A stretch of DNA of 64,000 bases, taken from positions 19,569 through 83,568 of the forward strand of contig CANMVY010000010.1 of assembly GCA_947501265.1 (NCBI GenBank), given 5' to 3'. Made by a program: the position numbers and the translations under genes. The notes beneath the pieces were generated by a model. That model was given only the letters and a program-made list of their open reading frames with translations, was not told the origin of the DNA and made no database searches. This DNA comes from Bacteroidota bacterium. GTDB lineage: Bacteria; Bacteroidota; Bacteroidia; UBA7662; CANHCV01. Positions 1 to 64,000 of this stretch are shown here, in pieces. Within the stretch, counting starts at the first letter, position 1. Each line of letters begins with the position of its first letter.

Positions 1-120
1 GATGAACACCATGATCGGTTATTGAAAATGGGGCATCAAGCTTCGATGCACATTCATCTTCACACCGGAGGAACGCAACGCGTGTTGCTGGAAATTTCTA
101 AAATATTGGCCATCACTTAA
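1..120 (+). CDS. 3' end of a gene running in from outside the window; possibly Kdo transferase (WaaA-like) C-terminus
   Basis: Open frame 1 DEHHDRLLKMGHQASMHIHLHTGGTQRVLLEISKILAIT* ending TAA at 118-120, convergent on the cytochrome c gene; product guessed from the G-G/A-T-x-R tail only. Confidence 0.35.
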   Translation, partial: DEHHDRLLKMGHQASMHIHLHTGGTQRVLLEISKILAIT

Positions 121-508
121 GTGGCTTGTTCTTACTGATCCACTCCGAGGTAAAATGCCCGCCATCTCTTCCCCACGAATTGTACAAAAAAGTCATCAAA
201 TACCCCAACTCTACATCCGTTAAGGTAGGCTCAGAGGGCATGATTCCGTTGTAACTCACCCCGTTCACTTGAATGGGCCCACTCATTCCCTGCACAATGT
301 GTTGAAGGGTTCGAACAGAGTCGGCCAACATGTAATCGCTCTTTTGAATCGGTGGATAAAGCAAACCGTTCCCTTCTCCTTTTTCACCGTGGCAAGCCAT
401 GCAATGCTGCTGATAAATGCGCAATCCGTTGGCCTCGGCTAACTCCTTTTCCGATCCCATGGTGCAAGCGAAAAGGGCAACAGGAAGGAGGAAAAATAGC
501 TTTTTCAT
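113..508 (-). CDS. Monoheme cytochrome c lipoprotein
   Basis: Lipobox LFAC, heme motif CMACH, distal Met in YNGIMP; overlaps SCO gene stop. Confidence 0.9.
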   Translation of the reverse strand: MKKLFFLLPVALFACTMGSEKELAEANGLRIYQQHCMACHGEKGEGNGLLYPPIQKSDYMLADSVRTLQHIVQGMSGPIQVNGVSYNGIMPSEPTLTDVELGYLMTFLYNSWGRDGGHFTSEWISKNKPLK

Positions 509-1113
509 TGCTCTTCCAAAAGTAGGGGAAGCTCCTTCATCAATCGATCAACGTCTTTGGGATCGGTTCCATCGTAAGCTCCACGCTTGCGTCCCTGGCG
601 GTCGACCAAAATAAAAAATCCACTGTGAACGTAGCCGCCGGGTTCGTTATCATCTGCCACCATGTGACTCATGAAATGGTTTTCACCCAATTGGTAAATA
701 GAGTCTTCGTTTCCAGTTAACATCCACCAATGCTTCGGATCAATTTTAGCTCTTTTGCCGTATTCAGCCAAGGTAGCTACCGAATCGCGGATCGGATCAA
801 TGGAAAAAGATAAAATTCGAAAATCTTCCCGATCTCCAAATTTTTCGCTCACCCGCTTCATCTGCTTTAACATTTTTGGACAAATGCTGGGGCAAGAAGT
901 GAAGAAAAACTCGGCTATGTAAACCTTGCCTTTTACATCCGTTCCTTGGATGGTTTTCCCTTCTTGATTGAGAAATGAAAAATTGGGAATACTTGGATAA
1001 ATGGTATCTGTTCCAACTACTTTCTCGGGATTTCCCAAGAATGGAAGTTTCTGTTTAGGCGATTCGCAGGCAATAATTATTGCAAGAAAGGAAAGAAAAA
1101 TGAGGTGTTTCAT
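505..1113 (-). CDS. SCO1/SenC family copper chaperone lipoprotein
   Basis: FFTSCPSICP (CxxxC), conserved His in YVHSGFFILVD, lipobox IIAC. Confidence 0.92.
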   Translation of the reverse strand: MKHLIFLSFLAIIIACESPKQKLPFLGNPEKVVGTDTIYPSIPNFSFLNQEGKTIQGTDVKGKVYIAEFFFTSCPSICPKMLKQMKRVSEKFGDREDFRILSFSIDPIRDSVATLAEYGKRAKIDPKHWWMLTGNEDSIYQLGENHFMSHMVADDNEPGGYVHSGFFILVDRQGRKRGAYDGTDPKDVDRLMKELPLLLEEQ

Positions 1114-1160
1114 GCGTACTTTGTAAAACTAACGCAAAAGTAGGTACAAGAGTTTCAAAC

Positions 1161-2099
1161 ATGAGCCATCGAGGATTTGAAAAAGGAAGCGATACCGGAT
1201 TATTTACCGAGGTTTCGCACCGAACCAAACGGAACATCAATCCGGATGGCAGTTTCAACATCGTTCGAAAAGGAGAAACCTTTTCGGAGGTTGGGATTTT
1301 CCACAAATTGGTGAACATGCCCATTTTTTCTTTTTTATCCCTCATTTTCGGATTTTATTTTGGGATCAATTTGCTCTTTAGCGTTGGATACTATTTATTG
1401 GGTCCTTCGGCTTTTCAAGGAGTTGGGGATCACCAAGGTTGGGACTTTTTTTGGGATGTTTATTTCTTTGGTTTACAAACCATTACAACGGTTGGATACG
1501 GTTCTGTTGCGCCTACCGCCCACGGGGCTTCAGCACTTGCTGGCGTAGAGGCTCTTTCGGGTATTTTAACCTTCGCTTTGGCCACCGGATTGCTTTACGG
1601 ACGTTTCTCGAAACCGAGGGCCAAAATCTTGTTTTCCGAAAAAGCCATCATCGGAAAATACCAACAAAACGATGCCTTCATGGTTAAAATTGCCAACGGC
1701 CGGAAAAACGTACTCACCGACTTGGAAGCATCCGTCATCATCAAATTTAGCACGAAAGAAAAGAAGTATTACCGCCAACAATTTCATGTTTTGAAGTTGG
1801 AGTTGCAGAAAATTAACTTCATGCCCTTGAATTGGACCTTGGTTCATGTCCTTACCGAACAAAGTCCCCTTTACCAAAAAACCAAGGAAGACTTGGCCCA
1901 AATGGATGCAGAAATCATGGTTTACGTTAAGGGTTTCGACGATTCCTACCACCAAATGGTTCAGGCAAAAACCTCCTACGTTTGCGGTGAAATCGTTCAT
2001 CATGCTTCCTTCGTTCCATCGTACCGAACCGATGAGGACGGGAACGTGATCTTCTATCCCGATCGAATTTCCGAAATAGAAATTCACGATGAAGAATAA
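1161..2099 (+). CDS. Inward-rectifier potassium channel (KirBac-like)
   Basis: QTITTVGYG selectivity filter, two TM helices, RFSKPRAKILFS and WTLVH-x-L-x-x-x-SPL cytoplasmic motifs. Confidence 0.92.
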   Translation: MSHRGFEKGSDTGLFTEVSHRTKRNINPDGSFNIVRKGETFSEVGIFHKLVNMPIFSFLSLIFGFYFGINLLFSVGYYLLGPSAFQGVGDHQGWDFFWDVYFFGLQTITTVGYGSVAPTAHGASALAGVEALSGILTFALATGLLYGRFSKPRAKILFSEKAIIGKYQQNDAFMVKIANGRKNVLTDLEASVIIKFSTKEKKYYRQQFHVLKLELQKINFMPLNWTLVHVLTEQSPLYQKTKEDLAQMDAEIMVYVKGFDDSYHQMVQAKTSYVCGEIVHHASFVPSYRTDEDGNVIFYPDRISEIEIHDEE

Positions 2100-2883
2100 C
2101 TCCTTGCACGATATTGCGGTAGTTGTTCGAGCATCGGGCGAGCGTACAACCGCCATCTGCATCCAATTGCTGGAGGAGCAAGTCGGCAAGATCGCTGGGC
2201 TCGTTGAAGGGATCTCTCCATTCAATGCTGCTTCACGAAAATCGGTTGAATTGGCGGTGGCCACGGGAAAAAAATACACGGCCTTGGTGGATGCAGATGT
2301 GTTGGTATCGCCGAACAGTTTGGCCAAACTTCGCCGCATTTTAGAACTTGCAACTCCAGAAACCTTTTTGGTTAATACCTACACTTTGGATAAATTTCAC
2401 CTGGCAGGAAGGGAGGGTGGCATTCATTTTTACCGCACGAATTTATTAGCGAAATACCTGGAATTGGCCAACGAATGGTCAGATATTCCACGTCCGGAGG
2501 CCAAGTTCCACCATTGGATGGAAGCAAACGGGTACACCATTTACTACGATCAAGAGATAACTTCCATCCACGAATTCTTTCAATGGAGAAAAGATGTTCG
2601 GCAGAAAGTTGGATATCGGTTGCAAAAGTTGGGATTACCCCAACTGAAACACGCTTCTTATTTGAGAAAGATGGGGTGGTTGGATGGTGATTTTGACATT
2701 GCAGGACGACTTGTGAATGAAGCGAACGCTGCCAGCATTAACGATCGAACGGAGGTACCGAAAATCGATTGGGAGGAAAAAACCTTGAAAATGACCTCAT
2801 GGAAAGTAAGATGCATGGTACAACCTTGGGCCATTTACGGGTACATTTATTTACAAATTCCGCTGAAGCGGTTGCTGGGTTGA
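2089..2883 (+). CDS. GT-A fold (family 2-like) glycosyltransferase
   Basis: N-terminal VVVRASGERT strand and DADV (DxD) motif. Confidence 0.6.
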   Translation: MKNNSLHDIAVVVRASGERTTAICIQLLEEQVGKIAGLVEGISPFNAASRKSVELAVATGKKYTALVDADVLVSPNSLAKLRRILELATPETFLVNTYTLDKFHLAGREGGIHFYRTNLLAKYLELANEWSDIPRPEAKFHHWMEANGYTIYYDQEITSIHEFFQWRKDVRQKVGYRLQKLGLPQLKHASYLRKMGWLDGDFDIAGRLVNEANAASINDRTEVPKIDWEEKTLKMTSWKVRCMVQPWAIYGYIYLQIPLKRLLG

Positions 2884-3228
2884 TTAACCCCCGGCTTTTT
2901 TCACTTGGGAATAGCCCATTTCCTTCAGCCAAACCAAAAGTTTGTCGCGAAAGTCGCCTTGAAGAATAATTTCTCCGTCTTTGGCGCTACCTCCAACCCC
3001 GCATTTCATTTTCAACTTCTTACCGAGTTCCTGCAAATCGTCTTGCTGTCCAACAAAACCCCGAATGATGGAGGCTACTTTTCCGCCCCCCTTTCGCTCG
3101 AGATGAATTTTTAAATTTTGTTGTTGAGGGGGCAAGGTTTCAGCATCGCTCAAACCGAAAAACGAATAATTGAACTCGGGATCGGTGGAATACACCACGC
3201 CCTCTCGGTTTTTATCTTTTTTTCCCAT
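2884..3228 (-). CDS. yciH: Translation initiation factor SUI1/YciH
   Basis: [39 protein letters not shown]; start taken at ATG 3228. Confidence 0.93.
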
Positions 3229-3229
3229 G

Positions 3230-4492
3230 TTACTTTTTAAATGCCCAACGAGCAATTTCCTTCAAAGTTACTTTTTTCCCGTACATCAAAACCCCAATTC
3301 GATATATTCGGGCGGAAATATAGGTAAAAAATACAAAGCTCAACACCATGGTTACCATGCTCAACGCCAATTCCCAAGGAGCAACGGCATCGTATGCAAA
3401 GCGCGCCATCATCACCACAGGAGCCGTTAGCGGAATCATGGAGCTCCAAAAAGCGGTTGCCGAATGCGGCTGAGCCACCGCCGTTTGCGCCAATACAAAC
3501 GCAATGATGATGGGAATGGTAACGGGAAAGGTTAACTGTTGTGCATCTTGCTCTTGATCTACAGCCGAACCGATGGCCGCAAACAACGCAGCGTAGATTA
3601 GGAAACCGAAAATGAAGTAAAAGAAGAACACCAATAAGAATCCGGGAACATCTGCCATGGCCGAAAGCGCATCGGGCGACATGGCATCGGGAGCGGCAGC
3701 CGAACCTGTAGCGGCATCGCCCAAAAAGGCGGGCAATACCAAGGTAATCACAATCATCGTTAAACCAATCCAAATGAGGAATTGCAACAAAGCGGTGGCT
3801 GCGATACCCAATATTTTTCCCATCATGAGTTGAAACGGCTGAACACTCGAAATCAAAACCTCCATGATTCGGTTGCTTTTCTCCTCAGAAACGCCTCTCA
3901 AAACCTGCATACCGTAAATCAAAATGAAAAAGTACATCAACATGCTACCAATGGAAGCCAAGCCAAACGCTTTCTCGCTCGATTGGGAACTTCCTTCGGG
4001 TTTTACACTTTGAATGCTGAATTCCGGAGTTTTCATGGAATCGAGTTTGGCTCTCGACACTCCGTTTTCTTCCAATTTTTTGTCTTCAACCGTTTTGGAA
4101 ATATTCTCGGTTAAATAATCCTGCACCTTAATACTCATGGGGGATTGGCTGGTAAACTTGAGGCCTTTCCCGGGATCTTTCCCAAAAACCTCGGCAGTTA
4201 CCGTAAGCAATCCGAGATTTTCATCCTGCGCTAAACTATCGATTAAAGCCTGGCCTTTCAATGGCGCAGGAATGAGCAATAGCTTTTCTTTGGATGGAAG
4301 TTTTTGCTTCCACAACTGAGCATCGTCTTGCACCCAAATGGTTTGAGTGGAATCGTCCATCTTTGTAATGATGATGGGAACCGCAATAAATGCCGACATC
4401 AATACCGGGCCCAAAATGGAGAGAATCCAGAATTGCTTGGTTTTTACCCGAACGAATAATTCCCTGGAAAGGATAAGGTAGATGGCTCTCAT
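3230..4492 (-). CDS. ABC-2 type transporter permease (NatB/YhaP-like)
   Basis: [23 protein letters not shown], 6-7 TM helices. Confidence 0.9.
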
Positions 4493-5388
4493 AGGGCAGA
4501 ATTTTGAACGATTTGAATGAAAATTTCATTGAGTCCCGGAATCAATTCCCGGCAACTGTGGATGGTAAGCTGGGATTGAAGGGCTTTTTGAAGCCACTCG
4601 TTCACCGAATGTTCGGCCATCGGCAAAACAACCTTTTGCCCGTCTTCCGTTTGAACAATGGAAAACCCTTGCATCCAATCGGGAATGTTTCCTTCAAATA
4701 GCAACTCAATTTCACTGGATTTGTGGGCCTGACGTATTTCCCGGGTGGTTCCCGAAAGCACCACTTTGCTTTGGTGAATCATCACCAAACTATCGCACAA
4801 GGTTTCTACCGATTCCATGCGGTGGGAAGAAAACAAAATGGTTGCTCCCCGTTGTTTTAAATTCAGAATTTCTTCCTTGAGAATTTCGGCGTTCACGGGA
4901 TCGAAGCCGGAAAACGGCTCGTCCAAAATCACCAAATCTGGCTCATGAAGGATGGTTGCGATGAATTGCACCTTTTGTTGCATCCCTTTCGACAAGTCGG
5001 CCACGTGTTTGTTCCACCATTTTTGAAGGTCGAAACGTTCAAACCACTGTTTGCAACGAAGGGTCGCTTCCGATTTCGACAAGCCTTTGAGTTGCCCCAA
5101 GTAGATGACTTGATCGGCGATATTCATCTTTTTATACAGCCCTCGTTCTTCGGGAAGATAACCCACCTTTTGAATGTCTTCCCTGCGAATTGGACGACCT
5201 TCAAAGAGCACTTCGCCTTCGTCGGGCGCAATGATTTGATTGATGATTCGAATGGACGTGGTTTTGCCGGCGCCATTGGGACCCAACAACCCAAAAATGC
5301 TGCCCTTAGGAATGGAAAAACTCACTCCATTGAGGGCCTTGTGCGCTTCAAACGATTTGTGAATGTTGCGCAGTTCAATAAGATTCAT
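4489..5388 (-). CDS. ABC transporter ATP-binding protein (NatA/YhaQ-like)
   Basis: GPNGAGKT, LSKGMQQK, ILDEPFSG; start at ATG 5388. Confidence 0.93.
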   Translation of the reverse strand: MNLIELRNIHKSFEAHKALNGVSFSIPKGSIFGLLGPNGAGKTTSIRIINQIIAPDEGEVLFEGRPIRREDIQKVGYLPEERGLYKKMNIADQVIYLGQLKGLSKSEATLRCKQWFERFDLQKWWNKHVADLSKGMQQKVQFIATILHEPDLVILDEPFSGFDPVNAEILKEEILNLKQRGATILFSSHRMESVETLCDSLVMIHQSKVVLSGTTREIRQAHKSSEIELLFEGNIPDWMQGFSIVQTEDGQKVVLPMAEHSVNEWLQKALQSQLTIHSCRELIPGLNEIFIQIVQNSAL

Positions 5389-5469
5389 GCGATAAAGTTC
5401 TTTAAAAAAACCTGAATAAAAAACCATTTTTTACCCGAACTTCGCTGATCGATTGAACGATCTGTATAA

Positions 5470-5982
5470 ATGACCGCGATGAAAGGACGACTATTTTGGA
5501 TTTTAGGATTCATGTTTTTACTTAACGGCAATTCCTTCGCTCAGGTTTACCGTCAAGCCGTAGGAATTCGGGGAAATGGCAACCTTTTGGGATTTTCTTT
5601 TGTTCAACGAATTGCTCCTTCCATGACTGGGGAAGTTATTCTTGAACGAAATCCCTTCGACTCGCACATTGCCGGAACAGTTCGCTTCCACAGAAACACG
5701 TTTGGCCCTCGCTTAAATTCGTACTTTGGAATTGGCGGACAAGCTGGATTTGTTCGTTATGCGCCAGGAACTTTTGTTGGTTTGAATACGCAGTTTGGAT
5801 TGGAGTATAAACTGCCGTTCTTGCCCATTCAAACCAGCATCGATTTAATGCCCATGATCAATCTCGGGCCGCACCCCAAAAACTTGTATTTGCAAGTTGC
5901 TTTGGGAATTCGATATGTTACCAAAAAAGATGAAACCCGGGGCTTGCGTGGCGTCATCAATCAAATGAAAAACATTCCATGA
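5470..5982 (+). CDS. Secreted/outer-membrane small beta-barrel hypothetical protein
   Basis: Signal peptide ending SFA-Q, alternating amphipathic strands, LGIRY terminal strand. Confidence 0.6.
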   Translation: MTAMKGRLFWILGFMFLLNGNSFAQVYRQAVGIRGNGNLLGFSFVQRIAPSMTGEVILERNPFDSHIAGTVRFHRNTFGPRLNSYFGIGGQAGFVRYAPGTFVGLNTQFGLEYKLPFLPIQTSIDLMPMINLGPHPKNLYLQVALGIRYVTKKDETRGLRGVINQMKNIP

Positions 5983-6539
5983 CGGATCGCGACCTCTTTT
6001 TAGAGCATACCATCGATTACTTTGGACCTCATGCGCAGCGAAAGGGAGAAATCGAATCGCAACTGCCCACGTTTATTCAGTGGGATTTTGTTTTTCGACC
6101 CAGCCAAAACCCCCAGTTAAAACAATTGGAGGCCGAAGCCTTTCGTCCGGTTCAGCAATGGTTTCGCAACCAAGGTTGGCCCGTTTTACGCTTAGCAGAA
6201 AACGTTTGGGAGTCGGTTGAAAGCATTCCTGAAGAGGCCCGAGTGCCGGAAGAAGTGGTTCAACATTTGCAAGCGCGTTTTGACCAAATGGAAGATCAAC
6301 GAAAAGGAGCGGTGTTTACGTTGTTCTGCTGCGGAAGCGATCGCACCCATTGGACGGCCGCTCAAGCGCTCTTGGAGGGCGGAATTACCCCCAAAGAATT
6401 TGCTCTCGTGTTGGCATCGGCCGAAATTACTGCCGCTAAATTGGCCGGACAGATGAGCAAAACCGACTGGAAAGAAGCCTTGAGGGAATTTGAAGATTTG
6501 GCGTACGACGCCCTCGACTTTGCCGACGAAGAAGCATGA
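5979..6539 (+). CDS. Hypothetical protein with by-eye resemblance to the ATP12/ATPAF2 helical domain
   Basis: ATGA-coupled to both neighbours; pattern TIDYFGP...DFVFRP...L...EA..F.P..QWF...L...F..M....AL.EG.IT (see findings). Confidence 0.5.
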   Translation: MTDRDLFLEHTIDYFGPHAQRKGEIESQLPTFIQWDFVFRPSQNPQLKQLEAEAFRPVQQWFRNQGWPVLRLAENVWESVESIPEEARVPEEVVQHLQARFDQMEDQRKGAVFTLFCCGSDRTHWTAAQALLEGGITPKEFALVLASAEITAAKLAGQMSKTDWKEALREFEDLAYDALDFADEEA

Positions 6540-7123
6540 AACGCATTGGATTAACAGGAGGAATTGGGAGCGGGAAAAGTACGGTCGCTTCGGTTTTTGC
6601 CACCTTGGGGATTCCGTGTTACAATAGCGACCGCCGCGCCAAAGAACTCATGGTTGAAAAAGATTCCCTACGAACCTTCCTCTTCCAACATTTCGGACCG
6701 GAGGTCATCCAAAACCATCAACTCCAATCCTCCATCATTTCCAAAGTTGTTTTCGAACATCCCGAATTGCTGGAACAACTCAACGGAGCCGTACATCCCG
6801 AAGTGGGGAAAGACTTCGACGCTTGGTGCGAAGAGCAAAATGCTCCCTACATTTTGAAAGAAGCTGCGCTGCTGTTCGAAAGCGGGAGCTGGAAAAATTT
6901 GGATGCCATCGTTTGCGTTACCGCTCCCGAAGCGTTGCGCATTGAACGCGTGATTCAGCGCAACGGATTCTCCCGAGAACAGGTAAAAGCTCGGATTCAA
7001 AATCAAATGCCCGAAGAAGAAAAAGTTTCCCGATCCCAATTTGTCATCGAAAACGATGGAAATCATTCCCTTATTGAACAAGTTTTGGCCATCCACCAAA
7101 CGCTTCTCAAGAAAGTTAATTAA
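6536..7123 (+). CDS. coaE: Dephospho-CoA kinase
   Basis: IGLTGGIGSGKST, LNGAVHP, EAALLFE, R-I-x-x-Q motifs. Confidence 0.96.
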   Translation: MKRIGLTGGIGSGKSTVASVFATLGIPCYNSDRRAKELMVEKDSLRTFLFQHFGPEVIQNHQLQSSIISKVVFEHPELLEQLNGAVHPEVGKDFDAWCEEQNAPYILKEAALLFESGSWKNLDAIVCVTAPEALRIERVIQRNGFSREQVKARIQNQMPEEEKVSRSQFVIENDGNHSLIEQVLAIHQTLLKKVN

Positions 7124-7156
7124 CAAAACCCCTCTTTCTTTTTACAACCCCGTGTT

Positions 7157-7164
7157 TACCTTTG
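7157..7164 (+). promoter_or_regulatory. Bacteroidota sigma-70 -7 promoter element
   Basis: TACCTTTG matches TAnnTTTG, 4 nt before GTG of the Cys-rich ORF. Confidence 0.7.
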
Positions 7165-7168
7165 TGGG

Positions 7169-7597
7169 GTGAAGCGATTCATTTCCATAGCCTTACTTTT
7201 CTCTTTCGTCTTCGCAACGGCTGTGCCCGCTGCGGTTATCGATTGTTGTTGCAAGGCCATGCAAACCGAAAGTTCCAGCTGTTGTGCATCGATGGAAGAC
7301 GAGGCGGATGCGTGCTGCAGCGATAAAGAATCGGTGATTCTTAAAAAATTCGAGGAAAAGGCGGCCTTTTTTCAAGAAAAATCGGTGGAGAAATCGGAAA
7401 AACCGGTCTTGCATCCTCACGGAAAAGCGCCCGTCGGTTTGGTTGAATTCGCTTTCAACCGGGCGCTTCAACTTCTTTCCCCCACCTCCATCAAAATTCC
7501 CGAGCGAGTCCCGTGTTCCACAAGGGATATCGTCAGCTTTTCAACCCATTCTTCCCACCGTTTTATGGGGATCGATTTTTCCATTTGGCGCTGTTGA
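7169..7597 (+). CDS. Cys-rich small protein upstream of a metal TonB receptor (HYC_CC_PP-like)
   Basis: Hydrophobic N-terminus, CCC/CC/CC clusters, ends IWRC; position before TBDR plus HMA gene. Confidence 0.65.
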   Translation: MKRFISIALLFSFVFATAVPAAVIDCCCKAMQTESSSCCASMEDEADACCSDKESVILKKFEEKAAFFQEKSVEKSEKPVLHPHGKAPVGLVEFAFNRALQLLSPTSIKIPERVPCSTRDIVSFSTHSSHRFMGIDFSIWRC

Positions 7598-7645
7598 GTT
7601 CAACCCATTTTCACTAGAAAATACGTTGAACATCAATCCAAAAAA

Positions 7646-9829
7646 ATGAAAAAATCCATCTTTATCCTATTCATATTCGGCATTTTTTCGACCCATGCGC
7701 AAAACCTTTGGTTCGGAAAAATCATCAATAAGGCTTCTTTAGAGCCCATTTCCGGAGCCGTGATTCGGTTCGGAGAAAACGAATACGCCCTTTCCGATGC
7801 TCAAGGGCGATTCAAAATCAAATCATCGGACACCCTCCTCACCCTTTTCTTTTCCCATCTCGGATTCGTGTCAGATTCATTGGTAGTTTCCCATCAACAA
7901 AAAGGAATCTCCATGCAGATGAGTCCGGCACCGGTGGAGTTGAAGGGTGCAAACATTGGGCGGAAGCGAAAATCGACCGAGATCAGCACCTTGGATTCTC
8001 GAGCGGTACAAACGATCACCACCCGAGAGTTGCAAAAGGCCGCCTGCTGTAACCTCAGCGAAAGTTTTGAAACGTCGGCGGCTGTAGACGTTTCCCTTTC
8101 CGATGCCCTTACCGGCGCACGCCGCATCAAAATGTTGGGATTGGACGGAAAATACGTGCAATTGCTCACCGAAAACACCTCGGAATTTCGAGGATTGGGG
8201 CAGGCATACGGCATTCAATACGTTCCCGGACACTGGATGGAATCCATTCAGATTTTGAAAGGGGCCGGTTCGGTTGCTCAGGGATACGAAGCATTTACCG
8301 GCCAAATGAACGTGGAGTTGCTCAAACCTCGTGAAGCCGAAAAGTTTTCCATGTCGGCCTACCAATCTTCCCAAGGGCGCTCCGAGTTAACGGCCCACGT
8401 AGCCGGAAAAGTGAATACCGCCTGGCACGGGTTGCTGGCCGCCCACACCCAACAAGAGTACATTCAGTGGGACATGAACCACGATGGGTTTTTGGATCAG
8501 CCGCTCATCAACAATGTGAACGTGTACAACCGCTGGCATTGGCAAGGAAAACGCGCCGAGAGTCAAATCGGAATCAAGTACTTGAGGGAAAGTCGTAATG
8601 GAGGCGAGGTTCCTTTACCCGACGGGATTTTACCGTTGGTTCCTCAATATTTCATCAATCACCACACGGAGCGGTTGTATGCCTGGGCCAAATTTGGGAT
8701 TTTGTTTCCTGGAAAACCCTACAAAAGCATCGGAAATATTTTATCGTCGGGCATTCACAAACAGCATTCCATGTTGGGTTGGAACGAGTATCAAGGAAAG
8801 GAGAAAAATCTTCAATACTCCTTTTTGTACCAAACCATTTGGAAAGATACCCGCCATCAAATCAAGATGGGGGCAAATTATTTGTGGGATCAATTCGATG
8901 AGAAATTCCGGGATTCGAGTTGGAATCGCACCGAGCACGTTCCCGGAATCTTTGTTGAATGGCACGAAAAACCGCAAAACCTTCCCCTTGATTTGATCGT
9001 TGGCCTTCGGGCAGATCGACACAATTTGTACGGAGGTTTCCTCACTCCCCGATTCAATTTGAAATGGAACCTTACCGATAACAACATCATTAAAATTTCC
9101 TACGGCACCGGCTTCCGCACCGTAAATGCGTTGGTGGAAAACATTGGTTTTTTTGCTTCGGGAAGGCAATGGATCGTGGAAGAAGCGCCCCAAGCCGAAC
9201 GCTCCCAAATTTTGGGCGGCAGTTTCATTAAAATGATGGATTGGTTCGGACGGGAATGGGTGCTTACCTTGGATTACTACGAAACCCATTTCCAAAATCA
9301 ATGGTTGGTGGATGTGGAAGAAAGCGGAACGCTGCGCATGTACAACCAAAAGGCAGCCTCCTTTTCGAAGAGTTTTCAGGCGGAATTGAACGGAGAAGTT
9401 TTAGAAGGCACCACCCTACGGTTGGCTTACAAATACGACGACCCTCGATCGGGCTTTTCGGGCGGAACGAAAATTCGTCCTCTGGTAGAACAACACCGCT
9501 TTTTGGCCAACACCGGCTGGGAAAGCTACAATGGGAAATGGCTGGCCGATGCCACGGTAACCTACACCGGTCGAAAACGTTTGCCCCAGTATTACGATTT
9601 GCCACAAACCGTTTTGGGCTACAGCCCAGGATTCTTTTTGGTGAACGGACAGGTGACCAAGAAATTCAAATTTGCCGATTGGTATATGGGCGTTGAAAAC
9701 GTTTTGAATTTTCGGCAACACCACCCGATTGTGGGCGCCCCCATCGGTCCCGGATTTGATGCCGCCATGGTTTGGGGCCCCATCATGGGAAGGAATGTTT
9801 ATCTAGGAATGCGCTATAAAATCAAGTAA
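7646..9829 (+). CDS. TonB-dependent receptor, heavy-metal associated type
   Basis: Carboxypeptidase-regulatory-like N-domain, plug motif KAACCNLSESFET, C-terminal WGPIMGRNVYLGMRY. Confidence 0.92.
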   Translation: MKKSIFILFIFGIFSTHAQNLWFGKIINKASLEPISGAVIRFGENEYALSDAQGRFKIKSSDTLLTLFFSHLGFVSDSLVVSHQQKGISMQMSPAPVELKGANIGRKRKSTEISTLDSRAVQTITTRELQKAACCNLSESFETSAAVDVSLSDALTGARRIKMLGLDGKYVQLLTENTSEFRGLGQAYGIQYVPGHWMESIQILKGAGSVAQGYEAFTGQMNVELLKPREAEKFSMSAYQSSQGRSELTAHVAGKVNTAWHGLLAAHTQQEYIQWDMNHDGFLDQPLINNVNVYNRWHWQGKRAESQIGIKYLRESRNGGEVPLPDGILPLVPQYFINHHTERLYAWAKFGILFPGKPYKSIGNILSSGIHKQHSMLGWNEYQGKEKNLQYSFLYQTIWKDTRHQIKMGANYLWDQFDEKFRDSSWNRTEHVPGIFVEWHEKPQNLPLDLIVGLRADRHNLYGGFLTPRFNLKWNLTDNNIIKISYGTGFRTVNALVENIGFFASGRQWIVEEAPQAERSQILGGSFIKMMDWFGREWVLTLDYYETHFQNQWLVDVEESGTLRMYNQKAASFSKSFQAELNGEVLEGTTLRLAYKYDDPRSGFSGGTKIRPLVEQHRFLANTGWESYNGKWLADATVTYTGRKRLPQYYDLPQTVLGYSPGFFLVNGQVTKKFKFADWYMGVENVLNFRQHHPIVGAPIGPGFDAAMVWGPIMGRNVYLGMRYKIK

Positions 9830-9830
9830 C

Positions 9831-10166
9831 ATGAAAAAAATAATCCTCTCTTTCTTGGTTCTATTTGGAATGCAAGAAATCAAAGCCCAAAACAAAGTCG
9901 TTACCGACACCATCGCCACATCCACCGTTTGCGGTACTTGCAAAAGTATTCTGGACGAAGGATTGAAGTTTGAAAAAGGGGTGATTCGGGTAACCGTTTT
10001 GGTGGAAGAGCAGAAAATCATTCTGAAGTACCGCTCCGATAAAACCAATCGAGCGACCCTAAAGGCAGCGATTTCCCGGTTGGGATATCGGGCCGACGAT
10101 GTTCCTGCCGACCCCAAGGGGTTTGAGGCGTTGCCGGCCTGTTGCAAGAAACCGCACAACGATTGA
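9831..10166 (+). CDS. Periplasmic heavy-metal-associated (HMA/MerP-like) protein
   Basis: Signal peptide, CGTC metal motif, C-terminal LPACC. Confidence 0.9.
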   Translation: MKKIILSFLVLFGMQEIKAQNKVVTDTIATSTVCGTCKSILDEGLKFEKGVIRVTVLVEEQKIILKYRSDKTNRATLKAAISRLGYRADDVPADPKGFEALPACCKKPHND

Positions 10167-10180
10167 TCGGGTAGGAACGA

Positions 10181-10216
10181 AACAAAAAATGCCGCTTTTC
10201 AGCGGCATTTTTTGTT
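10181..10216. terminator. Bidirectional intrinsic terminator
   Basis: AACAAAAAATGCCGCT-TTTC-AGCGGCATTTTTTGTT perfect inverted repeat between convergent genes. Confidence 0.9.
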
Positions 10217-10233
10217 GTTGATTCTTCTTGAAA

Positions 10234-11529
<1,296 letters not shown>

Positions 11530-11579
11530 TTTTACTATTTTTGGTTTGCAAAGGTAAAACATTTACCTTGCAATTTATC

Positions 11580-13514
11580 ATGAATTTACGGCGAAATCTC
11601 TTTGTACTCCTCTGTTTATTAACTGTTTGTTGCCTTCCTATGCGGGGGCAGCACTACGATTACATTTCGAAAAAGGAATACGATTGTAAAAAAAGTGAAC
11701 AATATTCAACTACCTCCTCTCAAAACACTTCGTTTCAACTGAAATTTACCGGTCTTTCAATTCGGGTCAGTCCCGAGTCGCGGAACATCACCGGTTCGGT
11801 AGTTTACCGCTTGAATTTGCTTGTTCCAACCACCAAAATTTGGGTTGATTTAAACGACACCCTCACCTGCGATCGGGTTGTTTCTTCCGTTCCCATTCAG
11901 GCCTTTCGAACCAGCCAAAATCAAATTGAAATCGAGTGGCCCGCCCCGGTTCAAGGCAACATCCAACTCCAAATCGATTACCACGGAACCGTGGTTAACA
12001 CCCCTGGATTTGGATCTTACGTAACGGCTTTCCACGATTCAGTTCCCATTTTATGGACCCTTTCCCAGCCCTATGGCGCACGAGATTGGTGGCCAAGTTT
12101 CCAAACGTTGGGCTACAAATCCGACACCACCGTCATCGACATCACTTGCCCAACGATGAATAGCCGAGGCGATTCCCAAACGGCCGTTTCGAACGGATTA
12201 TTGGTTTCTAAGTCGCACCGCCCCGACACCACGTCTCGTTTCATCTACCAAACCAACTTTAAAACGGCTCCGTATTTGATCGCCATTGCGGTAACCAACT
12301 TCAAACAAGCCAACGATACCCTGCGAACCTCCCAAGGACCGTTGTTGAATGAAACGTTTTATTACCCCGAAGACACCCTTTTTTATCAACGACGACTGGA
12401 AAATCTACAAGGTTTTTTCGATGTGTTTGAAAACTTGTTTGGTCCATACCCTTTCCATGCCGAGAAACACGGTCACACCCAGTGGGGACGAGGCGGTGGC
12501 ATGGAACATCAAACCAATAGTTTTGTGGTGGACATGGGATTTGGCTTGATCTCTCACGAATTGGCCCATCAATGGTTCGGTGATTTGGTGACTTGCGCAT
12601 CGTGGAGCGACATTTGGTTGAACGAAGGATTTGCCAGTTACCTCACGGGATTGTGTTACGAGCGTTTGTTGAACGGCTATTGGTACCCCATCTGGAAAAA
12701 GGGCGAGTTGGCTCGAGTGAGTGCTTTGGACAGCGGAAGCGTTTTCGTTCCCGACACTTCTTCGGTGAGTCGCATTTTTAGTAGCCGTTTAACCTATTCA
12801 AAAGGCGCCATGATCTTGCATCAACTGCGTTGGGAAATGGGCGATACCGCTTTTTTCTTAGCGTTGAAAAATTACATCAACGATCCTCAATTGCGGTTTA
12901 GCTTTTCGAAAACCGATGATTTAATCGGTTATTTCAATCGGGCATCCGGGAGAAATTGGGATGGATATTTCGATGATTGGTTGTACGGCCAAGGGGTGCC
13001 CTTGTATTCGGTTCAATTTCAGCAGCGGGGATCGAAAGTGATCAGCCGTTTTGTGCAATCTACGACCCATTCTTCGGTTTCACTTTTCGAGCAGAAGTTA
13101 AAAGTTCGGTGGTACAACGAGTCGAAAACCGATTCGGTGGATCAAGTCGTTGAAATACGGCAGAACGATCAATCGTTTGAATTCATGGCACCGTTTGTGG
13201 TGGCTTCTGCGGTCATCGATCCCGATTTCCTGAGCATCCAACGCACCTTAAAAGTGGAGCCTGTTTACTCGGATGTTCCGGTAGTTTATCCCAATCCTAT
13301 GCGGGATCAATTCGAAATTGCTTGGGCACCACCTACCGCAACCGAAGGCCAAGTTCGGGTGTACAATGCCCTTGGGCAGGTTGTCTTGCAGCAAACTTGG
13401 CCATCTGCAAAAGCCATTCATGAAGTCAATATGCGTACCTTTGAGTCGGGCAATTATTTTCTCGAAGTGGTTTTCGGGAATTTTCGATGGACCCGAACCT
13501 TGGTAAAGTATTGA
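11580..13514 (+). CDS. M1 family aminopeptidase with T9SS C-terminal sorting domain
   Basis: GGMEH, HELAH-x18-E, YSKG, C-terminal VYPNP...YNALG...GNYFL...LVK. Confidence 0.92.
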   Translation: MNLRRNLFVLLCLLTVCCLPMRGQHYDYISKKEYDCKKSEQYSTTSSQNTSFQLKFTGLSIRVSPESRNITGSVVYRLNLLVPTTKIWVDLNDTLTCDRVVSSVPIQAFRTSQNQIEIEWPAPVQGNIQLQIDYHGTVVNTPGFGSYVTAFHDSVPILWTLSQPYGARDWWPSFQTLGYKSDTTVIDITCPTMNSRGDSQTAVSNGLLVSKSHRPDTTSRFIYQTNFKTAPYLIAIAVTNFKQANDTLRTSQGPLLNETFYYPEDTLFYQRRLENLQGFFDVFENLFGPYPFHAEKHGHTQWGRGGGMEHQTNSFVVDMGFGLISHELAHQWFGDLVTCASWSDIWLNEGFASYLTGLCYERLLNGYWYPIWKKGELARVSALDSGSVFVPDTSSVSRIFSSRLTYSKGAMILHQLRWEMGDTAFFLALKNYINDPQLRFSFSKTDDLIGYFNRASGRNWDGYFDDWLYGQGVPLYSVQFQQRGSKVISRFVQSTTHSSVSLFEQKLKVRWYNESKTDSVDQVVEIRQNDQSFEFMAPFVVASAVIDPDFLSIQRTLKVEPVYSDVPVVYPNPMRDQFEIAWAPPTATEGQVRVYNALGQVVLQQTWPSAKAIHEVNMRTFESGNYFLEVVFGNFRWTRTLVKY

Positions 13515-13518
13515 AGGA

Positions 13519-14709
13519 ATGAGTTGGCGACTCCGCTGTTTTTTTATTTCGATGGGCTTGTTTTTGGTCTGGCCCATGCTGGTGTTGATGGCTTCGCAGC
13601 TGCACCCGAGTTTGGCCAAATTGGCTTCTGCAAGGGATATTTGGATGTGGTTGCCCATCATTTTCCTTCTATTTCCTCTTTCATCATGGAAAGAAAATCT
13701 GCATCGAGGAATCGGACAAACTCCGATTTCTTTTTTGGTTTTTGTTGCCTTTTTGCTGGGTAGTTTGCTTTGGTCGACGCCCGAATTATCGCCTAAAATT
13801 TTATCGATCCGTCAGTTCATCAGTCCGTTGGTTTTGTGGTTGATTTCTCGGTGGGTTTTGAATTCAGAAGATATCCCCAAGATCCTTTCGTTTTTTTATC
13901 GATTGGGATGGTGGTTCATGGCCTTGGGCATTGTTCTCTACCTTTTCCCCATTTGGAATTGGATGGATATTGGACCGTTCGTGGCGGCCAAAAACCTCAA
14001 ATTGAACGACGAGGGCGTGATTGAATTCATGTACGAACCCATTTTGGGCGGCATGCCGCGCATGAGCAGCGTGTTGTTGGATCCCATCAATTTGGGTCAT
14101 TTCTGGATGGTGTTGTTTGCTTTGGACTGGAAGCAACCCCGATTGGGCTGGTGGGGACGAGTACTGTATGTGACTGCCATTGGATTTACGTTTTGCAAAG
14201 GCGCGGTGTTGCAGTTTGGCGTAGCCATGATTGGCTGGACGCGCCTTTTACCGCGTTGGATGAAGGCCATGGCCATCGGAGGAATGGGCTTGGTACTCGT
14301 CTTGGGCGCAAGTTTTCATCCCGGCATCCAAGCGCACTTGGGCGGTTTGGTTAATTCGTTCCGAACCATCACCGTTTTCGGACATGGATTGGGTTCGGTA
14401 GGAAATATTGTGGGGCGTTATTCTACGGCCGCGAATTTAGGAATTGGCGACACGTTCGTGGGCATGGTGATCGGGCAGTTGGGAATTGTTGGCTTTGGAA
14501 TTTGGCTTTGGAGCATGTGGGAGATGTTCCGGCGATCGAAAAATGAGTTGTTGTTGCAGTGCCTCTTCGCCGGGCAATTGTTTGTTAGCATCTTCTCCGA
14601 AACAGCTTATTACGCAACCAGCATGGTACTTTTACTGGTGCTCATGGGAGCTACTTCGGAGAAGAAACCGAATAAAAAATCCCGCTTCCGCGGGATTCAA
14701 AGGTCTTAA
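13519..14709 (+). CDS. Polytopic membrane protein, Wzy/O-antigen ligase-like
   Basis: ~10 TM segments, RMSSVLLDPINLG, FGHGLG, D-x5-IGQLGIVG pattern. Confidence 0.65.
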   Translation: MSWRLRCFFISMGLFLVWPMLVLMASQLHPSLAKLASARDIWMWLPIIFLLFPLSSWKENLHRGIGQTPISFLVFVAFLLGSLLWSTPELSPKILSIRQFISPLVLWLISRWVLNSEDIPKILSFFYRLGWWFMALGIVLYLFPIWNWMDIGPFVAAKNLKLNDEGVIEFMYEPILGGMPRMSSVLLDPINLGHFWMVLFALDWKQPRLGWWGRVLYVTAIGFTFCKGAVLQFGVAMIGWTRLLPRWMKAMAIGGMGLVLVLGASFHPGIQAHLGGLVNSFRTITVFGHGLGSVGNIVGRYSTAANLGIGDTFVGMVIGQLGIVGFGIWLWSMWEMFRRSKNELLLQCLFAGQLFVSIFSETAYYATSMVLLLVLMGATSEKKPNKKSRFRGIQRS

Positions 14710-14927
14710 TACTCGTCTTCGTTAAAGAAGAAATCGTCCTTGGTCGGATAATCAGGCCAAATTTCCTCGATGGATTCGTACGGCTCACCGTCATCTTCCA
14801 ATTCTTGCAAATTTTCAATCAATTCCAAAGGAGAACCCGAGCGAATCGCATAATCAATCAACTCGTCCTTGGTCGCAGGCCAAGGCGCATCCTCTAAATA
14901 CGATGCTAATTCAAGTGTCCAATACAT
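14706..14927 (-). CDS. DUF2795 family protein
   Basis: Highly conserved MYWTLELASYLEDAPWPATKDELIDY...FFFNEDEY. Confidence 0.93.
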   Translation of the reverse strand: MYWTLELASYLEDAPWPATKDELIDYAIRSGSPLELIENLQELEDDGEPYESIEEIWPDYPTKDDFFFNEDEY

Positions 14928-15036
14928 AGTCGTCTATTTTTGCGCAAATATAAAAGCAAACTTGAAACATCAAAGAGAAATTTTTGTTTTCTAAAAATGA
15001 CTTTTTGAAGAATTTTTTTCGCACTTTCGCCCTTGC

Positions 15037-15684
15037 ATGAAACGATGGTTGAGTTATTTAGGTCCTATTCGATTAAAAACCGTGGATTCTTCCCTGCATA
15101 AAGATCTTCACATTGCCCTCGATTCGGGAAAGAAAGTGCTGCATGCCGGTACCGTGAACTACAGCTATGGTCCTTTGCAGCACATCTTGGAAGAAGGTTT
15201 GCGCCACTACCTTCCAACCGCTACGCCACAATCCATCCTGCTTTTGGGGTTGGGCGCCGGTTCGGTAGTGGAATCCCTTCGGGAAAAATTCCTCGTTTCG
15301 GCGCCCATCACTGCGGTTGAAATCGATCCCCAAATGGCGGAAATCGCCAAAACCGAATTCCAGATCGGCCGATTCCCCAACGTTTCCATTCACATCGATT
15401 CGGCCGAAAACCATCTCTCCTCCCATCCAACCCATCACGACTTGATCATCGTTGATCTTTTCTTCAACCAACACATTCCCGCATCTTGTTTAACACCTTC
15501 TTTTTTTGAACAACTTTACCTGCACCTTCAACCCAAGGGCACCGTCCTGTTTAATACCTTCCGAGATACCTTTTCAAAAAATAATAAAAATGCCCTAACT
15601 TCCTTCTTTGAAAAAAAGAACTGTAAAATAACCGTCCTTGAAAACGTGGGAACCACCAACGATTTATTCCTAATTTCGGCATGA
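15037..15684 (+). CDS. Spermidine-synthase-like class I SAM methyltransferase
   Basis: NYSYG, LLLGLGAGS, VEIDP, DLIIVDLF. Confidence 0.82.
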   Translation: MKRWLSYLGPIRLKTVDSSLHKDLHIALDSGKKVLHAGTVNYSYGPLQHILEEGLRHYLPTATPQSILLLGLGAGSVVESLREKFLVSAPITAVEIDPQMAEIAKTEFQIGRFPNVSIHIDSAENHLSSHPTHHDLIIVDLFFNQHIPASCLTPSFFEQLYLHLQPKGTVLFNTFRDTFSKNNKNALTSFFEKKNCKITVLENVGTTNDLFLISA

Positions 15685-16736
15685 GCATCGATTTTTCTTC
15701 TTTATTCTTTCTGCACTTCGGGTTCTTTCCCCACGAGCCCATTTCCCATTGGCCGACACCCGTTTTTCCGTTTTCCGATTCCAAAGCGAAGCCGCTTCAA
15801 ATGCTATCCCAATCCATCCAGAAGTCCATTCAATCGCATAACGAAGTGGCCTTGTTGCTCAGTGGCGGCTTGGATAGCCGCATCATTTTGGTAGAATTGT
15901 TGAAACATCTTCCCCCAAAATCCATTCATACCATCACCTACGGCTATCCCAGGACTTGGGATTTTTCCATTGGAAATCTATTAGCCCAAAAGGCGGGAAC
16001 GCGACATACAGCTATTGATCTTTCCGTTCCGCCAACTGTTGAACAAATCATGGAGCGCGATCGAGCAAACCGCCGAAGCTCCCATCCACTTTTCAGCATC
16101 CCGTGGGACCAATTCCGTGGAAATGTTTTGCCGGTTTTTACCGGTTTTCTGGGCGATTGGCTCACCGAACTCCCAAGGGAAGAAAGCCTTCCACATCCCG
16201 AGGAGCTCTGGAAAAAAAACCAAGGCATTCGAAATTGGAATTTACCGCCCATTCATTTGGAAGGCAACCCTGTTTCTTTCCGAAAATTCGAATGGGAATG
16301 GTACTACCAAAGAGGGCTTTTTCCTTCTTTTCACCCCCAAAGCCAAATCACCGTACATCCTTTTTTGGATGAAGCGGTTATTCAGGCCTTTTTATCGGTT
16401 CCCTCCTCGCTTCAATTGGAGCAAAAAGGCTATCAAGCCGCTCTTTTGGAGTGGTCTCCCGAGTGGTTCAAACTCCCAGTAAAACGAACGTATGGATTGG
16501 GTTTGCACCGAAAACCCTGGCAAGAATGGTGCGTAAAAACTTCTGGGCCGATCTTAAGGAAATGGGGATTTTTGCCGGTAAATCGCAGCACCAATTATGC
16601 CGATTATCGGAATATCTTCGAGCAATCCGAGTGGAGAGACGTGGAGGAAATGGCCATGAAAAAACTGAATGCGTGGGAAATTGACCCGCCGAAAACGTTC
16701 GAGCAACGGTTACGCATCTTACCTTTGGCGTGGTGA
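15681..16736 (+). CDS. Asparagine-synthase C-terminal-domain protein (ATP-pyrophosphatase), no glutaminase domain
   Basis: LLSGGLDSR PP-loop, TYG, G-x-x-GD, HPFLD. Confidence 0.75.
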   Translation: MSIDFSSLFFLHFGFFPHEPISHWPTPVFPFSDSKAKPLQMLSQSIQKSIQSHNEVALLLSGGLDSRIILVELLKHLPPKSIHTITYGYPRTWDFSIGNLLAQKAGTRHTAIDLSVPPTVEQIMERDRANRRSSHPLFSIPWDQFRGNVLPVFTGFLGDWLTELPREESLPHPEELWKKNQGIRNWNLPPIHLEGNPVSFRKFEWEWYYQRGLFPSFHPQSQITVHPFLDEAVIQAFLSVPSSLQLEQKGYQAALLEWSPEWFKLPVKRTYGLGLHRKPWQEWCVKTSGPILRKWGFLPVNRSTNYADYRNIFEQSEWRDVEEMAMKKLNAWEIDPPKTFEQRLRILPLAW

Positions 16737-17623
16737 AAATTCACAAACGAAATACCATCGATGCGGAACGCTGGGACGAAACCGTTTGGAAAGAAAGCGG
16801 GATGCCCTATTTCTATTCCGGCTTTTTAGACGCGGTCAATCCGCGTTGGCAGGCCTTGATTTCAGACGATTACGAAAAGATTTTTCCCATTCCCATAAAA
16901 ACATATTTGGGCATTGAAGTTGCCCGCCAACCGTTGGCGTGTCAGCAACTCGGACTCCTGGGCGGGAATACGGCCGACTTTTTTTCTGCCTTAAAATGGA
17001 TCAAAGCCGAAATTCGATGGGTTCAACTCACGTTGGGTTTGCCTCCCAAACTCACTTTTGAAGCGTTGGAAGAGGAGGCAAAAAAGCAAAAATTCAAGGT
17101 GGAAAAACGCATCACCTATCGTTTAGACTTAAGCACCGATGAGTTCCACCCGTGGGACAACATTTCGGATCATCACCGCCGTCACATCCGCAAATTCCAA
17201 TCGAACGGATGCCACATTGCACCCATTTCTTCTTTGGCATGCATTCATTTCTTTGAAGAACATCAGGGCAAATCGTTAAAACTTCCTCTTTCCTTTTACC
17301 AACGGTTCAAGAAAATTGCTGAAATGGAAAACGAGCCGTTTCGGGTGAAATGTTGGGGCGCTTTCGAGGGCGTTCATTTGCGCAGTGTAATGGCGATTTT
17401 AGAAAGCAGCGGTTGGCGAATTTATTGGTTAAGCGCCACCGATGACGTGGGCAAAAAACTTTCCGCAGCACAAGGGTTGGTGTACCACGGATTATCAGAA
17501 GCGTTTGAATCGAAAAGCAAATGGGATTTTGAAGGCGGCATGAAGCCCGGTTTGGCCAAGTTTTATGCGGGATTTGGGGCTGAAGCTCGTGAATATGCCT
17601 ATTTGAAAGCTTGGAGCCTTTGA
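16730..17623 (+). CDS. GNAT/FemAB-like acyltransferase
   Basis: ID-x-x-x-WD start, QPLACQQLG, WDFEGG...LAKFYAGFGA. Confidence 0.8.
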   Translation: MVKIHKRNTIDAERWDETVWKESGMPYFYSGFLDAVNPRWQALISDDYEKIFPIPIKTYLGIEVARQPLACQQLGLLGGNTADFFSALKWIKAEIRWVQLTLGLPPKLTFEALEEEAKKQKFKVEKRITYRLDLSTDEFHPWDNISDHHRRHIRKFQSNGCHIAPISSLACIHFFEEHQGKSLKLPLSFYQRFKKIAEMENEPFRVKCWGAFEGVHLRSVMAILESSGWRIYWLSATDDVGKKLSAAQGLVYHGLSEAFESKSKWDFEGGMKPGLAKFYAGFGAEAREYAYLKAWSL

Positions 17624-17663
17624 TTTCAATTCCTTTTTCGTACCTTTCATAAAAAATTATTTC

Positions 17664-18890
17664 ATGAAAAAACTTGCCTTTCTCCTCTTGGGAGGACTTT
17701 TTGCTTTTCAAGTTTCTGCACAAAATAACGCGTTGAATTTCGACGGAATCGATGATTACGTTCAAACCAGCATTCCTTCGATTCAAGGAACGGCTGCAAA
17801 AACGTACGAAGCATGGATTCGTACCACCGCAAATGCAAATCCGAATGCCGGTGGTACTCAAAAAGCCATTATTGATATGGGTTCGTTCACCACCGGAGCA
17901 CGATTTACCATGAGTTTGTTGTTCAATAACGGCATTCGAATTGAAGTGGGAGGAAGTGGCCTGAATTCTACCCGTCCGCTCAACGACGGGCTATGGCACC
18001 ATGTGGCTGCGGTGTACGATCCCTTGAGTTCTTCTGCTTCTTACTTTTTATACGTAGATGGAGCTTTGGATACCAGTGGGGTATTGACTACGGCCATCAA
18101 TACCGGCGCGGGAGATGTGGTGATCGGGCGCAGGATCGATGGCATCAATCGTTGGAACGGCGATTTGGATGAAGTTCGGATCTGGAGTGTGGCGCGGACG
18201 GCCAGCGAAATTCAAACCAATTACAACAAGCGCCTTTGTTCGTTTCCGGGTACTTTGGCCGGGTATTACCGCTTTAACCAGGGCGTTGCTGGTGGAAACA
18301 ATGTGCTCGTTTCCACCGCCATCAACGAACTAACTCGAAATGGAGACGGGATCTTGAATAACTTTTCGCTAACGGGAACCTCCTCCAATTGGGTGGCAAG
18401 TAGCGTCCTGTTGGATACGGTAGATACGCGAGTTACCCGTTCGGGAAACACGTTCACAGCCGTTGCCACGAACGCTCAATTTCAATGGTTGAATTGCAAC
18501 GGCTTTTCAGTCATTTCCAACGCGACCAATTCAACATTTTCGGCTACGGCAAACGGAAGTTATGCCGTAAAGGTGACTCAAAACGGCTGCTCGGATACGT
18601 CCGCCTGTTACACGGTTACGGGCGTTGGAACATCATCAACCACCTTAGAGGAAAACCTGCTGATTTATCCCATGCCGTTGAATGATGGAGGAACAGTACA
18701 ATTCGGAGGGCAGGGTTCTTTTTCGGTAAAATTAATTGACATGACGGGAAAGGTTGTGCTGTTTCAAAACGGAAATGGAACATCTCCGCTGTTCATTTCC
18801 ACAACGACCTTGAAAAACGGCATGTATCTGCTGGAATTAGAAAGTCAAATGGGAGTATTCATTCGGAAAAAGGTCACTCTTCTTCATTAA
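17664..18890 (+). CDS. LamG-like jellyroll protein with T9SS sorting domain
   Basis: ALNFDGIDDYV, WHHVAAVY, LYVDG, GDLDEVRIW; C-terminal IYP...DMTGK...GMYLL. Confidence 0.88.
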   Translation: MKKLAFLLLGGLFAFQVSAQNNALNFDGIDDYVQTSIPSIQGTAAKTYEAWIRTTANANPNAGGTQKAIIDMGSFTTGARFTMSLLFNNGIRIEVGGSGLNSTRPLNDGLWHHVAAVYDPLSSSASYFLYVDGALDTSGVLTTAINTGAGDVVIGRRIDGINRWNGDLDEVRIWSVARTASEIQTNYNKRLCSFPGTLAGYYRFNQGVAGGNNVLVSTAINELTRNGDGILNNFSLTGTSSNWVASSVLLDTVDTRVTRSGNTFTAVATNAQFQWLNCNGFSVISNATNSTFSATANGSYAVKVTQNGCSDTSACYTVTGVGTSSTTLEENLLIYPMPLNDGGTVQFGGQGSFSVKLIDMTGKVVLFQNGNGTSPLFISTTTLKNGMYLLELESQMGVFIRKKVTLLH

Positions 18891-19016
18891 ACCAACCAAA
18901 CTTTTAGTTTAGTTCGCCTTCGTTTAAGTGAACTCACCGTGAAGACGCACCGAAAGAACATCATGTTCAAAACCGAATCGAAAAACCTGGCCGATTTGCT
19001 TCGGAAGTTTTAACCG

Positions 19017-19850
19017 TTACGATTCAGTTAGGGCCAGGTACAATTGCACCGCTTGCCTCGCTTCTTTTACGTCGTGCACCCGCAAAATTTGAGCTCCGCG
19101 CTCCAAGGCAAAGGCATGCAAAATGCTGGTCCCGTTGAGCGCGTCTTCCGGCCAAGTTCCCAAAACCTTGTTGATCATACTCTTGCGAGAAACGCCCACT
19201 AAAACAGGCACATGGAGCTGCTGAAACGTTTCCAAATTGCGCAGCATTTGGTAATTGTGATGCAAGGCCTTCCCAAATCCAAATCCAGGATCTACCACCA
19301 AATCGGTTACTCCCAACTTCCTCAATTCTTGCAATTTATTGAATAAAAACGACATCACATCGGCCGTTACAGCCCGGTAATGCGGGTCTTTTTGCATGGA
19401 AACCGGAATGCCTTGCATGTGCATGAGCACGTACGGACAGTTTCGCTCCGCCACCAAAGAAAACATGTTGGGATCGAGCTCCCCCGCGCTGATATCGTTC
19501 ACCCAAAATGCTCCAGCATCCAAAGCAGCGCGGGCCACTTCGCTGCGGTAGGTATCGATGGAGAGCGTTGCGTGAGGAAAATGTTTGGCCAACAATTCGA
19601 TGGCCGGCAGCACCCGGTCCATCTCTTCTTGAACGGAAACGGCAACGGCTCCAGGGCGGGTACTCATGCCGCCAACATCCAATACCTCTGCTCCGTCTTC
19701 CAACATGCGGTTGGCGGTTTCCAACAACGTCTCTACTTGGATACGGCTACCCTCGAAAAACGAATCGGGGGTACAATTCAAAATGCCCATCACGGCGGGA
19801 GTGTTCAAATCTATCGTACCGCGTTTGCTGCGAATCATCGTGGTTTTCAT
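19017..19850 (-). CDS. folP: Dihydropteroate synthase
   Basis: MGILNCTPDSF, STRPGA, SIDT, DPGFGFGK, SRKS, LRVHDV. Confidence 0.97.
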   Translation of the reverse strand: MKTTMIRSKRGTIDLNTPAVMGILNCTPDSFFEGSRIQVETLLETANRMLEDGAEVLDVGGMSTRPGAVAVSVQEEMDRVLPAIELLAKHFPHATLSIDTYRSEVARAALDAGAFWVNDISAGELDPNMFSLVAERNCPYVLMHMQGIPVSMQKDPHYRAVTADVMSFLFNKLQELRKLGVTDLVVDPGFGFGKALHHNYQMLRNLETFQQLHVPVLVGVSRKSMINKVLGTWPEDALNGTSILHAFALERGAQILRVHDVKEARQAVQLYLALTES

Positions 19851-20299
19851 TCTACTTCTCCCCTCTTTAACTGCCGATCCATATCTCTGGATTTGATGGC
19901 ATCTCGCTTATCGAATAACTTTTTCCCTTTCACCAATGCAATTTGAATCTTCGCGAATCCGCGCTCCCCGAAATGAATATCCAAGGGAACAATTGTAACA
20001 CCTTGATCTTTAAGTCTTTCACGAATTTTCTTCAACTCCGATTTGTTAAGCAAAAGGGTTCGCATGCGTCGGGGTGGATGTTGGGAAAATCCGGCGTGAG
20101 TATACTCGGAAATGTGTAAACTGGTGATGGTAAGTTGGCCACCTGTGAACGAACAATAAGCATCGCCCACGTTTACCTTACCATCCCGAAGCGATTTAAC
20201 TTCGGAACCGGTGAGCATAACGCCGGCCTCAAATTCTTGAAGCACGTGGTACTCGTAGAATGCTTTGCGATTGGAAACAACGGTGAAGGGCTTACTCAT
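19847..20299 (-). CDS. smpB: SsrA-binding protein
   Basis: NRKAFYEY, EAG-x-x-L-x-GSEVKS, LLL-x-K-x-E, KGKK-x-x-DKR. Confidence 0.97.
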   Translation of the reverse strand: MSKPFTVVSNRKAFYEYHVLQEFEAGVMLTGSEVKSLRDGKVNVGDAYCSFTGGQLTITSLHISEYTHAGFSQHPPRRMRTLLLNKSELKKIRERLKDQGVTIVPLDIHFGERGFAKIQIALVKGKKLFDKRDAIKSRDMDRQLKRGEVE

Positions 20300-20690
20300 G
20301 GGAAATGGATGTAAAAATGCGGGAAATCTTCTCTTTTTTCAAAATTTTTTGTCCGGTTTTTCCGGTAGCGATGCACCGATCGCCAACGAATACATCGATG
20401 GAGCAGATGACTTCGTGGCCGGATACGGAAAGCAGCATGGCGGTTAGGGTCACTTCTTGGCCCACCAAAGCCGGACTTTTGTGTTGAATTTCGAGGAAAG
20501 TGCCGATGCCTTCTTCGTCTTCATCCAGCATTTCGAGCACGAATTGCCGGCCGGCCCATTCCAGATCGCGGGCCAACGCAAACGTGGCATAAACCGGGTG
20601 CACTTGGCCCGTTTCAAAAGCTGCGGTGTCGGCCGGTTGAACGAGATGACGAATGGTTAGGGTTTGGCCGATGGAAAACGGATTCTTCAT
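20292..20690 (-). CDS. FlK-like (fluoroacetyl-CoA) hot-dog thioesterase
   Basis: VHPVYAT, E, GIGT-x-L-x-I-x-H-x-SPA motifs. Confidence 0.85.
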   Translation of the reverse strand: MKNPFSIGQTLTIRHLVQPADTAAFETGQVHPVYATFALARDLEWAGRQFVLEMLDEDEEGIGTFLEIQHKSPALVGQEVTLTAMLLSVSGHEVICSIDVFVGDRCIATGKTGQKILKKEKISRIFTSISHE

Positions 20691-21358
20691 CGGTTAGCTT
20701 TTTTGAGCAATAAATTGTGCGCTACTTTGCTGGTGATGAGGATTTCTGTGGCATTGGGCGCCATTTTAACCACGTAAGAATCGTCGAAAGGATGGTGTTC
20801 AACAATGGTCAGAACGGTTCCGAGTGCAATTCCCATTCGGGTGAGAAGGCGCAGGAAGTCGGTATCGTCTTCGGTTACTGCGCACACTTTCCAGATATGT
20901 TGAAAATCGGTAATTTGGGTGAGGGGAACAGCGGCGATGGAGCGAATGTGGCCATCGGCGGAAGGAATGGGATCGCCGTGGGGGTCAATTTCAGGAAATC
21001 CCAAAAACACATCCAACCGCTCGATCAGCAGGTCGGAATCGATGTGTTCCAATTCTTCGGCAATTTCGTGAATTTCGTCCCAGGTGAACTGTAGCTTTTC
21101 AACTAAAAAAACCTCCCAAATGCGGTGCCTACGTATGATCGACAAAGCTAATTTAGCTCCTTCTTGCGTTAGAAAAGCACCTTTGTACTTCACGTGGTCC
21201 ACCAACTTCTTTTCGTGAAGCTTCTTAATCATGTCGGTTACCGAAGCCGGTGTGCTTTTCAATAAATCAGCCAAAGCATTGGTGTTGACCGACTTATTGG
21301 AGCCATCGCTCAATTTATAGAGCGCTTTTAAGTAGTTTTCTTCGGTTATGGAAAGCAT
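20687..21358 (-). CDS. mntR: DtxR/MntR family metal-dependent repressor with FeoA domain
   Basis: EENYLKALY, ASVTDMIKKL, RRHRIWE, HEIAEELEH, DPHGDPIP. Confidence 0.93.
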   Translation of the reverse strand: MLSITEENYLKALYKLSDGSNKSVNTNALADLLKSTPASVTDMIKKLHEKKLVDHVKYKGAFLTQEGAKLALSIIRRHRIWEVFLVEKLQFTWDEIHEIAEELEHIDSDLLIERLDVFLGFPEIDPHGDPIPSADGHIRSIAAVPLTQITDFQHIWKVCAVTEDDTDFLRLLTRMGIALGTVLTIVEHHPFDDSYVVKMAPNATEILITSKVAHNLLLKKANR

Positions 21359-21468
21359 TCTACAAATGTAAATAAAGAATAAATAGGGTTATCTTTGGGA
21401 GCAGAAAAGTTTTGGTTTATCTTACTAACCAGTTCCAACCAATTGACGTCCATTTCTGTTATCGAAAT

Positions 21469-23181
21469 ATGCATATTCTTGACTTGTCCTCATTGAAGGG
21501 TTTAAATGGAAAACCCATTCGCAGGCTTTTTCGTTTGCTGAAGCCCGAACGCGCATTTATTAAGCGATTGTACTGGGTTTCTATTCTCTCCGGTTTGTTT
21601 GGCTTGGTCGTTCCGCTTTGCATTCAAGCCATTTTTACGTTCATTCAAGCAGGCCAAGCTTCGGCATCGCTTTGGGTGTTGTTAAGTTTTTTGTTGGTTG
21701 GCTTGCTTATTTCTGGAAACCTAACGCTTACCCAGCTGAACATCAATGAAACGTTGCAACAGCGATTGTTTGCTCGCATTGGTTTTGACTTTACCGAGCG
21801 AATTCCTCGCTGGAGGTCGGATGAGCACCATGCTCCCGAAATGGTGAACCGTTTTTTCGAGGTTTTAACCATTCAAAAATCTCTGTCAAAGGTTTTAATC
21901 GACTTTTTCTCGGCGCTTCTGCAAGTGTTTTTTGGTTTATTACTTCTTTCCTTTTACCATCCATTGTTCATCGTTTTCGGCTTGGCATCCATCGGTACCA
22001 TCATCGTTGCATTTCGAGTTATGGGGCCAAATGGAATGAAATCAAGTCTTGGAGAATCTTCTTCAAAGTATGCCATGGTTTATTGGCTGGAAGAGATCGC
22101 TCGCTTTATTGACGTTTTTAAACTATCCGGCGCGCCCAACCTACCCGTTCAAAAATCGAACGCCCTCGTTGAACAATACGTTGATTACCGAACCGAGCAT
22201 TATAAGATTTTGAGGAATCACTACATCATGCTTATTGGGTTCAAAATTATTACCGTTTCCGGGTTAATTATGTTGGGTACCTTTTTGGTTTTCAATGAAA
22301 TGATCAGCATTGGTCAGTTCGTAGCCTCCGAAATTGTGATGGTTTTGGTGATTCAATCGGTAGAAAAAATCATTTTTTGCATCGATCCAATCTACGATAC
22401 CCTAACGGCAGTGGAAAAATTGGGAGGCATTGCCGATTTACCCTTGGCCGAGCATTCCGGAACAACCGAGGTTACCCCGGGCTCCATCTCCATTTCCCTT
22501 GACCAGGTTGGAGTTCCCCCAACCACCCTATCTTTTACGGCTGAAATTCAAGGAAAAGAGATCGTTGGAATTGTAGGTGCGAATGGTTCGGGTAAAACAA
22601 CCTTGATTAATTTATTAGGAACACGGGTACCCGATACCACCGGTGTATTGAAATATTCGGGAGTTCGCGTTGAAGCGTTACAGATGGATTCTCTGCGTTC
22701 CCGCATTGGTGAAATCATTGAAGATACCGATATTTTTGCGGGAAACGTTCGGGAAAACATCAGTTTGGGTCGCCCAGGTGTAACCGATCAATCGATTCGG
22801 GAAGCTTGCGAAGGATTGGGATGCTGGGACGATTTGCAGCGTTTACCGAAGGGATTGGATACAACCTTAACCCCAGGAGCACCCGGGCTTCCTCGTTCGT
22901 TAGCCATGAAAATTTCCTTGGCCCGGGGCGTGGTAACCCAACCTTCCCTCTTGCTCATTGATGCAACTTTGGTGACTTTAACCCGAAGCGAAAGGACCAA
23001 AATTTTGGATTACCTAACCCGCGCAGACCGCCCGTGGACCTTGATCGCTTCCATCCATCATCATGATTTTATGCAACGATGCGATCAAATTCTTCATCTT
23101 GAAAAAGGAAAAGTTGGGGGCGTTTTCAAATTGGAGGAAGCTGAAAAACAATCGTTCTACACCGAGTTAATGGTTTACTAA
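21469..23181 (+). CDS. T1SS-type ABC exporter (TMD+NBD) with degenerate NBD motifs
   Basis: TM domain, Walker A GANGSGKT, signature replaced by LPRSL, Walker B LLLIDA. Confidence 0.88.
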   Translation: MHILDLSSLKGLNGKPIRRLFRLLKPERAFIKRLYWVSILSGLFGLVVPLCIQAIFTFIQAGQASASLWVLLSFLLVGLLISGNLTLTQLNINETLQQRLFARIGFDFTERIPRWRSDEHHAPEMVNRFFEVLTIQKSLSKVLIDFFSALLQVFFGLLLLSFYHPLFIVFGLASIGTIIVAFRVMGPNGMKSSLGESSSKYAMVYWLEEIARFIDVFKLSGAPNLPVQKSNALVEQYVDYRTEHYKILRNHYIMLIGFKIITVSGLIMLGTFLVFNEMISIGQFVASEIVMVLVIQSVEKIIFCIDPIYDTLTAVEKLGGIADLPLAEHSGTTEVTPGSISISLDQVGVPPTTLSFTAEIQGKEIVGIVGANGSGKTTLINLLGTRVPDTTGVLKYSGVRVEALQMDSLRSRIGEIIEDTDIFAGNVRENISLGRPGVTDQSIREACEGLGCWDDLQRLPKGLDTTLTPGAPGLPRSLAMKISLARGVVTQPSLLLIDATLVTLTRSERTKILDYLTRADRPWTLIASIHHHDFMQRCDQILHLEKGKVGGVFKLEEAEKQSFYTELMVY

Positions 23182-23183
23182 TT

Positions 23184-24515
23184 ATGGGACATCATCGCCA
23201 TCGCTACAACGCTTATAACCACATTTTCGAACGGCAACCCAAAGCCATTTTCAAAGTCACCGGACGATTTGCGCTCATCCTCATGTTCATCACTCTCTTT
23301 TTACCTTGGACCCAAAATTTTCGAGGAAAAGGCAAACTCACCACGTTAAACCCCAGCGAACGTCCGCAAACCCTCAATTCAATCATTCCAGGTAGAATTG
23401 AAAAATGGTACGTCCAAGAAGGGCAACGGGTAAAAAAAGGAGATACCATGTTGTTCATTTCGGAGGTAAAAGAAGATTATTTGGATCCCAACCTCGTGCC
23501 TCGAACCGACGATCAGATTCTCTCCAAAGAAAAAGGAATAGGATCGTATCAATCGAAACTGAAAGCCCTTGAAAATCAGTACAAAGCCATCGAACGAGAT
23601 CAGGTTTTGAAAACAGCCCAATTGCGAAACAAAGTGAAGCAAACCCGGGCAAAGATGATTTCCGACTCTGCCAAAATCGTGGAAGCGGAGGTGAAGTTGG
23701 TGATCGCGAAAAGACAAATTGAGGCCTTTGAAAAAATGTACAAAGATGGCATCAAATCGTTGGCCGAATACGAAGCAAAAAAAGCTTCATTCCAGCAAGC
23801 AATCACCGATAAAACGGCGATGCTGAACAATTACATCACGTCAGAAAACGAATGGATCAACGCCCAGTTGCAACTTAACAATCTGAACAACGAATTTGAG
23901 CAGAAACTGGCGTACAACCAAGCCGATCGATTTGCCCTTGAATCCCAAATTTTCGATGGAGAAGCCACCGTATCTAAAATGCGCATTCAACGCTCCAATT
24001 ACTCCATTCGTACCCAAAACTATTACGTTCTCGCCCCTCAAGACGGTTATGTGGTAAAAGCCCTGAAATCGGGTATTGGTGAAGTGATCAAAGAAGGAAC
24101 CCCTTTGGTAGAAATTCAACCCTATCCTTTCAAAATTGCTGCTGAAATGTACGTCGATCCCTTGAACGTGGCCTTGGTGGAAAAAGGACAGAAAGTACGG
24201 CTTCAATTTGATGGATGGCCAGCCTTAGTTTTTGGCGGTTGGCCCGGCGTTTCGTTTGGAACGTTTGGCGGCGTTGTCGTAGCCATCGACCAAACCATCA
24301 GCGAAAATGGCAAATACCGTTTGCTCATTGCCCCAGATTCTGCCGATAAAGCCTGGCCCAATTTGTTGAAAGTGGGAACCGGAGCGAACGGAATTGGGCT
24401 GTTGAAAGACGTTCCCATTTGGTATGAACTTTGGCGAAACATCAACGGATTCCCACCCGAATACTACAAACCATCTGAACAAGCAGGAAAAGAATCGAAT
24501 AAAAAAGAAAAATGA
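23184..24515 (+). CDS. HlyD family membrane fusion protein
   Basis: LPWTQN, GRIEKWYVQEGQRVKKGD, coiled coil, APQDG, FDGWPA. Confidence 0.92.
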   Translation: MGHHRHRYNAYNHIFERQPKAIFKVTGRFALILMFITLFLPWTQNFRGKGKLTTLNPSERPQTLNSIIPGRIEKWYVQEGQRVKKGDTMLFISEVKEDYLDPNLVPRTDDQILSKEKGIGSYQSKLKALENQYKAIERDQVLKTAQLRNKVKQTRAKMISDSAKIVEAEVKLVIAKRQIEAFEKMYKDGIKSLAEYEAKKASFQQAITDKTAMLNNYITSENEWINAQLQLNNLNNEFEQKLAYNQADRFALESQIFDGEATVSKMRIQRSNYSIRTQNYYVLAPQDGYVVKALKSGIGEVIKEGTPLVEIQPYPFKIAAEMYVDPLNVALVEKGQKVRLQFDGWPALVFGGWPGVSFGTFGGVVVAIDQTISENGKYRLLIAPDSADKAWPNLLKVGTGANGIGLLKDVPIWYELWRNINGFPPEYYKPSEQAGKESNKKEK

Positions 24516-25894
24516 TGCGCATTTTCGGACTACTTTTTCTTTTTTCCGCGATGGGAATTCAGGGGCAAAATAACCAAATCCTTACCCGTGATGCTTTTGT
24601 AGAACAGGTCAAGCAGCACCATCCCATTGCTTTTGCCGCGGGGTTGATGGACAATAAGGCCGCAGCCACAGTGTTGCAGGCCCGCGGAGCTTTCGATCCG
24701 GCTCTTCAAGGAAAATTGAACCAGAAAACCTTCTCGGGAACGCAATACTTCAACCTCTTAGAAACCGGTTTGCTGCTCCCCACCCGAAGTCCCGTAGAAT
24801 TTTCAATGGGTTGGGAACAAAATGCAGGAACGTTCGTCAACCCGGAAGACAAAACACCCAGTACAGGTTTAGGAAGCTTAGGAATTGGAGTTAATTTAGG
24901 AAAAGGGTTGCTGATGGATGCCCGACGGGCTTCCCTTCGTCAGGCATTGCTCTTGCAAGATGCGGCACCATTCCAAATTCAATCCATGCTGAGCGATCTT
25001 TTGGCTCAGGCAGAAATGGATTATTGGAATTGGGCGCTCACGAAGGAAAAACTAGCACTGTACCAAGAAGCGAGTGACCTTGCTTTTCAACGTTTGAGAC
25101 TCATTCGTGGAGCCTTGGAACAAGGCGACCGGCCCACCATCGATACCGTAGAGGCCTATGCCCAATGGCAGTTGCGCCAAATTAACGTTGAACAGGCAAA
25201 AGCCGAATATTTGGCCGCCACCAATTTGATCGAAGCTTACCTGTGGAAAGACGGACTTGTTCCCGATCAATTGCCTTCAGCAACCATTCCACAAAGCATA
25301 CAAGTTGCCGCTTTAACGGCTGTAAATCTTGATTTGCTCACGCAATGGATAACGGGGTTGGATCAACATCCCATTTTGAAAGCCCTGGATGCTGAAATCG
25401 CCATGCAGGAGGTTGAAATCAAATTGAAGAAGGAGAGTTTACGACCTGAATTGAAAGTAAAGTACAACTTGCTCAGTGGAAATCCCGCCCAAATTGGGAC
25501 GTATTTTGAAGACGGCTACAAATGGGGCGGTTCGGCAGCTTTTCCATTGTTGCTTCGTTCCGCCCGAGGAGGCGTTCAAATTTCTACCATCAAAAAACAA
25601 GAATTGGAAGCCAAGCGCTTTCAAAAGAAAAACGAAATCCGAGTGAAAATAGAAACGTATGCTGAACTTTCTGGAATTTTCAATCGACAAACCCAATTGG
25701 CAGAAGAACAAATGAATCGCTTCAAACAATTGTACGATGTAGAACAAATTCGTTTGCTTCAAGGTGATGGATCTGTTTTCTTAATCAATACCCGCGAAGC
25801 AAAATGGGTGGAATCCCGCGAAAAAGTACTGGATCTTTATTTTAAAGTGCGCAAAAACCAAATTTCTTTGCAAAATTCGCGTGGATTATTCTAA
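24512..25894 (+). CDS. TolC family outer-membrane channel
   Basis: Signal peptide, ARGAFDP, helical repeats, GDGSVFLINTRE. Confidence 0.9.
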   Translation: MMRIFGLLFLFSAMGIQGQNNQILTRDAFVEQVKQHHPIAFAAGLMDNKAAATVLQARGAFDPALQGKLNQKTFSGTQYFNLLETGLLLPTRSPVEFSMGWEQNAGTFVNPEDKTPSTGLGSLGIGVNLGKGLLMDARRASLRQALLLQDAAPFQIQSMLSDLLAQAEMDYWNWALTKEKLALYQEASDLAFQRLRLIRGALEQGDRPTIDTVEAYAQWQLRQINVEQAKAEYLAATNLIEAYLWKDGLVPDQLPSATIPQSIQVAALTAVNLDLLTQWITGLDQHPILKALDAEIAMQEVEIKLKKESLRPELKVKYNLLSGNPAQIGTYFEDGYKWGGSAAFPLLLRSARGGVQISTIKKQELEAKRFQKKNEIRVKIETYAELSGIFNRQTQLAEEQMNRFKQLYDVEQIRLLQGDGSVFLINTREAKWVESREKVLDLYFKVRKNQISLQNSRGLF

Positions 25895-25897
25895 CGC

Positions 25898-27073
25898 ATG
25901 CGAGTTTTTCTCTTCACCCATTGGTATCCACCCAACTCAACAGCACCTGCTTTCCGAGCTCAGTCTTGGGTAGAAGGATTTTCGAAGATCGCCAAAGAAG
26001 TCATCGTTATTACTCCCTACCGGGAAGGAAACGAGGCCTATCCAGCAGCATTTCACAACCAAATCCTCATCGAGGAACGAAAAGGTAACATTCGAATCTT
26101 TCGAATGCCCCTTTCCCATCATCCTTTAAGAAGTGCGATCGCACGCATGCCGAACAGCGCTTACCGACGTTTTTTAATGGGGCTTTTTTACTTGCTTCAT
26201 CATAAACCGGTTCACCATTCTTTTGATTTGGACTTTGAAGCACTGGAATCGAAACTGCCTCTTCCTCAGTCCAACGATTGGGTGCTTTCTTCGGGTCCTC
26301 CCTTTATTTTGCACCGCTTGGCATTGCGCTGGAAAATGATGCATGGCTGCCGATGGATTGCTGATTATCGCGATTTATGGACGTTTGGCCGCGATCGATT
26401 CCATTGGGGATGGCTGCGGGAGTGGTGGCAAGAGCGGGTGGATGGAGAATGGGAGCGGCATTGGCTGCACCTGGCCGATCGGCTGGTGACCGTTGGTCCA
26501 ACATTGGCGGCCGATTTAAAGAACCAATTCCCGAAGGTTGAAGTAAGCGTTTTGGAAAACGGGGCTCAGGAAGACATGAAGCAACTTTCTCCTCCCAAAA
26601 GCGGGGGAAATCGGTGGCTGTACGTGGGGAATTTGTACCCCGCCCAAAAATCGATTTGGCGCTTTTTTTCTTTGTTGGACGACGCCATTCGGCAAGATGG
26701 ATTAGATTTTGAGTTGAGGTTTTTAGGCTCCAATCATTACGGCTGTTTGGATGAATTGTTTGCTCAATTCCCTATCGTAGCCCAACATTGCAAATCGTTG
26801 ACCTGGCAAAATCGGCCAGAAATTTTGGATCATTACGTTTGGAGCAACGGCTGCATTCATTTTCCCTACGAAGGAGCGGAAGGCATTCCCAGCGCGAAGC
26901 GCAACGAGTACGCCTGCTCGGGAAGAAAAACGATAACGTATTCGAATCAATCGAAACAGGAAGTGTTGGATTGGGCCAAATCAACCGACTTTCCCGAAGT
27001 TCCTTTGCATTTATTTCGGCAGTACCTGGTTGATTTATGGATCGGCGATCATGTTCGAAGTGATGGGAATTGA
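25898..27073 (+). CDS. Glycosyltransferase family 4-like (GT-B)
   Basis: SSGPP, WIADYRDLW, ENG, YVGNLY, IPSAKRNEY. Confidence 0.8.
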   Translation: MRVFLFTHWYPPNSTAPAFRAQSWVEGFSKIAKEVIVITPYREGNEAYPAAFHNQILIEERKGNIRIFRMPLSHHPLRSAIARMPNSAYRRFLMGLFYLLHHKPVHHSFDLDFEALESKLPLPQSNDWVLSSGPPFILHRLALRWKMMHGCRWIADYRDLWTFGRDRFHWGWLREWWQERVDGEWERHWLHLADRLVTVGPTLAADLKNQFPKVEVSVLENGAQEDMKQLSPPKSGGNRWLYVGNLYPAQKSIWRFFSLLDDAIRQDGLDFELRFLGSNHYGCLDELFAQFPIVAQHCKSLTWQNRPEILDHYVWSNGCIHFPYEGAEGIPSAKRNEYACSGRKTITYSNQSKQEVLDWAKSTDFPEVPLHLFRQYLVDLWIGDHVRSDGN

Positions 27074-27088
27074 GTTAATTGATAACCA

Positions 27089-27382
27089 TCAATCCACCTG
27101 ATCACTAGGGCGGTGAAAGTCTTTGTAATTAGGGCATTCTTCCTTTAAAATTTTTCTCATCTCGTCTCCCCACTTTTCTGTTCCTCGATAACTGTCAGGA
27201 ATTTGGTCTCCATACTTTTCATTACAATCCAACAAAACAGAAGTGTTTGCATCTAGACCATGATATTTGAAATTATCATAACATTCACATGCACTTGGCC
27301 CACAAGAACTTAGGATTGTCACAAGAAAAAATAAAAAAGATCCAAGGAAAACTCCTTTTTTGAGATAAATAGATTTTTTCAT
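27089..27382 (-). CDS. Small Cys-rich lipoprotein
   Basis: Lipobox LSSC, then CEC...C...C; 22 nt downstream of the 625-aa gene. Confidence 0.8.
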   Translation of the reverse strand: MKKSIYLKKGVFLGSFLFFLVTILSSCGPSACECYDNFKYHGLDANTSVLLDCNEKYGDQIPDSYRGTEKWGDEMRKILKEECPNYKDFHRPSDQVD

Positions 27383-27404
27383 TTAGCTTAATTTTTAAAT
27401 TTAA

Positions 27405-29282
27405 TTAGTTAAATGTGACATTGCTTTCGCTTATCCACCCTTCAACATATACATCATTAATCATCTGAGAAATAAAAATGAACCCATTTTCACGTCGAGA
27501 GAAAGTACCACTATCACCTATTTTTAGGAAAATACCTTGTGAATACTCAAAGGATGGTTCTAAATAAACTTCGGTGTTTTCAGTTATTACTGAAAATTGT
27601 CCACTTAGTTCAATCTCATTAAACTCATTAAACTCATTAAAGTAAGATTTAATTTCTTTTCTAAGAATTTCACCATCCTTCAATCCGATAAAATTAACTT
27701 TCTCGCCAGAAGGTAATCGATATGAACCAGTAATCTTATCCTTAGAAATAGATGTTAACTGTAAGAAATTATTATCAAAATTAATTGGGAAAGTAATATT
27801 TTCATTGTACATGGTATTGACAAGGACTTCTTGTTGGCCATCAATTTCTGTACAAACAGCAAACATATTTGAAGAGATAATGCCATCAGATGCGTCAGCA
27901 TTCATGTTTGATGATGAACTATTAATGCTCAACTCCTCAATTTCAGTACTATCAGCATTTAAAAAATACCATGTTCCATTAATCAAGTCTAAATTATTTT
28001 TAGCAAAAGTAGAATATTCGTCTCTTGTAACATTATGTTTAGTTGTCGTTGAGTAGGTGAAAAATGCTAAATACAATGAAGTAATTACTACTGGCAAAAA
28101 CCAATTTTTGAATAACCAAGTATTTTGAAATTTGCTTTCTTTAGACCCTTTGGACTTTTTGTAATCAAAAAAGTATGCCGATACCGCTAAAACGAAGAAC
28201 AGAACTACATAGAAATTTGCTGCGACATAGAATGATTTATAAAAATAATACTCCCTTGATGAAGAAAAGTGGTTTTCATCGTCAACAAATAAACTTGCAT
28301 CCCAAATCTCTCTAAACAAAAAATAATGAAGGACACCAAAAAGCAAATTCTGAGTGAATACAGAGGTTGTTAAATTCAAATTTTTGTATCTTGCTAGAGG
28401 TATTGGAATTAGGAGCCATATAAAAAACAATGGGAAGTCGACAATATTCCAAACTTCTAAAAATGGAATTATTGAAAAAGCAACAATATAAAAAGCAAAA
28501 ATCCAATCACTAGTTAAAAAAAGAAGTATTTTGGAATTATCGTTTTTTATTTCGTCTAAATACTTCTTAATGTATGGAATAGTTTTATCAACTTTCTTTA
28601 ATTCTAAAACATTCATTACAATACGCGTGCTTACTTTTTTCACAAACCATGTTGTGGCCCAAGAAAGTAAACTAGGTGAAATATTATTTTCCTTTAAAAC
28701 AGGATTTACAGAGGTATTGAAAACATGATTTGAGACAGTATTTGCTTCAGCTTTTAACTTTAAGAAAGATTCCAAATCTATATTACCTAATTCAATATTA
28801 GATAAAGATTTTGTTATCGATCTAGTTAAATATAAAAGGTAAATAAAAAGAGTAAATTTATTTAAATAAGAAATTTTCCTGGTGTGGTAATACACCTTGT
28901 AAGCCCAGTTGTTTTTAGGGTCAATTTTTTCCTTATCAATTTTTGGAACTTGACTGGGTTTCCCTTTTTGTTCACTTTTAACTAAATTAATTTTTGTAGA
29001 ACAATTTTGACAAACTACCTGCTCAGGGAATTGTGAAGAAGCATCTTTCTGAAAATTAACTTTCGAATTACACTTTTTGCACGTTACAGTACCTATTTTT
29101 TTTGTGCTCGGCTGAAGATTAGGGGTTGGGACCTTGTCATTGTTAGAGGTCTTTATTGGATTAGTTAATCTGTATTTTTGTTGACAGCTAGGGCACCCAA
29201 TGGTAAATTCATTTGCAGGCGCTTTTGAATAATCAATTTTTATTTTATTGTCGCATTTTTTGCAACTCAAGATTTTTATCAT
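27405..29282 (-). CDS. Double zinc-ribbon / multi-TM / SH3-like membrane protein
   Basis: CKKC..CPSC and CKKC..CQNC pairs, ~5-6 hydrophobic helices mid-protein, LINGTWYF, C-terminal VYLEPS...LKIGD...NGF...EGWI SH3b-like pattern. Confidence 0.8.
   Translation of the reverse strand: MIKILSCKKCDNKIKIDYSKAPANEFTIGCPSCQQKYRLTNPIKTSNNDKVPTPNLQPSTKKIGTVTCKKCNSKVNFQKDASSQFPEQVVCQNCSTKINLVKSEQKGKPSQVPKIDKEKIDPKNNWAYKVYYHTRKISYLNKFTLFIYLLYLTRSITKSLSNIELGNIDLESFLKLKAEANTVSNHVFNTSVNPVLKENNISPSLLSWATTWFVKKVSTRIVMNVLELKKVDKTIPYIKKYLDEIKNDNSKILLFLTSDWIFAFYIVAFSIIPFLEVWNIVDFPLFFIWLLIPIPLARYKNLNLTTSVFTQNLLFGVLHYFLFREIWDASLFVDDENHFSSSREYYFYKSFYVAANFYVVLFFVLAVSAYFFDYKKSKGSKESKFQNTWLFKNWFLPVVITSLYLAFFTYSTTTKHNVTRDEYSTFAKNNLDLINGTWYFLNADSTEIEELSINSSSSNMNADASDGIISSNMFAVCTEIDGQQEVLVNTMYNENITFPINFDNNFLQLTSISKDKITGSYRLPSGEKVNFIGLKDGEILRKEIKSYFNEFNEFNEIELSGQFSVITENTEVYLEPSFEYSQGIFLKIGDSGTFSRRENGFIFISQMINDVYVEGWISESNVTFN
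27615..27641. repeat. In-frame 9-bp tandem repeat (CTCATTAAA x3) encoding FNE x3
   Basis: Directly visible; in the linker before the SH3-like domain. Confidence 0.9.
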
Positions 29283-29306
29283 GGCATGTTTATTAAAAAA
29301 TGGGAC

Positions 29307-29744
29307 TTAAAAATCAAAATCTCCATCATTATCAGAATCAACTGCATAATCATCTGCAATTCCATCTCCGTCGTAATCCATAGCGACAACATCAACATCT
29401 CCATCACCATCAGTATCATATGCCATGGTATCTACCTGACCGTCACCGTCTGTATCCATTGCCACCGTATCAACTTGACCGTCACCATTTGTATCATATG
29501 CCACCGTATCAACTTGACCGTCACCATCTGAATCCATTGCAATTGTATCAACATGCCCATCCCCATCAGTATCATAGGCTATTGTGTCGATAAAACCATC
29601 ATCATCACTGTCTATTGCTATAACATCTGAATCACCATCATTATCAGAATCAATAAAAATGGCATCAGCATACCCGTCATTATTTGTATCTTTTGCGACA
29701 GATTCATTAATTCCATCATTATTTAGGTCTAGGTTTTTATTCAT
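29307..29744 (-). CDS. Acidic protein of 11 tandem 13-aa DxDxDG repeats (putative Ca2+-binding)
   Basis: 5-aa leader + 10 x 13 aa + 10 aa = 145 aa; consensus D-T-D-G-D-G-x-V-D-T-V-A-[YM]; no signal peptide. Confidence 0.88.
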   Translation of the reverse strand: MNKNLDLNNDGINESVAKDTNNDGYADAIFIDSDNDGDSDVIAIDSDDDGFIDTIAYDTDGDGHVDTIAMDSDGDGQVDTVAYDTNGDGQVDTVAMDTDGDGQVDTMAYDTDGDGDVDVVAMDYDGDGIADDYAVDSDNDGDFDF

Positions 29745-29890
29745 TTTTTTAGTTTAAATTTTTATTTACTTTGTTTTTATTTTAGTGTGCATTAATAAAA
29801 TGTACACATTTCAAATTTAATGATTGATATTGATTCAAAAAGTGTTTTAAAAATCCCGATTAGATTATCAGTTTGTGATTTTGGTAGGCA

Positions 29891-30331
29891 ATGGTTAAAT
29901 TTGAGGATATGGAAGGGCAAAATGCTATGGATGTAGGACATAAAATCAGAAGAATCCGAGAAATCAAAGGAATTAAGCAAGAAACAATCGCCAATCAAAT
30001 TGGCATTGCAGTTAGTTCTTTTGGGAAAATAGAGCGAGGGGAAATACAGCTTTCTGTGGAAAGACTTCAGGCTATTGCCGAGGCGCTTGAACTTCCGGTA
30101 AATGCCATCCTTGAATATGATGAAGGAGTGAATAATTTCTTCAACTCGAATACGTTTAACACGACGGGTCTTGGCGGATTCTTCAATACCTCCAATTCTC
30201 ACTTTCATATGAACAATGAGGAAACACTTCTAAAACAAATAGAAGTTCTTATGGGAATGCTAAAAAGCATGGAGCATGTCGTAGCGACTCAGAAAGACCT
30301 TATCAATGAGTTGAGAGGAAAAAACAATTAG
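29891..30331 (+). CDS. XRE-family HTH transcriptional regulator with C-terminal coiled coil
   Basis: VGHKIRRIREIKGIKQE-x-IA...GKIERGE...ERL-x-x-IA-x-AL; start could be a downstream Met. Confidence 0.9.
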   Translation: MVKFEDMEGQNAMDVGHKIRRIREIKGIKQETIANQIGIAVSSFGKIERGEIQLSVERLQAIAEALELPVNAILEYDEGVNNFFNSNTFNTTGLGGFFNTSNSHFHMNNEETLLKQIEVLMGMLKSMEHVVATQKDLINELRGKNN

Positions 30332-30511
30332 GTTTGACAGTCCACTAATTACCTATTTTTATTGAGATAGCTCAAAGTATCTAGGTACCTCTTCCCCTGG
30401 AGCTACTCCTCGGCAAGGCCCAGGCCACTAAAATAGGTTTGATTGTGAGAATGATTTTCATATTAGGTTATTCTAGCCCTTCAAAAAAATCAATGGTTTT
30501 TATTGGGACCG

Positions 30512-30536
30512 CCCTTCGATTGAACTCAGGGATCAC
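30512..30536 (-). repeat. REP-like palindromic element (CCCTGAG..CGAAGGG family)
   Basis: Reverse complement GTGATCCCTGAGTTCAATCGAAGGG resembles copies at 62782-62857 and 63252-63276; degenerate copy at 30408-30428. Confidence 0.65.
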
Positions 30537-30675
30537 CCTTGTCCCTTAGGGATAACTCGAAGCGCCCGCCCCGAGAGAGATCAATTTACCGCATTATTCT
30601 TGGGAGGATTTGCCTTCGCTCCCAAGACAATTTCATTTGATTTTCACTTTCCCTTTCCCCCCCCCAATCCAAAAT

Positions 30676-30701
30676 AAAAAAACCCGGCGATGCCAGGTTT
30701 T
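30676..30701 (-). terminator. Intrinsic terminator of tRNA-Ser
   Basis: Minus strand AAAACCTGGC-ATC-GCCGGGTTTTTTT just 3' of the tRNA. Confidence 0.8.
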
Positions 30702-30712
30702 CAGTTAATTTG

Positions 30713-30800
30713 CGGAGACGGAGAGATTCGAACTCTCGATACGCTTTTGGCGTATACACACTTTCCAGGCGTGCTCCTTCAGCCACTCGGACACGTCTCC
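30713..30800 (-). tRNA. tRNA-Ser(GGA)
   Basis: GGAGACG acceptor stem, TCCGAGTGGCTGAAGGA D-arm, CTGGAAA anticodon loop, long variable arm, GTTCGAATC T-loop; CCA not encoded. Confidence 0.97.
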
Positions 30801-30908
30801 AGGAATGAGGGGCAAAAATAGCTGATTTTTTTAACCCTACCAAGTTTACCCAGAAATAAACCATTTTTTTGCCTTTCTCGTTTTACATTTGTAACTCCAA
30901 TTCAATCC

Positions 30909-31217
30909 ATGATTACCATATCCGAAAAAGCCGCTAACCAAGTAAAAAGCCTGCAAAACAACAAGGCCGTGCGCGTTTCTGTCACCTCCGGTGGCTGTTC
31001 GGGGCTAACGTATCAGCTCGATTTTGTGGATGCCCCCGCCCCCAACGACGAGGTTTTTGTGCTGCACAACATTACCCTTTGTTGCGATAAAAAAAGCTTT
31101 TTCTACCTCATCGGAACCGAACTCGACTTCTCCGACGGACTTCAAGGAAAAGGATTCTTTTTCAATAACCCCAATGCATCCCGCACCTGCGCTTGCGGAG
31201 AAAGTTTTTCCCTCTAA
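30909..31217 (+). CDS. iscA: HesB/IscA Fe-S cluster assembly accessory protein
   Basis: GGCSG, LDFSDGL-x-GKGF-x-F-x-NPNA, TCACGESFS. Confidence 0.93.
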   Translation: MITISEKAANQVKSLQNNKAVRVSVTSGGCSGLTYQLDFVDAPAPNDEVFVLHNITLCCDKKSFFYLIGTELDFSDGLQGKGFFFNNPNASRTCACGESFSL

Positions 31218-31223
31218 ACCCCA

Positions 31224-33326
31224 GTGCAACTCCTCTCTCCATTTTCCCCTCTTTGGTACGGATTGGCCGCCCTCCTTTCCTTTGGCATCGCCACCTTATT
31301 CTACTATTTTAAACCTCAAAAATCCTACCCTAACCCGTGGATTCAACGAGGCCTTTTCCTCCTGAAATCTTTATCTACCTTTCTCCTTCTCCTCCTTTTC
31401 ATCAATCCCATCCTTCGAAAAAACAACCGGGTGGTGCAAAAACCCATCATCGGAATTTTAGTCGATCAATCCCAATCCATTGCGCTGCAACCCCAAGGGA
31501 AAACCTACACCCAAGAAATTCCCGAGAAAATCAGAAAGATAAAAGAGAAACTTGAAGGCAATTTCGAGGTAAAAACGTTTTCTTTTTCCAACGAATTGGC
31601 CGATTCTCTCGCACCGCGTTGGAGCGGAAACGCCTCCAACCTCGGCAAGGCCCTGGAGCAATTCCAGGAAAAACTCGAAGGCCAAAATGTTGGGGCACTC
31701 CTCATGGTTTCCGACGGAATCGTTAATCAAGGAAAAAATCCATGGTACGTTGCTCAACAATTGCCGTATCCCATTTTCCCGTTGGCCTTGGGAGACACCA
31801 CTCCCCAGAAAGATTTGGCCATTCAATCCATCAAACACAACGAAATTGTGCTGAAAGGAAACGAATTCCAATCGGTATTTTCCATTTCTGCCAAAGCGCT
31901 ATCCGGTAAAACGGCTTCCTATTCCCTTCAGAAAATTACCAATAATAATCAGCCTTCACCCGTTAAAACCGGGAATTTCCCCATTCAACAAGATCAATTT
32001 CAAACCAACATTTCGGTGCAACTTCCCGCTAACGAAGCCGGATTGTTGCATTACCGATTAACCCTTGCAACCGTTGGGGGCGAAAAAAATACCCAGAACA
32101 ACACCAAAGATTTTTTTGTTGAAGTGATCGACGATCGCGCCCGAATTCTTCTTCTGGCATCCGCTCCACATCCCGACGTGGCAACCGTTCGTCAAATTCT
32201 CTCCCAAAAACAATCGATGGAAGTGGTTGTAAAAAATCCGGAATCGGGCAACATCAACCTTTCCAATTTCGATGCGGTGATTTGCTTTCAGCTGCCATCC
32301 ATCAACGGAAACGATCAAATCGTTCAGCAAATTCGCCAAAGTCAACTTCCGGTTTGGTACATCGGAGGAAACCAAACAGCCTATTCCCGCCTCAATGCTC
32401 TTCAAGGATTAATTTCGGTGCGGCCGGCGGGAAAATCGCTTTCCAACGAAATTACCCCCATTCCCAATGCCCAATTCTCCCTTTTCGGACTTTCTGAAAA
32501 ATGCACCCAACGCCTTTCATCTTTCCCGCCTCTTCAAGTGCCTTACGGCGATTATTCCGTCCAAGGAAATGCAGCGGTTCTTTTCCAACAACAAATTAAA
32601 TCGGTTCCCACTTCCATGCCGCTTCTCGCCTACGGAGATCAGCAAGGCGTTCGACAGGCCGTTTTGGTGGGCGAAGGAATTTGGAAATGGTACCTCGACG
32701 AATACGAACAATTTGGCGATCACGCCGCAGTAGACGAATGGGTTTCAAAAACGGTACAATACCTCGCCCTAAAACAAAACAAAAAGATTTTTCGAGCGAA
32801 ATCAGATCGACTCATTTACGAAGAAGGCAACGAAGTTTTGTTCACGGCAGAATTGTTCAACAAAAACTACGAAGCGGTGAATGAGGCAGATGTTCAGCTT
32901 ACACTCACCAATGCAAAAGGCAAAACTTTTGTTTTTTCCATGGGCAAAACCGACCAGAAATACCTCGCCAATGTTGGAAAATGGCCGGAAGGAAAATACC
33001 AATACGAAGCGAAAACAACCTACCAAGGAACCACCTACATCGAAAAAGGAGCGTTTTCAGTTCAAGGAACCGCCCTCGAAGCCGCAATAACCCAAGCCAA
33101 TTGGACCACCTTGCGAAATTTAGCCGCTCCTCAAAAAGGCCGGCTTTACCCCTACAACGAGTGGGAAAAAGTGGTCTCCGATTTGGAAAATCGCCCCGAC
33201 CTCAAACCGGTTAGTTACATGGAGCTCTTGCTCACCGAAATCTTAGACGTGCCTTTCCTTTTGATCGCCATGTTGCTTCTTTGGTCGGCAGAATGGTTAT
33301 GGAGAAAATGGTTGGGACACGCTTAA
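31224..33326 (+). CDS. VWA-domain membrane protein (conserved Bacteroidota family)
   Basis: Two N-terminal TMs, DQSQS MIDAS, SDG-x-x-N-x-G, APHPD, GEGIWKW, C-terminal EWLWRK TM. Confidence 0.85.
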   Translation: MQLLSPFSPLWYGLAALLSFGIATLFYYFKPQKSYPNPWIQRGLFLLKSLSTFLLLLLFINPILRKNNRVVQKPIIGILVDQSQSIALQPQGKTYTQEIPEKIRKIKEKLEGNFEVKTFSFSNELADSLAPRWSGNASNLGKALEQFQEKLEGQNVGALLMVSDGIVNQGKNPWYVAQQLPYPIFPLALGDTTPQKDLAIQSIKHNEIVLKGNEFQSVFSISAKALSGKTASYSLQKITNNNQPSPVKTGNFPIQQDQFQTNISVQLPANEAGLLHYRLTLATVGGEKNTQNNTKDFFVEVIDDRARILLLASAPHPDVATVRQILSQKQSMEVVVKNPESGNINLSNFDAVICFQLPSINGNDQIVQQIRQSQLPVWYIGGNQTAYSRLNALQGLISVRPAGKSLSNEITPIPNAQFSLFGLSEKCTQRLSSFPPLQVPYGDYSVQGNAAVLFQQQIKSVPTSMPLLAYGDQQGVRQAVLVGEGIWKWYLDEYEQFGDHAAVDEWVSKTVQYLALKQNKKIFRAKSDRLIYEEGNEVLFTAELFNKNYEAVNEADVQLTLTNAKGKTFVFSMGKTDQKYLANVGKWPEGKYQYEAKTTYQGTTYIEKGAFSVQGTALEAAITQANWTTLRNLAAPQKGRLYPYNEWEKVVSDLENRPDLKPVSYMELLLTEILDVPFLLIAMLLLWSAEWLWRKWLGHA

Positions 33327-34357
33327 ATCCTATCCAAGCCGTTGGGCTCATGTCGGGAACCTCCTTGGACGGTATTGACTTGGCCTACGTGCATTTTTGG
33401 GAGGAAGATGGTTGGAAATTCAACCTTCAACACACCCATTACATTCCGTATTCCAACCCAGAAAAGACGGAGCTGCGCAACTTGATGGAGGTCCCATCGG
33501 CCGAATTGCTTTCGGCACATGCCCGATGGGGACAACGTTTCGGGCAGGAAATTCGAACTTGGTTGAACACCATTCAACAAACCCCGCATTTGATCGCTTC
33601 TCACGGACACACCATTTTCCATCAACCAGATCAAGGATTCACCTTTCAATTGGGCGATGGATACGCTTTGCAACGGGAAGTTGGTTTGCCGGTGGTGTTC
33701 GACTTCCGAAGCGCCGATGTGGCGGCCGGCGGACAAGGCGCCCCTTTGGTACCGTTCGGAGAGTTTCACTTGTTTCCCACCTACGAACATTTCCTAAACA
33801 TTGGGGGAATTGCCAACGGAAGCTCTCGCGGAAAGGATACCATGGTAGCCCGCGATATTTCCTTTGCCAACATGTGGTTCAACCATTCCTCCCAAAAACG
33901 GGGATGGGCGTTTGACGAAAACGGTGAAGGCGCAAAGCAAGGAGTGGTTTGTGGCTCGCTGTACTCCCAATTGTTGGAAGAATCGCTGTCCATTTCCGGT
34001 AGCTTATCGGCCGAATTAGCGATGAATAGCTTGAGGTGGATTGATGCTGCGGGGATATCGGCCGAAGATGAGCTGCGAACCGAATTGGAGGTCATGCTGG
34101 AAGTTTTTCGGCAGAAGTGGAATGTTCAAGGAACCGTGTTGGTAACCGGTGGGGGCGCAAAAAATACCTTTTTATTGGAGCGGATGAACCAAACCCTTTC
34201 GGCCAATTTTGTAGCAGCCACCTCAGAACTCATCGATTTTAAAGAGGCCCTTGTTTTCGCATTTCTTGGAGTCGTTCGAATCCGAGGAGAGAAGAATGTT
34301 TTCCCCTCGGTTACGGGTGCAAAATTTGCAACATCCGGAGGAATTTTCCTGCCATAA
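33308..34357 (+). CDS. anmK: Anhydro-N-acetylmuramic acid kinase
   Basis: GLMSGTSLDG, SHGHT, DFR, GGQGAPLVP, LNIGGIAN, KEALVFAFLG; start uncertain. Confidence 0.95.
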   Translation: MVGTRLNPIQAVGLMSGTSLDGIDLAYVHFWEEDGWKFNLQHTHYIPYSNPEKTELRNLMEVPSAELLSAHARWGQRFGQEIRTWLNTIQQTPHLIASHGHTIFHQPDQGFTFQLGDGYALQREVGLPVVFDFRSADVAAGGQGAPLVPFGEFHLFPTYEHFLNIGGIANGSSRGKDTMVARDISFANMWFNHSSQKRGWAFDENGEGAKQGVVCGSLYSQLLEESLSISGSLSAELAMNSLRWIDAAGISAEDELRTELEVMLEVFRQKWNVQGTVLVTGGGAKNTFLLERMNQTLSANFVAATSELIDFKEALVFAFLGVVRIRGEKNVFPSVTGAKFATSGGIFLP

Positions 34358-34392
34358 TACCGTTTTGGGGGTAATTTTACAAAAAACCTCCT

Positions 34393-34848
34393 ATGCCTAT
34401 CCCATCCATTTTTATTCCCGAAGAAACCGAAAAATTGGTTGCTCGAATTGAATCCTTAACGCCACAAAACCAACCTCTTTGGGGAAAAATGAGCGTTGCC
34501 CAAATGATGGCTCATTGCGCTATTCCCTATGAAATGGATCCGCAAAATCCACCTAAAATTGGGTTTTTCTTGAAATGGATGATGAGAAATTTCTTTAAAA
34601 AATCCATGCTAAGTGAGAAGCCTTACCAACACCATATTCAAACAGCGCCCCTTTTCCGAATGGTGAATGAAAAGGATTTTCAAGAAGAGAAAACCCGTCT
34701 TATTGCCCTTGTAAAAGCGAGCCACGCCATGGGCGAAGGATTTTACCAAGGGTTGCCTCATTACGCATTAGGGCGCTTAAGTTCGGAAGAGTGGAGCACC
34801 CTTTTGTACAAGCACCTCGACCACCATTTGAGGCAATTTGGTGCTTAA
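34393..34848 (+). CDS. DUF1569 (DinB-like) protein
   Basis: WGKMSVAQMMAHC, KHLDHHLRQFG. Confidence 0.9.
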   Translation: MPIPSIFIPEETEKLVARIESLTPQNQPLWGKMSVAQMMAHCAIPYEMDPQNPPKIGFFLKWMMRNFFKKSMLSEKPYQHHIQTAPLFRMVNEKDFQEEKTRLIALVKASHAMGEGFYQGLPHYALGRLSSEEWSTLLYKHLDHHLRQFGA

Positions 34849-34884
34849 TTCGAAATTTTTCGTACATTTACAAAAACCAATTTT

Positions 34885-35796
34885 ATGAAAAAAATTACTC
34901 TTTTGGCTGCGGTATTTGCCGCATTCGCCGCTTCTGCCCAAACCAAATTGGAGGGCCTTTCCCATCCAGAATCCGTTTGTTCCAACGGTAAATTCACCTT
35001 CGTTTCCAACCTGGGCGAAAAAGTAGAGCCCACCAAACGCGATGAAGATGGATTCATTTCCAAATTCGATGCAAAAGGTGCCGAAGTGAAAAAAGATTTC
35101 ATTTCAGGATTGAATGCTCCCAAAGGAATGGCCATCGTGAAAGATGTGTTGTACGTGGCCGATTTGGATCAAATTCGCGGATTTAAAATCAAAGATGGCA
35201 AAGAAGTATTCAACTTGGATTTGGCCGATATGGGCTCTACCTATTTGAATGATATCGTAATGATTGATGAGCAAACCTTGATCGTTTCTGCTACCGATAT
35301 TCACAAACTCATCAAAGTAAATTTGAAAACCAAAAAAGGCGAAGAACTTTCCATCGCCAAACTACCTTCCATGGGTTGCAACGGATTAACCTTCGATGCT
35401 GAAAAGAAAATGCTATTCGTTGTAGGAATGGGTGGTAAAGTAACAAAGGGAGATGATGTAGAAGATATCCTCGGCGAAATCGGCATGATCAACTTGGCGG
35501 CAGATCCTGCAAAATGGGCCTACAAGCGCATTGGTAAAGCAACCGGAATGTTCGATGGCATTGCCATTTACGACGAAAAAACGCTTATCGTTTCCGATTG
35601 GAGGGGTGGAGAAGGAAAAGGCTGCATGTGGAAAATCGACCGCATGTCGGGAAAACCCACCGAAGCCGTGAAAATGGGCGCCTATGCCGGCCCAGCCGAT
35701 TTTTACTTCAACGCCAAAGAAAATTCGGTGATGATTCCCGATCTTTTGGGCGACAGTGTTTATCCCGTAACCGTTGACTTTAGCATCAAGAAATAA
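34885..35796 (+). CDS. Secreted beta-propeller protein (SMP-30/gluconolactonase-like)
   Basis: Signal peptide, PES, VSN, DGFISK, GLNAPKGM, LND, NGL, DG repeats. Confidence 0.8.
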   Translation: MKKITLLAAVFAAFAASAQTKLEGLSHPESVCSNGKFTFVSNLGEKVEPTKRDEDGFISKFDAKGAEVKKDFISGLNAPKGMAIVKDVLYVADLDQIRGFKIKDGKEVFNLDLADMGSTYLNDIVMIDEQTLIVSATDIHKLIKVNLKTKKGEELSIAKLPSMGCNGLTFDAEKKMLFVVGMGGKVTKGDDVEDILGEIGMINLAADPAKWAYKRIGKATGMFDGIAIYDEKTLIVSDWRGGEGKGCMWKIDRMSGKPTEAVKMGAYAGPADFYFNAKENSVMIPDLLGDSVYPVTVDFSIKK

Positions 35797-36185
35797 TGGC
35801 AAGATCCGTCATCAAATCCCCCAACAGCCCCAACCCCATTGGGCCTTACAGCCATGCTGTTCAAATCAATGGCGCACAAGGGCTTATTTTTACGAGCGGA
35901 CAAGTGGCATTGAATGCCGAAACCGGAGAAATGGTGCAAGATTCGATTGCTTCCGAAACCAAACAAGTGATGGAGAATCTTGAAAAAATTCTGCATTCTG
36001 CCGGGGTTAGCTTTTCCGACGTAGCTAAATCAACCATTTTTTTAACCAATCTTGACGATTTTGCCGAGGTGAATGAGGTGTATGGAAGTTTCTTTCAGGG
36101 AGATTTCCCCGCGCGCGAAACGGTTCAGGTGGTTCGCCTTCCTCGCAATGCGCGCGTCGAAATTTCGATGATCGCCTCGCTTTAA
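35796..36185 (+). CDS. ridA: RidA/YjgF family enamine deaminase
   Basis: PIGPYS, SGQ, NEVY, PARETV-x-V-x-x-LP, VEI. Confidence 0.93.
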   Translation: MARSVIKSPNSPNPIGPYSHAVQINGAQGLIFTSGQVALNAETGEMVQDSIASETKQVMENLEKILHSAGVSFSDVAKSTIFLTNLDDFAEVNEVYGSFFQGDFPARETVQVVRLPRNARVEISMIASL

Positions 36186-36255
36186 CGTTAATTTTTTCCT
36201 AATACCGTAGCCCAAGGAGTTGAAAATCGCCTTGGGCTATTTAATTTGCCGAGGT

Positions 36256-36888
36256 ATGGAAGCACTCCAAGAATTTTTACGCTTCTTCAACGACCCTCAG
36301 CACATTATTGAAGCCGGAGGATTGCTGTTACTCATTTTCATCATTTTCATCGAAAATGGGTTGATCTTCGGATTGTTTTTTCCCGGAGATTCCCTTTTGT
36401 TTATTGCCGGTTTAATCGTTGCTACCCAACCCGAATTGCTTTCGATTGACCTCTCTTCCCTTCAAATTTCTTTGATTTTAGCCTCCATCCTGGGAAACGG
36501 TACCGGGTATTGGTTTGGAAAACGATGGGGGAAAAAATTGTACCAACGGCCGGATGGATTTCTTTTCAAACGAAAATACCTCGAAGCTACCGAGCAGTTT
36601 TACACCAAAAATGGCGGAAAAACCTTAATCATTGGAAAATTTTTGCCCTACATCCGAACCCTCGCCCCCATCATTGCGGGTGTTATTCGGGTTCCTTTGT
36701 TAACGTTTTGGATTTTCAACGTACTAGGATCAATCATTTGGGTCCTATCCCTAACCTCCTTGGGTTATTTCCTTGGAATTCAATTTCCGTGGATGAAAGA
36801 TTACGTGGAATGGATTGCGGTTTTTTTCGTTGTCTTCGCAAGTATTGCGGTGGTAAGAACCTATCAGAAAAACAAAAAATCTTCTTAA
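36256..36888 (+). CDS. DedA/VTT family membrane protein
   Basis: ENGL...PGDSLLF-x-AG, GYWFG, GKFLPYIRT-x-AP-x-x-AG. Confidence 0.92.
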   Translation: MEALQEFLRFFNDPQHIIEAGGLLLLIFIIFIENGLIFGLFFPGDSLLFIAGLIVATQPELLSIDLSSLQISLILASILGNGTGYWFGKRWGKKLYQRPDGFLFKRKYLEATEQFYTKNGGKTLIIGKFLPYIRTLAPIIAGVIRVPLLTFWIFNVLGSIIWVLSLTSLGYFLGIQFPWMKDYVEWIAVFFVVFASIAVVRTYQKNKKSS

Positions 36889-37364
36889 TTTCCCTTGATT
36901 AGGCTGTAGGGCAGCTCTTCCCGAAGATTTTTGGGTTCATATCCTTTCAATTGATGAAGAACACTGCTTTCCGGGAAAACCGAGTTTCGGGTTAACTCTT
37001 TTCCATCCATTCGAATCATTTCTTCCCGACCTTCTTTTTTGAAAACCCAGGTGTCGGGTTCCTCGGAGGGTTGAAGCAACAACGTATCCATTTTCTTAGA
37101 ATCAGCCGTTAGCTCTAAATACACCCATTTTCCATCCAATTGGGTTACCCGGAATGTTCGCATGCGTTTAATTCGCTGAAGCTCTTTTTTAGGAAGAACG
37201 TACGAAAAACCACCCCAAACCCCATCGTTCAATTTGTGCCATTCTTCAAAATAGAATTGCTTGTTGGTTTTCTCCAACCACCTCCCCTGTACCGCCTGTA
37301 AGAAGCGATCGTCTCCTCCAGAACATCCCCAAAGGGTGATCAGAAGAAACATCCAGCCTTTCAT
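36885..37364 (-). CDS. Hypothetical lipoprotein
   Basis: Lipobox LWGC, G-x-W and EEW motifs; coupled to upstream gene. Confidence 0.6.
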   Translation of the reverse strand: MKGWMFLLITLWGCSGGDDRFLQAVQGRWLEKTNKQFYFEEWHKLNDGVWGGFSYVLPKKELQRIKRMRTFRVTQLDGKWVYLELTADSKKMDTLLLQPSEEPDTWVFKKEGREEMIRMDGKELTRNSVFPESSVLHQLKGYEPKNLREELPYSLIKGN

Positions 37365-37705
37365 TTTCCGATGGAAATCGCTTGTTCCGACAATCGAACC
37401 AAATAAACAACCGGAGGTTCATCCCCTTGATCAAAGGAAACGGATGCAAATTTTTCGCTTTGCCAAACCACCTTGACCTGCTCTTGAGTTAAATCATTCC
37501 CATAAATTTCTACCTGAGCAGGAACCCGCTGCATTCCTTTTTTCTCGGCCACGATGGTACACGTCCACGGGTCGGCCCACAATTTCTCTCCTGAAATTTC
37601 AATGGAGGCATTTCCATCCGGTGAAACCGAACGAATGACTTCGGATTTTTTTCCGCACGAAACCAAGGCGAGAAGACCGAAAGAAAGGAGGAGGGATTTC
37701 ATCAT
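37361..37705 (-). CDS. Hypothetical lipoprotein
   Basis: MMKS...LVSC lipobox, SPDG; start overlaps surA stop. Confidence 0.65.
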   Translation of the reverse strand: MMKSLLLSFGLLALVSCGKKSEVIRSVSPDGNASIEISGEKLWADPWTCTIVAEKKGMQRVPAQVEIYGNDLTQEQVKVVWQSEKFASVSFDQGDEPPVVYLVRLSEQAISIGK

Positions 37706-39045
37706 TTTGCAGTAAAAAAGGTTAATCCAGGTAAATTTTGAAGGGATGGATCCAAGGTAATGTAACAAGTTTTCTTGTTCTTATTCATCCAGGTATCCAT
37801 TGATTTTTGCTTTTTTTCGGCGATGGCGGCGGCAGAAATGCGGGCGTAATCATCCTGCAAATTTGCTTGGTGTTGCTTGGTTTTGCTCTTCAACATGACG
37901 ATTCGAAAACCTTGTTTGTTCCGCTCTTCCAGCGGTTGAACCGGAGTAATTTCGCCTGGCTTGAGTTTTTCAATGATGAAGAATTGTTCGGGACCCAACT
38001 CCGCAGCGGTAAAGGTATTGGTTCCCGTATTGGGGTTTCGAAGAATGCCGCCGTTGCCTTTGGTCGCCTCGTCCTCGCTGTACTGTTTCACGGCCTGGGC
38101 CAAGGTTAGCGTCCCTTTTACCAGTTCTTTGCGAATGGAGTCCAACCGCAAACGCGCGAGCTCTTGATCGTCTTCTAAAAGGCTCGGTTTGATAAGAATG
38201 TGTCGGCAATTTACTCGATCTCCTTTTCGGTCGATCAGTTGAATGAGGTGGTAACCAAAGTCGGTTTTAATCACTTTCGAAACTTCCAACGGTTTTAATC
38301 TAAAGGCGGTGGCTTCAAATTCCGGAACCATATCACCCCGTCCGAAATAGCCCAAATCGCCGCCCTGTCGAGCGCTTCCATCTTGAGAATACAAACGGGC
38401 GGCGGTGGTAAAGCGGGTTTTACCAGATACCACGTCCTCCCTTATTTTATCCAATTGATTGATGGTGTACAACCGCTGTTCATCCGAAACTTGAGGATAG
38501 AGCACAATTTGTGCAATCTCGTATTCCGCATCGAACAGCGGAAGACTATCTACCGGAATATTCTGAAAATACGCCCGCACTTCTTTCGGACTAACCGACA
38601 CTCCTCCGGTTACTTTTTCCTGCATTTTTTCAGCGAGGATTTCTTCCCGTTCTTGTTCTTTGAATTCTTCTTTGATTTCGAGAACGGATTTGCCGTAGAA
38701 TTCTTCCAACTTTTCCGTTCCACCCATCATTTGGGCAAAATAGCGAATTTTTCGATCCAGCCGTTGCTCCACTTCTTCATCCTTTATCGGGAGTGAATCG
38801 AGTTCGGCTTGGCGAACCATCATTTTTCGAAGCATCAATTGATACAACAATGCACCCCGAACCGAATCGGTTACCTCCTGATTTTGGGAAATCATGCGCC
38901 CGATCTCCTTTTCAAAATCAGACTTTAAGATGATTTTATCGCCTACTTGAGCAATAATACCATCGGCCAATTTGGTATAAGCCACCGGTTGGGTCATTGC
39001 CTTGAACGACACCAAAATCAAAAATAAAATCCAAATCTTTTTCAT
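37702..39045 (-). CDS. surA: SurA-like parvulin peptidyl-prolyl isomerase
   Basis: DGIIAQVG-x-x-IILKSD, A-x-x-YSQD, GGDLG, MVPEFE, FGYHLI, RHIL. Confidence 0.92.
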   Translation of the reverse strand: MKKIWILFLILVSFKAMTQPVAYTKLADGIIAQVGDKIILKSDFEKEIGRMISQNQEVTDSVRGALLYQLMLRKMMVRQAELDSLPIKDEEVEQRLDRKIRYFAQMMGGTEKLEEFYGKSVLEIKEEFKEQEREEILAEKMQEKVTGGVSVSPKEVRAYFQNIPVDSLPLFDAEYEIAQIVLYPQVSDEQRLYTINQLDKIREDVVSGKTRFTTAARLYSQDGSARQGGDLGYFGRGDMVPEFEATAFRLKPLEVSKVIKTDFGYHLIQLIDRKGDRVNCRHILIKPSLLEDDQELARLRLDSIRKELVKGTLTLAQAVKQYSEDEATKGNGGILRNPNTGTNTFTAAELGPEQFFIIEKLKPGEITPVQPLEERNKQGFRIVMLKSKTKQHQANLQDDYARISAAAIAEKKQKSMDTWMNKNKKTCYITLDPSLQNLPGLTFFTAK

Positions 39046-39046
39046 G

Positions 39047-39862
39047 TTAATCCACCAATAAGTCGTACAAATCCAAGGAATCTCCCTTGTAAACATTCAA
39101 GTCAACGCCACCTTCAATTCCCTGAATCTCCGCACGATCCGAAAACTGCCAAAACTCCCACTCCTCTTCATCCAAGGAAAAGGTATTGGGTTGATAATGA
39201 GCAAACCAAATGGGATATTTACCGCCAAAATCGCGTTTGATAAACGCTTTGTAATACGCCCGATTGGTATAGATGATGGGTTTTACCCCGTAATATTCTT
39301 CGGCCATTTTCAACCACTTTCGGCACAATGCAGACAGCTGAGCATCCGTGTAACCGAGGCGTTGTTCTACGTCTAGAACCGGTGGCAAATCGCCCGGATC
39401 CAAGGTAACGTGTTTGACAAAATTTTTAAACTGCTCTTCTGCTGGTCGATTGGGGCGTAAAAAATGGTAGGCACCTCGCAACATCCCATACTTTCTGCAC
39501 AACTGCCAATTCCGATCGAACAATTCGTCTTTTCGGGTGGCGCCCTCGGTGGCTTTCAGAAACGCAAACGTAACGTACAAATCGGAGCCATGGGAAGCTC
39601 GAACTTTTTTCCAGTTGATTTTTCCTTGATGTCGGGAAACATCTATGCCGTAAACCGAAAATCCTTGGGGAATGGAAACCCCAAACCCGCGAGCATTTCC
39701 GCCTACTGCCGTTAAATTGGCAGCCGGATACTTTCGAAGAACGGCTTTCCCGGTTGGAAACAAAAAGGCTACGAATGCAACGAATAGGCCAATGGCAATC
39801 AAGCCATAAAACCTTTGAGAACCGGGTGCAGATTTCTTTTTTCCTTTCAAACTCACAAACAA
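39047..39862 (-). CDS. Glycoside hydrolase family 25 lysozyme
   Basis: GIDVSRHQG, KATEG, GAYHF, PPVLDVE, WQF, VDLN. Confidence 0.95.
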   Translation of the reverse strand: MFVSLKGKKKSAPGSQRFYGLIAIGLFVAFVAFLFPTGKAVLRKYPAANLTAVGGNARGFGVSIPQGFSVYGIDVSRHQGKINWKKVRASHGSDLYVTFAFLKATEGATRKDELFDRNWQLCRKYGMLRGAYHFLRPNRPAEEQFKNFVKHVTLDPGDLPPVLDVEQRLGYTDAQLSALCRKWLKMAEEYYGVKPIIYTNRAYYKAFIKRDFGGKYPIWFAHYQPNTFSLDEEEWEFWQFSDRAEIQGIEGGVDLNVYKGDSLDLYDLLVD

Positions 39863-39892
39863 ACGGATTTGAATCGATGAACGATGCTTAAC

Positions 39893-41086
39893 TTAAACAA
39901 AATACTTTTGATGAAATCTCCACCAAATATCGGGTAGTTCCCCTTGGGTGGAAGCCACGAGGTAATCGTTGTAGGTGCAGGGCACCATTTTGATGTTTTC
40001 AAAGGTTTCATTTCCGCGACCAGCAGGAACTTCAATCCACCAACGATCGGTTTTTCGGCTTTTATGAAAGACCAAAGAGTGGTTTCCTTCTTGATCAATA
40101 TCCACCAAATAGCGGGAAAAATTGGCGCTATTGGCCGTTGGAATATCGTTCACACGTCCAAAATAACCCTCCATGAAATACCAAAGAATATCGGCAGCTG
40201 ATTTAGCGCTGTGTTTCTGTTGATCCAAAAGCGGATTGTAATTGTATAAGCCGAAGGACGTTAATCGGTCTGACATTCCTGCGTAACGAGCCAATTGGCA
40301 GGCTTCGTCGTTCGATAGTCCGTTGGCGGGTGCGTGAGCATTGGCGCCAAACTCCGAGGCGCGAATGGCCGAAACGTCGAAAAAAACAACATCAGCACCG
40401 CGCAAATGAGGTTCGGCAATCTTAATGTCTTCCCTCAATTTTCCAACCCGAACGGCATCAAAAAACAAACGCTCGATCATCTCCAAATGCAAATGCGGAT
40501 TCAGGTGGGTTTGGTATCCCAAGTTCACCAAATTGAAGAGGAAACACTGCTGATGCATGATGATTCGGTACAGGAAATTTTCGTCGTTGGTAGGGTCGGT
40601 TTCCAACATCGGTTCCTTCATATCGAGCTTGGAGTCGATGGAAACCACGTCCAACATTTTCTTGGAGAACTCGTAGGCGGCGTATTGAGCGAAGGCTACG
40701 TGATTGGATCCTCCGATGATGATGGGCAGAACATTGATGCGCAACAGCCGCTCAACGGCATTTTTTACCGCAAAAAAGGTGTCGGCATCGGTTTCGCCGG
40801 CTCGAATGTTTCCAAGGTCAACCACTTTTCGCATGCCGGCGATGGAACAGAGCGAATACAATTGCTTGCGAATCGCATCCGGTGCCATTTCGGTTTCGGC
40901 ATTCCGTTCGTTTCCACGTCCTTCTTGCACACCAATGATGGCGATTTCCGCGTTTTCAGCTTCCGGAAAAGAACTTCCTTCCAAGTAAATTTCTACATTT
41001 TGAGCCAATGTAAACGGGTCTTGAAGGCAATTTTCCTCCAAAACCGTAGCGGAGAGGGGAGTAAAATAAAAATCAATGGTTGACAT
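39893..41086 (-). CDS. Arginase/formimidoylglutamase-family protein with degenerate metal site
   Basis: DLGNI, PIIIGGS, SIDSKLD, ARYAG; C-terminal RWWIEV/PCT extension. Confidence 0.85.
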   Translation of the reverse strand: MSTIDFYFTPLSATVLEENCLQDPFTLAQNVEIYLEGSSFPEAENAEIAIIGVQEGRGNERNAETEMAPDAIRKQLYSLCSIAGMRKVVDLGNIRAGETDADTFFAVKNAVERLLRINVLPIIIGGSNHVAFAQYAAYEFSKKMLDVVSIDSKLDMKEPMLETDPTNDENFLYRIIMHQQCFLFNLVNLGYQTHLNPHLHLEMIERLFFDAVRVGKLREDIKIAEPHLRGADVVFFDVSAIRASEFGANAHAPANGLSNDEACQLARYAGMSDRLTSFGLYNYNPLLDQQKHSAKSAADILWYFMEGYFGRVNDIPTANSANFSRYLVDIDQEGNHSLVFHKSRKTDRWWIEVPAGRGNETFENIKMVPCTYNDYLVASTQGELPDIWWRFHQKYFV

Positions 41087-41129
41087 ACCTTCAAAAATAC
41101 GGGATTATCGCGGGCTGTTCAATGGAAAA

Positions 41130-42299
41130 TTAGAATCGTGGATATTTTGTCACCGAAAGCCAGGGTTGTCCATTTTTTTGGTAACACCACAAATAATAAT
41201 CGCCCCCCGATTTGATTTTCCATTTTTTCGCAATTTCTTCGGGGGTATGGAAAAACTGACGGCAACGGATTTGCAACCTGGTTACCCCCGTTTGTTTCAT
41301 CCATTCTTTCAATTCCTTTTCTTTGAATCGGTTTTCCCAAACCTGCTCGTGGAACGTACCCGGAAGTGGAAAAAAACGAGAAAATGCGTAGTAATGACCT
41401 CCGTCGTTTTCGGCAATTCCTCCATATTTGATTGCTACTTTTTGAGCGCTCCCCAATTTGTGATGTCCTGGATGGGGATCCCACAAAAAACAGCCTTCCT
41501 TCCCTTCCGAAAAATCCATGGATTGGGTTTCGTCCCAGTCTTTTGCCACCACCAAAAACTCGGGTGGACCTTCAAACTCGGGTTCAAAAACAAAGAGTAT
41601 TTCTTTCAGTTCCGTTGCATCGCCCAAGGCAATGACCGTTTTAGGAGGAACAGGAAAACAAGTCATCGATTCGTGAAGAGGAATCATGGGGCTGGCTTTC
41701 ACCACCACCGTTTTCGCTTTTTGCAGCCACATCGGTAAAAGAGCATAGACTTTCGGCTCAGAATCCTCAAGCGAAAACGTTCGCTGATCGGTTACCCGGC
41801 GATCGGGATCCACGTAGATGAGATCGCAAGCGGGCAATTCCTCGGCCGTGGCAGATTGAGGGAAAACGGAAACGTGTTCGCGCCCAAGAAGCGCAAGGTT
41901 GTGCCGAAGCAGACGGGCGCGCTCTTCGTTTTGTTCAAACACCCAAGACTTCTCGAAAGAACCCGAAATGGCCCAAAAATCTACGCCCATTCCGCCGGTT
42001 AAATCGATGAGAAACCCGCCCGAAAAATGCTTTTTTTTCCACATTGCCAAAGCTTCGGAAGTGCATTGCTCCAAAGGAACTCTTGAAAAAAGCATTTGAG
42101 GATGATTCCAACTGGGTAGCTTTTTTTTCGCTTTCCCCCTCAGCTCCAGCTGTTCTAACAAAAAAACCTTGTTAAAATTGGCCGACTTGGGCATCTGAAA
42201 TGCCAATTTTTCGTTGTAGGTTGTACTTTCGTTCAGCCATTTGCGGGCCTCAGGATGCTCCCAAAGGCGTTGCCATTCATTTAAAAGGTCGAAATTCAT
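41130..42299 (-). CDS. Class I SAM methyltransferase with THUMP-like C-terminal domain
   Basis: KKKLP-x-W, EQCTSE, DLTGGMGVD, YVDPDRR, KASP; start at ATG 42299. Confidence 0.88.
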   Translation of the reverse strand: MNFDLLNEWQRLWEHPEARKWLNESTTYNEKLAFQMPKSANFNKVFLLEQLELRGKAKKKLPSWNHPQMLFSRVPLEQCTSEALAMWKKKHFSGGFLIDLTGGMGVDFWAISGSFEKSWVFEQNEERARLLRHNLALLGREHVSVFPQSATAEELPACDLIYVDPDRRVTDQRTFSLEDSEPKVYALLPMWLQKAKTVVVKASPMIPLHESMTCFPVPPKTVIALGDATELKEILFVFEPEFEGPPEFLVVAKDWDETQSMDFSEGKEGCFLWDPHPGHHKLGSAQKVAIKYGGIAENDGGHYYAFSRFFPLPGTFHEQVWENRFKEKELKEWMKQTGVTRLQIRCRQFFHTPEEIAKKWKIKSGGDYYLWCYQKNGQPWLSVTKYPRF

Positions 42300-42315
42300 G
42301 GAAAGAGTAACAAAG

Positions 42316-42498
42316 ATGCACCGATTTTTTGGGATGCTCCTCTTGGGTGGACTACTTTTTTCGGGTTGCCACAAAAAAAACAGTTGCCCGTCTTTCTCAG
42401 ACGTTGGTCCCACCGTTGGGAAAAATGGACAGATGAAAGTAACAAAACCGAGATCGGGATTAATGGATCCAAAAATGTCCAAACCCAAAAAACGTTGA
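42316..42498 (+). CDS. Small lipoprotein (60 aa) with C-x5-CPSF motif
   Basis: MHRFFGMLLLGGLLFSGC-HKKNS-CPSF..., basic tail. Confidence 0.7.
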   Translation: MHRFFGMLLLGGLLFSGCHKKNSCPSFSDVGPTVGKNGQMKVTKPRSGLMDPKMSKPKKR

Positions 42499-42522
42499 TT
42501 AACTTTGTAAAAAATTAAAACG

Positions 42523-42642
42523 ATGAAAAAAATCATTGCCATCGCCGCCTTGTTCACTCTATTCGCAACCACGTCTTGCTACCGTAAAAACCCTTGTCCA
42601 GCTTTTGGAAAGGTTGAAACCAGCAAAACGGCTCGTGGATGA
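42523..42642 (+). CDS. 39-aa micro-lipoprotein with C-x5-CPAF motif (not in ORF track)
   Basis: MKKIIAIAALFTLFATTSC-YRKNP-CPAFGKVETSKTARG*; own TAACTTTG element at 42500-42507; stop overlaps ytxJ start (ATGA). Confidence 0.8.
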   Translation: MKKIIAIAALFTLFATTSCYRKNPCPAFGKVETSKTARG

Positions 42643-42980
42643 GCCTTCCCTGGAGGAAAATCCAACAAATTTCTGACGTAACGGAGGCTTGGGAATCATC
42701 ATTCCACAAGCCTATTTTACTTTTCAAACACAGCACCCGTTGCAGCATCAGCTCCATGGCCCTGAACCGATTGGAACGAAATTGGGCAGGTCATGAAGAA
42801 AAATTAACTCCGTATTACTTGGATTTAATTTCATTTCGAGATGTAAGCAATCACATTGCCACGCTTTCCGGCGTTCAGCATGAGTCGCCCCAAGCCATCG
42901 TTGTAAAAAATGGAGAAGTTGTTTACCACGCTTCCCACAATGGCATTTCGCTTGCCGACATGATGGAGGTTCTTGGATGA
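42639..42980 (+). CDS. ytxJ: Bacillithiol system redox-active protein YtxJ (DUF2847)
   Basis: FKHSTRCSIS, LDLI-x-x-R-x-VSN, HESPQ, ASH. Confidence 0.92.
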   Translation: MSLPWRKIQQISDVTEAWESSFHKPILLFKHSTRCSISSMALNRLERNWAGHEEKLTPYYLDLISFRDVSNHIATLSGVQHESPQAIVVKNGEVVYHASHNGISLADMMEVLG

Positions 42981-43705
42981 AAACGCCTCCGAAATTAAGC
43001 GTTAACATCAATAAATTAGCCACGTTGCGCAATGCTCGTGGTGGAAATAACCCCAATATTCTCGCTTCTGCACTGAAGTGCGAACAATACGGCGCTCAAG
43101 GAATTACGGTGCATCCCCGTCCCGATGAGCGCCACATTCGTTTTTCGGATGTTGCCGAATTGGCCCAACACCTCACAACCGAATTCAACATCGAGGGCTA
43201 CCCGTCCAACGATTTCATCGAAATGGTGCTGAAGTACCGTCCAGCCCAAGTAACGTTGGTTCCCGATCCGCCTCACGTGCTCACCTCCAACAACGGTTGG
43301 GATTGCATCGCTCAGGGCGAATTCTTGAAACCCATCATCGATACTTTCAAAACCGCTGGAATTCGCACTTCAATTTTTTTAAATCCCGATACTGAACAGG
43401 TAAAAGCCGCTCAGCAAACAGGTGCCGATCGCATTGAATTGTACACCGAAATGTTTGCCTCGGCCTACGAAAACGGCGAAAAAAACGGCATTTTGCCGTA
43501 TGTTGCTGCTGCGGAAGAGGCCCAAAAATGCACCTTAGGTCTCAACGCAGGCCACGATTTAAGTTTAGAAAATCTTTCCTTTTTTACTCAGGAAATTCCC
43601 GGATTATTGGAAGTCTCCATTGGGCATGCGCTGGTTTGCGATGCTTTATGGTACGGAATGGAAAATGCAATTCGCATGTACCGACGTTGTTTGGAAACAC
43701 CTTAA
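42977..43705 (+). CDS. pdxJ: Pyridoxine 5'-phosphate synthase
   Basis: LSVNINK-x-ATLRNARG, GITVHPRPDERHI, IELYT, NAGHDL, SIGHA. Confidence 0.97.
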   Translation: MKTPPKLSVNINKLATLRNARGGNNPNILASALKCEQYGAQGITVHPRPDERHIRFSDVAELAQHLTTEFNIEGYPSNDFIEMVLKYRPAQVTLVPDPPHVLTSNNGWDCIAQGEFLKPIIDTFKTAGIRTSIFLNPDTEQVKAAQQTGADRIELYTEMFASAYENGEKNGILPYVAAAEEAQKCTLGLNAGHDLSLENLSFFTQEIPGLLEVSIGHALVCDALWYGMENAIRMYRRCLETP

Positions 43706-43722
43706 TTACCACGACACAAAAC

Positions 43723-43757
43723 AAAGAAGGGGCTGATTATTTTTCAGCCCCTTCTTT
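43723..43757. terminator. Bidirectional intrinsic terminator
   Basis: AAAGAAGGGGCTGA-N7-TCAGCCCCTTCTTT between convergent pdxJ and paaD. Confidence 0.9.
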
Positions 43758-43771
43758 TTAAATTGAATTGG

Positions 43772-44251
43772 TTAAATCGGTTTGAACGCTTCAAACGCCT
43801 GAAGGCAGTCGAAACAATAATGCAAACTTCGACATAAGGTTGGGCCGAAAGGCGATTTCATGGTGGTGTTTTCACTATCGCAATGCGGACAAGTGGTATG
43901 CGCCAATTGGTTCATATCGATATTCCCGTTGTGTTGAGGCGGTGGAGCCAAACCAAAATTCTTGATGATTTCTTTTCCTTTGGCGCTGATGCGATCGGTA
44001 TTCCATTGAACATCGAAGTTGGTTTCTACGGAAACTTCTTCAAAACCCAAGGCTTTTACGGCATCGTGCACCTGTTTCTCCATCAATTTGATGGCCGGGC
44101 AACCCGAGAACGTAGGAGTCATTTTCACCGACGCCCGGCTTTCGTTCATGCTCACATCCGTAATGATTCCCAAATCTACCACGGATAGAACCGGAATTTC
44201 GGGATCCATCACCGCTTCGAGGGCGGTCCAAATATCTTTTTCGATTACCAT
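43772..44251 (-). CDS. paaD: Phenylacetyl-CoA epoxidase subunit PaaD (PaaJ)
   Basis: DPEIPVLSVVDLG, TPTFSGCPA, CPHC, FGPTLCRSLHYC-x-x-C-x-x-x-F. Confidence 0.95.
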   Translation of the reverse strand: MVIEKDIWTALEAVMDPEIPVLSVVDLGIITDVSMNESRASVKMTPTFSGCPAIKLMEKQVHDAVKALGFEEVSVETNFDVQWNTDRISAKGKEIIKNFGLAPPPQHNGNIDMNQLAHTTCPHCDSENTTMKSPFGPTLCRSLHYCFDCLQAFEAFKPI

Positions 44252-45006
44252 TCGGCGGAGGGATCTAAGCGGAAAACTTCTCCCATTTCATCCAAAAGGG
44301 GTTGCAAAAATTCGGAGTGGTAGCCTTTTCCGCCGCCCAAAACGGGTTGCGCCAATTGCGGTAAGGAATATCCCCATTCCAACAATTGTGCTCCAACCTG
44401 CTGCATCCAGGCATCTTTCAACGTAGACTCCCCTTCAAAAATTCCCTCGGCGATTAACACTTCCTCTCCTTCTACCGATTCAAAAGCACCCAAAGCGAAC
44501 GGAAAAACTTCGTTTACGGCCGATTGCATGCGGGCCTTGCTCACTTCGTTCCCATCCATGAGCTGTTTCATCCACGTTTGAGCATGAAAAACATGGTATT
44601 TTACTTCTCCATGAAACTTCTTGGCCAATTTAGCCAAAGGTTCATAACTGGAATGCGAAAGCATTTCGTACCGAAGCAATTGGGCCAAATCGTAAAAATA
44701 GTGACGCGCAAGGCTGAAATCGTATTCTCCCGTTGGTTGTTCTACCAAATGAGATGAATAAAATTCCTTTTCGTTTCGGGTAAATGCAACTTGATCGGGG
44801 TGAGCAAAACCAAAATTTGACTCTAACAATTGGTACAAATTCCACGCTTGACCTACTTGATCTTGGGCAATGGAAGCGAAAGCAATGTCTTCTTCGATGA
44901 TGGGTCCAATTCCGGTCCACTCGCTGTTGCGGTGGCCCATCACCAACAAATTATCAGCCAATTGCAACATGAATTGCTGTAAGGGTTGCTTGATGTTATC
45001 CTGCAT
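44245..45006 (-). CDS. paaC: Phenylacetyl-CoA epoxidase subunit PaaC
   Basis: LAD-x-x-LV-x-GHR-x-SEW-x-G-x-x-P, EEDIA, LVEQP, E-x-x-YH, ends AEW. Confidence 0.95.
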   Translation of the reverse strand: MQDNIKQPLQQFMLQLADNLLVMGHRNSEWTGIGPIIEEDIAFASIAQDQVGQAWNLYQLLESNFGFAHPDQVAFTRNEKEFYSSHLVEQPTGEYDFSLARHYFYDLAQLLRYEMLSHSSYEPLAKLAKKFHGEVKYHVFHAQTWMKQLMDGNEVSKARMQSAVNEVFPFALGAFESVEGEEVLIAEGIFEGESTLKDAWMQQVGAQLLEWGYSLPQLAQPVLGGGKGYHSEFLQPLLDEMGEVFRLDPSAEW

Positions 45007-45385
45007 GATTTTTTTGTTTGGCGACCCATTGGTCGATTTTATCTTTTACGGAATAAGAGGCTGGGTCGCGGAACGATTTTTCGGGTGTAGTTGCAAACAC
45101 ATCGGCGTCGGCATAATCGGTCGCCATCATGTCTTCGGATTTAACTACCCAAAGGTTAACCGTTTCACCTCTGCGAGCGAATTGTTCTTTGGCGAAGGCC
45201 AAGGCCAATTCAGAAGAAGTGGCGTGAACAATTCCAACGTGTTCGTGGTGGGTTCCTCTTTTCTTTTGATGAAATACTTCGTAAGTGGGCCAATTCTCCA
45301 ATGGATGAAGCATGGCTTGGGGATTTTCTGTATCGGCATCAATTTGAATACGATTGATGCGGGGATCTAAAGATTTAATTTTCAT
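44996..45385 (-). CDS. paaB: Phenylacetyl-CoA epoxidase subunit PaaB
   Basis: WPTYEVF, HVG-x-VHA, AL-x-x-A-x-x-x-F-x-RR, LWVV. Confidence 0.93.
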   Translation of the reverse strand: MKIKSLDPRINRIQIDADTENPQAMLHPLENWPTYEVFHQKKRGTHHEHVGIVHATSSELALAFAKEQFARRGETVNLWVVKSEDMMATDYADADVFATTPEKSFRDPASYSVKDKIDQWVAKQKNHAG

Positions 45386-45389
45386 ACCA

Positions 45390-46373
45390 TTATGCGAATG
45401 GAACGGTGTATTTCATATCGGCTTTCAACAAAGCTTCTCTTACCCAACGTCCGCGTTCTTCAGCGGTGCGACGAACGGCCAAACGCTCTTTGTTCAACGG
45501 TCCATTTCCTTTGATCACCTCAAAGAATAAATTCCAATCGGGATCGGCGAAAGCCCATTTTCCTGTAAGTGGATTTCTTTTCAACTCGTTATCGGGAAGG
45601 GTAAGTCCCAATTCCCAAATTTTAGGAACGTACATGCTGATGAATTGCTGACGCATATCGTCGTTAGAGGCCATTTTCACTTTCCAACGCATCAATTTTT
45701 CGGTATGAACGGACATGGTGTCGCTGGGTCCGAAAAAGTGCATCAACGGTTGCCACCAACGGTTCAATGCTTCTTGAAGCATGGTTCGCTGCATTTCTGT
45801 ACCGGTTGCCAAGAACACCACATTGTCGTGTCCTTGCTTCAAGTGAAACGACTCTTCGTAGCAGATGCGCTCGAGGGCACGAACATAAGGACCGTACGAT
45901 CCTTTGGAGTTGGCCACTTGATTCACGATGGCTGCTCCATCAACCAACCAACCGATAACGGCTACGTCGGCCCAGGTGAAAGCGGGGTAATTAAAAACGT
46001 TGGAATACTTGGATTTTCCGTTAATCAAATCATTGATCATGGCTTCACGACTTTTCCCAAGCGTTTCAGCTGCAGAATAAAGCAGTTGAGCGTGTCCCAT
46101 TTCGTCTTGAACCTTGGCCATCAAAGCCAATTTGCGACGAAAACCGGGAGCACGGGTGATCCATGTTCCTTCAGGAAGGGCGCCAATCACTTCCGAGTGG
46201 GCATGTTGTTCAATCATTCGTACCAATTGCTTGCGGTAATCGGCTGGCATCCAATCCTTGGGTTCAATTTTGTCGCCAGCTGCGATGCGAGCTTCGAATT
46301 CGGCCAAAGCGATAGGATCGTCTTGGTTGGTTTGAAGGGTTTCTTCCCCTCCGATGTATCCACCTCCGTACAT
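45390..46373 (-). CDS. paaA: Phenylacetyl-CoA epoxidase catalytic subunit PaaA
   Basis: [21 protein letters not shown]-x-GH, EESFH di-iron ligands. Confidence 0.97.
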
Positions 46374-46377
46374 AGGT

Positions 46378-46956
46378 TTATTTTTTAGTTAATCCGTTTA
46401 ACAATAAGTTAGACAGGTTTTGAGCCACCTGTTCGGGCGATAATTTTCCTTCGGGTTTGTACCAGTCGTAAATCCAATTCAGACCGGAAAGCAAGGAAAG
46501 AACGGCAATTTTTTCATCTTCGAACTGGAATTTGCCCTCTTCTTTTCCTTGATGAATGATGCGAATCAGGTAGTTTTCATAGGCCTTTCGCAAAGCGATA
46601 AACTCGGCCAAGGGCTCGGGCGACAAATGACGCCATTCGTGCAAGAAAACGGCAGAAGCATCGAGGTTATTGGTGATGACCCGCACATGGGCTTCGATGG
46701 CTTTTTGCAGCAAGAGAGGTGCGGGCATCGTTTGGAGTTCCATTTCTTTCTTGGCATCCATAAAAGCATCAGCCAACCGAAAACAAATGGATGAAAGTAA
46801 GGCTTCCTTGTTTTTGATGTGCGAATAAATCGAAGCGGCTTCCATTCCAACGGCTTGAGCCAAATCGCGCATAGAAGTAGCTGCATAGCCTTTTTTTCGG
46901 AATAATTCCGTGGCTACACCTTCGATTTGAACTTTTCTGGAAACGATTTCTGACAT
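46378..46956 (-). CDS. paaR: TetR family repressor (PaaR-like)
   Basis: TetR HTH, KstR2/PaaR-type C-terminus [11 protein letters not shown]; heads the paa operon; PaaR box upstream. Confidence 0.85.
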
Positions 46957-46962
46957 GTACTA

Positions 46963-46978
46963 CCTAACGTTCGTTAGG
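46963..46978. promoter_or_regulatory. PaaR operator palindrome
   Basis: CCTAACG-TT-CGTTAGG; fits the CNAACGNNCGTTNG consensus described for Thermus PaaR; 6 nt upstream of the TetR start. Confidence 0.85.
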
Positions 46979-47032
46979 CAAAGGAAAGGAAGAATTTTGA
47001 AACTTCCAAGGGATGGGCAAACTTTCATCAAA

Positions 47033-47065
47033 AAAAAAGCAGAACAACATCTGTTCTGCTTTTTT
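47033..47065 (-). terminator. Intrinsic terminator of the rhodopsin gene
   Basis: AAAAAAGCAGAACA-N5-TGTTCTGCTTTTTT. Confidence 0.88.
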
Positions 47066-47083
47066 CTAGGGTTTCGTAGAGAA

Positions 47084-47800
47084 TCAATCTTCTTTGCGAG
47101 ACAATCCATAAATTACTAATCCAAAACCAATTTTGTTGATGGCATCAGCAATGTTGTAAACGATATCCATGGAATGAGATGCTGCGGCAGGATCATCTAC
47201 CAAAGCAATACCAAACAAACCACCTGGAGTTCCTAACATGTAACCCAAGGGATAAATGGCCCAACCTACCAAAACGAACCATCCTAAAACGCGGGTGGCC
47301 TTTTGAACTTGAGGACCAGCAGATTTTGCCAATTGAGCTACTTCTCCGTACCAAATCAAGTAAACAATGTAGAAGTAAGCAATACCCGATAGGGTTCCCC
47401 ACATCACACTGCTTTCGCGATCGATGGTTTCACCAAAGTAACCGGTAACAAGCATAATTAATGATGCAACGATTAATTTCCAAAGAAGACCAATTTTTGC
47501 TCCAGCTTTTTTGGTAATCAAATAGAACTCAACGCACATCAAGGGCACGGTGAGAATCCAATCGACATAACGGAAAAAGGTTGGTGACTCTCCTGTTTCA
47601 AGGTTGTACCCTCGCATGTAGTAGTAATGAACTGCTGCGATAAAGGTAATTAACCCCGAAACCAATACCGATGTTCTCCATTTTTGAGTGGTGTTGTTCA
47701 ACTCAAAAAAGAAGAAAACCGAGGCGGCCATCATGGCCATCGTTCCGATGAAGAACGTGAAAGCAACGTAATTGTCACTGGCAATTTTTAGGTGCTCCAT
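47084..47800 (-). CDS. Proteorhodopsin, DTE proton pump, green-absorbing
   Basis: RYVDWILTVPLMCVE (D97/T101/M105/E108), His in AAVHY, retinal Lys in DAINKIGFG. Confidence 0.97.
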   Translation of the reverse strand: MEHLKIASDNYVAFTFFIGTMAMMAASVFFFFELNNTTQKWRTSVLVSGLITFIAAVHYYYMRGYNLETGESPTFFRYVDWILTVPLMCVEFYLITKKAGAKIGLLWKLIVASLIMLVTGYFGETIDRESSVMWGTLSGIAYFYIVYLIWYGEVAQLAKSAGPQVQKATRVLGWFVLVGWAIYPLGYMLGTPGGLFGIALVDDPAAASHSMDIVYNIADAINKIGFGLVIYGLSRKED

Positions 47801-47967
47801 AAAAAAAAATTGTTTTGTTGTCTTACTCTTAGGATTTTCAGTTTCTCCGCGTTTTTTAAGGTGTTCTCTGCCTACACCACAAATGATTTTTTTAAAATTA
47901 ACAAAAAAATCCTAAGCTTGTTTTTATAACAAGCAATAAACTGAATATAAATGAATGAATTACGCCC

Positions 47968-48987
47968 CTACAGCCTTGAATCGGCTAAAATTTTTTTTGC
48001 AACCTCGGAGTAACTTAATTCGTTTGCTACAATTTTTCCAGCGCATTTCCCCAATCGTTTGTCAAATCCGCCCTCGTAAAATCGGTCGTAATAATCCAAG
48101 AAAAGATGAATGGCCGACGGTAGATCTCCGGCAACGATGAATTCCCCGGCTTTCTTCGCGTGTTGAGGCCCCATCTTACGGCTAACTCGCTGAAGCGAGC
48201 CCAGAAGATCTTCGGTGGCACTCCCCCCGTAATCGGTCATGATTTGCTGAACGCGTTCCTCTCGGGAACGCTCCACCACCCAATAATCGCCATCTACCAT
48301 GAGATCCCAAAGGGGATTGGGCACTACGCATTTCCCGATGGTGATGGATTCTCCTTCCACCCAAATGGGTTGATCCAAATCCAACCGCCCAACAACATTG
48401 AACAAATCATTTTGAAATTGCTCCGTGGTGGGTTGCACTCCCATGCCCAAGTGTCCGAAAGCACTTCCTCGGTGATGGGCCAATCCTTCCAAATCGATGA
48501 ATTGAGCGCCTAGCTTCTCCATTTCCTGAAGAATGAGGGTTTTGCCACTTCCGGTATTTCCTACCAACAACCGCAATTCACGAATTCGACCGAGCAAATC
48601 CATACCGGCCTGACGGAAGGCTTTGTAACCACCATCCACTACTTGCACATCCAAACCGCCGGTTTGCAGCAGCCACGCCATGGAGGCCGAACGTTTCCCG
48701 CCCCTCCAACACATCACGGTAAGCGGTTTTTCTTGGGCCCAATCGCGTGCACTTCGTAAAAAAGTCGACAATTTGTGGCCAACGAATTCCAAGCCCAACT
48801 CAATGGCCGCATGTTGACCTTCCTTTTTGTACAAGGTTCCTACTGCGGCCCTTTCTTCATCGGAAAACAAGGGAAGCGAAATGGAATGCGGAATGTGTCC
48901 GGCAGCGAATTCGCCTGGCGAACGCACATCAATAATCCAACGATCGCGGCGACCTAGTACTTCAGAAGCATTTATGCGTTTAACCAC
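47968..48987 (-). CDS. mnmH: tRNA 2-selenouridine(34) synthase
   Basis: Rhodanese DVRSP-x-EF-x-x-GHIP, CWRGGKRS, P-loop GNTGSGKT, DLEGLAHHRGSAFG. Confidence 0.95.
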   Translation of the reverse strand: MVKRINASEVLGRRDRWIIDVRSPGEFAAGHIPHSISLPLFSDEERAAVGTLYKKEGQHAAIELGLEFVGHKLSTFLRSARDWAQEKPLTVMCWRGGKRSASMAWLLQTGGLDVQVVDGGYKAFRQAGMDLLGRIRELRLLVGNTGSGKTLILQEMEKLGAQFIDLEGLAHHRGSAFGHLGMGVQPTTEQFQNDLFNVVGRLDLDQPIWVEGESITIGKCVVPNPLWDLMVDGDYWVVERSREERVQQIMTDYGGSATEDLLGSLQRVSRKMGPQHAKKAGEFIVAGDLPSAIHLFLDYYDRFYEGGFDKRLGKCAGKIVANELSYSEVAKKILADSRL

Positions 48988-49718
48988 AACTTCCTCCCTT
49001 CTTCCCTCAGCTCCAAAATGGTGGCACGCACCAATTCCGACAAATCCTCTGGCGTAAGTCCTTGGTACTTTTCTTTCGATATGGGATGTCCGAATACCAA
49101 TGCAACCCTTCCTGGCGTAATTTTTAATCCATCTGGCGGTAAAACTTGGTAGGCCCCAACAATCCCCATCGGAATAATATCCAAGTCGTTGTTGATGGCC
49201 AAGTGAAAGCTCCCCTTTTTAAAAGGAAGGACTTCTCCGTTTCGAGTTCGTGTACCATCGGGGAAAAGGATGACCGCTTTTCCATTTTTTATTTTTAGTC
49301 CTGCTGCGTGGATGGACTCGAAGGCTTTTTCCTTGTTGCTGCGATCGATGAAAATCATATCGGTAGCCATCATGGCCCAACCGATGAAGGGAACTCTCCG
49401 CAATTCTTGTTTTCCAACGAAACTCAGCAAATGCGGTGCTCCGTAGGCAGCAATGGGAATATCGATCAGGGATTCGTGGTTGCACAAATAAACTTGTCCG
49501 GTATTCATGGGAACCCGTTCACGGTAAAATACTTTGAGTTTAGCACCCAATACCCAAAGTACGGCCGGAGCCCACCAACGAGCGCCGAAATAAATTCCCA
49601 AACGGTGATTGGGGTCGAGAATTCCACCAAGTACACCCAAAGAAGCGCCGATGATGGTAACCACCACGCCCAAGATCACCCGAACGGGAAGAAGAACGGT
49701 ATTAAAAAAGGTGCGCAT
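48972..49718 (-). CDS. plsC: 1-acyl-sn-glycerol-3-phosphate acyltransferase
   Basis: NHESLID, FIDR, FPDGTR, FKKG; start at ATG 49718. Confidence 0.92.
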   Translation of the reverse strand: MRTFFNTVLLPVRVILGVVVTIIGASLGVLGGILDPNHRLGIYFGARWWAPAVLWVLGAKLKVFYRERVPMNTGQVYLCNHESLIDIPIAAYGAPHLLSFVGKQELRRVPFIGWAMMATDMIFIDRSNKEKAFESIHAAGLKIKNGKAVILFPDGTRTRNGEVLPFKKGSFHLAINNDLDIIPMGIVGAYQVLPPDGLKITPGRVALVFGHPISKEKYQGLTPEDLSELVRATILELREEGRKLWLNA

Positions 49719-50397
49719 ACCGTTCGGGATTTTTTTCAAAAACAGACAAAATTCGTTCGGCGCCTTGAACCGAGTAGTGCGCCCAACGGAAAAGCAAGTT
49801 ATACCGATCTTCATCGGACATTAAGAAAGGAATTTCGGAATCTTGCAATCGTTGGCGAAGGGTGTGGAGGGAAAGCGCTACGGAAACAGAAACGTTGAAA
49901 CTTTCGGTGAATCCGTACATAGGAAGTTCGAGAAAATCATCGGCAAGGCGCACCACTTCGTTGGAAATCCCTTCGCGTTCATTGCCAAAAAACAGGGCGA
50001 TGGGCTGTTCTAAAGGGAGGGTTTCTGGGGAATAGCCGCCCCGATGTGGGGAGGTAGCTACGATGCGGTAGCCTTTTGATTTCAGATGAGAAACGGCGGA
50101 GAGAACATTGTTTTCGGTTCCGGTATGGTACGTTACATCCACCCAATTTTCGGCACCTTTGGCAATTGCATGGGCCACTTTCGGTGTTTTTTGATAGTCC
50201 ATCACGTGCAAATCCTGAACCCCATAACAATCGCAATTGCGAATGATTGCCGCCGAATTATGGTCATTTTGGATGTCTTCCAAAGCAATGGCAACATGGC
50301 GGGTGCGTGATCCTGCAACGCGTTCCAATTGATCAATGCGCTGTTCGGTCATGCAGGATTTTAAAAATTTGTATCGTATTTCGTTATTAATTTCCAC
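49702..50397 (-). CDS. trmH: tRNA (guanosine-2'-O) methyltransferase TrmH family
   Basis: HN-x-x-A-x-x-R-x-CD, FGNEREG, PMYGFTESFNVSV. Confidence 0.9.
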   Translation of the reverse strand: MEINNEIRYKFLKSCMTEQRIDQLERVAGSRTRHVAIALEDIQNDHNSAAIIRNCDCYGVQDLHVMDYQKTPKVAHAIAKGAENWVDVTYHTGTENNVLSAVSHLKSKGYRIVATSPHRGGYSPETLPLEQPIALFFGNEREGISNEVVRLADDFLELPMYGFTESFNVSVSVALSLHTLRQRLQDSEIPFLMSDEDRYNLLFRWAHYSVQGAERILSVFEKNPERYAHLF

Positions 50398-50462
50398 GTT
50401 GCAAAGAAAAGGAAGTAAAAGTTGGGAGTGTTCTCTTTATTTTTGTAGCAAAATTAAGTGGC

Positions 50463-51014
50463 ATGAATCATAAGCGTACTAAGATTTCTGTAATTGTTGC
50501 CTTGGTTATGGGTGCTGGGTTAATGCGTCTCATTCCCAACACCAACGGATTTGTTCCCGTAACGGCCGCTACGGTGTTTGCAGCTGCCTTTATCGGCCGA
50601 AAAGGTTGGGCGGTTTTGCTTCCCATTTTTTCCGTTTGGTTAACCGATTTGGTATTAAACAATACCGTTTACGCTTCCTTTTTTGATGGGTTTACTTGGT
50701 TAACGCCCGGTTTCGCCTTCCAATTTTCTGCTTATGCCCTTATTTCTTTGATGGGCTTCCAGGTTGGACAAAATGCATCATCGTCTAGAATTGGATTGTT
50801 TTCCATCACCTCTTCCCTCATTTTCTTTTTGGTTACCAACTTCGGTGTTTGGATCGCGGGCGGATTTTATTCCCCCGATTTTGCAGGATTGATGGAGTGC
50901 TACGCCATGGGAATTCCTTTCTTGGAGCGCAGCTTGGTGGCCGACGTGTTGTTTGCACAGGTTCTATTCCATGGGTTCTCCATGGCCCAAAAGCGTTTCC
51001 CAGCTTTGGGATAA
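50463..51014 (+). CDS. DUF6580 putative vitamin transporter (ECF S-component-like)
   Basis: RLIP, F-x-P-x-x-A, FFLVTNFGVW, Y...GL-x-x-CY-x-x-GIPF. Confidence 0.8.
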   Translation: MNHKRTKISVIVALVMGAGLMRLIPNTNGFVPVTAATVFAAAFIGRKGWAVLLPIFSVWLTDLVLNNTVYASFFDGFTWLTPGFAFQFSAYALISLMGFQVGQNASSSRIGLFSITSSLIFFLVTNFGVWIAGGFYSPDFAGLMECYAMGIPFLERSLVADVLFAQVLFHGFSMAQKRFPALG

Positions 51015-51020
51015 TCCAAC

Positions 51021-52424
51021 ATGAAAAAGCGAACTGGAATCATCCCTTATCGTACGACTTTGTACGAAACCAGTTCTGGCCGAATTATTCCTCGGGAAGA
51101 ATGGACAACCTATCCCGGCACCCTCGATTTGCCTGAAATTTGCATTTTCGCCGCTTGCGGTTTTTTTCTTGGCGATGCTTCTTATTACCAAGAGCTCAAA
51201 GCCATTCCTCCGGCTTCGGAGTTTGAAGAAGAAAACGGCGTGGTTTCAAACATTCAAACCTATTTCCGTTGGACCTATCAACCGAGAGACATTTCATTGC
51301 AACAAGCAACGGAAGAGTTCACTAAAATTTTCCATCAGGTCATTCAAAAAGGCGTTGAAGGCAAAAACGTCATTCTTCCGTTATCGGGCGGATTGGATAG
51401 CCGTTCCTTGGCAGCAGCATTAAAACATCACTCGCCCTTGTATTCTTACAGTTACGGATACAAAAACGGGATAGGAGAAACGAATTTTTCAAAGCAAATC
51501 GCCCAAGCAGAAAATTTTAAGTTTGACGGATTCGAAATTGGAGATAACTACCTATGGGGAAAAATCGATCAGCTTTCCGATATTCTTCAAAATTATTCAG
51601 AATTTACCCATCCTCGCCAAATGGCGGTTTACGATGCTTTAAAAGGAAAAGGAAATCTTTTCGTTCTTGGGCATTGGGGCGATGTTCTTTTCGACGGAAT
51701 GGGCATGAAATCCAATGCTACCTTTGAAGAAATGGTTGACGCTTTGTACAAAAAGGTTTTGAAAAAAGGCGGAAAAGAATTGGGCGAAGCCCTGTGGAAC
51801 CAATGGAATTTGGATGGCTCTTTTTCCGATTATCTTCGAAATCGCTTGTCGTCCCTTTTAGCAGAAATTGAAATAGAAGATCCCAATGCGCGCATTCGTG
51901 CGTTCAAATCCTTGCATTGGGCATCGCGTTGGACCAATTCCAACATGCATATTTTTGAAACCATTTCGCCCATTTTTGTTCCTTATTTCGAGGACGAACT
52001 TTGTCGATTCATTACCACCGTTCCAGAAAAGTGGTTGAACAACCGTCAAATCCAAATTGAATACTTGAAATCGCATGCCCCTGAGTTGGCTCGGATTCAT
52101 TGGCAAAAATATCCAGGGCGAAACCTTTTCAACTATCCCAGTTTCCACGCTTGGTGGTTCAAACCGGTACGATTGGCGAAAAAAATGGCTAGAAAACTGG
52201 GTAAAAAGGCCGTTATTCACCGCAATTGGGAACTCCAATTTTTGGGTGAAGAGAACGAAAAACAACTTCATCAGCGCATTTACGATCAACCCTTCAACAC
52301 ATGGATTTCCAAAGAGGTGATTCAGAATTTTTACCAAAAATTCATGCACAATGGGGTGGGTTATTCCCACACGGTAAGTATTTTGCTCACGCTTTCTTCG
52401 TTTTGGAAAAAGAAACATGAATAA
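51021..52424 (+). CDS. Asparagine-synthase-related protein (PP-loop), no full glutaminase domain
   Basis: PLSGGLDSR, SYSY, SEFTHPRQMA, LGHWGDVLFD, QIEYLK-x-x-APELA. Confidence 0.82.
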   Translation: MKKRTGIIPYRTTLYETSSGRIIPREEWTTYPGTLDLPEICIFAACGFFLGDASYYQELKAIPPASEFEEENGVVSNIQTYFRWTYQPRDISLQQATEEFTKIFHQVIQKGVEGKNVILPLSGGLDSRSLAAALKHHSPLYSYSYGYKNGIGETNFSKQIAQAENFKFDGFEIGDNYLWGKIDQLSDILQNYSEFTHPRQMAVYDALKGKGNLFVLGHWGDVLFDGMGMKSNATFEEMVDALYKKVLKKGGKELGEALWNQWNLDGSFSDYLRNRLSSLLAEIEIEDPNARIRAFKSLHWASRWTNSNMHIFETISPIFVPYFEDELCRFITTVPEKWLNNRQIQIEYLKSHAPELARIHWQKYPGRNLFNYPSFHAWWFKPVRLAKKMARKLGKKAVIHRNWELQFLGEENEKQLHQRIYDQPFNTWISKEVIQNFYQKFMHNGVGYSHTVSILLTLSSFWKKKHE

Positions 52425-53979
52425 AATCCTTCTTCTATTTTCCTTCTTGATGTTCCTAACCCATGCTTGGGGGCAGGGAAGCAAGTGCGGTACCGAAGAA
52501 TTATTGCGGGAATTCCGTCGTTTGCACCCAAATGCATCCATTGAAAATACCCAATCAACCCACCGAGCCCTCTACGACTCCATCATCATCATTCCCACGG
52601 TGGTGCATGTCATGCACGGTTTGGACGATTCGGTTGTAGGGCGAAAATCCAATCTGTCCAAAAAACAAATTGAATCGCAAATAGCCGCTCTAAATCGCGA
52701 TTTTAATCGGGAAAATTGGGATTCGGTAGCGACCGATCCCATGTTTAAACCCTTGGGAGGAAGAGCAAAAATTTTGTTTCAGTTGGCGGAAAAAGACCCT
52801 CTTGGGAATCCAACGAACGGAATTGTACGAATTCCTTACACCAATTCTTACGCCCACGGAATGGGAAGCGATGATATTCGCATGAAGAACCAATCTCGAT
52901 GGAATCCAGAAAAATACTTCAACATTTGGGTAGTGGGTGAGATCCTCAACGGTACGTTAGGTTATGCGTTCCTTCCCTACATGTTAGCCACCGATTCTAA
53001 CCAGCGCAAACGATTGGATGGAGTGGTCATTGGTTCGTATTATTTCGGATCGGCCAAGGAGAAAAGCGCCAACGACACCTTTTATCTCGATGCCATTTTC
53101 AACTTGGGACGAACTACGGTTCACGAAGTGGGACACTATTTCAATCTCGATCACACCTGGGGCAACGGAGGCGGCTGTTCCTCTACCGATTCTGTTGAAG
53201 ACACCCCGATTTCGAATAATTCCATTTTTGGTTGCCAAAACGGTCCTTTCGAATGCGGGAATTACCGAATGACAGAAAATTACATGGAGTATTCTGATGA
53301 CCGATGCATGAATATTTTTACGAAAGGACAAGTGGAGCGAATGCGTTATACGGTTCGAGAATACCCTTTCCGTTTTTCTTTGGCTGATACGGCAAATCTG
53401 CGAGCAACAGGGTTGTTTCCCTACGAACCTAAACGCCTTGAATTGGACTCTTTTGTTGGGAATTATTATGTGGGAAGACCGGTTTCTCGTAAACTTTCGG
53501 GAACGGTTTTCAACCGATTGAATCAGCCTTGGGGCGGCTCTACCGTTTACCTGGAACTTAAATCGAGTCCGTTGGGAGCCGCTTTTTACGATTCAACGAT
53601 CGCCACCGCCGATGGGCGATTTTCTTTTCAGCTGCCTACTCCGGAAGCCGAAGGCGTTTACTCGTTTCATGCATTCATCAACACGCCCAACTTTTTGGTT
53701 GATTCGATTCGACTTACCACCCAAACCTCGGCCCCAAAAAATCAATTTTGGGTTGGAACCGTTGGAGAAAACGGATTTTCGCTACACTCCAAAATGGCGT
53801 ATCCGATGAATGTTACCGCCACGATTGGCGATGCAACCGGGAGATTGCTTCAACAGAAAAAATTCTTGAACTTAAACGACGGTATTGTGGAATTGGATTT
53901 CCCGTTTCCCACCGGAGTTTACTGGATTCGATTGGAAACGGAAGTGGGTGTAGAAACGGTGAAGTGGATTCAGCGTTAA
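52417..53979 (+). CDS. M43 (pappalysin/ulilysin) zinc metalloprotease, probable T9SS cargo
   Basis: Cys-switch KCGT, HEVGHYFNLDH, Met-turn ENYMEY; C-terminal DATGR...GVYWI. Confidence 0.93.
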   Translation: MNKILLLFSFLMFLTHAWGQGSKCGTEELLREFRRLHPNASIENTQSTHRALYDSIIIIPTVVHVMHGLDDSVVGRKSNLSKKQIESQIAALNRDFNRENWDSVATDPMFKPLGGRAKILFQLAEKDPLGNPTNGIVRIPYTNSYAHGMGSDDIRMKNQSRWNPEKYFNIWVVGEILNGTLGYAFLPYMLATDSNQRKRLDGVVIGSYYFGSAKEKSANDTFYLDAIFNLGRTTVHEVGHYFNLDHTWGNGGGCSSTDSVEDTPISNNSIFGCQNGPFECGNYRMTENYMEYSDDRCMNIFTKGQVERMRYTVREYPFRFSLADTANLRATGLFPYEPKRLELDSFVGNYYVGRPVSRKLSGTVFNRLNQPWGGSTVYLELKSSPLGAAFYDSTIATADGRFSFQLPTPEAEGVYSFHAFINTPNFLVDSIRLTTQTSAPKNQFWVGTVGENGFSLHSKMAYPMNVTATIGDATGRLLQQKKFLNLNDGIVELDFPFPTGVYWIRLETEVGVETVKWIQR

Positions 53980-54683
53980 GCTTTTACCAACTCTCCGTTT
54001 CGAATAATCCCTACCGCATCTACCACATTTTCTTTCAAACAATATTCGATGTCTTTTTCAATTCCCAACCGCGAAAGACGGTGGTAATGGGATGAATTTT
54101 TGAGAAATCCGAACAAATCGTTTCGGGTTTGTTCGTACAACATTTTTGCGGCCATCCCGGCATCGTCGGCGCAACGGAAGCCGTGTTGCTCCAGGTGGAA
54201 AACCATGGCGCCGGCAAAAAGGGTATCTTCAATGTTGAATTGATCCTTCCAGCCTGCACAATGAACCAAAACATCCGTTTCAAATTTCGCGCAATGTGCC
54301 ACGGTGGCTTCTAAATTCACGAACCCTGCGGCCATTATTTCCAACGCGCCTTCGGAAAGGTGAATGGCTTTGGTACCATTGGTGGTGGTTAACGCTATTT
54401 TTTTTCCTTGGATGTCCTCGCCCATGTAGGCAAAAGGAGAGTTACCAAAAGAAAATCCGTCTACCACTTTACCATCTCGTTCAGCGGCACCTAAATAGCC
54501 CAACTCTTCCCATCGTTTGGCCTCATCGGCGGTTGAAACGGGACGAATGCACGCAACTCCATGGGCCAATCCTGTTACCATGGCGCTGGTCGCTCGAAGG
54601 ACATCGGTTACCACCACTCGTTTATCCGACAAATCGAATAGGGAGATGAGAGCCGGGGTAAGGCAAACATGAACTTTAGGCAT
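53976..54683 (-). CDS. comB: 2-phosphosulfolactate phosphatase family
   Basis: DVLRATS, AERDG, GNSP, TTTNGT, CAGW, ED. Confidence 0.92.
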   Translation of the reverse strand: MPKVHVCLTPALISLFDLSDKRVVVTDVLRATSAMVTGLAHGVACIRPVSTADEAKRWEELGYLGAAERDGKVVDGFSFGNSPFAYMGEDIQGKKIALTTTNGTKAIHLSEGALEIMAAGFVNLEATVAHCAKFETDVLVHCAGWKDQFNIEDTLFAGAMVFHLEQHGFRCADDAGMAAKMLYEQTRNDLFGFLKNSSHYHRLSRLGIEKDIEYCLKENVVDAVGIIRNGELVKA

Positions 54684-54684
54684 C

Positions 54685-56808
54685 TTACTTGATGGTTTTG
54701 ATGCCCATGTTCCAAAGCATGAATGCCCATTTATCGGCATTTTCATCCAGCACTTTAGCAAGCGGTTTTCCAGCACCGTGGCCGGCATTCACATCAATTC
54801 GAATGAGTGCTGGCGCGGGACCGGCTTGGCATTCTTGCAAGCGAGCGGCGAATTTGAAACTGTGAGCTGGAACTACGCGATCGTCGTGATCACCGGTCGT
54901 TACCATGGTTGCCGGATAATTCGTTTTGGGTTTCAAGGCATGGAGGGGGCTGTAACGATAGAGGTACTCGAACATTTCCTTGGATTCTTCCGAGCTACCG
55001 TATTCGGGAACCCATCCCCAACCCACGGTAAACTTCTGGTAACGAAGCATATCGAGCACGCCTACAGCGGGGAAAGCCACTTTAAATAAATCGGGGCGTT
55101 GGGTTAAACAAGCACCCACCAACAATCCGCCGTTGGACCCTCCTGCGATGGCCAGAAAATCCTTGGAAGTATATTTTTCGGCGATGAGGTATTCGGCAGC
55201 TGCAATGAAGTCGTTGAAAACATTTTGTTTTTTCATTTTCATTCCGGCTTGGTGCCAATTTTCACCGTATTCTCCTCCACCGCGCAAATTGGCGATGGCT
55301 ACGATTCCGCCTTGTTCAAGGAGCCACAAATAATTGGTGCTGAACGATGGCGTTAAGGAAATATTGAATCCGCCGTAACCGTACAAAAACGTGGGATTAT
55401 TCCCCGATTTTTTCAATCCTTTTTTATGAACAAGGAACATGGAAACTTTGGTTCCATCTTTGGAAGGATACCAAACCTGTTGAACTTCCACTTCGGTATT
55501 GAATTGGAAATTGGGGTAAAACTCTTCAATGATGGCATTTTTTGCCCGGTGGAAAACGAACTGTGCTGTTGGTTGGGTAAACGATGAGAAAGAGATTTGA
55601 AACACCTCACCGTCTTCTGTCCCTTTGCTAACCGAAGCAGTTCCAATTCCGGGAAGATCAACATTGCGCATGTTTTGCCCACTGAGGTTACAAATCTTGA
55701 TTTTTGTTTGCGCGTTTTCGAGGTAGGTAAGTACGAGTTCATCTTTTACACGCAAAACCCCATCCAGCAAGGCTTCTTTGGATTCTGGAATAACGGTTTT
55801 GAAGGCAAATGAATCATCGCCAGCCGGTGAATAAACAACAACTTGGTAATTGGGTGCTCCCTTATCGCTCAAGGCCAAAAATCCTTGATCGCCGAGATTA
55901 TCAATGATGGAAACTTTATTGGAAAATCCTTTGGTGATGGCCTTCCAATTGTTTTTACGGAATTCCTCGCTTTTGCAAACCCAGGTTTCAAATCCATCTG
56001 TTCCAGTGGATTTGGTAAGGAATAAATACTTTTTGTCTTCTGAAACCTGCAATCCGTAATATCTAAGTGGGTTGGATGGATCTTCGAAAACCAAAAAGTC
56101 ACGGCTGATATCTGTTCCAACTTTATGGAATTTCACTTTCATGCCGGTATTGGTTCCTTTGAGTTCGTCGCCGGTTTTCGGAGCATCGTAGCAGGTGTAG
56201 AAAAATCCATTTTCCAACCATTCTGCACCCGAAAATTTCACCCATTTGATTTCGTCGGGAAGGTCTCTTCCTGTGGCCACTTCACGAATACGCAGGGTTT
56301 GCCAATCGGAACCCGCCATGGCCACAGAATACACCACGTATTGGTTGGAAGGGTCGTGAGAAAGAATAGAGATGGAGGCCAATCCTTCTTCTGAGAATTC
56401 TTTTGGATGGAGAAAAACTCGCGTATTCTCCCCCGCAAGGCCTTCAATATAGTAAGTGGGTTGGTTTTCATTCCCCTTTTGCAAGGCATAAATTCGTGAT
56501 TCACCAACATAAATAAAACTTCCTTTTCGATCGAAGTTGAGATAAGATTCTAGTTTCTCACGAATTTGTGTTCGATAAGGGATTTGTTGAAGGTAGTTCT
56601 GGGTAAACTCATTTTGTTTCCGAACCCATTCTTCGGTTTTTGGGGCTCGATCGTCTTCAAGCCAGTGATACGGATCCTCTACTTTGGTTCCGAAGTAATC
56701 GTGAACAACAGATCCTTTTTCGGTTTTAGGCTCATCCATTTTACTCTTTTTTTGTGCAAGTGCAGGGACAGAAATAAGGCCCGCGATGATTAAAAAGGCA
56801 ACTTTCAT
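54685..56808 (-). CDS. Prolyl oligopeptidase (S9A)
   Basis: DPYHWLE, YGYGGF, GGSNGG, DDRV, GHG catalytic triad motifs. Confidence 0.97.
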   Translation of the reverse strand: MKVAFLIIAGLISVPALAQKKSKMDEPKTEKGSVVHDYFGTKVEDPYHWLEDDRAPKTEEWVRKQNEFTQNYLQQIPYRTQIREKLESYLNFDRKGSFIYVGESRIYALQKGNENQPTYYIEGLAGENTRVFLHPKEFSEEGLASISILSHDPSNQYVVYSVAMAGSDWQTLRIREVATGRDLPDEIKWVKFSGAEWLENGFFYTCYDAPKTGDELKGTNTGMKVKFHKVGTDISRDFLVFEDPSNPLRYYGLQVSEDKKYLFLTKSTGTDGFETWVCKSEEFRKNNWKAITKGFSNKVSIIDNLGDQGFLALSDKGAPNYQVVVYSPAGDDSFAFKTVIPESKEALLDGVLRVKDELVLTYLENAQTKIKICNLSGQNMRNVDLPGIGTASVSKGTEDGEVFQISFSSFTQPTAQFVFHRAKNAIIEEFYPNFQFNTEVEVQQVWYPSKDGTKVSMFLVHKKGLKKSGNNPTFLYGYGGFNISLTPSFSTNYLWLLEQGGIVAIANLRGGGEYGENWHQAGMKMKKQNVFNDFIAAAEYLIAEKYTSKDFLAIAGGSNGGLLVGACLTQRPDLFKVAFPAVGVLDMLRYQKFTVGWGWVPEYGSSEESKEMFEYLYRYSPLHALKPKTNYPATMVTTGDHDDRVVPAHSFKFAARLQECQAGPAPALIRIDVNAGHGAGKPLAKVLDENADKWAFMLWNMGIKTIK

Positions 56809-56814
56809 GGTTTT

Positions 56815-57345
56815 TTATTTTCGATACAATTCAAACAATTTCCAAAACACAACGCCCGCACAAACGCTCACGTTGAGGGAGTGTTTTGTTCCCTCTTGGG
56901 GAATTTCCAACGCTCCATCCACCAAAGATAAAACTTCAGGTGAAACTCCGTGAACCTCATTTCCAAAAACCAACGCGATTCGTTGGGCTGGAAACTGCTG
57001 AAGGGTGTTCAGGGGTATGGATTGATCGGTTTGTTCCACCGCCCAAACTACCGTGTTTTCCGATTTTAACGCGAGAATGGCCTCGGCCGTTGTTTCCCAC
57101 TTTTTCCAAGGTACGGCATCCTCGGCCCCGAGGGCCGATTTGCGAATTTCGGGATGCGGTGGTGTTCCAGTAAAACCGCACAAATACACCGCTTCCAAAG
57201 CAAAGGCATCGGCCGTTCGGAAAAAACTTCCCACATTGTTCAAGCTTCGTAAATTATCCAAAACGGCAATCACCGGAATTTTATCGCTTTGGGCGAATTC
57301 CTCGATGGATTTGCGGCCCAACTCTTTGAGTTGCAACTGCCTCAT
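56815..57345 (-). CDS. SpoU/TrmH family RNA methyltransferase
   Basis: NVGS-x-FRT-x-D, KSALGA, FGNE, HSLNVSV. Confidence 0.92.
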   Translation of the reverse strand: MRQLQLKELGRKSIEEFAQSDKIPVIAVLDNLRSLNNVGSFFRTADAFALEAVYLCGFTGTPPHPEIRKSALGAEDAVPWKKWETTAEAILALKSENTVVWAVEQTDQSIPLNTLQQFPAQRIALVFGNEVHGVSPEVLSLVDGALEIPQEGTKHSLNVSVCAGVVFWKLFELYRK

Positions 57346-58136
57346 GGTGCAATTTTTTTAGACGCTTCCCAATATTGATCCATTTCCTCGAGAGGCATTT
57401 CACTCAACGATTTTCCATCTTCTTTCACCTTTTCTTCCAAAAACTGGAACCGCTGAATGAATTTTCGGTTGGTTTTTTCAAGTGCATCTTCAGGATTGAT
57501 CCCAATAAAACGAGCGTAATTGATGATGGAAAACAACACATCTCCCAACTCTTTCTCCATTTTTTCCGCATCGTTGGCTTCAACTTCGGTTTGTAGTTCT
57601 TGAAGTTCTTCCTGCACTTTTGCCCAAACCTGTTCCCGGTACTCCCAATCAAATCCAACGCCTCGAACTTTTTCCTGAATTCGGGCTGCTTTAACCATGG
57701 CTGGAAGCGATTGAGGCACCCCTTCGAGCACCGATTTTTTTCCTTCTTTCAACTTCAACTTCTCCCAGTTGGCCTTCACCTCGTTTTCATCGGCCACTTG
57801 CACGTCGCCGTAAATGTGCGGGTGACGGTAAATGAGCTTTTCGCAAATTCCGTTGATCACGTCGTTGATATCGAAAGCGTTTTGCTCGGCGGCGATTCGG
57901 CTGTAAAAACACAAATGAAGCAAAAGGTCTCCCAATTCTCCTTTTAACGCTGGCAAATCGTTGCTTAAAATGGCATCGGAAAGTTCATACGTCTCTTCGA
58001 TGGTGAGGTACCGAAGCGATTCCAAGGTTTGTTTTTTATCCCACGGACAATTTTCGCGCAATTCGTCCATGATGCAAAGCAATCGCTGAAAAGGTGCGCG
58101 ATCTTCCGTTTGATGTTGAGGGGGGGAAATAGGCAT
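57342..58136 (-). CDS. mazG: Nucleoside triphosphate pyrophosphohydrolase
   Basis: CPWD-x-x-QT, EE-x-YE, ELGD, RHPH, GFDW, second ELGD. Confidence 0.97.
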   Translation of the reverse strand: MPISPPQHQTEDRAPFQRLLCIMDELRENCPWDKKQTLESLRYLTIEETYELSDAILSNDLPALKGELGDLLLHLCFYSRIAAEQNAFDINDVINGICEKLIYRHPHIYGDVQVADENEVKANWEKLKLKEGKKSVLEGVPQSLPAMVKAARIQEKVRGVGFDWEYREQVWAKVQEELQELQTEVEANDAEKMEKELGDVLFSIINYARFIGINPEDALEKTNRKFIQRFQFLEEKVKEDGKSLSEMPLEEMDQYWEASKKIAP

Positions 58137-58240
58137 TCCGCAAAGTTATTCCGCAAATCATGGAACTTCTTCAAAGAAATTTTCGGAATCACCCCTTCGT
58201 TTTGCACATATTCGGTTTACATTTGAGAAAGTTTATTCCC

Positions 58241-58783
58241 ATGTCGGTACAGACCTCCTTTCAAAAAGCTTTCTTTTTCGCTGCCCAACAACATCAGCAG
58301 GTTCCTCAATGGATAAAAGGAACAAAGGATGTGCCCTATGCCGTTCATATTGGAAACGTAGCCATGGAAATCTTATTAGCCCACCAAGAATCTCCCTGTT
58401 TCGATTTGGAGTTGGCTGTTCAAATTGCGCTTTTGCACGATGTATTGGAAGACACACCTTGCCCGCAAACCATCTTATTGGAAGAATTTGGAGAAGCAGT
58501 AACTACTGGGGTAAAAGCATTGACCAAGAATAAAAACCTGAAAGATAAAAATCCGATGGAAGATAGCATTGAACGGATTTTAGATTCAAATCCCGAAGTG
58601 GGAATGGTAAAATTGGCTGACCGTATTACGAATTTGCAGCCTCCGCCTCATTTATGGAGCAGAGAAAAAATAGAATTATATTACCACGAAGCGGTACTTC
58701 TATGGGAAAAGTTAGGTCATTTGAATGTTGCTCTTTCGCAACGAATGACCGAACAACTGCTGGTTTATCGCTCTTTTTTCTAA
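58241..58783 (+). CDS. Stand-alone HD-domain (p)ppGpp hydrolase-like protein (SAH/Mesh1-type)
   Basis: H-x-x-...PY-x-x-H, LHDVLEDT, EFG, V-x-x-LTK, VKLADRITNL; TACATTTG at 58218-58225. Confidence 0.85.
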   Translation: MSVQTSFQKAFFFAAQQHQQVPQWIKGTKDVPYAVHIGNVAMEILLAHQESPCFDLELAVQIALLHDVLEDTPCPQTILLEEFGEAVTTGVKALTKNKNLKDKNPMEDSIERILDSNPEVGMVKLADRITNLQPPPHLWSREKIELYYHEAVLLWEKLGHLNVALSQRMTEQLLVYRSFF

Positions 58784-58836
58784 TTTAGAACTCCTCTTTT
58801 CGTTCTTAGAACGGTGGAAATAAATACCTTTGTAGC

Positions 58837-59961
58837 ATGAAATCCATCCAAATGGTCGATTTGGCCGCGCAATATGATCGATTAAAAACAGACATCGATG
58901 CGGCCATGAACGAGGTTATTGTTCGTTCCCAGTTCATTCAGGGAGAAGCGGTACGTCAATTTGAACAAAATTTAGCGGAAAAACTTGATGTTCCCTTTGT
59001 TTGGGGATGTGGAAATGGTACCGACGCGCTTCAAATGGCTTTCATGGCTTTGGAGTTAAACCCGGGAGACGAAATTATTGTACCGTCTTTCAATTACATT
59101 GCCGCCGCAGAAGCAGCAGCTTTAATGGGTTTGAAACCGGTTTTCGTGGACGTGGATGAGCATACGTTTTGCATCGATCCCATTTCGGTAAAAAACGCCA
59201 TCAAAACCAACACCAAGGCCATTGTTGCGGTTCACCTGTTTGGTCAGTGCGCTCCGATGGAAGAATTGTTGGATTTGGCAAAAGCCCATCAATTGTTTGT
59301 CATTGAAGATACTGCCCAAGCCATTGGTGCTCAGTATACGTTTTCGGATGGGCGGATCAGGTATGCAGGAACAATGGGAGATGTTGGAACACTTTCGTTT
59401 TTCCCAAGTAAAAATTTGGGGTGCTATGGCGATGGAGGCGCGGTGTTAACCCGAAGCGAACCGTTGGCAGAACGTTTGAAAATGATTCGCAACCACGGTC
59501 AGAAAGTTAAGTACACCCACGAAATCATCGGAATAAACTCTCGTTTAGATACGCTGCAAGCCGCAATTTTGGACGTTAAACTGAAGCATTTGGATTCGTT
59601 CACGGCCGCCCGACAAGCATTGGCCAAGAACTATTCGGAAGCGTTTTCCAAAATTGCTGGATTGATCCCACCAAGCATATCAGCGCAATCCACTCACGTT
59701 TTTCACCAATACACCTTGCGCTGCACCCATGGAAATCGACAGGCGTTGGCCGATTTTTTGAAGTCGAAAGGCATTCCTACCATGATTTACTATCCGATCG
59801 CCCTGCATTTGCAACCGGTATTTAAAGCCGAGCACGGTGAATTAAATTTACCCGTTAGTCTTCGTTTGTGCGATGAGGTGATCAGTTTGCCCATGCATAC
59901 GGAAATGACGGACGAGCAACGAGCCTACATCATTGGCGCTGTTTGCGAATTTTTCAGCTAA
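58837..59961 (+). CDS. DegT/DnrJ/EryC1/StrS PLP sugar aminotransferase (WbpE-like)
   Basis: NGTDAL, VHLFGQ, ED-x-AQ, SFFPSKNLG-x-YGDGG, NSRLD. Confidence 0.95.
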   Translation: MKSIQMVDLAAQYDRLKTDIDAAMNEVIVRSQFIQGEAVRQFEQNLAEKLDVPFVWGCGNGTDALQMAFMALELNPGDEIIVPSFNYIAAAEAAALMGLKPVFVDVDEHTFCIDPISVKNAIKTNTKAIVAVHLFGQCAPMEELLDLAKAHQLFVIEDTAQAIGAQYTFSDGRIRYAGTMGDVGTLSFFPSKNLGCYGDGGAVLTRSEPLAERLKMIRNHGQKVKYTHEIIGINSRLDTLQAAILDVKLKHLDSFTAARQALAKNYSEAFSKIAGLIPPSISAQSTHVFHQYTLRCTHGNRQALADFLKSKGIPTMIYYPIALHLQPVFKAEHGELNLPVSLRLCDEVISLPMHTEMTDEQRAYIIGAVCEFFS

Positions 59962-60226
59962 AGGGCAATAGGTTCCTGGGAAGTTTTCGAACCCATCCCG
60001 GTTCTTGATTCGTCGTACAGTCAATCTCAACATTCCGTTATTCTTTTTATTTGGTTTTAATTCAGCCGCTTCTTCCATTCCATCTCCTACCTTAGCAGAG
60101 TTCAAGCACCCAACTCTACCTATTTGAAGATAGGAAGATCATTGCTACCGTTGATGTTGGGCCATTTCATGGCTCTAAATTCAACGATTATTCTTTTTTT
60201 CACCTTTTACCTTAAAAACCAAAAAA

Positions 60227-60787
60227 ATGACAAGCACGTTCACATTGATCCATCGATTCTCAAGAATCTTTATCGCGGCCCTACTTTTTTTCCCGCTCAC
60301 CCTTTTTAGTCAGGAAGTCCCTTCAGCAGAAAAAAAAGATGGGTGGGCCATTCAATTGGGGGCGGGCTACCTCTACAGCGGAAACATTGGAATTCTTGCC
60401 GAAAGGCAAATTCTTCTGAAGAATAACCTTCGTGTTTCCCCCTTTGCCTCTACCGGATTTGCGGATGGTGGCGAAGACACTCAATTAAAAAAATACTACT
60501 GGTATGGTACGTCGGCTGGGTTTAATTTGGAATACGGAAACAAGCACCGGGTGGTTTTCGGGCCATCCTTGGTTCTTCAAAACCTCATTGGAAACTCGGT
60601 TGATGCTAAAAAAACTCAGTTAACCAGCTATTCACTCATTTTAGGGTACAAAGGCACCGCAGATTATGGATTGATCTGGCAGATATACCTTGGAAACATC
60701 TATTCCCAAGATGATGATCCGTTTTCCGGTAACCTGGATTATTCGAATCGTTCCCAGGTTGGACTTGGTTTGGGGTACAAATTTTAA
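60227..60787 (+). CDS. Hypothetical outer-membrane beta-barrel protein
   Basis: Signal peptide ending LFS-Q, amphipathic strands, terminal GLGLGYKF. Confidence 0.7.
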   Translation: MTSTFTLIHRFSRIFIAALLFFPLTLFSQEVPSAEKKDGWAIQLGAGYLYSGNIGILAERQILLKNNLRVSPFASTGFADGGEDTQLKKYYWYGTSAGFNLEYGNKHRVVFGPSLVLQNLIGNSVDAKKTQLTSYSLILGYKGTADYGLIWQIYLGNIYSQDDDPFSGNLDYSNRSQVGLGLGYKF

Positions 60788-60828
60788 CTTCAAGGAATCT
60801 TTCTTGATCTAAGATCCTATTAAAACCA

Positions 60829-60856
60829 AAAAGGGCAGCCCATCGGCTGCCCTTTT
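60829..60856. terminator. Bidirectional intrinsic terminator
   Basis: AAAAGGGCAGCC-CATC-GGCTGCCCTTTT between convergent genes. Confidence 0.9.
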
Positions 60857-60875
60857 CTTATTTTCAATTTCGGGT

Positions 60876-62267
60876 TTATTTTCCGACCATTTTGGAAGGA
60901 TCCACCCAAAGATCGAATTCCTCGTTGGTCACATACCCCAAAGTCACGGCGGCTTCCCGCAACGTTGTTCCTTCTTTATGGGCTTTCTTCGCAATTTCAG
61001 CAGCTTTGTAATAACCAATGTGCGGATTCAAAGAAGTGACCAACATCAAGCTGTTATCCAAGTGTTGTTTGATGGTAGGCAAGTTGGGAAGAATTCCATC
61101 GGCGCACTTTTCGGTGAAACTTACGCAAGCATCGCCCAACAAACGAGCACTTTGTAAAACGTTAGCGGCAATTAACGGTTTAAACACGTTCAATTCAAAA
61201 TGTCCGTTTGAGCCACCAATGGAAACGGCAACGTCGTTCCCCATCACTTGAGCGCAAACCATGGTTAACGCTTCGGGTTGGGTTGGATTCACTTTGCCGG
61301 GCATGATGGAAGATCCAGGTTCGTTATCGGGAATAATGATTTCTCCGATGCCGGAACGTGGTCCGGAACTGAGCATGCGAATGTCGTTTCCAACTTTCAT
61401 CAAGGCAACGGCCGACCGTTTTAAAGCACCGCTCAACTCTACCATCGCATCGTGGGCAGCCAAGGCTTCAAACTTGTTGGGAGCGGTCACGAAAGGATAA
61501 CCGGTAAACTCGGCAATTTTTGCCGCCACCAAAACATCGTAACCCTTTGGAGCGTTCAACCCGGTTCCAACGGCTGTACCACCAAGAGCCAATTCTTTGA
61601 CCATTTCCAACGCATTCTTAATGGTGCGCATGGAGTTATCAATTTGTTGAACGTATCCGCCGAATTCTTGCCCCAAGGTCAGGGGTGTAGCATCCATGAA
61701 GTGGGTACGTCCGGTTTTTACAATGTGATCAAATTCCTGGGCTTTCTTACTCAACGAATCGCGCAATTGCTGCATTCCGGGAAGGGTAATTTCCATCACT
61801 TGCTTGTAGGCAGCAATGTGCATGGCTGTAGGATAGGTATCGTTGGAACTTTGGCTTTTGTTCACATCGTCGTTCGGATTCAAAACCTTGGTTTCGTCCA
61901 TCAGCGAACCTCCTTGCATCACGTGAGCACGGTAGGCAACCACCTCGTTCACGTTCATGTTGCTTTGGGTACCCGACCCCGTTTGCCAAATTACCAAGGG
62001 GAACTGATCGTCCAACTTTTTGGTTAGGATTTCATCGCAAACTTGGGCAATCAAATCACGTTTTTCAACAGGTAAAACCCCCAATTCGTGGTTGGCAAAA
62101 GCGGCGGCTTTTTTCAAGTAGGCGAAAGCGTAAATGATTTCCTTTGGCATAGAAGCTTCAGGACCAATTTTGAAATTGTTTCGAGAACGTTCGGTTTGAG
62201 CACCCCAATATTTGTCGGCAGGTACTTTTACCTCGCCCATGGTGTCGCGTTCGATGCGGTAATCCAT
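60876..62267 (-). CDS. fumC: Class II fumarate hydratase
   Basis: [29 protein letters not shown]; start at ATG 62267. Confidence 0.98.
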
Positions 62268-62386
62268 AAGAAAATTTTTTCGCAAAGGTAGGAAATCCGA
62301 ATCATTTACGCAGGAATACCACAAAAATGCTTCGTTAATTTTGGAGAAACGAATTGCCCTTATTACTTTTGAAAAAACACACAACT

Positions 62387-62596
62387 ATGAAAAAAGTATT
62401 TTTCCTCCTTTCTTTGGCCGCTCTAGCGTACGGTTCTACTTCTTGCAAAAAATGCATTGAATGTTCTTATCCTGTTGGCGGTGGTGTTCGCACCCAAGAA
62501 ATCTGCGGAAGCACAACTGCGGTTGACAACGGTAAAGCAACCTTTATTTCTGAAGCCGGTGCCGACAGCGCAAAAGTGGTTTGCGTGGATAAATAA
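62387..62596 (+). CDS. Small Cys-rich lipoprotein (69 aa)
   Basis: MKKVF...STSC-KKCIEC...EIC...VC; TACTTTTG at 62364-62371; own terminator. Confidence 0.82.
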   Translation: MKKVFFLLSLAALAYGSTSCKKCIECSYPVGGGVRTQEICGSTTAVDNGKATFISEAGADSAKVVCVDK

Positions 62597-62614
62597 TTTC
62601 GGATAAATACCAAT

Positions 62615-62640
62615 AAAGAAGGGGCTTGATGCCCCTTTTT
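62615..62640 (+). terminator. Intrinsic terminator
   Basis: AAGGGGC-TTGAT-GCCCCTT followed by T-run. Confidence 0.85.
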
Positions 62641-62781
62641 GTTTTTAAAAGATGCGTTGTGGTATTGGGATTAACAGCAGAAACGTTTTGTAGCGGAAAA
62701 CATGAGGCGTTGGTTTTCTTTTGAAAAATGGGAGGATAGATTTTTAATTGGTAGACTCGATAATCATTTTCTTCGAAAATT

Positions 62782-62857
62782 CATGGTCCCTGAGCCCCGT
62801 CGAAGGGCTCGAGGACCGTCGGGGTGGTCGAGTCCTTCGGCAGGCTCAGGAACCATG
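62782..62857. repeat. Inverted pair of REP-like elements (REPIN-like)
   Basis: CATGGTCCCTGAGCCCCGTCGAAGGGCTCGA ... TCGAGTCCTTCGGCAGGCTCAGGAACCATG; third copy at 63252-63276. Confidence 0.85.
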
Positions 62858-62949
62858 TCCTGACATCCGTCGGGAAGTATTGAGACCACCTATTACGCAA
62901 ACGGGAGCGAATATGGTTGTAGGATAAAAAATTAGAAGTTCGAGGAAAC

Positions 62950-62968
62950 GGGGGCTACCGCCCCCTAC
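62950..62968 (-). repeat. GTAG-type REP-like hairpin
   Basis: Minus strand GTAG-GGGGC-GGTA-GCCCC. Confidence 0.55.
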
Positions 62969-63010
62969 CCAAGTCAAATTTACGTGATTTCATGATCATA
63001 GCCGTATCGT

Positions 63011-63050
63011 AAACGTTTATAAACGGATAGAAACGTTTTTAAACGTTTCA
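63011..63050. repeat. Four phased AAACG decamers
   Basis: AAACGTTTAT AAACGGATAG AAACGTTTTT AAACGTTTCA. Confidence 0.85.
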
Positions 63051-63075
63051 TTTACGACTAGCAAAAATTTAACGC

Positions 63076-63260
63076 CTAACTTTACTTCCGGGGAGGGGTG
63101 GACATGGTCCCCGATTTTGATTTTCCTTTTGGGGTTTACTTCAATAATTGGTTATTTTCTCATGTAGTGAATAACCATCAGCCATCTTTAAGAAAATTGG
63201 AAACGGTTGAAACGTCTCTATTGGCTAACTTTACTTCCGGGGAGGGGTGGACATGGTCCC
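63076..63260. repeat. Two exact 36-bp direct repeats (63076-63111, 63225-63260)
   Basis: CTAACTTTACTTCCGGGGAGGGGTGGACATGGTCCC twice, 113 bp apart. Confidence 0.95.
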
Positions 63261-63530
63261 TGTGCTTGCCGAAGGGTGTCCCCCTTTATTTTAAGGTCCA
63301 ATTTCAAAGGGTAATCCCTGATTTTTCCCTAAGGACTCTCAAAGGGAGAAGGGCGATCCCTTGGAAAATTGAAGCAAATTACTCGTAAGTCCTACTTCAA
63401 GAACCTTGGCGATCCAACCGTCTTTCCATCCAAAAAGTTTTTACGCCTACATTCCCTCCATACCTCATACTCCTCTCGAAAAAACTTATGCGTCTTATTT
63501 CCTGAATCAACCCCAACTGCCTTCCGAAAA

Positions 63531-63893
63531 TTAGTTTTTCCGGGTCATCAAACTCCAGGAATCGGCAATCAAGTACACCATGTACAAAATCAGGAACTGA
63601 ACCACGTGAACCTTGAACGGCTCCGCAAATCCGAATTTTAACAAAAGCACAAACATCAACGATAGGAAAAAACGAAGTCCGGTGGCTCCCATGAATCGGG
63701 TAACAAACTTTTTGGGGTCTTTCCCCGCCCCAATCACATAACCAGAAATGCCGTAGAGCAAAAACAAAAAGGCGTGAGCCGCCCACGTCCCTGCATCGGC
63801 CAAGGCCCAAATCGCATCACCACCAACCGCTATTAAAATAAACTGAATGCTGGCCATTCCGGCACCACAAAAAACCAAGATTTTCGTTTTCAT
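63531..63893 (-). CDS. AtpI-like 4-TM protein (Bacteroidota ATP synthase accessory)
   Basis: Four TMs, FV-x-x-FM-x-x-T-x-x-R pattern, ATGA-coupled to AtpZ-family gene. Confidence 0.7.
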   Translation of the reverse strand: MKTKILVFCGAGMASIQFILIAVGGDAIWALADAGTWAAHAFLFLLYGISGYVIGAGKDPKKFVTRFMGATGLRFFLSLMFVLLLKFGFAEPFKVHVVQFLILYMVYLIADSWSLMTRKN

Positions 63894-64000
63894 TTTTTAA
63901 ACGCTTTTCTAAACATGACCCACATCGCTCCACCCACCCCTAAAAGGCTGCCTACGAGGGTAAGCCACGGTTTTGTACCCAACCAAGCATCGCCTTTCCA
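63890..64000 (-). CDS. AtpZ/AtpI family protein, 3' part (continues beyond window)
   Basis: ...WKGDAWLGTKPWLTLVGSLLGVGGAMWVMFRKAFKK* (D-x4-T-x-P-W motif). Confidence 0.75.
   Translation of the reverse strand, partial: WKGDAWLGTKPWLTLVGSLLGVGGAMWVMFRKAFKK

Follow-up and report, generated by a model that had tools for sequence, protein, structure and literature searches.

Within the window analysed here, a 64,000-nt stretch of a freshwater Bacteroidota genome, a 3.3-kb AT-rich block (the islet) carries a conserved and rare pair of genes, encoding an acidic repeat protein and a zinc-ribbon polytopic membrane protein; the XRE-family regulator and the Cys-rich lipoprotein encoded beside them are not fixed partners of this pair. 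Tentatively, and with somewhat less than even confidence, we read the islet as horizontally acquired DNA whose two-gene core may form a membrane-anchored zinc-ribbon adaptor that docks a Ca2+-responsive polyanion, by analogy with ZitP and GltJ.

Three closely packed genes on the minus strand, separated by gaps of 22 nt and 24 nt, lie divergent from the XRE gene, as described in the first-pass annotation of this DNA. The AT-rich character reported there is confirmed by a scan in 500-nt windows, in which GC content is 0.27–0.37 across 27000–30250 versus 0.43–0.52 in the flanks, and by 3-kb window statistics: the block has a GC content of 0.323, the genome averages 0.432 (sd 0.030 over the 3-kb windows), and only 0.88% of the genome's 3-kb windows (n = 9017) have a GC content of 0.33 or lower. 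Comparison with sister genomes indicates that the block is not core. The 625-aa membrane protein was detected in none of 40 relatives, two congeners among them, and the DNA of the block is missing from both congeners (G001 and G002), except for an XRE paralogue and a 35-nt repeat. Because the corresponding site falls at contig ends or a rearrangement in both, a clean empty site is not demonstrable. Atypical composition together with absence from close relatives is the signature of a genomic island, and supports an accessory status of the block in this genome. A tRNA-Ser(GGA) gene (30712..30800, minus strand) directs its 3' end toward the islet, ~380 nt from the stop codon of the XRE gene, and the islet had been called tRNA-linked. 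This link is one of adjacency only; the ORFs of the islet include no integrase, and no direct repeat of the tRNA 3' end, as expected at the distal border of a tRNA-integrated island, occurs within 26500–31000, the far side of the islet included. Integration targeted to the tRNA is not supported.

The distribution of these genes was assessed across ten related loci, comprising seven distinct sequences from three Bacteroidota classes. In all ten, the acidic gene immediately precedes the membrane gene at a distance of 10–24 nt, and the pairwise identities of the two proteins track one another (r = 0.68, 36 non-independent pairs). The predicted co-occurrence thus holds for these two genes; a four-gene system, as originally proposed, is rejected, since neither the XRE regulator nor the 97-aa lipoprotein has a counterpart in any of the ten loci. 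Of 5.8 billion proteins, 12 are relatives of the membrane protein, and a set of 1.84 billion representatives yields 76; the module was found in none of 400 sampled genomes of the phylum. No close small homolog of the acidic protein was detected without its membrane partner; with the acidic protein as query, the sole matches in 400 phylum genomes were weak ones within open frames of 266–8003 aa in 20 genomes. The hosts are mostly uncultured freshwater and marine Bacteroidota. In five Sphingobacteriaceae-type loci, with sequences 45–78% identical, the pair sits beside dnaA, accompanied by lipoprotein genes.

The XRE-family HTH regulator (146 aa; 29891..30331, plus strand) scores 39.3 bits against the Pfam HTH_3 profile, for which the cut-off is 23, and alignment with its paralogues suggests that translation starts at M7 (29909). 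The genome encodes three paralogues, this one included, each next to a different AT-rich cargo. This speaks against the dedicated regulator previously envisaged; the protein is a local regulator type that flanks many AT-rich inserts in the genus and stands outside the module. A promoter-motif and palindrome search of the divergent intergenic region (29745..29890) revealed a single Bacteroidetes-type −7 motif (TAnnTTTG) at 29812–29819 on the minus strand. A palindrome with 9-nt arms at 29785–29807, on the side of this motif that faces the acidic gene, may serve as an operator. Neither of the gaps within the operon (24 and 22 nt) contains a −7 motif. The small Cys-rich lipoprotein (97 aa; 27089..27382, minus strand) was recognized by sequence inspection from a hydrophobic stretch at residues 10–28 followed by the lipobox L-S-S-C27. 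It has only three relatives; C32, C34, C53, C83 and I-P-D-S-Y-x-G are conserved, as is S-C-G-P-S-A-C in 3/3 lipoprotein sequences. Its gene comes third in the local operon but is not conserved alongside the pair, and the outer position given to the lipoprotein in the first-pass annotation is at most putative.

The first core gene of the pair (29307..29744, minus strand), defined by its ORF, repeat analysis and synteny, encodes an acidic protein of 145 aa. Eleven Dx[DN]xDG units are arranged in tandem with an exact 13-residue period, each unit following D-x-[DN]-x-D-G-x-[VIA]-D-x-[VI]-A-x, with a super-period of 26 residues and DNA periods of 39 and 78 nt. The protein is 31% Asp, with a pI of 4.05 and 46 D+E versus 2 K+R, and its sequence contains no signal peptide, TM or hydrophobic segment; a C-terminal tail, A-D-D-Y-A-V-D-S-D-N-D-G-D-F-D, is conserved. 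A dN/dS of 0.05–0.13 in its own frame, with every antisense frame poorer, indicates a real gene under purifying selection. The Dx[DN]xDG motif is a recurrent loop that a published survey describes as binding Ca2+ near-identically in at least twelve families (PMC3123361). From this motif we infer that the repeats are calcium-binding-type loops, and the 26-residue super-period would fit a roll with two strands per turn. The acidic protein has the motif in common with EF-hand-like, dockerin and thrombospondin type 3 (TSP3) proteins, in eleven exact copies, but it lacks the flanking helices of the EF-hand and differs from these classes in standing alone, as a 145-aa protein with no signal peptide. 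TSP3 repeats contain Cys, whereas the acidic protein has none. Its score against Pfam EF-hand_5 (PF13202) is 16 bits, under the gathering cut-off of 25.9, and the PDB contains no sequence relative.

The second core gene (27405..29282, minus strand), defined by its ORF and a family alignment, encodes the 625-aa membrane protein, and a dN/dS of ~0.14 indicates that it too is under purifying selection. Zinc ribbon 1 (residues 5–37; 29172..29270, minus strand) comprises C7, C10, C30 and C33 in a CxxC-19-CxxC spacing, conserved in the family; it scores 21.9 bits against Pfam Zn_ribbon_4 (PF13717), below the cut-off of 30.3, which the homolog P0017 clears with 39.1 bits, and P0005 and P0010–P0012 carry precomputed Zn_ribbon_4 assignments. 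Zinc ribbon 2 (residues 66–97; 28992..29087, minus strand) has four cysteines (C68, C71, C91, C94) that are invariant in 13/13 sequences, and matches DZR and LysW-type profiles weakly. Over both CxxC...CxxC motifs, six cysteines are invariant and two nearly so in these 13 sequences. A basic domain follows (residues 116–250, pI 9.6; 28533..28937, minus strand), which is probably cytoplasmic and holds most of the residues that are invariant in the family alignment (I-D-P-K-N-N-W-A-Y ... W-F-V-K-K ... P-Y-I-K-K-Y); it matches no known family, with no Pfam hit at E up to 5. Residues 1–250 as a whole contain 42 K+R versus 20 D+E. In a crude hydropathy scan the transmembrane region (residues ~254–411; 28050..28523, minus strand) shows four helices in this protein and five in close relatives; the count is five, an odd number, in four of the seven zinc-ribbon members scanned, and nine in the wider family.

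The remainder of the membrane protein is an acidic, presumably periplasmic C-terminal domain (residues 412–625, pI 4.2; 27408..28049, minus strand). Its conserved start, K-H-x-V-T..E...F...N....G-x-W-Y-F-L-N-x-D-S-T, opens a post-TM domain common to ~40 proteins with other N-termini. An SH3-like domain had been assigned here, yet none is detectable: the domain matches no Pfam family, SH3_3 (PF08239) included, either in a search of the whole protein or, taken by itself, at E up to 5. When the window subgroup was compared by hhalign with three verified SH3_3 lipoproteins, the probability was 0.2%, although these shallow alignments could miss a divergent SH3 fold. SH3_3 is present in the homologs P0010, P0029 and L008, and the C-termini of relatives carry SH3_3, SPOR, TonB_C or MORN domains. 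The K/R-rich N-terminus, the odd TM counts and these C-terminal domains of relatives together suggest a cytoplasmic N-terminus and an outside C-terminus. The 625-aa protein thus plausibly spans the inner membrane with its zinc ribbons inside, which supports part of the architecture first proposed. No sequence relative of the membrane protein was found in the PDB, and profile searches found no enzymatic domain in the islet, in agreement with the initial description.

The docking model draws on the pairing in 10/10 loci, on purifying selection and on the charge complementarity of the partners, and further on a zinc-ribbon spacing shared with GltJ, on the predicted topology and on the protein P0089, in which the 13-residue repeats and the D-G-D-F-D tail of the acidic protein recur, fused to GYF_2, a domain that acts as a cytoplasmic adaptor in GltJ. 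Under this model the block would have been acquired horizontally, and its real content would be a rare two-gene Bacteroidota module. The cytoplasmic zinc-ribbon/basic N-terminus would dock the acidic repeat protein on the cytoplasmic side of the membrane, just as cytoplasmic partners are brought to envelope-spanning assemblies by the zinc ribbons of ZitP and GltJ, while the periplasmic C-terminal domain would touch the cell wall or outer partners, here perhaps the co-transcribed Cys lipoprotein. The repeats would be unfolded at low cytoplasmic Ca2+ and, once Ca2+ rises, would take up a fold that may be a beta-roll-like rod, such that the pair couples local Ca2+ or the state of the envelope to a membrane-anchored scaffold. 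Counted against the model are the sub-cut-off Zn_ribbon_4 and EF-hand_5 scores, the lack of PDB relatives, the failure of profile and single-sequence searches of the PDB to retrieve either ZitP or GltJ, and the four rather than five TM helices in the crude scan. A cytoplasmic protein with eleven Ca2+ sites is also odd, because cytoplasmic free Ca2+ is normally very low.

The closest parallel is one of mechanism. ZitP of Caulobacter crescentus is a bitopic membrane protein with a zinc finger and binds PopZ (PMC5182063, PMC5182065); it has an N-terminal cytoplasmic C4 zinc ribbon that acts as a protein-docking module, a membrane anchor and a periplasmic domain (PMC5182063, PMC5182065, PMC11135422). 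GltJ of the Myxococcus xanthus gliding machinery has a ZnR that structurally resembles the PopZ-binding ZnR of ZitP, with C5, C8, C28 and C31 in the same CxxC-19-CxxC spacing as zinc ribbon 1; it further comprises a cytoplasmic adaptor region, a segment that crosses the membrane and, in the periplasm, a TonB-C domain (PMC11135422). P0036, which is distantly related to the window protein, combines Zn_ribbon_4 and part of the conserved domain with TonB_C, recalling GltJ. However, ZitP carries one zinc ribbon, crosses the membrane once and has another periplasmic domain, and the gene for its partner, a protein that lacks Dx[DN]xDG repeats, does not lie beside its own; GltJ likewise crosses the membrane once, contains a GYF domain, binds MglA-GTP and is part of a 17-protein motor, and none of these features is present in the window protein. 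PopZ, for its part, is acidic. Membership of the ZitP/GltJ family would entail sequence similarity beyond the ribbon, a single TM helix and a DUF3426 or TonB-C domain, whereas the window protein has ~5 TM helices and no Pfam match to either domain. We treat the resemblance to both proteins as purely functional, and in the case of ZitP as an analogy of mechanism, not as membership.

Two other groups of zinc-ribbon proteins invite comparison. The language-model neighbors of P0011 include clusters with Zn_Ribbon_1 and SH3_3, and with scores of 0.77–0.82 these are leads only; such uncharacterized zinc ribbon–TM–SH3_3 proteins have 170–370 aa, no 116–250 domain and no recorded acidic partner, and the window protein for its part has no detectable SH3. 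Proteins of the PqiA/LetA type carry cytoplasmic zinc ribbons on a multi-TM core. The window protein likewise joins zinc ribbons to a polytopic core, but has no PqiA Pfam match and no MCE-protein partner.

An anti-phage role, already raised in the first-pass annotation, is unlikely. In such a conflict module the membrane protein would be a TM effector or a sensor of envelope breach; the tethered multi-site Ca2+ protein would register Ca2+ that enters upon phage injection or damage to the membrane, and would set off a membrane shutdown. The islet is indeed AT-rich, rare, patchy and strain-specific; a TPR-CHAT protease gene lies downstream of the pair in three of the ten loci (L006, L009, L010), and two of the ten encode an AAA_14/DUF4143 ATPase that PADLOC assigns to its candidate PDC-S01 (E as low as 1e-188). 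These neighbors are, however, limited to one subgroup, and the dnaA-adjacent setting conserved in the five Sphingobacteriaceae-type loci is not island-like. PADLOC-DB 2.0 returned 0 families for the lipoprotein, membrane and acidic proteins, and the XRE regulator matches only generic HTH models, among them HTH and control-protein models. The pair is absent from 50,697 phage records, 72,556 plasmids and viral contigs; the lone PHROGs match, on the large protein, is weak (E = 0.0046) and of unknown function, and no nuclease, NTPase or other effector domain is present.

Export of the acidic protein is quite unlikely. In this scenario it would leave the cytoplasm RTX-style, without a classical signal, and then fold with Ca2+ into a rod in the periplasm or at the surface, with the membrane protein as its dedicated export or anchoring factor. 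An acidic, Ca2+-motif-rich protein with no N-terminal signal and a conserved C-terminus looks, in general terms, like a type I secretion substrate, an ABC/HlyD/TolC-like operon (21412–25894) lies immediately upstream of the islet, and lipoprotein or secreted-protein genes neighbor the pair in many loci. Yet the GGxGxD nonapeptide of RTX beta-rolls is absent from the acidic sequence, the ABC/HlyD/TolC operon belongs to the core genome (90% identity to G002), such transporter genes are found near the pair in 0/10 related loci, and the membrane partner has no ATPase or known translocase domain.

It is very unlikely that the pair serves divalent-cation homeostasis, with the membrane protein as a Ca2+ or metal channel or transporter and the acidic protein as a calsequestrin-like, high-capacity cytoplasmic buffer. 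Eleven Dx[DN]xDG sites per 145 residues, the polytopic core and the detection of the block's DNA in lake and freshwater metagenomes would suit this role, but there is no match to a transporter family, conservation within the family is lowest in the TM region and highest in the zinc-ribbon/basic domain, and such extreme rarity counts against a general homeostatic function. Equally speculative, and given little credence here, is a sensor of envelope breach, in which a cytoplasmic, RTX-like Ca2+-folding rod on the zinc-ribbon membrane protein would be folded by Ca2+ leaking in through phage injection, pores or wall damage and would then switch the membrane protein and, in some lineages, the neighboring TPR-CHAT protease. 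That the islet contains no functional unit, being unrelated hypothetical ORFs in AT-rich DNA or including a spurious acidic ORF, is hardly credible: low-complexity repeat DNA yields long ORFs on both strands, and an antisense ORF exceeds the acidic one in L008, but the adjacency conserved across three classes and the frame-specific selection argue otherwise.

The practical weight of these findings is limited by the extreme rarity of the family, its mostly uncultured hosts and the lack of a known phenotype. They nonetheless define two domains without a family, the cytoplasmic 116–250 domain and the post-TM domain. If the breach-sensor reading were true, bacteria would treat Ca2+ influx as a danger signal, with a two-gene immunity module dedicated to reading it. 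If the docking model is true, the principle of ZitP and GltJ, in which a membrane-anchored ribbon recruits a cytoplasmic partner, would extend to Bacteroidota with an unusual partner, a free-standing tandem array of Ca2+ loops encoded beside its anchor, and the pair, compact and genetically linked, would allow Ca2+-dependent folding to be studied within a bacterial cell or at its boundary.

The ORF map bears out the gene layout proposed in the first-pass annotation. Three genes lie on the minus strand, encoding a 97-aa lipoprotein (27089-27382), a 625-aa membrane protein (27405-29282) and an acidic 145-aa protein (29307-29744); they are separated by 22 and 24 nt, and a 146-aa XRE protein is encoded divergently on the plus strand (29891-30331), followed by tRNA-Ser(GGA) on the minus strand (30712-30800). 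The stop codon of the lipoprotein gene is just 15 nt away from the end of the glycosyltransferase gene GT4 at 27073. GT4 belongs to a core operon (21412-27073) that also encodes an ABC exporter, an HlyD-type membrane-fusion protein and a TolC-like outer-membrane factor, and a T9SS sorting-domain protein is also encoded within the window. The block is AT-rich, as claimed, with a GC content of 0.27-0.37 across 27000-30250 versus 0.43-0.52 on both flanks. Taken whole, its GC is 0.323 versus 0.432 for the genome (2.33 Mb; sd 0.030 in 3-kb windows); a GC of 0.33 or lower occurs in only 0.88% of 9017 such windows, and the islet is one of 11 AT-rich regions genome-wide. Between the XRE gene and tRNA-Ser (30505-30545) sits a GC-rich element of approximately 35 nt, with about nine copies on eight contigs of the source genome, some in tandem, and 11 matches in the same-genus genome G001. 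This dispersed element looks REP- or MITE-like.

The proposal that all four genes travel together stood only in part: the conserved unit comprises two genes, not four. In 10 of 10 related loci the gene for the membrane-protein homolog is immediately preceded by one for an acidic homolog, with gaps of 10-24 nt, while queries with the XRE protein and the 97-aa lipoprotein found no match in any of the ten. The loci derive from pattern scans, four from a set of one genome per species (185,579 species) and six from metagenomes, and represent seven distinct sequences (L013 and L014 equal L008; L012 is ~99% identical to L011). The membrane gene is divided into two ORFs in L006 and breaks off after 129 residues in L015, where unrelated GC-rich sequence follows; L012 runs to its contig end. 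Every named related locus derives from a Bacteroidota MAG; together with the T9SS sorting-domain protein of the window, this places the host in the Bacteroidota. The tightly conserved pair is rare: a search of 5.8 billion proteins yielded just 12 relatives of the 625-aa protein, one 97% identical and the others 36-49%, and the family profile detected no member in 400 sampled genomes of the phylum. In the same sample the acidic protein gave weak matches only, within open frames of 266-8003 aa in 20 genomes. A profile search with the acidic alignment was tried as a census of partners and rejected; its 128 hits were generic DxDxDG-repeat proteins spread over many phyla, and because the true orthologs were missing among them the search was unusable for counting. 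The acidic and membrane proteins show correlated pairwise identities (r = 0.68; 36 pairs, not independent of one another). Purifying selection acts on both genes, with dN/dS of 0.05-0.13 for the acidic gene (four pairs; a fifth is nearly identical) and ~0.14 for the membrane gene (three pairs). Every antisense frame of the acidic gene gives a poorer selection signal, which settles the coding strand of this repetitive DNA.

The acidic protein consists of an array of eleven Ca2+-loop motif units, D-x-[DN]-x-D-G-x-[VIA]-D-x-[VI]-A-x, with an exact 13-residue period. The last position of the unit alternates between Tyr and Met, yielding a 26-residue super-period, and the gene shows corresponding periods of 39 and 78 nt. 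Aspartate makes up 31% of the protein (pI 4.05; 46 acidic versus 2 basic residues), and no hydrophobic segment is present, hence no signal peptide. The number of units in orthologs is roughly 6-11, and A-D-D-Y-A-V-D-S-D-N-D-G-D-F-D is their common tail. Dx[DN]xDG is a Ca2+-binding loop found in at least twelve families (PMC3123361). Pfam returned only EF-hand_5, below threshold, and the acidic profile found no significant sequence relative in the PDB. The 26-residue period suggests that the repeats may adopt a beta-roll-like fold in which each turn contributes two strands. A 252-aa metagenome protein, P0089, fuses a GYF_2 domain to 13-residue DxDxDG repeats and ends in the same D-G-D-F-D as the acidic protein of the window.

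The zinc-ligand pattern of the membrane protein lies within residues 1-115, which contain two C4 zinc ribbons (C7, C10, C30, C33 and C68, C71, C91, C94). Conservation across the family is highest in residues 116-250, which have no Pfam or PDB match, and neither the family profile nor the N-terminal 115 residues found anything significant in the PDB. The N-terminal 250 residues are basic (42 K+R versus 20 D+E) and the C-terminal 210 acidic (pI 4.2). The two proteins of the pair are of extreme opposite charge. Of the seven zinc-ribbon members put through a hydropathy scan, four show five TM helices; the wider family shows nine. Four helices are clear in the window protein, and by our reading a fifth may lie at about 308-325. 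If the zinc ribbons are taken as cytoplasmic, the acidic C-terminus would be periplasmic. An exhaustive profile search retrieved 76 proteins among 1.84 billion representatives, of which about a dozen carry the same zinc-ribbon N-terminus. Around 40 wider-family proteins (~590 aa) have only the TM core and post-TM domain in common, their N-termini varying between a short helical pair and Zn_Ribbon_1. Extracytoplasmic-type domains are added at the C-termini of relatives, comprising SH3_3 (P0010, P0029, L008), SPOR (P0010) and TonB_C (P0036), and a MORN addition is found in P0047. SH3_3, SPOR and TonB_C all function outside the cytoplasm, binding the wall or outer-membrane partners. The SH3-like domain ascribed to the window protein itself is not detectable: Pfam recognizes no SH3 in either the whole protein or the isolated domain, and hhalign against three verified SH3_3 lipoproteins gave a probability of 0.2%. 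The window membrane protein is absent from the ESM Atlas, where its homolog P0008 has one match at 0.77 and P0011 leads at 0.77-0.82.

The two remaining islet genes are neighbors of the pair. The lipoprotein has a lipobox (L-S-S-C27), four further conserved cysteines and only three database relatives, one of them 99% identical. No Bacteroidetes-type -7 motif was found in the 24- and 22-nt gaps, and therefore co-transcription of the lipoprotein, membrane and acidic genes is likely; the sole such motif in the divergent intergenic region is at 29812-29819 on the minus strand. A sigma-70 promoter and terminator scan, using a model unsuited to Bacteroidota, stayed at or below shuffle level. The XRE protein is a genuine HTH_3 protein with two paralogs in the source genome (G000:C12:41273-41722 and G000:C17:29469-29828), each divergent from AT-rich genes of unknown function (GC 0.28-0.33). 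In G002, a second same-genus genome, the ortholog of the C12 paralog is 80% identical, with conservation confined to the XRE gene, and faces different AT-rich lipoprotein genes, as does a further XRE homolog there. Members of this XRE family have the HTH and a helical region at the C-terminus in common, and no operator common to the three XRE-cargo intergenic regions of the source genome was found. All five XRE copies examined (window, C12, C17, and L037 and L039 of G002) are divergent to AT-rich genes (GC 0.28-0.35), which encode small secreted proteins, lipoproteins or unknown proteins. This looks like a recurrent cassette of the genus, an XRE gene plus swappable AT-rich cargo, in which the XRE is kept and the cargo differs between species. 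Since the XRE gene stands beside differing cargo across paralogs, it is a recurrent neighbor of variable AT-rich inserts in the genus and no component of the conserved pair.

The block is not core genome shared by all relatives. The membrane protein was found in none of 40 relatives, including the two same-genus genomes (91% and 99% complete), to which block DNA matches only through the XRE paralog and the 35-nt dispersed repeat. Comparison with these congeners gave no clean empty site, the matching contigs being rearranged or ending there. G001 joins the GT4 end to window segment 60829-62596, placing the fumarase gene (60876-62384 in the window) ~140 nt from GT4; its contig matching the other side of the islet begins at window 31087. 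The approximately 30 kb from tRNA-Ser to the fumarase gene are housekeeping (SurA, PdxJ, PaaA, prolyl oligopeptidase, MazG, DegT), and because of this the difference in G001 is a chromosomal rearrangement with the islet at one junction. The intervening segment in the window (26995-60828) spans 33.8 kb, mostly housekeeping, versus ~140 nt in G001, and a 34-nt palindromic terminator (60829-60862) marks its far junction. This interval is a rearrangement hot spot; the G002 contig also stops at 25930. GT4 is the least conserved part of its operon, with 81-84% DNA identity to G001 and only 33 nt found in G002. No integrase is encoded among the ORFs, the islet carries no repeat of the tRNA 3' end, and an att-type direct-repeat search gave only chance-level AT-rich repeats. 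The suggested link to tRNA-Ser is therefore merely adjacency.

DNA of the islet also turns up in metagenomes from lakes and fresh water, with contigs of a second study covering 27933-30281 at 98-99% identity. Contigs from two metatranscriptome libraries match without mismatch at 28771-28921, 29411-29573, 30125-30299 and 30228-30488, touching parts of the genes for the membrane, acidic and XRE proteins; these offer at most a weak hint of expression, as such libraries may contain DNA and a contig is no demonstration of a transcript.

The loci elsewhere fall into differing neighborhoods. In five Sphingobacteriaceae-type loci (L007, L008, L011, L013, L014) a 455-481-aa lipoprotein ending in SH3_3 lies downstream and a Kelch-like secreted protein upstream. 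A 125-aa lipoprotein is present in four of the five (the L007 contig ends), and dnaA is also upstream in L008, L011, L013 and L014. The SH3_3 of the long lipoprotein is nearly identical to the C-terminus of the membrane protein, which suggests that a domain was duplicated or that the two neighboring genes underwent gene conversion. For the Kelch-like gene (L007, L008, L011, L015), the source genome has only a distant, unlinked homolog. In L006, L009 and L010, a TPR-CHAT protease gene lies downstream or convergent; L006 and L009 also encode an AAA_14/DUF4143 ATPase matching the PADLOC candidate PDC-S01, and L009 has an ECF-type sigma gene upstream. Such neighbors would suit a conflict or defense module sensing Ca2+ influx or damage to the envelope. 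We regard this as unlikely: PADLOC gave no match for the lipoprotein, membrane or acidic protein, phage, plasmid and viral collections yielded no relative of these, and a PHROGs search gave nothing useful. Slightly less probable still is that the acidic protein is exported and forms an RTX-like rod outside the cytoplasm. The repeats and the exporter genes just upstream of GT4 invite this reading; those genes are core genome, and ABC, HlyD or TolC genes occur in none of the ten related loci. A role in cation buffering or transport, in keeping with the polyanionic repeats, is a little more doubtful again. That the two genes form no functional unit is very improbable given their conservation.

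The pair belongs to no named system or family. No Pfam, NCBIfam, PADLOC or PDB threshold is reached, save through the generic zinc ribbon of some relatives, and no published description was found in the literature searched (main texts). By analogy with GltJ and ZitP, we tentatively favor a zinc-ribbon membrane adaptor with a Ca2+-responsive acidic partner, a reading we hold at somewhat less than even likelihood. The ZnR of GltJ resembles in structure the PopZ-binding ZnR of ZitP (PMC11135422), and its Cys spacing is the same as in the window protein; the GYF of GltJ is a cytoplasmic adaptor domain, and GYF_2 is joined to the same repeats in P0089. The pair resembles these zinc-ribbon membrane adaptors in layout only. 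It is real, rare and uncharacterised. Under the adaptor model the basic zinc-ribbon N-terminus would serve as the docking site that holds the polyanionic repeat protein at the membrane's inner face, the C-terminal end of the membrane protein would extend to wall or outer partners, and the fold of the repeats would be under Ca2+ control.
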